Shown one piece after another: positions 1-32,000 of a stretch of 32,000 nt of DNA. The stretch is from assembly GCA_965219535.1 (NCBI GenBank), contig CBDCNV010000001.1, positions 1,980,001 through 2,012,000 of the forward strand, in the 5' to 3' direction. The notes under the pieces are model-generated. The model saw only the letters and a program-made list of their open reading frames with translations. It ran no database searches and was not told the DNA's origin. The DNA comes from Opitutales bacterium (GTDB lineage: Bacteria > Verrucomicrobiota > Verrucomicrobiia > Opitutales > PNEW01). The translations under genes were made by a program, and so were the position numbers. How positions within the stretch are numbered: position 1 is the first letter of the stretch; every line of letters begins with the position of its first letter.

Positions 1-4
1 CCGT

Positions 5-871
5 TTACTGTACCAGAGCAAGTGTTAGTTCCGGCAGGGTGGTATGGGTTTTAACTTTCTTAGACATGGCTCTCTGGGCGTATTCGGCCGGAGGCCGATA
101 GCCCAGAGAACTGTGTGGTCTTTGAGTATTATAATCAAGCCGCCAGGCTTCAAGTTTTTCTTTCGCTTCAGCGAGCGTACAAAATAGCTCGGTGTTAAGA
201 AGTTCATCTCGTAAGCGTCCATTGAAGCTCTCAATATAACCATTCTCTACGGGTTTACCTGGCCGGATAAAATCCAGCTTGATGCCATGGCCATAAGCCC
301 ATTCATCCAGTACTTTGCCGGAAAACTCGGGCCCATTATCGACGGTAATGGTTTGGGGAAGACCGATTCCTGCAGCGGCTTTCATAAGTGCTGCAGCGAC
401 TTTGTGCCCACCGATGGACGTATCGACCAAAAGCAGTGGGCAAGCTCGGGTGTATTGATCGACAACGGTGAGTATGCGGAAGGGGCGGCCGTTGGTCAGC
501 CGATCGCTCATAAAGTCCATCGACCAGCGCTCCTGGGCTGCTGAAGCCGCGGGCAGTGAGACCCGTCTTTGCGCGGCACGCTTCTTTCGTTTCTTCGTGC
601 GCACTTCCAGCCCTTCGGCCTTGTAGATACGATAAACGCGTTTCTTTCCTACCGTCCAGCCTTCCCGCTTTAATAACACCGTGATTCGCCGATACCCGTA
701 GCGCACGCGCGCTGCGGCGAGGTCACGGATGCGCATGATCAGCGCACGTTCGTCCTTCTTCACCGGCTGGTAGTTATAACTCGACCAATACAACTTCATC
801 AGCCTGCACGCGCGGCGTTTGCTCACCTCATAAGCTTCCACTAACCAGTCAGCAATCACCTTCTTGCGCAC
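5..871 (-). CDS. IS3-family transposase OrfB (DDE / rve integrase core)
   Basis: Catalytic-triad contexts are present: [16 protein letters not shown] and [15 protein letters not shown]. These are typical IS3 OrfB motifs. It is probably expressed as an OrfAB fusion by -1 frameshifting, so the annotated start is not a true initiation codon. Confidence 0.9.
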
Positions 872-876
872 AGGCT

Positions 877-1149
877 TTATAATTTTTTTGCGATTACTTC
901 CTGCAGCATGTGCTTGTCCAGGCTCAGATCAGCTACCAGCTTCTTCAAACTGGCGTTCTCTTCATCGAGTTGCTTCAGCCGTCTTAATTCGCTCATTCCC
1001 ATGCCCGCGTATTTACCCTTCCATCGGTGGTAGGTCTGTTCGCTCACGCCTAACTCTCGGCACACTTCGGCGATCCTTCGACCGCCTTCTACCTGCCTTA
1101 GGGCATAGATGATTTGTTCTTTATTATATCGTTTTCCTTTATTTTTCAT
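877..1149 (-). CDS. IS3-family transposase OrfA (HTH plus leucine-zipper region)
   Basis: 90 aa. The motif [20 protein letters not shown] is HTH-like and is followed by a heptad Leu region ([18 protein letters not shown]). The ORF ends ...IAKKL* directly on the A7 run. Confidence 0.9.
884..890 (-). promoter_or_regulatory. Programmed -1 ribosomal frameshift slippery site (A AAA AAA) joining orfA and orfB
   Basis: The plus strand has TTTTTTT at 884..890, which is A7 on the coding strand, within GCA AAA AAA TTA TAA at the end of orfA. orfB is open in the -1 frame across this point, the standard IS3 arrangement. Confidence 0.7.
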
Positions 1150-1210
1150 GGGTGGTTCTTTCTCCTATTTTTTATTAGGTTTTCCACCCATGCCAGACTA
1201 AATCTTTGCT

Positions 1211-1235
1211 GGTCCAGTTTTACGGGGACAGGTCA
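1211..1235 (-). repeat. Terminal inverted repeat (left end, IRL) of the IS element
   Basis: The reverse complement of 1211..1235 is TGACCTGTCCCCGTAAAACTGGACC, which starts with TG as in IS3-family ends. The partner IR is outside the window, so the pairing cannot be verified. Confidence 0.6.
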
Positions 1236-1313
1236 CTACACTTAACTTTAAAAGAATTCTCGAACCCAATAAAAGTAGAGGATATATAAAAAGTCGCACT
1301 TGAAAATCAGGAA

Positions 1314-2192
1314 ATGAGCCGAAATTACAACCTGGAAGATGTGGATACTCGCTATCCCAATGATGTCGCTGAAGAGATAGTCGCTCTATATCAGCACTGC
1401 TTTTCTGATACAGATGCTTCATTCATTCTCCCATTATTTGATGATGTGAAAGGCATGTTTGCCGGTGAGTACAGAAATTACCAGGCGATGGATACCATTT
1501 ATCACGATCTGGAACATACGCTTCAAGCGACGCTCTGTTGGGTACGCCTGATGACCAACCGACAACTGCTCAAGGTGGAGCCAGTCATCACACCCAAGGA
1601 GTTTCAGATTGGATTAATAGGCATTTTATTTCATGATGTCGGTTATTTAAAAATCAATGAAGACAAAGAAGGCACGGGTGCAAAATATACGTTTGTTCAC
1701 GAACGGCGCAGCTGCGAAATTGTCGATATATATTTATCAGATAAAGGATGGAATAAACGCGATATTTTTGCCGTTCAGCACCTCATAAGTTGCACGGGGC
1801 CACGAAGTAATATTAACACGATACCCTTTCATAATAAAGCTGAACGTCTAATGGGTGAAGCTGTTTGTACCGCAGATTACATTGGTCAGATGAGTGATTA
1901 CAACTACGTCCAAAAATTACCCGCTCTGTATCTCGAATTTGAAGAATCAGATGACTACCGCGAAATCCCAAAAGACAACCGTCTATTTAAAAGCAAAGAA
2001 GAGTTACTGACTGGTACGCCCTACTTTTGGGAACAAATCGTAATTCAAAAATTAGAAAAAGACTGTGGTGGCTTATTATACTATCTTTCGGATCCTTATC
2101 CCGATGGCAGGAACCCCTATATTCAAAAAATAGAAGAAAACGTCTCTAAGGTCCGCGAAATCTGTTCCTCAAACGGGAGCAATAAAGCCTGA
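1314..2192 (+). CDS. HD-domain (metal-dependent phosphohydrolase-like) protein
   Basis: An H...HD...D pattern is present: YHDLEHT, then ILFHDVGY, then a downstream TADYIGQ. There are no other recognisable domains. It lies 78 bp from the IS end. Confidence 0.5.
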   Translation: MSRNYNLEDVDTRYPNDVAEEIVALYQHCFSDTDASFILPLFDDVKGMFAGEYRNYQAMDTIYHDLEHTLQATLCWVRLMTNRQLLKVEPVITPKEFQIGLIGILFHDVGYLKINEDKEGTGAKYTFVHERRSCEIVDIYLSDKGWNKRDIFAVQHLISCTGPRSNINTIPFHNKAERLMGEAVCTADYIGQMSDYNYVQKLPALYLEFEESDDYREIPKDNRLFKSKEELLTGTPYFWEQIVIQKLEKDCGGLLYYLSDPYPDGRNPYIQKIEENVSKVREICSSNGSNKA

Positions 2193-2243
2193 TCATAGGA
2201 TTTAGATAGACACTGTGATCGATGATCCTATCATGTGGGCTGC

Positions 2244-3785
2244 ATGTTAGCGGTTGTTTCATCTGGAACTTTACATGGCATTGAAGCCTTACCTGTCCAG
2301 GTTGAAGTTAATTCAGGGGAGAGAGGAGAGCCTAAAATTATTCTCGTGGGATTACCTGATGCCGCGGTAAAGGAATCCAACGACCGTGTTGTCTCGGCTC
2401 TAAGCAACAGCGGTTTTAGCAGGCCTCATACGCGCACGACAATAAATCTAGCTCCAGGAAATATCCGAAAAGAAGGCTCCACTTATGATCTTCCCATTGC
2501 CCTGGGCATACTGGCCTCAACCGGTCAAATACAAGCACCTGATTTAGAAGACTATTTAATTGGCGGTGAACTTAGTTTATCCGGAGAAACGCGACCGATA
2601 AAAGGCGCACTGGCAATGACTATTCTCGCTCGAGAACAAGGTAAGGCCGGCCTCCTGCTACCGCCACAATCAGCACACGAAGCGGCTCTCGTTGAGGGGG
2701 TGGCTGTTTATAGTGTAGGCTCACTTGGTGAGGCCTGTGAATTCCTTACGGGAAGAAAACAACTAGCTCAATGCGAACACTCCAAAGATATAGGAAGTAA
2801 TCACAATCTTGAGAGCGAGTACGAAGTCGATTTCTCTGAAATAAAGGGCCAGCAATCACTTATAAGAGCAGTGGAGGTAGCTGTCGCGGGCGGACATAAT
2901 ATTCTTATGATCGGTCCTCCAGGTTCTGGAAAATCCATGGTCGCGAAGCGAATTCCCACGATTATGCCGGAGCCTACCCTGGAAGAATTTCTTGAAATCC
3001 TCAGCGTTTATTCTGCAGCGGGTAAGACCTTAAGCAAAGATTTGAATGCATGCCAACGGCCATTTCGCAGCCCACACCATACGATCAGCGACGTCGGATT
3101 ACTGGGAGGAGGTACCATTCCCGGCCCGGGAGATCTCTCTCTCGCTCATAACGGGGTTCTATTTCTCGATGAATTGCCGGAGTTTAAAAGATCTGCTCTT
3201 GAAGTTCTGAGGCAACCCCTGGAAGACGGGGAAGTTACTATATCACGGAGTGCCGGGAGGATCACCCTTCCCTGCTCTACGATGCTTGTGGCCGCCATGA
3301 ATCCCTGCCCCTGTGGCTATCTGAGCGATCAAAAGCGGGAGTGTCGCTGCACCGTAACCCAGATCCAACGTTACCGTGCGCGGATCAGTGGCCCGCTTCT
3401 GGATCGCATAGATATTCATAGCGAAGTCCCCTCTCTTACGATAGAAGAAATGCGCAACCAAAAACCAGCCCAGCCATCTGTGGATATTCGTGAACGTGTT
3501 CGAAGATCACGGGATATCCAAATCAAACGTTTTGCGGGGACAAAAACACACTGCAATGCGCGCATGTCCCACGCTCATATTCAAAAGTATTGTCCTATCG
3601 ATGATTCCCTCGGAATTCTTCTTCAACAGGCTATGGATCAATTACACTTGTCGGCGCGCGCTTACGATCGCATCCTAAAAGTTTCACGGACTATCGCAGA
3701 CCTCGCCGAATCAAAAAATATCGAATCCCCCCACCTCCTTGAAGCCATACATTATCGCAGCCTCGATCGAAGCCTTTTTTATTGA
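2244..3785 (+). CDS. comM: YifB/ComM-family Mg-chelatase-like AAA+ ATPase
   Basis: N-terminal Lon-protease-like domain ([22 protein letters not shown]), Walker A (GPPGSGKS), Walker B ([10 protein letters not shown]), a Cys cluster (NPCPCGY...CRC) and a C-terminal ChlI-like region. The start is moved to the ATG at 2244 (MLAV...), typical for the family. The ORF track began at a GTG at 2235. Confidence 0.9.
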
Positions 3786-3864
3786 TTCTACCTTACTCTA
3801 TTTAAAATTTTATTTCTGAGAATATACTTATAGCAGTCTGCTAGTTTCATTATAAAAAATCCTC

Positions 3865-5667
3865 ATGCGACTATTTAGTATTAACATTAAATTATTCAAT
3901 TTCCAGTATGCTAGAGTAATTTTGATTTTAATATTTTTGTTACAGATAAATGGCTGTTCCAAACCCAATATCCGTGAATTCAAGCAAATGCCTGTTTCGG
4001 AGGATGCCCATGTTATTAGTCAAACCCCTGGGGAAACTGGTGGTATATTCATACAATCAGAAGCAGGTGAGTTAGCTACATTAAATCCATTAGTAGCATC
4101 AGATGCTTCATCCGGCGCTGCTATTGGTTTATTATTAGGGGCACTTACTAGCTATGATTGGGTAAAAGGTGAAGTCATCCCTGGCTTAGCCAAATCATGG
4201 GATATAGGTAAAGACCAGAAAACATTTACCTTTCATCTTAGGAGAGGAGTTTTTTGGAGCGACGGGGCACCCTTTTCTGCTGACGATATTATCTTCTCAT
4301 ACGAATGTTATTATGACGACAGGTTTCCAAATCGAACCAAATTTTTCCTCACTATAGATGGAGAATCTTGTAAGATTGAAAAACTTGACGATTACACAGT
4401 AAGCATCACTTCGCCCGTAGTTTATGCTCCATTTCTGTCATTCGTCGCCGGTGTATCAATTTTGCCCAAACACAAACTCCAAAATGCATTTGACGAAGGA
4501 ACGCTTCTAAAAGAATGGAGTATTAGTACCGCTAAAAATAATCCAGAGGATATAATTTCTTTGGGGCCATGTGTTTTGCACTCCTATCGTCCGGGAGAAC
4601 GAATTGTTTATGCAAGAAATCCGAATTATTATGCCATTGATAAAAATACCACACGATTACCTTATATAGATTATATCATTGCTAAAATGGTCAGCGATAC
4701 GAATGCCATGACTGTCGTGTTCGCACAAGGCCAGACAGATAGTGAAACAATAAGACCGGGTGATGTTGCCTGGGTTAAGCGATCTTCACAAACCCATGAT
4801 TTCAGAATAATAGATAGAGGCCCTTCCTCTTCTAGAACCTTTATATGGTTTAATTTGAACCCCGGAAAAAATGCTGATGGCAAACCCTATGTTGATCCCA
4901 ATAAATCAAAGTGGTTTAACAATCTAAGATTTCGACAAGCTGTAAGCTATGGCATTGATCGGGATGGCATTGTTGAGGGGGTTCTTTTTGGACGTGGGGC
5001 CCCTCAACATTCATCAGTTTCTATAGCCAATAAAAAGTGGCATAACCCCAACATTAAAAAATATCCCTACAACCCTGAATATGCACGAGAACTCCTGATA
5101 AGCGAAGGTTACTTTTACAATGATAAAAATGAACTTTTTGACGCCGATGGCAACCGTATCAGTTTCAAATTACAAACCAATAAAGAAAATGATATTCGAA
5201 CTGAAATGGCCACTGTTTTCAAAGAAAACATGTATGCTTTAGGAATAGAAGTGATTCTGCAGTTTGTTGATTTTAATACTCTTGTTATGAAGATATCTGA
5301 CTCCTTCGAATACGATGCAAGTCTCCTTGGTTTAACCAGTGGCTCGGGTGAACCCGCAAGTGGCATGGATGTTTATTCAAGCGGAGGTCGTATGCATATG
5401 TGGCATCCTCAGCAGAAAGAACCTGCGACCAAATGGGAAGCACGAATAGATGAACTCATGAAATCACAGCTAACTACTTTAAATGTTGATGACAGGAAAA
5501 GATATTATTTTGAAGTTCAAGAAATCATGGCTGAACAACAACCTTTCATTCATTTAGTTACGCCAAATTTATATTCAGGTATAAAAAATAAATGGCAAAA
5601 TGTGAATGTTCCTACATTAGGTGGCTTGCTATGGAACATTGATGAAATCTGGTCAATAGAGAAATGA
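3865..5667 (+). CDS. ABC transporter substrate-binding protein, family 5 (peptide/nickel; OppA/DppA/NikA-like), probable lipoprotein
   Basis: 600 aa with an N-terminal hydrophobic leader ending LQINGC (lipobox-like). The length and motifs (e.g. NPNYY, FNLNPG) are typical of SBP_bac_5. It is the first gene of a five-gene transporter operon. Confidence 0.8.
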   Translation: MRLFSINIKLFNFQYARVILILIFLLQINGCSKPNIREFKQMPVSEDAHVISQTPGETGGIFIQSEAGELATLNPLVASDASSGAAIGLLLGALTSYDWVKGEVIPGLAKSWDIGKDQKTFTFHLRRGVFWSDGAPFSADDIIFSYECYYDDRFPNRTKFFLTIDGESCKIEKLDDYTVSITSPVVYAPFLSFVAGVSILPKHKLQNAFDEGTLLKEWSISTAKNNPEDIISLGPCVLHSYRPGERIVYARNPNYYAIDKNTTRLPYIDYIIAKMVSDTNAMTVVFAQGQTDSETIRPGDVAWVKRSSQTHDFRIIDRGPSSSRTFIWFNLNPGKNADGKPYVDPNKSKWFNNLRFRQAVSYGIDRDGIVEGVLFGRGAPQHSSVSIANKKWHNPNIKKYPYNPEYARELLISEGYFYNDKNELFDADGNRISFKLQTNKENDIRTEMATVFKENMYALGIEVILQFVDFNTLVMKISDSFEYDASLLGLTSGSGEPASGMDVYSSGGRMHMWHPQQKEPATKWEARIDELMKSQLTTLNVDDRKRYYFEVQEIMAEQQPFIHLVTPNLYSGIKNKWQNVNVPTLGGLLWNIDEIWSIEK

Positions 5668-6638
5668 TATCATTTATTATTAGAAGACTCTTTAGCCTTA
5701 TCCCTCTTCTCATTGGGATAACACTCCTCGTCTTCCTTCTCATGAGCCTTGCGCCAGGAGATTTTCTAACTCCAATAAAACAGCAGCGGGACATATCAGA
5801 AGAATACATTATAGAACTGGAAAAACAATTTGGCCTCGATAAACCCTTTTATCAGCAGTATTTTTTCTGGTTGAAAAGCGTTCTCACACTCGATTTTGGT
5901 TATTCCTGGACCTATAAAGTTCCCGTTACCGAGCTGCTCGGAAATCGTATCCTCGCCACTTTTTTGCTTTCTTTTTCTTCAATAACTTTCGCCTGGATAA
6001 TTGCTATTCCCCTAGGTGTATTAGCGGCAATCTATCAAAATTCCATCTTTGATCGCTTGAGCGCAAGTCTTGCCTATGCTGCGCTCTCAATACCAGAATT
6101 TTTTCTCGCTATCGTTGCCATCTATGTCGCCGCCCGAACAGGTTGGTTTCCTATAGGTGGTTTTACCTCGATCGACTATGAATTCATGACTGCGCCGCGC
6201 CAATTCCTTGATATCATCAGTCATTTAATACTACCAACTATCGTTATAGGAATTGGTAGTATTGCTAGTATCATGCGCATCATGCGCGCTAATTTTCTCG
6301 ATGTTATACGTGCGGAATACGTAATGACAGCTCGAGCAAAAGGGGTCAAAGAAGGCTATATAATGTTTAAGCATGTACTCCGCAATGCCATCAATCCCCT
6401 TATCAGTGCATTCGGTTTCGCATTGTCGGCATTGTTGAGTGGCTCCCTTCTCGTCGAAATTGTTATGAATTATCCTGGACTTGGACAACTCATCTACCAA
6501 TCCCTGCTTCGAGAAGACCAATTTGTCGTACTTGCGGCTATCATGATGAGTTGCACTCTCCTTGTCTTGGGAAACCTTATGGCAGATATTATTCTCGCCT
6601 GGTCTGACCCGCGGATTCGTCTCGAGCAAAAGAATTAA
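5664..6638 (+). CDS. ABC transporter permease (DppB/OppB-like)
   Basis: Multi-TM protein with the family N-terminus MISFIIRRL..LIPLL.GIT.LVF. Its ATG overlaps the upstream stop (ATGA), which suggests translational coupling. Confidence 0.85.
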   Translation: MISFIIRRLFSLIPLLIGITLLVFLLMSLAPGDFLTPIKQQRDISEEYIIELEKQFGLDKPFYQQYFFWLKSVLTLDFGYSWTYKVPVTELLGNRILATFLLSFSSITFAWIIAIPLGVLAAIYQNSIFDRLSASLAYAALSIPEFFLAIVAIYVAARTGWFPIGGFTSIDYEFMTAPRQFLDIISHLILPTIVIGIGSIASIMRIMRANFLDVIRAEYVMTARAKGVKEGYIMFKHVLRNAINPLISAFGFALSALLSGSLLVEIVMNYPGLGQLIYQSLLREDQFVVLAAIMMSCTLLVLGNLMADIILAWSDPRIRLEQKN

Positions 6639-6639
6639 A

Positions 6640-7683
6640 ATGAAACGTAATCTTTTAAGAGAATTACTCAGCCGTCCACTGGGATTAACATGCTTTATTA
6701 TACTGAGTGTTTTCTATTTATCCGCGATTTTCGCTCCCTTTATAGCCCCATACACTACCGCTGAACAAAATCTAAAAAAAACATATCACCCGCCCACAGG
6801 AATTATTTGGAAAGAAGGGGGATGGCATGTCAAAGTTTATGAGAATGTTGATCCAACAGCTGCAAAATATGAATCTGCTCAGGGTAATTCCGCACCCATT
6901 CGTTTTTTCGCCAAAGGTTATCCCTATAAATTCTTAGGCCTTATCCCTTCTGAACGTCATTTATTCCAAGTAGATGAAGGCAATAAGATATATCTTCTTG
7001 GGAGTGATTCTACAGGCCGTGACACCTTTTCAAGACTCCTTTATGGTTCACGCATCTCACTTAGCATTGGTCTCATTGGAATTTCCATTACTATGATCAT
7101 GGGATTTATTGTCGGAGGGCTATCAGGCTATTATGGTGGCAAACTTGATTTTTGCGCCATGCGCATCGTGGAATTTCTTATGGCTATACCCGGGCTCTAC
7201 CTGTTACTTGCATTGCGTTCTGCATTGGCTCCTTATTTCGACTCAGCTCAAATGTATTTTGTAATAGTAATCATTCTTGCCATCATCGGGTGGGCAGGAA
7301 CCGCACGTATCATACGTGGGATGTCACTTTCCATACGCAGTCGACAGTTTGTCCTCGCTTCTGAATCCATGGGGCAATCTAGTTTTAAAATACTTTTTAA
7401 GCACATACTCCCAAATCTCACGAGCTATCTCCTCGTTGCGGCAACACTGAGTATCCCCGGATATATATTGGGTGAAGCTGCCTTGAGCTTTCTTGGACTC
7501 GGTATACAGGAACCATCAGCATCCTGGGGCCTCATGCTTTCACAGGCTCAAAACATGAAAGTGTTCATGTTAAATTTTTGGTGGTTGTTGACACCCGGTC
7601 TGGCCATATTTATCACAGTAATCGCTTTCAATGTACTGGGAGATACATTACGTGATATTGTCGACCCAAAGATGAAAGTGTGA
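6640..7683 (+). CDS. ABC transporter permease (DppC/OppC-like)
   Basis: Multi-TM protein with an EAA-loop-like region (EAALSFLGLGIQEP) and GTD..GRD (LGSDSTGRDTFSRLLYG). The start is set at the ATG at 6640 (MKRNLL...), 1 nt after the upstream stop. The longer ORF from 6562 overlaps the preceding gene and is unlikely. Confidence 0.85.
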   Translation: MKRNLLRELLSRPLGLTCFIILSVFYLSAIFAPFIAPYTTAEQNLKKTYHPPTGIIWKEGGWHVKVYENVDPTAAKYESAQGNSAPIRFFAKGYPYKFLGLIPSERHLFQVDEGNKIYLLGSDSTGRDTFSRLLYGSRISLSIGLIGISITMIMGFIVGGLSGYYGGKLDFCAMRIVEFLMAIPGLYLLLALRSALAPYFDSAQMYFVIVIILAIIGWAGTARIIRGMSLSIRSRQFVLASESMGQSSFKILFKHILPNLTSYLLVAATLSIPGYILGEAALSFLGLGIQEPSASWGLMLSQAQNMKVFMLNFWWLLTPGLAIFITVIAFNVLGDTLRDIVDPKMKV

Positions 7684-7715
7684 ATGTTTTGAGTTGATAT
7701 AAATTTAAATTAGTA

Positions 7716-8564
7716 ATGGAAGAAACTGAGCAAATACTACTTGAAGCGAAAGATCTCGAAATAACGTTTCACGGGCGTGATGAAAAGACGGAGGCAGTTC
7801 GCAGCATTTCATTTTCCTTAAAGGACGGCAAAGTCCTCGCGATAGTTGGTGAAAGTGGCAGCGGCAAAAGTGTAACTGCTCTATCCCTCACCCGACTTTT
7901 ACCTGAACCACCCACCTGCACAGTTAGCGGTGAGGTGGAATTGATGGGGAAAAATCTGCTCACAATTTCAAAAAAGGAAATACGACAAGTACGTGGAAAG
8001 GAAATTGCGTATATTTTTCAGGAACCCTCAACGTCGCTTAATCCGGTATTTTCCATTGGTTATCAAATTGCAGAAGCAATTAAACTTCATCTTCCCGAAG
8101 TAAAAAATATCCAAGAGCGCGTCGTCGATTCATTGCGAAGGGTCGGAATTCGCGATCCGGAAAAGCGATACAAAGATTATCCTCATCAATTAAGCGGGGG
8201 GATGCAGCAACGTGTTATGATAGCTATGGCCCTTGCTTGTGAACCACGCATTCTTGTCGCTGACGAACCCACAACTGCTCTCGATGTCACGATTCAAAAG
8301 CAGATCATGGACCTTTTAAAGGAACTTAAGGAGAGTCTCGGAATGTCTATTATTCTTATTACCCATAATTTCGGAATTATCGCTGATTTTGCCGATGATG
8401 TGATTGTCATGTTTCGCGGGAAGATTGTTGAATCAGGATCAGTTGATTCGGTATTGAATAACCCCCAACACCCCTATACCAAGGCCCTTCTCGCCTGCAT
8501 CCCACAAATTGGAAAAGAACAAGACCGCCTTACGACCATCGATTATGCTCAGTTAGATGCATAA
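7716..8564 (+). CDS. ABC transporter ATP-binding protein (DppD/OppD-like)
   Basis: Walker A (GESGSGKS), signature (LSGGMQQR), Walker B (ILVADEPTTALD), the H-loop (ITHN) and an oligopeptide-type C-terminal extension (HPYTKALL). Confidence 0.9.
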   Translation: MEETEQILLEAKDLEITFHGRDEKTEAVRSISFSLKDGKVLAIVGESGSGKSVTALSLTRLLPEPPTCTVSGEVELMGKNLLTISKKEIRQVRGKEIAYIFQEPSTSLNPVFSIGYQIAEAIKLHLPEVKNIQERVVDSLRRVGIRDPEKRYKDYPHQLSGGMQQRVMIAMALACEPRILVADEPTTALDVTIQKQIMDLLKELKESLGMSIILITHNFGIIADFADDVIVMFRGKIVESGSVDSVLNNPQHPYTKALLACIPQIGKEQDRLTTIDYAQLDA

Positions 8565-8589
8565 ATTCTTTGTTAAATACTAACTTTAT

Positions 8590-9411
8590 ATGACTGAAAT
8601 AGATAACGGAAATACGCTGCTTGAAGTCAGGAATCTAAAAGTACATTTCCCTGTTATGAGTGGAATACTCCGTCGAACAAACAACTCTATTCGCGCTGTT
8701 GATGGTGTTTCATTTAAGATTGATCGAGGCAGCACTGTAGGGCTGGTAGGAGAAAGTGGCAGCGGCAAAACAACGATTGGCCGAGCCCTGGTGAAATTGG
8801 CACCCATCACTGAAGGCTCAATATTATATGAAGGTGAGGAAACTACAAAGCTGAGTGCTAAATCCTTTTTTCCTTACAGAAAAAAGATCCAGATGATATT
8901 TCAGGACCCCTACAATTCATTAAATCCCCGTCTTACGGTTTATCAAATTATTTCAGAACCGATGGAAATTCACTTCACCGATTGGGATAAAACGCGTAAA
9001 CGAAAACGCGTCGAGGAGTTGCTGGACAAGGTCGGGCTTGAACCTAAGCATATCGACCGTTATCCACACGAATTCAGCGGTGGGCAAAGACAGCGCATAG
9101 GTATCGCGCGTGCCCTTGCCGTTGAACCCGATTTTATTATCTGTGATGAGCCAGTGAGCGCACTCGATGTCTCAGTACAGGCTCAAATCATCAATCTACT
9201 TCAAGATTTGCAAGATGAGTTGGCGCTTACTTACCTTTTTATCGCCCATGATCTGGCCGTTGTTGAACATATAAGCGACGATGTGCTCGTTATGACCGAG
9301 GGTAAAATTGTCGAACACGCCGACGCCAAAGCGATCTACGAAAATCCTCAAGATGAGTACACGAAAAAGCTGCTTTCTGCAGTGCCGAAACTCTCAACGC
9401 GTTCCGGGTAA
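8590..9411 (+). CDS. ABC transporter ATP-binding protein (DppF/OppF-like)
   Basis: Walker A (GESGSGKTT), signature (FSGGQRQR), Walker B ([12 protein letters not shown]) and the H-loop (IAHD). Confidence 0.9.
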
Positions 9412-9443
9412 TTATTAAAATAACCTCACCTTAACTCAAGGGA

Positions 9444-10424
9444 TCAGTCTTCTTTAAAACGACTGATAAGGAATCCGCCGATGAGAATTTGAAGTGGGTG
9501 ATAACACATCAAGGGAAGCAGAACGAGGCCAAGTTCAGGCGCGTTTACTGAATTATTGACCGCGGTAAATATAGAAGTCGCCATAGGTACTCCCGCGGCA
9601 AGTGTTTTTTGTGAAGCACAGAAGAATGCAGTAATACCTACCGAATGATTGAATTTGACTAATTTAATTCCACCAAAGGCCAAACCCTTAGCGATCATCA
9701 ATAAGATAGCTGAGATGATCAGAGAACTGATAACAATAGACAAACCCTGCTCTTTCCAGACACCGCTTTTTATCGAGCCACAGAAAGCTACATAAAGCAT
9801 ATAAAAGATCATGCTCATATTAAACCGCCCGATCCCTTTCTTGTGTGATTGTGCAAGGTCTTTTAAAAACGGCCGCAAAGTTTGCCCTACGATCATCGGC
9901 AAGAGAATGAGAATAGCGATTTTGGCAAGAAGTGGTCCTAGAGGTATGGACTGTCCAGTGGCACTTGATAAGAGCCAGGCTGACCAGGAAGGGACAATGA
10001 ATACACCCAATATATTAGAGAGAGACGTATTAAATATAGCTCCACCTACATTACCTCCTGCAAGACTTGAAAATAATACCGCGGTTGAGATAGTCGTCGG
10101 TAAAATAGAGAGAAATAAGATTCCTATACGCAATTCTGGTTCAATATATTCAGCAAAAAGATTAACGAGTAAAAATGCCAGAAGCGGGATAACAATAAAA
10201 TTAAATATTTGGACAAAGAGATGAAGTTTCCATTCCAGTATGTCATTTTTTAATTTTTCAGTGGGCAATAAAACACCCTGAAAGAAAAAAATGGCCAACA
10301 CGCCAAGTTTAGTTGTGATTTCACTTTTTAAAATTCCTCCATGTGCCCCTATATCAGGAAAGATCCAAGCAGCACCTATGGACACAATTAATCCTAATAA
10401 AAATCCGTTTATTGGTAATTTCAT
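9444..10424 (-). CDS. Bile acid:sodium symporter (BASS/SBF-like, YfeH-type) family transporter
   Basis: 326 aa polytopic membrane protein of about 9-10 TM segments. The overall pattern (e.g. CGSIKSG, FCASQKTLA.GVPM) is as I recall for the SBF-like family. The substrate is unknown. Confidence 0.65.
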   Translation of the reverse strand: MKLPINGFLLGLIVSIGAAWIFPDIGAHGGILKSEITTKLGVLAIFFFQGVLLPTEKLKNDILEWKLHLFVQIFNFIVIPLLAFLLVNLFAEYIEPELRIGILFLSILPTTISTAVLFSSLAGGNVGGAIFNTSLSNILGVFIVPSWSAWLLSSATGQSIPLGPLLAKIAILILLPMIVGQTLRPFLKDLAQSHKKGIGRFNMSMIFYMLYVAFCGSIKSGVWKEQGLSIVISSLIISAILLMIAKGLAFGGIKLVKFNHSVGITAFFCASQKTLAAGVPMATSIFTAVNNSVNAPELGLVLLPLMCYHPLQILIGGFLISRFKED

Positions 10425-10537
10425 ATTAAATTGATATCTCCTCTATAATCATAATCGGATATTAATAGAATTAATTTTTAATGCGCGCTAAAATGCTCGT
10501 GGATCTTCTCCCTGTTAAATTTCAATACCCTAAGTAA

Positions 10538-12109
10538 TTACTCTGTTTTTCTTCGCTTAAATACACTGATAATAAAAGTCCACAATTCTTTTAACTCATC
10601 GAATCGAAAGACCCAGAGTAAACTGAAGTAAAATATTATAGCAGTCGGTATAATTATAAATACTGCAATTATCGCGGCCAGTTTCGTGTCTGATATCGAG
10701 CTGTGCACTCTGCTCCAGAAAAAAGCAGTTATGCAACTCATTGTGAAACTGGCGATTATTATTTTTATAACAGGTAATGCTATACTACCAAAATTCAAAG
10801 TAGGTATCTTTTTTCCTAGCATCCAATAGAGAACAAAAGTATGAACAACTGATGCTAAAACATTGGCAATGGCTAAGCCAATTACACCTAGTGGGCCCAT
10901 AAGAATTAAACTGAAAAATATATTGACGATAAAATTCAAAATCGCCAATCGATAAGGAGTCCGCGTGTCTTTCAACGCATAAAATCCTCGTGTCGTAAAA
11001 CCACCGATTGCGTAAAACGGAAGTGCCAGCGCCAAGGTAAAAACGACTGGCATTGTTTGCATTACATCATTTGACTCGAACACACCCCACACAAAAAGAA
11101 GATTCAGAATAGGTTCACGCAGAATAATTAATCCCATCGCGGCTGGAATAGTAACAGCGGTTATCATCCTTACTCCCTGATTAAATACACCGGTAAAACC
11201 GGGTAAATCGTTACGCGCGACAAACTGCGATAGTGACGGAAAAAGTACCGTTGTTACGGCAATAGCAAATACCCCTAAGGGAAGTTCAAGTAAACGATTG
11301 GCCAGGTAGAGTATTGAAACGGCTGCATCGTCTAACCAGAAGGCAAGAAAACGCGTCACGACGATATTAATTTGATAGATTGCAGCTCCTGCGAGTCCAG
11401 GTAGATAGAGGGAAACGAGCTCATTCATTCTTGCCGTTCTTTTAAGATCAAATGCCGGATGCCACCCCTTGTGATTGAGTGAAACTGCGGGTAAAATCAG
11501 CTGGAAAATACCACCGATAATGACCCCACCACATAAATAAGCTACTCTCTCGATCGAAGATTCCGCTAAATAAAATCCAAACCCACCGAGGGATACAATC
11601 ATCGATAGATTGAGCCAAACAGGTGATAAAGCTGCCAGCGTGAATCGCTTTAATATACTTAAGCCAGCATGGATAATAGCTGCCAAACAGATCAATACGA
11701 GGTAGGGTAACAATACGATACCTAATTCAACTCCCAAGTACCATCGATCATTAAGTCCAGGAACGAAATCAATGGCGACGAGGGTCAGCCCGAGCGTTGC
11801 CACGACGATTAACAGGATCAACAGAACACGCGTAAGCACTTGATTGATAAATAGAAATGCACCTTTTTCCCCGTTTTCTTCCAATTCCTCTGTGAGTGTC
11901 GGAACAAGAGCTGCATTTAGGGCACCCTCACCCAATAGTCGCCGGAATAAATTAGGTAATGTAAACGCAAGGATAAATGCTGAATTTAAAGCCGACGTAC
12001 CAAAAGCCGCAAAAATTAATATATCTCGCAACAGGCCCAAGATCCTCGAGCCAATAGTTGAAATTACTACGAGAAAAATATTTAGAAAATTTTTAGGCAT
12101 GGATAACAA
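10538..12109 (-). CDS. murJ: Lipid II flippase MurJ (MviN)
   Basis: 523 aa and about 14 TM segments. The N-terminus (SRILGLLRDILIFAAFGTSALNSAFILAFTLPNLFRRLLGEGALNAALVP) is the canonical MurJ/MviN signature. Confidence 0.9.
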   Translation of the reverse strand: MLSMPKNFLNIFLVVISTIGSRILGLLRDILIFAAFGTSALNSAFILAFTLPNLFRRLLGEGALNAALVPTLTEELEENGEKGAFLFINQVLTRVLLILLIVVATLGLTLVAIDFVPGLNDRWYLGVELGIVLLPYLVLICLAAIIHAGLSILKRFTLAALSPVWLNLSMIVSLGGFGFYLAESSIERVAYLCGGVIIGGIFQLILPAVSLNHKGWHPAFDLKRTARMNELVSLYLPGLAGAAIYQINIVVTRFLAFWLDDAAVSILYLANRLLELPLGVFAIAVTTVLFPSLSQFVARNDLPGFTGVFNQGVRMITAVTIPAAMGLIILREPILNLLFVWGVFESNDVMQTMPVVFTLALALPFYAIGGFTTRGFYALKDTRTPYRLAILNFIVNIFFSLILMGPLGVIGLAIANVLASVVHTFVLYWMLGKKIPTLNFGSIALPVIKIIIASFTMSCITAFFWSRVHSSISDTKLAAIIAVFIIIPTAIIFYFSLLWVFRFDELKELWTFIISVFKRRKTE

Positions 12110-12348
12110 CGGTAAAGATGATCCGAAGTAATGTTAAAGTCTGATGAAAGAAAAAAGAGCTGATACTCACAATTCAAATATTTCCACTCTCATCAATATA
12201 AAGAAAACAGCTAAGTTAAAAATCCAGGTAAATACCGGCGCATCGACCAGCAACCCAGATTATGAGTAGACGAACCGTTATGTAATCTATTAACTGGGAT
12301 TCTCTCAATCCCGAATAGCCCGGTTATTGGTTAGTATTCAGGGCTCGA

Positions 12349-12690
12349 TTAACGGCGCCGGCGCTTTTTAAAAACAATCTCAACAGCCTTGTCTAATCGT
12401 GAAAACATAAATACACGTTGAATTGAGGAACTTGAAATGTGTATTTTCATGGATTTACCAGCTGCTTGAACCTGTTTTACAGTATTGAGAATCATATTCA
12501 GGCCCATGGAATCAATAATTCGGGCTGAATTCAGGTCCAGCTTTAGTTCATCCCAGTTAGCTGGATTATGTTTTTTAATTATACGGTTGATATTATCACT
12601 AAACTCTTCGGCGTTTGTGCTTAGGACATCTCCTTTTAGGGTAATCGTCAGATTATGCTTTGATCGATTTAAAACACCTTTGATCATCAA
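12349..12690 (-). CDS. STAS-domain protein (anti-sigma-factor antagonist / SpoIIAA-RsbV-SypA-like)
   Basis: 113 aa. It contains the conserved phosphorylatable-serine context IIDSMGLNMIL (DSxG motif). It lies immediately downstream (2-nt gap) of the PP2C/kinase fusion gene. Confidence 0.8.
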   Translation of the reverse strand: MMIKGVLNRSKHNLTITLKGDVLSTNAEEFSDNINRIIKKHNPANWDELKLDLNSARIIDSMGLNMILNTVKQVQAAGKSMKIHISSSSIQRVFMFSRLDKAVEIVFKKRRRR

Positions 12691-12692
12691 TC

Positions 12693-14297
12693 TTAATTAT
12701 TCATAGCCAGTTCAAAAATGAGACTGGTTCCGTCGTTTTCTATGGAACATTTATCACACAAATTATCAATGATCGCCAAGCCAAGATGAGAACCATCAAG
12801 CGCTTTCATCTTTTCCACTCTTTCAGTAATATCAAAGCCGTGACCATGTCCTGGATCATCGATCCTTACCCGTATACGCCCTAGTTTTTGATTGACTGTA
12901 ACTTGAATAGTACACGTCTTCTCCGGCGACTTATCACAACCATAAACTAAGGCGTTTAAGACTGCTTCTCGACAACAGAGTAATACATCGTAGATTTTAT
13001 CCCCCAATTCTTCTGACAGTGAAAACTGTAAACTGCGGCGCCAAATCCCTTGAAGCCGATCTATGTCTTTGAATTCATCACCAGAATATTGTTCAAAGAT
13101 AAGCGGTTGATATAAGTTTTCGAGTTCTGATTCCTGATCTATTTGGTAATGCATAACTAAGATATCATCGGGAGGTTGAGTGACAATTCTATTACAGACT
13201 TCGTCACTCGAGGACAAAAGTCTATAGATAAGACTAAATGGATCAATCCTTAAATAATCTGCGTAATCGGTGAGCCCATCAGTGCATATGTAGAATCCAG
13301 CTAAATCATCCAATGATAATGACTCTATTCCAAACGCTTCTACGGGGAACCAGCCGAGGGGCGAATAATTCCTCATCGTCCTTCGGCAACTTCCATCGCG
13401 ATAACATATCCAGGGAGGTGGAAAGCCACAATTAATCATATGCACTTTGCGCGATTTATTTTCAACTACTGCGGCACAAATCGCCAATGATGACTGAATC
13501 CGAAAATCACCACTATCAGATTCATCAACATCGGGGATCCATTCCTTCCCAAGAATGCGATTGAATAACTGAAGCACATCCTGCAGTGAAGTATTATGCT
13601 CAAGTAATCCGCGCATCATGCCTTGAAAATACGCGGAGACAAAGGCCGCCCTCACGTCGTGCCCGGAGACGTCTCCCACAAGAAAAAGATATCTCTCATG
13701 ACCAATCGGTAATACATTAATGAAGTCCCCACCTACCTTATAGAGGGGTCGATAGTAATATTTAAAATACGGTAAAATTTCCGGAGCACGAACGGCCTGA
13801 AATATCTGATCCATTCTCCCAACCGCCCCAACCTCCTGATCCGTAGCCAAAAGCTGGCGATTGCGTATCGTTCTCTCCACTCCCCGTGATATTGCGCCCC
13901 CTAAAGCCTGTCGGGACACTGGTTTTTCAAGGTAATCACTGGCGCCACTACGTAGTGAATCACGAACAAGATTTTTTTCTCCCTCCGCTGTGACAATGAT
14001 CGTAGAAAGACTGCTATCTTCCCCCATTACCCAATCCAGTAAATCAAGCCCAGATTTAACCGGCATGCGAAAATCAGTTAAAACGCAGTCAATATGAAGA
14101 ATTCCTTTCTTCAAGATCATCGCTTGCGCCTCGTCTACACACGTGACAGAGAGAACGTGGTAATCCATTTTCCTCAGACTCATGCTGAAATATTTGAGTC
14201 CCGAAATATCATCGTCGACTACCAATATTGTTGGCTTGTTGTTCTGAGGGTAAGTCATAATTGGACGATTATATTTAGAAGAATAAAATATATTCAA
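12693..14297 (-). CDS. Response-regulator receiver + PP2C (SpoIIE-type) phosphatase + RsbW-like HATPase serine-kinase fusion protein
   Basis: REC domain: ILVVDDD, acceptor Asp in VLTDFRMP, and YLEKP. PP2C/SpoIIE domain: GGDF, LVGDVSGHDV and CTDGLTD. C-terminal GHKL ATPase-like domain: N-box EAVLNALVYG, G1 DDPGHGHGF and G2 HLGLAII. The true start may be the internal Met at 14258 (MTYPQNNKPTILVVDDD). Confidence 0.8.
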   Translation of the reverse strand: MNIFYSSKYNRPIMTYPQNNKPTILVVDDDISGLKYFSMSLRKMDYHVLSVTCVDEAQAMILKKGILHIDCVLTDFRMPVKSGLDLLDWVMGEDSSLSTIIVTAEGEKNLVRDSLRSGASDYLEKPVSRQALGGAISRGVERTIRNRQLLATDQEVGAVGRMDQIFQAVRAPEILPYFKYYYRPLYKVGGDFINVLPIGHERYLFLVGDVSGHDVRAAFVSAYFQGMMRGLLEHNTSLQDVLQLFNRILGKEWIPDVDESDSGDFRIQSSLAICAAVVENKSRKVHMINCGFPPPWICYRDGSCRRTMRNYSPLGWFPVEAFGIESLSLDDLAGFYICTDGLTDYADYLRIDPFSLIYRLLSSSDEVCNRIVTQPPDDILVMHYQIDQESELENLYQPLIFEQYSGDEFKDIDRLQGIWRRSLQFSLSEELGDKIYDVLLCCREAVLNALVYGCDKSPEKTCTIQVTVNQKLGRIRVRIDDPGHGHGFDITERVEKMKALDGSHLGLAIIDNLCDKCSIENDGTSLIFELAMNN

Positions 14298-14517
14298 GAT
14301 CTCAGCAAATCAGGTAAAGATCTGTTATAGTGAAAATAGCATAGTTTATTTAATATTTTAATCCAGTAATCTATATATAAATCATTTTACATAACTTTTA
14401 AAAAATAATTCCCCATTTTTATAATATTCAGGGAAATGGACATAGATGTTCATTAACCAGGCGGGTGTTCTATTTCGATTGCCCTGTGAGCCATATTTAA
14501 CAATTTATAATATTTTA

Positions 14518-15129
14518 ATGAATAAGCGCTTAAATTCACTTGTAGAAACTTTCCCCACCCTGGATTCCTGCCGGAATGAGATAGAGCAGGTTTTTGATAT
14601 ACTGCAGAAAGTTTACACCAACGAGGGAAAATTACTCCTATGTGGAAATGGTGGCAGTGCTGCTGATAGTGATCATATCGCAGGTGAACTTCTCAAGGGT
14701 TTCACACGTCCACGCCCCCTTGATGATGCCTGGAAAAAAAAATTAGGGCCAGATCTTTCAGATAAGCTACAGGGAGCTTTACCGGCCATTCCTCTAACCG
14801 GTTTTAATTCTTTTCACAGTGCGTTTAACAATGACTGTGATCCCTACTACAGTTTTGCCCAACTAACATGGGCACTGGGCAGAGCTGGAGATTCACTCCT
14901 CGGTATCAGCACTTCAGGTAATTCTAAAAATGTAATCTATGCGACAATCGTTGCTCGCGCTAAAGGACTAAAGACGATTGGATTAACCGGGCAAAGTGGT
15001 GGCCAACTTTTGGACAATGTAGATGTATGTATCCGCGCTCCTGCAACGGAGGTTGAGAAGGTGCAAGAATTCCATCTGCCTATTTATCACTGTTTGTGCC
15101 TCATGCTGGAAGATGCCTTTTTCGCATAA
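14518..15129 (+). CDS. gmhA: SIS-domain phosphoheptose isomerase (GmhA/DiaA family)
   Basis: Contains LLLCGNGGSAADSDHIAGEL and ISTSGNS, which are SIS motifs typical of GmhA. The start is set at the ATG at 14518 (MNKRLNSLVE...). The upstream extension from 14446 is non-conserved-looking sequence. Confidence 0.75.
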   Translation: MNKRLNSLVETFPTLDSCRNEIEQVFDILQKVYTNEGKLLLCGNGGSAADSDHIAGELLKGFTRPRPLDDAWKKKLGPDLSDKLQGALPAIPLTGFNSFHSAFNNDCDPYYSFAQLTWALGRAGDSLLGISTSGNSKNVIYATIVARAKGLKTIGLTGQSGGQLLDNVDVCIRAPATEVEKVQEFHLPIYHCLCLMLEDAFFA

Positions 15130-15145
15130 AGTAAAAAGATGACCA

Positions 15146-16552
15146 GTGAAGCTACAAAAAAATCCTATTTTATCCCTCCCGAAGGATCTATACAAACACT
15201 GTCAAAGCGTTTTTGAATTAGTAGCTAATGCTTCGGGACATGCCTTCCTTGTTGGAGGTTGTGTGCGTGATGCCCTTTTAGGGCTCCCGAGCAAGGATAT
15301 TGATATAGAAGTTTTCGGTTTAGATGAAGAAACCTTAAAAAATCTTCTTCAAGAGAATTACACACTCATAGAGGTTGGGAAATCTTTCGGTGTATTTAAA
15401 ATACTCGGGGGGAATATCGATATATCCCTTCCCCGACTGGAATCGAAAACAGGTCCCGGTCATAGAGGTTTTACGGTTTATGGCGACCCTCATCTCAAGC
15501 CGGAAATAGCTGCATTGCGACGTGATTTCACAATGAATTCAATTCTATGGGATTTTAAATCAGGAGAATTAATTGATCCCTACCGGGGTCGTGAAGATTT
15601 AAAAAAAAATATCCTTCGCCATACCGGCCCTCAATTTCCTGAAGATCCTCTCCGTGTTCTGCGAGCGATGCAATTTGCCGCTCGGTTCAATTTAGAGGTA
15701 GCTCCTGAAACAATTGAGCTTTGTAAAAATATTTCTCCTGAAACCCTATCCCAAGAACGTATCTTTGAAGAATGGAAAAAGCTAATTACGAAAGGTGTAA
15801 CTCCTTCATTGGGATTACAATTTCTCCGAAATTGCGGATGGGTTCAATATTATCCTGAACTCTTTGCGATGATAGGTTGCAAGCAAGATACCACCTGGCA
15901 TCCGGAAGGTGATGTCTGGACGCATACTTTGCACTGTATGGACGCCTTTGCGCGGGAGCGTCTCGATGACTCTGAGGAAGATCTTATCGTCGGGTATGCT
16001 GTTTTATGCCATGATATGGGTAAACCCGCTACAACCGTATTAGAAGATGGTCGCATTCGATCCCCTGGACATGAATCGCTGGGAAAATCGCTGACTCGAA
16101 ATTATCTTGCGCGTATGACGAATCAAGAAGAACTGATTGAAGCTATTGTCCCGCTTGTCGGCAATCATTTGCGTCCAGTAGAATTTTTCCAATCGAATGC
16201 AGGGGACTCTGCGATACGTCGCCTCGCACATAAGGTCAAACGCATAGATCGGCTAGTACGAGTGGCTAGTGCCGATGAACAAGGTCGTCCGCCTAGATCA
16301 CATGATTTAGCAGCGGTAAATTGGTTATTGAGCCGTGCCAACGCTTTGAAAGTCAAGAACTCAGCACCCGAACCTTTAATCCTTGGCCGTCATCTTATAG
16401 ACATCGGCCTAAAGCCAGGTAAATACTTTGGAGAAATTCTCAGTCAGTGCTATGACGCTCAACTGGAAGGATCATTTTTTGATCTTGAAGGTGGGAGAAA
16501 ATATGCCGCTCACCTGATTGAGAACAAGGATAAAAAATCGAACGAGAATTAA
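15146..16552 (+). CDS. cca: CCA-adding enzyme / tRNA nucleotidyltransferase with C-terminal HD domain
   Basis: Contains the class II nucleotidyltransferase head (LVGGCVRDALLG.PSKDIDIEV), the RRDFT.N motif and an HD region (LCHDMGKP). The GTG start is as in the ORF track and is uncertain. Confidence 0.85.
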   Translation: MKLQKNPILSLPKDLYKHCQSVFELVANASGHAFLVGGCVRDALLGLPSKDIDIEVFGLDEETLKNLLQENYTLIEVGKSFGVFKILGGNIDISLPRLESKTGPGHRGFTVYGDPHLKPEIAALRRDFTMNSILWDFKSGELIDPYRGREDLKKNILRHTGPQFPEDPLRVLRAMQFAARFNLEVAPETIELCKNISPETLSQERIFEEWKKLITKGVTPSLGLQFLRNCGWVQYYPELFAMIGCKQDTTWHPEGDVWTHTLHCMDAFARERLDDSEEDLIVGYAVLCHDMGKPATTVLEDGRIRSPGHESLGKSLTRNYLARMTNQEELIEAIVPLVGNHLRPVEFFQSNAGDSAIRRLAHKVKRIDRLVRVASADEQGRPPRSHDLAAVNWLLSRANALKVKNSAPEPLILGRHLIDIGLKPGKYFGEILSQCYDAQLEGSFFDLEGGRKYAAHLIENKDKKSNEN

Positions 16553-16582
16553 TATTATATGTATTCAGCTCTAAATGCTGGT

Positions 16583-18265
16583 TCAAGTTGATTTCTCGTT
16601 ATTTTCATCGTCTTCTGAAACAGCAATCTCAACTCCCCCACTGATCACAGAAACCTTTTCCTCATCACTAGATTCTATTGCCGATTCACTCTTTGAGTCT
16701 TTAATTTCCTCTTTTACCAATGACTCAGAATTCAAAGCTTCTTCTGATGCAGTATCAGGTATAATATTAACCTTTTCAATTGAGACAGGATCTGATGCTG
16801 CATCTTCATCCGATGATAAATTATCCGCACTCTCTTTTGTTTTAGCCTCTGTTGCATTACCTGCCATAGACAACGGAGAATCTTTAATCTTGGATCGCGG
16901 CGGAGAGGCATAAAGGCTACCGTCTTCATACTCGACAACATAGCCTTCCGCTATCAGCCAGAACAGATCCTGACGCATGAAATGTAGTTTTTCCTTCATT
17001 TCAGGAGGTAGTTCCTTAGATTCCTCACCCTTACTTTCGTTACTTGAGGGGGATTCAGTGCCCGATTTCATTTTCTTAATTCCGAGAAAAGATTCCTCTA
17101 AATCAGCTGCTTTGGGACGTGACGTTTTCACAATAAAATCAATCAAAGCTTGAACTGAATCAGCAAAATTCTGGCCTTCCATTTGAAATCTACGTTTAAT
17201 TGCACAGATATAGGAAATTCCACGTGACCCTTTTTTATAGACATTAATTTTCAAACGACGCAATCGGCCTCGAAGATGATTCGCGGTTTCAAGTGGAAAT
17301 CGACGTTGAGATTCGAGATGAAATTCAATTGATCGTCGAACCGCGCTATTTGCCGGCATTGATGATAGTAATTTTCCTGATAAGCGCACTGAAGAGACAG
17401 CTCTTACAATCGAACCGATCTTATTCTCGTACAAATATTTTCCCGCGCTCTTTAAGTTATCAAAAGTTGGCGGATCATTTAAATTCTCTGCATCCTTTAA
17501 GCTATAACTTGTCTGGGTGGTCATTTTCTGAAGCCATTCCTCAATAACTTCAGGATCTTTGATCGCTTCAATTTTTGAAACAAAAGACTCAAAAGACATA
17601 TTCGCCAGACGGCTGGTATGGTGTTGTTCAATAAATTCCTGATAGCGGTGATAATTAGGGGGGCCAAGTAATTCTCCGGTGATAGAACATCGGTTGACCA
17701 TTAGAAAATTACCTTTCGGGGGATCAATTGTCTTAGTCTCTATTTTAAAATATTGATCTGTGAAATTATCAATACAATGTTCGAATGCTTTCTGCTCGCT
17801 TTCAAAAGGGCACCCGTCAGCTAAAGCAATATTGAAGCGCCCCGGACTTTCATCTTTCACCGCGACAGGTCGTATCATCGCAACAAAGCGATCGGGTTTT
17901 GCTAGAATAAGACGAGTAATATCAAATAACTCGTAAGTTTTATTAGATGCGCGAATAGCTTTCACCAGAGTCTTGAAAGCCGTATCATCGGGATAAAAAA
18001 TAACATCAGCGATCGGTTTAAATGGTGGCGCGCTTTCGGCGCGCTTTTCGACGCGTTGAGCTAGCCTCGGTCTGCGATCACGGTGAGAACTTGTAGATGA
18101 AACAGAACGCGAGGATTTACCTGCCGTTTTCCTGGTATATTTATCTACTGTCGACGTGTTATCTACATCACTCCACGCCGGCCCCAGCGTTATACCAGCC
18201 AACTCGCTTAAATCCAAAGGCTGATCTTCACTTGGGGTTATACCTTGCTCTGATTTCTCATCCAT
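16583..18265 (-). CDS. Hypothetical protein: basic Ser/Arg-rich N-terminus, unknown central domain, strongly acidic Ser/Glu/Asp-rich C-terminus
   Basis: A long 560-aa ORF with coding-like composition. I recognise no catalytic or nucleotide-binding motifs. Low-complexity tails are visible (KSSRSVSSTSSHRDRRPR near the N-terminus and SDEDAASD...SEDDENNE at the C-terminus). Confidence 0.6.
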   Translation of the reverse strand: MDEKSEQGITPSEDQPLDLSELAGITLGPAWSDVDNTSTVDKYTRKTAGKSSRSVSSTSSHRDRRPRLAQRVEKRAESAPPFKPIADVIFYPDDTAFKTLVKAIRASNKTYELFDITRLILAKPDRFVAMIRPVAVKDESPGRFNIALADGCPFESEQKAFEHCIDNFTDQYFKIETKTIDPPKGNFLMVNRCSITGELLGPPNYHRYQEFIEQHHTSRLANMSFESFVSKIEAIKDPEVIEEWLQKMTTQTSYSLKDAENLNDPPTFDNLKSAGKYLYENKIGSIVRAVSSVRLSGKLLSSMPANSAVRRSIEFHLESQRRFPLETANHLRGRLRRLKINVYKKGSRGISYICAIKRRFQMEGQNFADSVQALIDFIVKTSRPKAADLEESFLGIKKMKSGTESPSSNESKGEESKELPPEMKEKLHFMRQDLFWLIAEGYVVEYEDGSLYASPPRSKIKDSPLSMAGNATEAKTKESADNLSSDEDAASDPVSIEKVNIIPDTASEEALNSESLVKEEIKDSKSESAIESSDEEKVSVISGGVEIAVSEDDENNEKST

Positions 18266-18471
18266 TTTTCAGTGGGGGCTAATGGTAGGATGAATAAAAA
18301 GCATAATATTTCATCAGAGGCAAGCACAGTAAAAGTGCTTTATTTCGCTTCCAGGGGTATTGTTAAACACTTTAATTAACAATTAAGTAAGAGCAACCCA
18401 ATATCAGTTTTTTAAATATTATATTGATTCATTTTTACTCCCTTATATACCACTTAAACCTTGTTTAAATT

Positions 18472-18556
18472 GCTCAGGTGGTGGAATTGGTAGACACGTA
18501 CGCTTGAGGGGCGTATGCCGAAAGGTGTAGGGGTTCGAGTCCCCTCCTGAGCACCA
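18472..18556 (+). tRNA. tRNA-Leu (anticodon GAG), genomically encoded CCA
   Basis: The cloverleaf was folded manually. The acceptor stem is GCTCAGG/CCTGAGC. The anticodon stem TACGC/GCGTA carries the loop TTGAGGG, giving anticodon GAG. There is a long variable arm (TGCCGAAAGGTGTA), a T-arm GGGG-TTCGAGT-CCCC, discriminator A and then CCA. Confidence 0.9.
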
Positions 18557-18594
18557 ATAATTGAATAAACGACCTTTAACTCCACCCTCATACA

Positions 18595-19650
18595 TTAATG
18601 AGAACGGGTTGAGGATAAGGAACGGGCTATATTTTTTGCTAAAAAAGGGCCTTTATAGATCATTCCTGTGTATATTTGAATGAGTGAAGCGCCAGCAGTT
18701 AAAGTCTCTTCTGCGGTACGTATATCATTTATTCCACCAACTCCGACTATCGGCAATTTACCGTTCGTTGCGCGGCTAATATAACTAATGACTTCCAGCG
18801 ACCGTTTATGTATGGGTGTGCCGCTAAGGCCGCCCTCTTCTTTAATTCGATTCAAGGGACCCGCACGTTCGATTGAAGTATTGGTTGCAATAATACCATT
18901 AATCTCGAATTCACTGAGAATTTGCAGAACGGAATCTATTTGAGGAAAGGATAAATCAGGTGCGATTTTTACTAGCATAGGGATGGGGCGTAAATCTCGT
19001 TTTTTAGCACGGCTCAAATTGGCCTCACGCAAGGTACTTAAGAGCGTAGATAATAATTCAGATTCTTGTAATTTTCGGAGCCCCGGAGTATTGGGACTGC
19101 TGATGTTTATTGTAAAATAGTCAGCATAATCAGCGAGGAGGTGAAAAGATGTCAGGTAATCATCCGCCGCGTTTTCAAGCGGTGTTAATTTTGACTTACC
19201 GATATTAATTCCCAGTGGCACCAATCTTTTATAGCGGGAAGTGGCTTCTAATCGCCTGGCGATAATTTCAGCGCCGTCATTATTGAAACCTAATCGATTA
19301 ATGAGCGCTTCTTGTTCGGGAAAGCGAAAAATCCTGGGTCTGGGATTCCCCTCCTGTCTCTGATAGGTAACAGTACCAATCTCAACAAACCCGAAACCTA
19401 ATGCCCCCATGGCACGCCAAAATTGCGCATTTTTATCCATGCCGGCAGCTAGTCCCACCACGTTGGGAAATTTTAATCCGAATAATTCGACATTCTGATA
19501 GCTCGAGAGTTGATTATAGCGCGCCATCAAAGGGCAGAACAAAGGAGCATTACTGAACAATCGAAGCAGGGTGGTTACCATTTCATGAGCTGCTTCCGGT
19601 TCCTGAGTAAAAAGAACAGGCCGGATTAGCTTCTCATAGATTAATCCCAT
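18595..19650 (-). CDS. pyrD: Dihydroorotate dehydrogenase (quinone), class 2
   Basis: Contains GFGFVEIGTVT...QEGNPRPRIFR, NRLGFNN.G and INISSPNTPGLR, plus the N-terminal extension typical of membrane-associated class 2 PyrD. Confidence 0.9.
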   Translation of the reverse strand: MGLIYEKLIRPVLFTQEPEAAHEMVTTLLRLFSNAPLFCPLMARYNQLSSYQNVELFGLKFPNVVGLAAGMDKNAQFWRAMGALGFGFVEIGTVTYQRQEGNPRPRIFRFPEQEALINRLGFNNDGAEIIARRLEATSRYKRLVPLGINIGKSKLTPLENAADDYLTSFHLLADYADYFTINISSPNTPGLRKLQESELLSTLLSTLREANLSRAKKRDLRPIPMLVKIAPDLSFPQIDSVLQILSEFEINGIIATNTSIERAGPLNRIKEEGGLSGTPIHKRSLEVISYISRATNGKLPIVGVGGINDIRTAEETLTAGASLIQIYTGMIYKGPFLAKNIARSLSSTRSH

Positions 19651-19834
19651 TTAAGAAAATCTGAGTAATCCAAGCTGAAAGGGCAAGCAGGGATTGATTA
19701 CCAGCTTTGCACTCCGAAAATTTTGATTGTTTTTTTTCAAAATTTAATCTTTAAAAAATAAAATAAATGTCCATGGCTTATTCAGTTGTATTAATAATCG
19801 TCGCAGCATTAAGCGTTTAATATAATCTTCTCCT

Positions 19835-20569
19835 ATGGCAAAAACTAGCTCACAGTTAGAATGGTGTATTATCCGCCTCGGTGACGATATGAACTGGTGG
19901 GTCGTTGAAATCAGCAATGCGATCCATTGGGATATGGATGGCCTTTCGATTATTGATCCGAAACAGATAAATCACATCATTGATTTGTGCGAATCTCTAC
20001 GCGGTTATGGATTCGATCCGGATCTTATTAATTCTGCCTTTTTTAAATTCCGCATTGAAAAGGAACAAAAGAATGGTCATGTGCGCCTCACTCGCGTTCG
20101 CGATTCTCTATTGGAGAGTGAAGACCAACTTTTCGCTCTGCCCGAAATAATGGATGAAGAAAAAGGTCCATACGCTGACTTCTTCGACCAGATAACAAAA
20201 TCCCGCGTAAAATTATTAAACGTCCTTATTGAATTCGATGAAAGTTTAACCATAGACGAATTGGAAGAAGAGATCCGCGGTCGTCAGAACAACGATTATT
20301 TTGAAGGCCGTGCAGTCCATTTCTTTAACGAAATTACGGCTATCCTTGAATATGTTCCAGCCGGCTTTGAATTAGACGTTGGTGAAGATACAAGTACGAC
20401 CAAAAAGGAAACGCACGAGGAATTCCCCGATATTGATGTAGTCGAAGAAAAAATCGAGGAAGATGAAACGATGAAGTGGGATGAAGACGCGAGCGAGAAT
20501 CAGGACGAAATAGCGGATGAGGAACCCATCGTCGTAAAACCCCGTCGCGGTCGCCCACGAAAGAAGTGA
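19835..20569 (+). CDS. Hypothetical highly acidic protein with a C-terminal AT-hook-like motif
   Basis: 244 aa. The C-terminal third is Glu/Asp-rich and ends in KPRRGRPRKK (a GRP core flanked by Arg/Lys, as in an AT-hook). The N-terminal domain is not recognisable. Confidence 0.6.
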   Translation: MAKTSSQLEWCIIRLGDDMNWWVVEISNAIHWDMDGLSIIDPKQINHIIDLCESLRGYGFDPDLINSAFFKFRIEKEQKNGHVRLTRVRDSLLESEDQLFALPEIMDEEKGPYADFFDQITKSRVKLLNVLIEFDESLTIDELEEEIRGRQNNDYFEGRAVHFFNEITAILEYVPAGFELDVGEDTSTTKKETHEEFPDIDVVEEKIEEDETMKWDEDASENQDEIADEEPIVVKPRRGRPRKK

Positions 20570-20608
20570 TTATACTTTACGCCTAATCATTATTTTAATA
20601 AAAGATTA

Positions 20609-21202
20609 ATGATGAAGCACTTTGGCGCAGCTTTTTTTATCCGATTCTCTTTTGGGATCGCCTTCGGCTTAGGAGGTGTCGGATGCGAAACTACTGTTGA
20701 GACGGTGACTACCATCCCGCCTGCGAGTACTGCCAATTTACGGCCCGGCGACACGATTGTAATCAATCTACAAAGCATTCCCGATCCTGTACAAATCGAA
20801 ACTCAAATTGATGACCAGGGTGAAATAAGTCTCCGCTATATTGGCCGTTTAGCGGCTGCTGGCATTACAGTTTCAGAGTTGGCGATTAAGACTAAAAACG
20901 CCTATATCAACGAAAAAATTTATAACTCGATTGATGTTTCGATATCGGTGACTGAACGTTATGTTTACGTTGGGGGTGAAGTATCACGCCCGGGTCGTGT
21001 AGTTTGGTCACCCGACCTATCGCTCACTAAAGCCGTTCAATCCGCGGGCGGTTTCTCCATTTATGCGAAGAAAACCGGAGTGATCCTCAACCGGGAACAA
21101 AATTCATATATGGTTGATGCTAAAGGAGCAGAACGTAATCCTGCTAATGATCCCAGGCTTTACCCTGGTGATAGTATAAACGTACCGCGATCGGCTTACT
21201 AA
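20609..21202 (+). CDS. Polysaccharide export protein (Wza-like Poly_export + SLBB domain), short form
   Basis: N-terminal signal sequence followed by LRPGDTIVINL (Poly_export PGD motif). The C-terminal part has SLBB-like sequence (V.V.GEV.RPG) and a terminal PGDSINVP. Confidence 0.7.
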   Translation: MMKHFGAAFFIRFSFGIAFGLGGVGCETTVETVTTIPPASTANLRPGDTIVINLQSIPDPVQIETQIDDQGEISLRYIGRLAAAGITVSELAIKTKNAYINEKIYNSIDVSISVTERYVYVGGEVSRPGRVVWSPDLSLTKAVQSAGGFSIYAKKTGVILNREQNSYMVDAKGAERNPANDPRLYPGDSINVPRSAY

Positions 21203-21205
21203 GGA

Positions 21206-22234
21206 CTAAAGGACCCCGTTGCCACCTTTCAGATTTCTCGCAATTTCAGCGGCGAAGTAGGTGAAAATCATATCACTTCCCGCGCGTTTAATCGCGATCA
21301 ACGATTCGTCACGAGTTTTTTCAAAATCCAGCCATCCCAATTTAGCAGCTGCATGGATCTGTGCGTATTCACCAGACACTTGATAAGCAGCAATAGGTAA
21401 ATCTGTATTATCTCGCAATTCACGAATAATATCGAGATAGGGTCCTGCAGGTTTCACCATGAGGATATCTGCACCCTCCCCTTCATCGAGTAACGTTTCA
21501 ACTCTAGCTTCTCGACGATTCGCAGGATTTAACTGATAGGTCTGTTTCACCAATAGCTTTGTGCCTGCAGACTGTGCGCTACCGACGGCTTCGCGAAAAG
21601 GTCCATAATATGATGAAGCAAATTTTGCGGAATAAGCCAGAATACCTGTATTCTCAAATCCGGACTCATCGAGTGCGTCACGGATAACAGCTACTCGCCC
21701 GTCCATCATATCAGAAGGCGCGACAAAATCGACACCGGCCGCAGCATTAAGGATGGCCATTCGGGCAAGAATTCCAAGGGTTCGATCGTTATCGACGTCG
21801 GTTTTTTCTTTATTTAAAACACCATCATGTCCGTGGTTGGTATAAGGATCCAGTGCTATATCGGTGATCACCGCCAATTCCGGCACGGTATCCTTAACCG
21901 CTTTTACCGCGCGTAAAACGAGCGTGTTTTCATTTAATGCATCGGACCCTGAAGCATCCTTTAGGGAGGGATTCAAGACGGGAAAAAGAGCTATAGCCTG
22001 AATTCCCAAGCCGAATACTTCCTCACTCGCCTTTTGAAGATGTGAGATACCCAATCGCTGCTGCCCGGGCATAGACTCAATTTGTTCAGGTTCACCATCC
22101 CCATCGATGACAAAGAAAGGCATGATAAGATCACTTACATCAACCTGTGTTTCCTGCACTAAGGAGCGAATAGCTTGAGTTTTTCGTAAACGACGGGGTC
22201 TGCGCTCGAACTTGAATCTTTCCTCTTTTGTCAT
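21206..22234 (-). CDS. hemB: Porphobilinogen synthase (delta-aminolevulinate dehydratase)
   Basis: Contains RPRRLR, the Asp-rich non-zinc metal site DIALDPYTNHGHDG, the Schiff-base Lys context ILMVKPA and YQVSGEYA. Confidence 0.9.
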   Translation of the reverse strand: MTKEERFKFERRPRRLRKTQAIRSLVQETQVDVSDLIMPFFVIDGDGEPEQIESMPGQQRLGISHLQKASEEVFGLGIQAIALFPVLNPSLKDASGSDALNENTLVLRAVKAVKDTVPELAVITDIALDPYTNHGHDGVLNKEKTDVDNDRTLGILARMAILNAAAGVDFVAPSDMMDGRVAVIRDALDESGFENTGILAYSAKFASSYYGPFREAVGSAQSAGTKLLVKQTYQLNPANRREARVETLLDEGEGADILMVKPAGPYLDIIRELRDNTDLPIAAYQVSGEYAQIHAAAKLGWLDFEKTRDESLIAIKRAGSDMIFTYFAAEIARNLKGGNGVL

Positions 22235-22347
22235 AAACCGATTAAAGTAATTGTATAAGAAGCAGAAGCCAGAATATTTTATTGGACTCGATCATCCTAT
22301 CAGCTTTTCTTTATAACCCCTCAGAATTTAAGTAATTACTAATTATT

Positions 22348-23784
22348 ATGGAAATAAAGCTTTACGATACGATGAGCCGGAAGGTTAAAGCGATTGATCC
22401 GGAAGACGGGACGACCTTTCGGTTTTATTGTTGCGGACCGACTGTATATGGCCCCTCTCATATTGGTAATTTTCGAACTTTTCTCCTACAGGATAATCTG
22501 CGTCGTTTACTCGAAGTAGCTGGTCTGAAAACTTACCACATCCGTAATATAACTGATGTGGATGATAAGACGATCCGACAAAGTCAATCGGAGGGAAAAT
22601 CGCTAAAAGAAATAACCGAAAAATGGACAGTTTTATTTCATAGCGATTGCAGGGAGCTGAATATGCTCCCCCCACACAAGGAACCGCGAGCGTCTGATCA
22701 TATACCGCAGCAAATCGAGCTCGTTCGCACCCTGCTAGAGAAAGGTCACGCCTACCAGGCAAGCGATGGTTCAGTATACTTTAAAATAAGCACATTCCCC
22801 GACTATGGAAAACTAACTCATCTCGATCGTGTAGAGTTAAAAACTCAAACAGAGAGAAGCGGCGACACTCACAATTTGGCAGATGAATATGATCGAGAAA
22901 CAGTAGCAGACTTTTCACTTTGGAAAGCACGCAAGGCAGATGACGGGGACAATTACTGGGCAAGCCCCTGGGGAGAAGGACGTCCCGGCTGGCATATTGA
23001 ATGCTCGGCAATGAGCATGGAGTACTTGGGCGATAGCTTCGACTTACACGGCGGCGGTATCGATATATGCTTCCCGCATCACGAAAATGAAATTGCCCAA
23101 AGCGAAGCGGCGACGGGCAAAATACCCTTTTCCCAACACTGGTTTCACGGCGCTCACTTAATGGTTGAAGGAAGGAAAATGAGCAAAAGTCTCGGGAACC
23201 TATACACTTTGGAAGAGATTAAAAAAAGGGGTGGATCGCCGATGGCTCTACGCTACCTTCTCATTTCCGGTCATTACCGCCAACCCCTAAATTTTACATT
23301 CAACGGAATTGAAGCCGCTCAAAGTGCAGTTAATAAACTGGAAAAATCTATTAGTGAAATCTTAGAGAAAGCTAAAATGAATAAAGAAGATTTTATCCAG
23401 CTTCAGCAAACTGCTGAAGTTGGCGATTGGGGCCAATTTGATAAAGCATGGGAAGCGCTCATTAATGACCTTAATACTCCAACCTGCCTCGGTAATATTT
23501 TTAGCGCACTGAATAAAATTGATGCATCAAAATTAAAGGAAAATGAAACTTTACTCAATCTGAATGCTCTCGCACGACTCACTTACGCACTTGGCTTAGA
23601 GCTCTTTTACGGAGAAAATGGTGCCGTAGTCGCACCAGATGTCGTACGCAAACTCGCTGATGAACGCTGGGTGGCGAAACAGGACAAGGATTTCACCAAA
23701 GCTGATGAACTACGGGAACAAATTCAGGCTGAAGGTTGGCAGGTGCATGATAGAAAAGACACCTATGACCTTGAACCAGTCTGA
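22348..23784 (+). CDS. cysS: Cysteine--tRNA ligase
   Basis: Contains [17 protein letters not shown] (HIGH motif), WHIECS, the KMSKSLGN motif and a C-terminal anticodon-binding/DALR-like region. Confidence 0.95.
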
Positions 23785-23809
23785 GATAGTCTTGGGACTT
23801 ATTACCGGG

Positions 23810-23837
23810 TTGACTTTAGGATCGATGATCATACGCT
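23810..23837 (+). promoter_or_regulatory. Candidate sigma-70-type promoter for the thrS leader (TTGACT-N16-TACGCT)
   Basis: TTGACT lies at 23810..23815 and TACGCT at 23832..23837, separated by 16 nt. The -10 element keeps T1, A2 and T6. It sits about 12 nt upstream of the leader ORF ATG, which implies a very short 5' UTR. This is a pattern match only. Confidence 0.35.
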
Positions 23838-23848
23838 GAAAAAAAGAC

Positions 23849-23929
23849 ATGACTATTCTTGCTCGGATGACTACAACCACCACGACTACCCGAACTATCA
23901 GGGTAGAGACTTGGTTTTGCGAAGAGTAA
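23849..23929 (+). CDS. Thr-rich leader peptide (26 aa, MTILARMTTTTTTTRTIRVETWFCEE) upstream of thrS
   Basis: An ATG-initiated ORF with 10 Thr among 26 codons, including seven consecutive Thr codons (ACT ACA ACC ACC ACG ACT ACC, 23870..23890). It lies between cysS and thrS and is followed by alternative antiterminator and terminator helices. No clear SD sequence is present. The second in-frame ATG at 23867 is an alternative start. Confidence 0.7.
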   Translation: MTILARMTTTTTTTRTIRVETWFCEE

Positions 23930-23964
23930 AGAAACACAGTAACCTTCAATCGTCTAACCAAGTC
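23908..23964 (+). promoter_or_regulatory. Predicted antiterminator helix (segments 2:3) of the thrS attenuator
   Basis: GACTTGGTT (23908..23916, inside the 3' end of the leader ORF) is perfectly complementary over 9 bp to AACCAAGTC (23956..23964). The latter overlaps the 5' arm of the terminator by 5 nt, so the two helices are mutually exclusive. Confidence 0.6.
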
Positions 23965-23995
23965 CGAGCGCTATTAAGCCTTGGACTTTTTTATT
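23960..23995 (+). terminator. Rho-independent terminator (attenuator segments 3:4) immediately upstream of thrS
   Basis: AAGTCCGAG (23960..23968) pairs with CTTGGACTT (23980..23988) to give a 9-bp stem (8 Watson-Crick pairs plus 1 G-U) with an 11-nt loop. A T-tract follows (T6 at 23987..23992, then ATT). It ends about 20 nt before the thrS ATG. Confidence 0.65.
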
Positions 23996-24014
23996 AAATA
24001 GATAAGAAACAACC

Positions 24015-25841
24015 ATGAAGTCGATGACACCTCTAGAGGAAATGCGTCATTCCGCAGCTCATATTATGGCGGCGGCAGTAAAACGTATCTGGCCTGATGC
24101 CAAATTAGATATCGGTCCGCCAACGAGTAGCGGGTTCTATTATGATATGGACCTGGATCATAATTTCACCCCTGAAGACTTGGAAAATATCGAGACTGAA
24201 ATGAAGAAAATAATTAAAGAAAATCAGCGATTTGTACGCCTGGAAGTGAATCGCGAAGAGGCAGTCTCGTTTTTTAAAGAACAAAATCAACCCTATAAAT
24301 TGGAACGCCTTGATGACATCCCAGAAAATGAACCCATTACCTATTATCAGAACGGAGAATTCATAGACCTCTGCGCAGGTACGCACGTTAAATACACTAA
24401 GCAAGTCAAAGCCTTCAAATTACTTTCTATTGCCGGAGCCTATTATCGGGGTGACGAAAATAATAAGCAACTGCAGCGAATATATGGCACCGCATACCCA
24501 ACGAAAAAAGAACTTGATCAATACTTGGAACAATTGGAGGAGGCCAAGAAACGTGACCACCGCAAGCTGGGTAAAGATATGAATCTGTTTCATATCGATG
24601 AGAGTGTTGGTCAGGGCCTCGTCCTCTGGCAACCCAACGGGGCCATTGTCAGGCAGGAACTGCAAACATTTATTAGTGAAGAGCTTACAAAGCAAGGCTA
24701 CTATCAGGTATTTACACCTCATATAGGTAAACTTGGACTTTATCGCACTTCAGGTCATTTTCCTTATTATCAAGACAGTCAGTATCCACCGATAATCGAA
24801 AATGAGGTGATCCAGTTGATGGCGGAGGAAAACTGTTCCTGTGCCCAACTCGCTAATCGTCTAAAAGAAGGGGAAGTCGAAGGTTATCTCCTCAAACCGA
24901 TGAATTGCCCCATGCATATAAAAATATTTGATGCGCAACCCCATTCATATCGTGATCTACCAGTTCGGCTCGCTGAATTCGGCACTGTTTATCGCTGGGA
25001 ACAATCCGGAGAACTAAATGGTATGGTGAGAGTCCGTGGTCTGACCCAGGACGATGGGCACATATTCTGTACCGACGATCAACTTGCCGATGAAATCAGC
25101 GCTAGTCTTGATGTCGTAAAGATAATCCTGCGCACACTCGGTATATTAGAATATCGTGTCCGTATCGGTTTGCGCGATCCTGATTCTTCAAAATATACCG
25201 GCGACTCGACACTTTGGGACAAAGCTGAAGATATTCTGCGCCAGGCAGCCCAGACCCTGAATGTTGATTTCGAAGAAGAGCGAGGAGAAGCCGCCTTTTA
25301 CGGGCCTAAAATTGATTTTGTGATCAAGGATGTGATTGGACGTGAATGGCAATTGGGAACAGTCCAAGTCGATTATAACCTTCCTGAACGCTTTGATCTT
25401 AATTATATTGGTTCCGATAATAAACCACACCGACCGGTAATGATCCATCGCGCTCCATTTGGATCAATGGAAAGATTTGTCGGCCTGCTAATCGAACATT
25501 TTGGAGGAAATTTTCCCACATGGCTTGCTCCTGAACAGGTACGCATACTCCCGATCAATGACGATCTCAACAGCTACGCTGATAAAATATGTGCTCTCTT
25601 AAAAGAGGGAAATGTGCGCGCTACAGTGGATAACATTTCCGACAAACTGGGTGCCAAAATCCGACGTTCAGAGATCGACAAGATCCCCTATGCCCTGGTC
25701 GTGGGCGCGAAAGAAGAGGAATCAAAAAATGTGACCGTAAGATCGAGGGTTAACAAAAGCCATGAGGGCATCTACAGCCTGGAAGACTTCGTTAATCTTA
25801 TTAAAAATGATATTGCCGATAAAGCATTACCCAATCAATAA
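24015..25841 (+). CDS. thrS: Threonine--tRNA ligase (lacks the N-terminal TGS domain; editing domain present)
   Basis: Editing-domain motifs RHSAAHIMAAAV and DLCAGTHV are present, together with class II core motifs and the C-terminal anticodon-binding domain. An in-frame TAA at 24003..24005 prevents any N-terminal extension. Confidence 0.95.
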   Translation: MKSMTPLEEMRHSAAHIMAAAVKRIWPDAKLDIGPPTSSGFYYDMDLDHNFTPEDLENIETEMKKIIKENQRFVRLEVNREEAVSFFKEQNQPYKLERLDDIPENEPITYYQNGEFIDLCAGTHVKYTKQVKAFKLLSIAGAYYRGDENNKQLQRIYGTAYPTKKELDQYLEQLEEAKKRDHRKLGKDMNLFHIDESVGQGLVLWQPNGAIVRQELQTFISEELTKQGYYQVFTPHIGKLGLYRTSGHFPYYQDSQYPPIIENEVIQLMAEENCSCAQLANRLKEGEVEGYLLKPMNCPMHIKIFDAQPHSYRDLPVRLAEFGTVYRWEQSGELNGMVRVRGLTQDDGHIFCTDDQLADEISASLDVVKIILRTLGILEYRVRIGLRDPDSSKYTGDSTLWDKAEDILRQAAQTLNVDFEEERGEAAFYGPKIDFVIKDVIGREWQLGTVQVDYNLPERFDLNYIGSDNKPHRPVMIHRAPFGSMERFVGLLIEHFGGNFPTWLAPEQVRILPINDDLNSYADKICALLKEGNVRATVDNISDKLGAKIRRSEIDKIPYALVVGAKEEESKNVTVRSRVNKSHEGIYSLEDFVNLIKNDIADKALPNQ

Positions 25842-25860
25842 GTGATCTGAGAGCGGCCGA

Positions 25861-26454
25861 TTAATTTAGGGTGGTAGAATTGTTTAGCGGGGATTTTCCG
25901 ATGATGAAAATTCCGGGACTAATTCTTGAATGACCACGAAATTCGCAATGCATATATTTTATTTCATTATTATATACCCAGGAATTGACGCTCGCGGCTT
26001 CATCTTCGCCCCCTGGATGGCCGGGATAATAAATAATACTGATAAATCCATCAATTGAGATTAATCGCCAGGCCATATCCAGTGCTAATAGGGTGGTTTC
26101 AGGTTTTGTGATAATTGATTTAACGGTACCTGGAAGATACCCTAAATTAAAATAAACAATTTTAATCTTTTTTCGATAAATCTCCGGTATGTGCCGGAAC
26201 ATCGTTTCATGTCCTGCATGAATAAGAGTGACACGATCAAACATACCTGCGCTCTCCAAATGAGCTTTCGTGTTTCTAATTGCCCGTTCCTGGATATCAA
26301 ATCCAAAAACATGACCTGCATTACCAACTCGTTCAGCTAGAAAAAGGGTGTCATATCCGTTACCAACGGTGGCATCTATTACTTTATCACCTTTATTTAT
26401 ATGTTTCTCAGCCGTTTCATGAGACAACGCCACTAAATCTTTATGAATACTCAT
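25861..26454 (-). CDS. mnmM: YtqB/MnmM-family SAM-dependent methyltransferase (putative tRNA mnm5s2U34 methyltransferase)
   Basis: VIDATVGNGYDTLFLAERVGNAGHVFGFDIQERAI and FNLGYLPG closely resemble Bacillus subtilis YtqB (MnmM) as I recall it. The gene is co-directional with, and 24 nt downstream of, dapF. Confidence 0.7.
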   Translation of the reverse strand: MSIHKDLVALSHETAEKHINKGDKVIDATVGNGYDTLFLAERVGNAGHVFGFDIQERAIRNTKAHLESAGMFDRVTLIHAGHETMFRHIPEIYRKKIKIVYFNLGYLPGTVKSIITKPETTLLALDMAWRLISIDGFISIIYYPGHPGGEDEAASVNSWVYNNEIKYMHCEFRGHSRISPGIFIIGKSPLNNSTTLN

Positions 26455-26478
26455 GCGTGGAATTCCAGTAACGCATGT

Positions 26479-27315
26479 TTAACCCAGTGCTTCTTCATCA
26501 AATAGCATTTCACCAACGCGTGTCGCTGGACCTGTCATTGTGATAGCAAAATTGTCACCTATATGGAGTATTATATCACCCCCAGGCATGTGCACAGTAA
26601 CATCGTTATCTATCATACCGAGTCGATGCGCGACCGCGGCAGCCGCACTGCTGCTGCTGCCGGAAGCTAAAGTATAACCTGCTCCACGTTCCCAAATTTC
26701 AATTTGTATATTCTCTCGATCTATGACTTTAAGCAGTTGAACATTTGTTCGATTGGGAAAGAGAGGATGGGTCTCAAGCAAGGGCCCCAAATGTCTAGCC
26801 ATTTTTTCCGATATTTCTGTAAGCGGTAAAACGCAGTGCGGATTTCCAATCGTTGCAGCGCAATACCTATATTTTTCTCCCTCTAATTCAATAGATTCGT
26901 CTATTACTTCCCGTGATGCACCGGTCACAGGTATATCTTCGCTCTTAAAACTAACATTCCCCATCTCCACGGTAATTAGATGACCGCCTTCATGGATCTG
27001 ACAGGTAACAACTCCCCCTATTGTTGATATCGTAAATGGCTCTTCTGATACTCGCTCACGATCCAGTAAATAACGCGAAAAGATCCGCAAGCCATTACCG
27101 CTTTTTTCCGCTTCACTCCCATCAGGATTAAAGATACGTAAACCAAAGTCAGCGGCATCACTTTTTTCTGGCCCATAAAGAATACCATCCGAGCCAAGGC
27201 CAAAATTACGATGACAAATGAGGCGAATACTTTCATTTGAAGGAACAGTTTTTGCATCTTCCGGATCCAGCACGAGATAATCATTACCTAGTGCATGATA
27301 TTTATAAAACCTCAT
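26479..27315 (-). CDS. dapF: Diaminopimelate epimerase
   Basis: N-terminus FYKYHALGNDYLVLD and two catalytic-Cys contexts (NPDGSEAEKSGNG region and IGNPHCVL). Size is 278 aa. Confidence 0.85.
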   Translation of the reverse strand: MRFYKYHALGNDYLVLDPEDAKTVPSNESIRLICHRNFGLGSDGILYGPEKSDAADFGLRIFNPDGSEAEKSGNGLRIFSRYLLDRERVSEEPFTISTIGGVVTCQIHEGGHLITVEMGNVSFKSEDIPVTGASREVIDESIELEGEKYRYCAATIGNPHCVLPLTEISEKMARHLGPLLETHPLFPNRTNVQLLKVIDRENIQIEIWERGAGYTLASGSSSSAAAAVAHRLGMIDNDVTVHMPGGDIILHIGDNFAITMTGPATRVGEMLFDEEALG

Positions 27316-27482
27316 AGCGGTTATTTATAATTCCAGGTTTAATGGTGTCTTCACTCTGCCTACTGCCACTAATCAATTTTAAATGCAATGGATGATTTAC
27401 ATCTTGTCTTACGACCTCAATTAAATACCGCAGCCCTTTACATCATGAGCTATGAGCATAGGGCATCACCCTATTGCCAGTT

Positions 27483-27800
27483 TTAATTGAAAGATTTTCC
27501 ACACCCACAAGTTGTTTGTGCGTTGGGGTTATGGATCTCAAAACCTTTCCCATTTAATCCGTCATCGAAATCAACACGGCACCCATCTAGATGGACCATG
27601 CTCTTGGGGTCTATGATGAACTTGATCTCCTGACTTTCTTCTACAACATCATCATCCTTTATATCATCAAAAGACATGCCATATTCCAAGCCAGAACATC
27701 CACCCGTCTCCACAAACAAGCGAAGGTATTTACTGTCATCAGCAATTTCTGATCTTAATTGCTGGATGCGGGTAGCTGCATTTTCTGTCAATATAATCAT
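27483..27800 (-). CDS. A-type iron-sulfur cluster carrier (HesB/IscA/ErpA family)
   Basis: Contains GGCSGLEYGM and the C-terminal CGCGKSF motif. The start is set at the Met at 27800 (MIILTENAA...), giving about 105 aa as is usual for the family. The 149-aa ORF-track version has a non-conserved extension. Confidence 0.85.
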   Translation of the reverse strand: MIILTENAATRIQQLRSEIADDSKYLRLFVETGGCSGLEYGMSFDDIKDDDVVEESQEIKFIIDPKSMVHLDGCRVDFDDGLNGKGFEIHNPNAQTTCGCGKSFN

Positions 27801-27845
27801 ATAATGAAAACCAATCGACAAATGCGATTTTGTCAATTCATGAAA

Positions 27846-27874
27846 TTGTTCATCAAAATTGCCAGTTATATAAT
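27846..27874 (+). promoter_or_regulatory. Candidate sigma-70-type promoter for the kinase-rpoN unit (TTGTTC-N17-TATAAT)
   Basis: TTGTTC lies at 27846..27851 and a perfect TATAAT at 27869..27874, separated by 17 nt, about 70 nt upstream of the kinase start. This is a pattern match in AT-rich DNA only. Confidence 0.35.
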
Positions 27875-27945
27875 TGTGTGTTTTTATAGAGAGAGAATAT
27901 TTTCGAATTGGTATGGCATTAGCCACTTGCAAATAAAATCAAAGG

Positions 27946-28944
27946 TTGTTTTATAGTAATACCGTGTCGCGCTTAAAACATCTATTAAATGAAATAAACT
28001 ATAAACTCGTTCGCCGTTTGGCAGAGGGCGGTATGGGTATGGTTTATGAAGGACAACAACATGGAATAGATAAATTTTCCAAAACAGTGGCGATCAAGTT
28101 AATCCGTGAAGAGTATTCTAAGATTAAAGAATTCCGCAGTAATTTTATAGGAGAAGCCAAATTAGTTGCAGATCTTATCCATACCAATATCGTTCAAACC
28201 TATCACCTGGGAGAAATTGATGGTCAGTATTTCATCGTCATGGAATATGTAAATGGCATCAATCTTGAAGAGTTTCATTTTAAACATTTAGCATTAGGCC
28301 TTCCCGTTCCTGTGGATTTAGCAGTATTTATTGTCTCACGGGTATGTCGGGGGCTGGCCTACGCGCACTCAAAATGTGACAAGGAAGGCCGACTTCTCAA
28401 CATCGTTCACCGAGACGTCAATCCTAAGAATATTATGCTGGCTTATGAAGGAGATGTAAAGCTGACTGATTTCGGAATCGCTAAAGCGCTTGATCTCATG
28501 TACAATGTTGAAGGCGAAGTCATTGCAGGGAAAGATGAATACCTATCTCCGGAACAGGCAAAGCGAGAGGTTACGGATGCCAGAGCCGATCTTTTTTCAT
28601 GCGGGATCGTTTTAGCTGAATTATTACTCGATAAAAATATTTTTGAAGAAGATAACCCGAAGTTGACACGCCGTAATATTCTCAAAATGCAAATACCGGA
28701 TTTCACTCAATTACGGCCCGAAATCGATTCCAAACTTAATGACATCCTTCACAAAACTTTCCAGCGTAATCGAGATGACAGATATCAAAGTGCCGCAGAA
28801 TTACTTACCGCGTTAGAAGTTTATCTTTATAGTGATGGATATGGGCCGACTAATGAAAAATTGGCAGATTACGTGCAAGATATTTTCGATAAAAAACAGT
28901 CTGAACCTTTGGCCCATCAATCAACGAGCCAGTCTTCTTCTTAA
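27946..28944 (+). CDS. Hanks-type Ser/Thr protein kinase, catalytic domain only
   Basis: Contains the Gly loop [15 protein letters not shown] Lys, alphaC Glu (GEAKL), the catalytic loop [11 protein letters not shown] (LTDFGIAK), SPE (YLSPEQ), DLFSCG and a subdomain XI Arg. No TM or sensor domain is present. The start is a TTG at 27946, and a GTG at 27964 is also possible. Confidence 0.85.
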
Positions 28945-28977
28945 AAATAAACGCAGATCGTATAGTTGAATTTATTA

Positions 28978-30417
28978 ATGAGTGCGCAAGGATTCCATCA
29001 AGTTCAGAAACAGACGCAAAATCTGGTCTTAGCTCCGCAATTGCGGCAGTCGCTCAAGATATTGCAGGTCCCCGCACTCGACTTGCGCAATGTTATCGTA
29101 GAAGAATTACAAAGTAATCCCGCACTTGAAGAATTGCCAATTGAAGGGATCAGTATTGAAGAGTCTAATAGCACGAGTGAAGATAGCGAGAATGATTCCT
29201 CTAAAGAGGAATTGGAATTTAGTGATGACTTTAAAGTCTTGAATCAAATGGAGGAAGACTGGGCTGAATTATATACCCAGGATGGAGGTAGTTATTCTTC
29301 GGAAGCAGCTGATCGTCGCCAGCATCTGTTTGATTCGCTCACGAGCGAGACATCACTTCAAGAGTATCTCATCCGTCAAGCGGAGCTTTCTGACGCATCT
29401 GAAGAAATAATGAAAGCATTAGAGTATCTTGTCGGCAGCCTTGATGATCATGGCTTTCTCACCATTGCAATTCCTGAAATTGCACTCATGTCGGAACTCC
29501 CGTTAAGCACCATACAAGAGGCGCATAAGCTGCTTAAAACTCTCGATCCTCCAGGTATAGGAAGTGTCGATCTGCAAGAATGCCTTCTCATACAGCTCAA
29601 AATTCAAGGCAAAGAAGAGGGCGTTGCCGCTGATATTATAAAAAAACATTTCGAGCTCCTTTTACGCCGCCGTATTCCAGAAATTGCACGGAAAATTAAT
29701 GTGAGCATTGAAATTATTGAAAATGCAATTGAAGAAATCGCATCACTTGACCCCTCACCCGGTCGCCGGTTTAGCGATGATAATAATCGAGTCGTTGTTC
29801 CCGACGTAAAAGTTGAAAAAGTTGGTGATTCGTGGACGGTGGTGATGAATAATGACTATATCCCCAGACTCAGACTAAGTTCAACCTACAAGGATCTTAT
29901 TGCGAAAGGAAAACTGTCAGCCACCGAAAAAGTGTATATCCAGGATAAAGTTCGATCAGGGAAATTTCTGATAAGTTCAATCGAACAGAGGCAGCAGACA
30001 ATAGAGCGAATAACACGAGAAATACTTAAATTCCAAAATGATTTCTTTGAAAAAGGAGTATCTCATCTGAGGCCGCTGACGATGAGCCAGGTAGCTGATG
30101 CGGTAGGGGTTCATGAAACCACGGTTAGTCGAGCTATCGCAAATAAATACATCGATACACCCCACGGTGTTTTGCCTTTTAAATACTTTTTTACCTCCGG
30201 CTACCAGGCAGATGGTGGCGAAGCGATTTCTAATACCAGTATTAAAGAACGGATCGCGCATTTAATCCATACTGAAAACTCGTCCAAACCTTATAGTGAC
30301 CAGGAAGTCGTGAAAATACTAGCTGAGCGGGATATCAAAATAGCCCGACGGACGGTGGCTAAATACCGGGAAGAATTGGGTATTCCCGCCACCAATCTTC
30401 GCCGAAGGTATTCTTAA
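28978..30417 (+). CDS. rpoN: RNA polymerase sigma-54 factor
   Basis: Region I is Gln/Leu-rich (LAPQLRQSLKILQ). An acidic region II follows, then the region III HTH (MSQVADAVGVHETTVSRAIANKYI) and the RpoN box (ARRTVAKYREELGIP). The start is set at the ATG at 28978; the ORF track began at a TTG at 28966. Confidence 0.95.
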   Translation: MSAQGFHQVQKQTQNLVLAPQLRQSLKILQVPALDLRNVIVEELQSNPALEELPIEGISIEESNSTSEDSENDSSKEELEFSDDFKVLNQMEEDWAELYTQDGGSYSSEAADRRQHLFDSLTSETSLQEYLIRQAELSDASEEIMKALEYLVGSLDDHGFLTIAIPEIALMSELPLSTIQEAHKLLKTLDPPGIGSVDLQECLLIQLKIQGKEEGVAADIIKKHFELLLRRRIPEIARKINVSIEIIENAIEEIASLDPSPGRRFSDDNNRVVVPDVKVEKVGDSWTVVMNNDYIPRLRLSSTYKDLIAKGKLSATEKVYIQDKVRSGKFLISSIEQRQQTIERITREILKFQNDFFEKGVSHLRPLTMSQVADAVGVHETTVSRAIANKYIDTPHGVLPFKYFFTSGYQADGGEAISNTSIKERIAHLIHTENSSKPYSDQEVVKILAERDIKIARRTVAKYREELGIPATNLRRRYS

Positions 30418-30432
30418 TCCCCACGTGTTTAT

Positions 30433-30954
30433 TTACGGTGAAGGATTAAGCGAATGGTGCTCTTCCAAATGAGCTATCGCTTTTTCACCAAAATAAGCTA
30501 TCCTGAATGAATCGAGATGCTCACGGATTTTCGTTACATGGGTGATATCAGTCGTTTGCTTGCATTTCATCGCGTGAACAAGCATTTTATGTAAGAGGAC
30601 AAGCTTATTATTATAAGCTTCTCTGTCCTCAACATTGTCGCTCGTCACGGGTTTAACTCTTTGATACATGAAATACTGGGTGACGATGTCTTGAATTTTA
30701 TTAGCGTGGATCTCCTTATTATTTACCCAACGCACTAATTGATTATAATTTCCTTCACCTTCTGATGAAAGGCTAATAATTTTTGCCATTGATTTCTCAA
30801 CCGTCTGACAGTTTTCCTCAATCATATCGAACCGCATTGCGTCTCCATAGATGCCGCAAGGTATCTCGCAGTGGGCGGACGCATCGGGTGCAAACGTTCC
30901 CAAAGATAGTATCATTAATAACACTAAGATTTTATAATTCATTAACATCTTCAT
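30433..30954 (-). CDS. sodN: Nickel superoxide dismutase precursor with a signal-peptide-like leader
   Basis: The Ni-hook motif HCEIPCGIY (HCxxPCGxY) lies directly after the leader MKMLMNYKILVLLMILSLGTFAPDASA. The start is set at the ATG at 30954, preceded by AGGAGTAAT. The longer ORF to 31020 would overlap the divergent tsaB-like gene. Confidence 0.85.
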   Translation of the reverse strand: MKMLMNYKILVLLMILSLGTFAPDASAHCEIPCGIYGDAMRFDMIEENCQTVEKSMAKIISLSSEGEGNYNQLVRWVNNKEIHANKIQDIVTQYFMYQRVKPVTSDNVEDREAYNNKLVLLHKMLVHAMKCKQTTDITHVTKIREHLDSFRIAYFGEKAIAHLEEHHSLNPSP

Positions 30955-31013
30955 ATTACTCCTAATTGAGTTATAATCTTTAACCCATAGATAAAGGAGA
31001 ATTTGCAGAGAAA

Positions 31014-31700
31014 ATGTCAACTGCGATTAAGCAATCACTCTCTACTCAGAATCTGCTCTTATTGGACGCAAGCACTTCAATTGTTCAGACTGGATTTTTG
31101 CGCGATGGTAACTGGCTGGCCTTTTATGAGAATAAAAATGAATCATTAAACGCAATTTTTAAGGATACGAGTAAATGTTTAAAAGAGGCCCAATCTGATA
31201 TAAATGCAATAGATGGATTTCTGATTTGTGAAGGACCGGGTTCAATTTTAGGTCTCCGGCTAGTACTTATGGCCGTTAAAACGTGGCGCTCTACCCTCTC
31301 CCCGCGACGATCGAGCGTCTATCTCTATCGAAGTCTTGAGATCGCAGCACAATTACTTTTATTACAAGATATTGAACCACCTTTACATTTCATTTCATAT
31401 TCCAAAAAAGACATTTGGAATTTACTCACCGTTGATAAAGATCGTAGTTTTCAAAACCTGGAACAGGTTAACGTCCAATCTTTAAAAAAGGTGTCTGGCC
31501 CTCTATGGTATATTCGCCAGCGTGAAAAGGAGTACCCACCTCCACTTCCGGTTAATGAATTTAAATATTCTCTCAAAACACTGCCTCTACTTCTCAGCCA
31601 ACCGTCATTTTTTCACGAAGTCGATGATATGAATGAAATTAATCCTGGTAAATCTGAATTTTTAAAGTGGCAGGTCCAACGCCATCGTAAAAGTACTTAA
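31014..31700 (+). CDS. tsaB: TsaB (YeaZ)-like tRNA t6A biosynthesis protein / M22 peptidase homolog
   Basis: Contains LLLLDASTS (ASKHA phosphate-1-like) and [26 protein letters not shown], which resembles the TsaB motif GPGSFTGLRIG. The sequence is divergent, so the assignment is moderate. Confidence 0.55.
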
Positions 31701-31714
31701 TTGGATTTTATTGG

Positions 31715-32000
31715 ATGCCAAAATCAATTGTATTAGAACCACAGCAGCGTTGCTGGGCGGAAATTGATCTCTCGGCATTAGAGCGTAATCTAAAGCTTAT
31801 ACGTTCTGCACTGCCCGCACATATTCAATATGTCGCGGTAGTAAAAGCCGACGCTTACGGTCATGGTATGGCACAGACGGTCACCCGTCTCATGCATTGC
31901 GGTGCTGATCTTTTTGCCGTAGCTAATGTTCTCGAAGGAGCAGCAATACGGGAAATTGGCTCTGGTTGGCCAATATTAGTATTAAGTTCTATCCTTCCCG
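31715..32000 (+). CDS. alr: Alanine racemase, N-terminal fragment (continues past window end)
   Basis: Manual translation from the ATG at 31715 gives [54 protein letters not shown]... This contains the PLP-Lys motif [10 protein letters not shown]. The ORF stays open to the window edge and is therefore absent from the ORF track. Confidence 0.85.

Follow-up and report, generated by a model that had tools for sequence, protein, structure and literature searches.

A threonine-codon leader before thrS in a marine Verrucomicrobiota clade: a probable ribosome-mediated transcription attenuator

The threonyl-tRNA synthetase gene (thrS) of an Opitutales bacterium is preceded by a leader that is probably a classical ribosome-mediated (leader-peptide) transcription attenuator. 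The leader lies in the 230-nt spacer between cysS and thrS, within a 32,000-nt stretch of genomic DNA that was analyzed as a whole (the window). As in classical attenuators, a short ORF enriched in cognate codons stands upstream of the regulated gene; it is followed by RNA segments that can adopt alternative folds and by a predicted intrinsic terminator (Table 1). This interpretation had been put forward from the sequence in an earlier reading of the same DNA (the original prediction) and is supported here, as all of the sequence-level predictions hold. Both flanking genes were named by means of NCBIfam equivalog models. The thrS start is taken as the ATG at 24015; an alternative start at 24024 is used in some public gene calls. 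An exact look-up of the 608-aa ThrRS returned no record, and P0122 is 100% identical to the window's ThrRS when counted from the ATG at 24024. The thrS N-terminus, MK[SEQ]M[TS]PLEE, is kept in relatives.

Table 1. Features of the cysS-thrS locus (positions are those of the window)
Feature	Position	Strand	Description
cysS (cysteine--tRNA ligase)	22348-23784	+	NCBIfam TIGR00435, E = 1.8e-127, above the curated cut-off
Putative -35 hexamer of the leader-thrS promoter	23810-23815	+	TTGACT; invariant in 8 intact orthologues and in the decayed L165 copy
Putative -10 hexamer	23832-23837	+	TACGCT; 16 nt after the -35
Leader ORF	23849-23929	+	26 codons plus stop; translation MTILARMTTTTTTTRTIRVETWFCEE
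Regulatory codons	23870-23896	+	Thr7 (23870-90), Arg, then one more Thr (23894-96)
Segment 1	23875-23891	+	AACCA (23875-79) and CUACCC (23886-91), both within the Thr run; partners UGGUU (23912-16) and GGGUAG (23901-06)
Segment 2	23901-23922	+	GGGUAG (23901-06, pairs with segment 1); GACUUGGUU (23908-16, antiterminator 5' arm); GCGA (23919-22, antiterminator extension)
Segment 3	23950-23964	+	UCGU (23950-53) and AACCAAGUC (23956-64); AAGUC (23960-64) common to the terminator 5' arm
Intrinsic terminator (predicted)	23960-23995	+	stem 23960-68/23980-88, inner CGC/GCG-type pairs, T6 (23987-92), A, TT
thrS (threonine--tRNA ligase), regulated gene	24015-25841	+	NCBIfam TIGR00418, E = 3.1e-205

The leader ORF, which ends with TAA at 23927-29, agrees base for base with its original description: 10 of the 26 codons specify Thr, against 4.8% of the codons in the window's genes, and seven of these are consecutive (ACT ACA ACC ACC ACG ACT ACC), a run in which all four Thr codons are represented. 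Chance is excluded as the source of this run. Shuffling the spacer 200,000 times never yielded seven Thr codons in a row, the longest shuffled run being six, seen once; the analytic expectation is about 2e-6. The six frames of the 32 kb hold three homo-amino-acid runs of at least five residues, two of which are the Thr run and its own complement, and a run of seven Thr occurs nowhere else in the window. The complement belongs to an ORF on the minus strand (23710-23961) that contains seven consecutive Val codons and has its third codon positions in common with the leader frame. This candidate was rejected because stop codons interrupt it in the orthologous copies of L161, L162 and L164. When the spacer was compared by blastn with the window and with every fetched locus, orthologous copies were the only matches, with no paralogue.

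Transcription of the leader and of thrS may begin at the candidate promoter listed in Table 1. Among orthologues the -10 hexamer, of the TAnnnT type, takes the forms TACGCT, TACGTT, TACTCT, TAATTT, TCTATT and TAAACT; the first and last T are invariant, the A at the second position is present in eight of nine, and the middle is variable. Many relatives without the leader likewise have a TTGAC motif 40-105 nt ahead of thrS. A putative start near 23843-45 means that no more than about 5 nt would precede the leader ATG. The putative promoter (23810-37) scores under the threshold of a consensus promoter scan. No Shine-Dalgarno sequence precedes the leader ORF; A-rich upstream regions devoid of such a sequence are typical of the window's genes. 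Transcripts reading through from cysS would enter the leader too.

The terminator hairpin is formed by the arms AAGTCCGAG (23960-68) and CTTGGACTT (23980-88), which make nine pairs, one of them G-U, with a predicted energy of -15.7 kcal/mol; at the level of the sequence it has the form expected of an intrinsic terminator. The 9-bp hairpin and its location, with some 20 nt between the end of the T-tract and the thrS ATG, are as originally described, but the six T residues do not all follow the stem: the first two of them are its last two bases, and the tail past the stem reads UUUU-A-UU. A custom energy-based scan of both strands of the 32 kb found two hairpins with a T-tract at -15 kcal/mol or stronger, of which this is one. 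Elsewhere in the window, a comparable hairpin and T-tract stands behind the end of an ordinary gene, which indicates that the organism uses this terminator format. A simple terminator scan misses the hairpin at 23960-95, the stem being interrupted. Terminator-like sites in the window are not enriched (12 observed, 17.3 expected).

One could imagine that the hairpin does no more than terminate cysS transcripts constitutively, that thrS has its own promoter over or after the hairpin, possibly giving a near-leaderless mRNA, and that the Thr-rich ORF is a non-functional by-product. Consistent with this, the scans detected no second terminator between cysS and thrS, weak -10-like strings lie past the T-tract (TATTAA at 23992-97 and TAGATA at 23999-24004), and a sister lineage (L165) has neither terminator nor ORF. 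We nevertheless regard this explanation as unlikely. The 20 nt or so from the T-tract to the thrS ATG contain no recognizable -35, no plus-strand promoter was found there in the scan, and the invariant TTGACT sits upstream of the ORF instead. There is no need for a plain terminator 175 nt past the cysS stop codon, and the arrangement would leave unexplained why the Thr codons accept no changes but synonymous ones, why the ATG and the stop codon are fixed, and why the terminator arm has a perfect 9-bp complement. Since thrS is essential and starts 20 nt past the T-tract, too close for a standard promoter to fit in between, polymerase must get past the terminator either under certain conditions or in a fraction of cases.

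The complement in question is GACTTGGTT (23908-16), the exact reverse complement of AACCAAGTC (23956-64); the perfect 9-bp pairing of segments 2 and 3 had been correctly recognized. A nested GCGA/UCGU helix, predicted in the nascent fold, extends this 2:3 structure by 4 bp. The resulting antiterminator shares AAGUC with the terminator arm, and pairing of these five bases in one structure excludes their pairing in the other. The overlap is 5 nt only, and RNAalifold allows a partial 2:3 helix and the terminator to coexist. Comparing the energies of the two conformers, as had been proposed, gives similar values: -16.1 to -16.8 kcal/mol for 2:3, computed for nascent RNA ending at 23972, and -15.7 kcal/mol for 3:4. 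The region folds better than its own shuffles (z = -2.8).

The four motifs said to pair segments 1 and 2 occupy the positions assigned to them: AACCA (23875-79), CTACC (23886-90), GGTAG (23902-06) and TGGTT (23912-16). The 1:2 structure exists (-12.8 kcal/mol) but is a weaker competitor than claimed, as only its 5-bp outer helix, AACCA/UGGUU, is incompatible with 2:3. Discrimination between the two states thus probably depends mainly on whether segment 2 is covered by a ribosome that has reached the stop codon. The geometry is suited to this: segment 1 (23875-91) is within the Thr run, and the 9-nt antiterminator arm of segment 2 ends 11 nt before the stop codon. A ribosome typically protects about 15 nt upstream of the P site, which reaches segment 2 from the stop codon. 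Model folds agree with the two ribosome positions envisaged in the original prediction. When the bases masked by a ribosome at the stop codon were removed, the terminator was the sole structure formed, as expected if such a ribosome would mask segment 2; when segment 1 was removed from nascent RNA ending at 23972, the RNA folded into 2:3, as expected if a stall on the Thr run would free segment 2. Two further features qualify the scheme. The nascent fold without any ribosome already includes 2:3, so that the default in the absence of translation may be read-through and not termination. Masking of segment 1 does not reverse the order of stability, the terminator conformer keeping a lead of 2 kcal/mol over the alternative (-24.3 versus -22.3), which means that the switch would have to be kinetic.

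We envisage that transcription probably starts from the promoter at 23810-37, with a possible addition from cysS read-through, and that the leader ORF would be translated while RNA polymerase moves on. With plentiful Thr-tRNA(Thr), the ribosome would reach the stop codon, and its footprint (approximately 23909-23940) would hide segment 2 (23908-16). Upon ribosome release, segment 2 would go back to segment 1, leaving segment 3 free for segment 4; the 3:4 terminator hairpin would form and the transcript would end at the T-tract. A shortage of threonine or of ThrRS activity would deplete charged tRNA(Thr) and make the ribosome stall within the Thr7 run (23870-90). The stalled ribosome would mask segment 1 but not segment 2, which could pair with segment 3 as soon as the latter emerges. 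The 2:3 helix would keep the five terminator pairs at the foot of the stem, beside the U-tract, from forming, and the polymerase would enter thrS.

To evaluate conservation, we aligned eight distinct orthologous spacers from loci whose ThrRS proteins are 85-100% identical; with a mean column identity of 92%, they represent a shallow clade. The leader ATG and TAA occupy fixed columns in all eight. Codons 9-14 and 16 specify Thr in every copy and have undergone at least six third-position changes and none at the first or second position, as opposed to codons 2-7, where 7 of 12 first- and second-position sites vary (Fisher p = 0.0012). In the segment 3-terminator region (23956-23994), 36 of 39 columns are invariant (92%), making it the best-conserved part of the spacer. 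L164, the intact orthologue furthest from the window, has identities of 80% in the spacer and 92% in the segment 3-terminator region, against 46-48% at 4-fold degenerate sites of the flanking cysS and thrS genes; for L162, the spacer is 91% identical versus 76-80% at 4-fold sites. Regulatory codons and helices are thus conserved beyond the neutral expectation within a narrow clade. Judging from these alignments, the spacer is under purifying selection and its Thr codons are under selection at the codon level. The 2:3 helix is paired in 91% of alignment cells, with uncompensated mismatches in L162 (G to U at 23913) and L180 (U to C at 23915). The sole compensatory change affects the inner 1:2 hairpin, where the pair 23887/23905 is U-A in the window and C-G in L164; among the intact copies, for which the statistics are underpowered, neither 2:3 nor the terminator shows covariation. 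Altogether, the comparison of thrS upstream regions called for by the original prediction bears out the Thr ORF and the helices in eight orthologues, but both are absent from the relatives at or below 75% ThrRS identity and compensatory changes are nearly lacking.

These data also bear on how the leader would exert its effect. The ORF could sense Thr-tRNA by stalling and yet act through another output, such as Rho-dependent termination or polarity, mRNA stability or processing at the hairpin, or control of thrS translation. Conservation of the Thr codons fits a translated sensor, and the shallow thermodynamic difference between 2:3 and 3:4, their short overlap, the lack of 2:3 covariation and the apparent scarcity of intrinsic terminators in the window are all in keeping with such alternatives. 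They are set against the hairpin and its T6AUU tract, which form a canonical intrinsic terminator in the most invariant part of the spacer, and against the thrS start region (23995-24014), which is A-rich and unsequestered in every predicted fold. Direct translational coupling is excluded by the 85 nt that separate the leader stop codon from the thrS ATG. We consider an output of this sort improbable, if somewhat less so than any other competing explanation.

Conservation extends to the C-terminal half of the leader peptide (R-T-I/F-R-V-E/D-T/A-W/L-F/L-C-E/K-E), partly through synonymous changes. This might suggest that the mini-ORF encodes a functional small peptide, or that the terminator releases a small RNA, with a role unrelated to thrS control. 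Precedents come from Sinorhizobium, for which two reports describe attenuator-derived sRNAs and leader peptides with functions in trans (PMC6614838, PMC7298713). The conserved C-terminal codons coincide, however, with segment 2 and the 3' arm of 1:2, and RNA constraints explain them; the N-terminal third of the peptide is unconstrained. The location directly before thrS, together with a cognate-codon run, is what cis-attenuation predicts, and neither the window nor the fetched loci contain a paralogue. A role in trans would be additional to attenuation and not an alternative to it, and an independent function of the peptide or RNA appears quite unlikely.

Two ways of controlling thrS are well known: in E. 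coli, ThrRS binds a tRNA-like operator and blocks translation, and in Firmicutes a T-box binds uncharged tRNA. Either could be considered here, as a Firmicutes-like T-box or as an E. coli-like tRNA(Thr)-mimicking operator bound by ThrRS, the more so since the T-box expression platform likewise consists of a terminator and an antiterminator. Rfam models gave nothing relevant at the gathering threshold in the whole window, and a permissive search of 23700-24100 (E up to 10) gave only a chance snoRNA match with E = 7.8. A T-box is effectively refuted, as there is no Rfam match and a T-box would not fit into the approximately 145 nt from the putative start to the terminator. By inspection, the predicted loops (GAACUAUCA and UAUU) are unlike the tRNA(Thr) anticodon loop and do not resemble an anticodon arm, and the thrS start is unstructured, which speaks against an operator of the E. 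coli type. Neither model explains the translated-looking run of Thr codons, and direct recognition of the RNA by tRNA or by ThrRS is very unlikely. Membership of the Rfam Thr_leader family (RF00506) was discarded as well, no match to the covariance model being obtained.

The attenuator that we favor shares with the E. coli operator and the Firmicutes T-box its goal of supplying more ThrRS once the enzyme or charged tRNA(Thr) falls short, and differs from both by having a translated leader ORF. Its counterpart in E. coli thrL (RF00506) also uses Thr-codon runs as sensors of charged tRNA(Thr) to operate an intrinsic terminator, but thrL includes Ile codons and controls the biosynthetic thrABC genes, not a synthetase; in the absence of an Rfam family match, the thrS leader is an analogue of thrL and not a homologue. 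The classical precedent for a synthetase is E. coli pheST with its leader peptide PheM (PMC1262725). Both loci have a short leader ORF rich in cognate codons before a synthetase operon or gene, followed by an antiterminator and an intrinsic terminator; pheST differs in sensing Phe, in belonging to Gammaproteobacteria and in being established experimentally, the thrS leader being known from its sequence, and the two are not related in sequence.

The novelty of the leader has been overstated in two respects. The original prediction knew of pheST as the established case among synthetases, but leader-peptide attenuators had already been predicted by comparative genomics for leuS and trpS of Streptomyces and for hisS paralogues of Bacillus (PMC1262725; PMC2965389). 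These, too, are classical attenuators before synthetase genes outside Proteobacteria; they concern other amino acids and phyla, and none is from the PVC group or precedes thrS. Attenuation of synthetase operons was surveyed by Lopatovskaya et al. 2010 (Mol Biol 44:128), as cited in PMC4833913. The claim that no such leader had been described for thrS was also too strong, since a 'thrL' upstream of thrS has been annotated from RNA-seq data in Streptomyces lividans TK24 (PMC8079986). That candidate is weak: its peptide, MKRVRPFLETTPGFVPAR, is encoded by a leaderless ORF with two Thr codons, followed by one hairpin without a U-rich tract, and termination was deemed 'not clear' (PMC8079986). It has the target gene and the leader-peptide principle in common with the Verrucomicrobiota leader, which differs in possessing Thr7, a terminator of canonical form and an explicit antiterminator, and in being backed by comparative data.

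The full device is found in eight lineages of a genus-level clade of marine Verrucomicrobiota. The clade occurs in marine collections such as the Tara or polar ones, and L173 and L175-L179 are from samples of this kind. No Thr-rich mini-ORF was present before thrS in 80 genome-contig and 80 metagenome-contig loci with ThrRS at most 72% identical, indicating that the element is restricted to the clade; it is also missing from the intermediate relatives P0005 (75% ThrRS identity), P0007 (73%) and P0013 (73%). In relatives without the leader, the cysS-thrS gap is 33-50 nt, or thrS lies behind a TTGAC promoter. The sister lineage L165/L166 carries a decayed copy in which start codon, reading frame and T-tract were lost together; L165 evidently lives without the element. 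We lean towards regarding the leader as the first well-supported leader-peptide attenuator of a ThrRS gene, the first in Verrucomicrobiota and the PVC group, and one of recent origin. Most likely, it represents a known, textbook mechanism in a new gene and a new phylum and involves no new principle.

Synthetase genes are a classic example of how diverse gene control can be. A Thr-codon attenuator on thrS, if confirmed, would be a third solution for the same gene, beside the operator and the T-box. It would extend leader-peptide attenuation to Verrucomicrobiota, where RNA-level regulation is, to our knowledge, almost unexplored, and would imply that transcription-translation coupling and intrinsic termination are functional in these bacteria. 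Being compact (about 190 nt), the element might find use in sensing Thr-tRNA. It occurs in few lineages, as a series of intact copies and one decayed copy, and so gives insight into the origin of such devices: the intact, absent and decayed states would form a natural birth-and-death series for the assembly and dismantling of an attenuator.

The leader ORF of the original prediction, with a Thr run using all four Thr codons, is present in the spacer preceding thrS, and so, at the coordinates originally given, are the other elements described. None of 200,000 spacer shuffles gave the run of seven (Thr7; analytic expectation ~2e-6), and no other long homo-amino-acid run of such kind occurs in the six frames of the 32-kb window. 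Overall, Thr accounts for 38% of leader codons versus 4.8% of the codons in window genes. The Thr7 run is not due to chance. No Shine-Dalgarno (SD) sequence is found before the leader ATG, nor before thrS, cysS and most window genes, whose upstream regions are A/T-rich; the start regions inspected, from about 18 genes (e.g., 22318-22350 and 23985-24017), mostly show this arrangement, which suggests that initiation is largely SD-independent in this organism.

Features of the cysS-thrS region and of its decayed homologue
Feature	Position	Strand	Remarks
cysS	22348-23784	+	NCBIfam equivalog model, well above cut-off
Leader ORF	23849-23929	+	encodes MTILARMTTTTTTTRTIRVETWFCEE
Thr run (Thr7)	23870-90	+	all four Thr codons present
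Antiterminator arms	GACTTGGTT 23908-16 / AACCAAGTC 23956-64	+	exact reverse complements
Terminator arms	AAGTCCGAG / CTTGGACTT	+	9-bp stem including one G-U pair, then T-tract
thrS	24015-25841	+	NCBIfam equivalog model, well above cut-off
Decayed attenuator homologue	L165:2765-3000, also L166 (same lineage)

The spacer region folds better than its shuffles (z = -2.8). Complementarity between segments 2 and 3 was found as originally described, and so was the 9-bp stem of the terminator (3:4); the "T6" said to follow it, however, takes its first two T from the end of the stem, the tail being UUUU-A-UU. The anti-antiterminator (1:2; -12.8 kcal/mol) has an outer helix, AACCA/UGGUU, around an inner hairpin, CUACCC/GGGUAG. 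The antiterminator (2:3), with 9 bp and a nested GCGA/UCGU extension, reaches -16.1 to -16.8 kcal/mol as against -15.7 kcal/mol for the terminator hairpin. The Thr run contains segment 1, and segment 2 ends 11 nt upstream from the leader stop codon, a geometry that fits the proposed masking of segment 2, since a terminating ribosome usually reaches that far upstream. When the Thr-run region is removed, mimicking a stalled ribosome, the nascent RNA to 23972 folds as 2:3; with a ribosome placed at the stop codon, the remaining RNA folds solely into the terminator.

Classical leader-peptide attenuation of thrS is the best-supported reading and, on this in silico evidence, a likely one. With Thr-tRNA plentiful, the ribosome would proceed to the stop codon and occlude segment 2, so that the terminator would form and no thrS transcript would be made. 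With Thr-tRNA scarce, the ribosome would stall in the Thr run, leaving segment 2 free to form 2:3 and allowing polymerase to read through. Since thrS, an essential gene, starts 20 nt past the T-tract and leaves no room for a standard promoter, a conditional bypass of the terminator is supported. The same lack of room counts against the hairpin being a plain cysS terminator with a thrS promoter downstream of it; nor does this explanation account for the pattern of Thr codons, for ORF boundaries that stay fixed or for the terminator arm having an exact complement. A T-box or a ThrRS-binding operator is ruled out by Rfam results and by inspection of the loop sequences, and a minus-strand gene over the spacer by stops in orthologues.

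Some properties of the proposed attenuator are less than ideal. The sole part of 1:2 competing with 2:3 is the 5-bp outer helix, and the nascent fold already has 2:3 with no ribosome present. Antiterminator and terminator overlap by only 5 nt, and RNAalifold permits a partial 2:3 alongside the terminator. Masking of segment 1 still leaves the terminator conformer more stable by 2 kcal/mol; the switch decision must thus be kinetic, as it is in textbook attenuators. Less probably, the leader is translated and acts as a sensor but with a different output, or its peptide or the released RNA has an extra role in trans.

A custom scan of the whole window for hairpins followed by a T-tract, with an energy of -15 kcal/mol or lower, returned only two, the one before thrS and a minus-strand one at about 12222-12262 (-16.6 kcal/mol). 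The latter lies within the 583-nt gap before murJ (10538-12109, minus strand), after a small ORF (~12350-12687, minus strand; roughly 112 aa) with the look, judged by eye, of an anti-sigma-factor antagonist (STAS), and is probably an ordinary terminator. Its location after an ordinary gene indicates that this terminator format is in use in the organism, though not common.

Close relatives were retrieved via the protein database and its clusters, giving an alignment (A3) of eight distinct intact spacers whose ThrRS are 85-100% identical. Leader ATG and TAA occupy the same columns in all eight, and all have six or seven consecutive Thr codons plus Thr16. At codons 9-14 and 16, the changes (at least six) are all third-position synonymous, none affecting the 14 first and second positions, whereas in N-terminal codons 2-7 seven of 12 such positions vary and residues are freely replaced (Fisher p = 0.0012). 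This contrast is the signature expected if the Thr codons, not the peptide or the nucleotide string, are selected. Of the 39 columns of segment 3, terminator and T-tract, 36 do not vary. The spacer is 80% identical to that of the related locus L164 and 91% to that of L162, while 4-fold degenerate sites of cysS and thrS are 46-48% and 76-80% identical, respectively; by these comparisons the whole spacer is under strong constraint. The clade is shallow, so there is little covariation. The inner 1:2 hairpin has one compensatory change (U-A to C-G, in L164) and the terminator one G-U to A-U improvement; the antiterminator shows no covariation among the intact spacers of the clade and carries a single uncompensated mismatch each in L162 and L180.

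No Thr-rich mini-ORF was found upstream of thrS in 160 loci from two broad scans (ThrRS identity ≤72%) or in three intermediate relatives (73-75%). The cysS-thrS gap is just 33-50 nt in several relatives lacking the leader. Other Opitutae and Verrucomicrobia (loci L003, L004 and L168-L170) keep the two genes adjacent at this distance, with no terminator between them, implying co-transcription. The 230-nt spacer is, from these comparisons, an expansion in the leader-bearing clade. In the sister lineage L165/L166 (ThrRS 84% identical), the homologous spacer is 60% identical, versus 38% at neutral sites; in L166 most of it is a run of N. The L165 copy has ATC in place of the leader ATG, a 3-nt deletion and an in-frame TAA directly after the Thr codons (…NTNTTT*), and TGAGGG replacing the T-tract, with no stable terminator predicted. 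Joint loss of sensor and terminator is as expected if both work as one unit.

A TTGACT at 23810-15 is invariant in 9/9 lineages. Sixteen nt after it is a putative -10 hexamer (TACGCT, TACGTT, TACTCT, TAATTT, TCTATT or TAAACT) with T1 and T6 invariant, A2 in eight of nine and the middle variable. A consensus promoter scan did not call the TTGACT site. A TTGAC motif also stands 40-105 nt ahead of thrS in roughly half of the relatives that are more distant; in this clade, therefore, some 150 nt of leader and terminator seem placed between an ancestral thrS promoter and thrS. TTGACT and the hexamer would be the -35 and -10 of a putative leader-thrS promoter.

The source genome belongs to Verrucomicrobiota, order Opitutales. 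Among the matches listed, the nearest named thrS loci (67-70% ThrRS identity) are from Opitutales, Puniceicoccaceae and Coraliomargaritaceae MAGs; marine metagenomes, one Tara sample among them, contain near-identical sequences. The 608-aa ThrRS has tRNA_SAD, class II core and HGTP_anticodon domains, and no N-terminal TGS domain figures in the Pfam lists precomputed for its close homologues. Two in-frame ATGs (24015 and 24024; MKSMTPLEE…) divide public gene calls between 608-aa and 605-aa versions; 24015 is favoured by the MK-x-M-[TS]-P motif conserved in distant relatives. The 661-aa homologue P0006 has about 43 residues exactly duplicated internally (PVMIHRAPFGSMERF…RILPMND twice), probably an assembly artefact. 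The window's sole tRNA and sole Rfam gathering-level match is tRNA-Leu(GAG) (18472-18556, plus strand). A PknB-like Ser/Thr kinase gene (27946-30417, plus strand) directly precedes rpoN (sigma-54), in a neighbourhood whose synteny is kept across all close relatives.

Among synthetase genes, E. coli pheST is, as originally noted, an established case of leader-peptide attenuation; predicted cases are Streptomyces leuS and trpS (PMC1262725) and Bacillus hisS paralogues (PMC2965389). The accompanying remark, that no description of it for thrS was known, needs amending: a "thrL" of 18 codons, two of them Thr, with no clear terminator, is annotated for thrS in Streptomyces lividans (PMC8079986). The literature searched, whose coverage did not extend to the 2010 survey by Lopatovskaya et al., gave no further thrS leader attenuators, and no report combining Verrucomicrobia with attenuation terms was among the 15 matches listed out of 171. 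The mechanism itself is of a known kind and involves no new principle. Judging from the loci compared, the proposed attenuator is restricted to one marine clade and seems evolutionarily young. Its novelty would lie in the phylum and in the target gene, both new, with strong evidence for the latter, making the thrS attenuator a neat and testable case.
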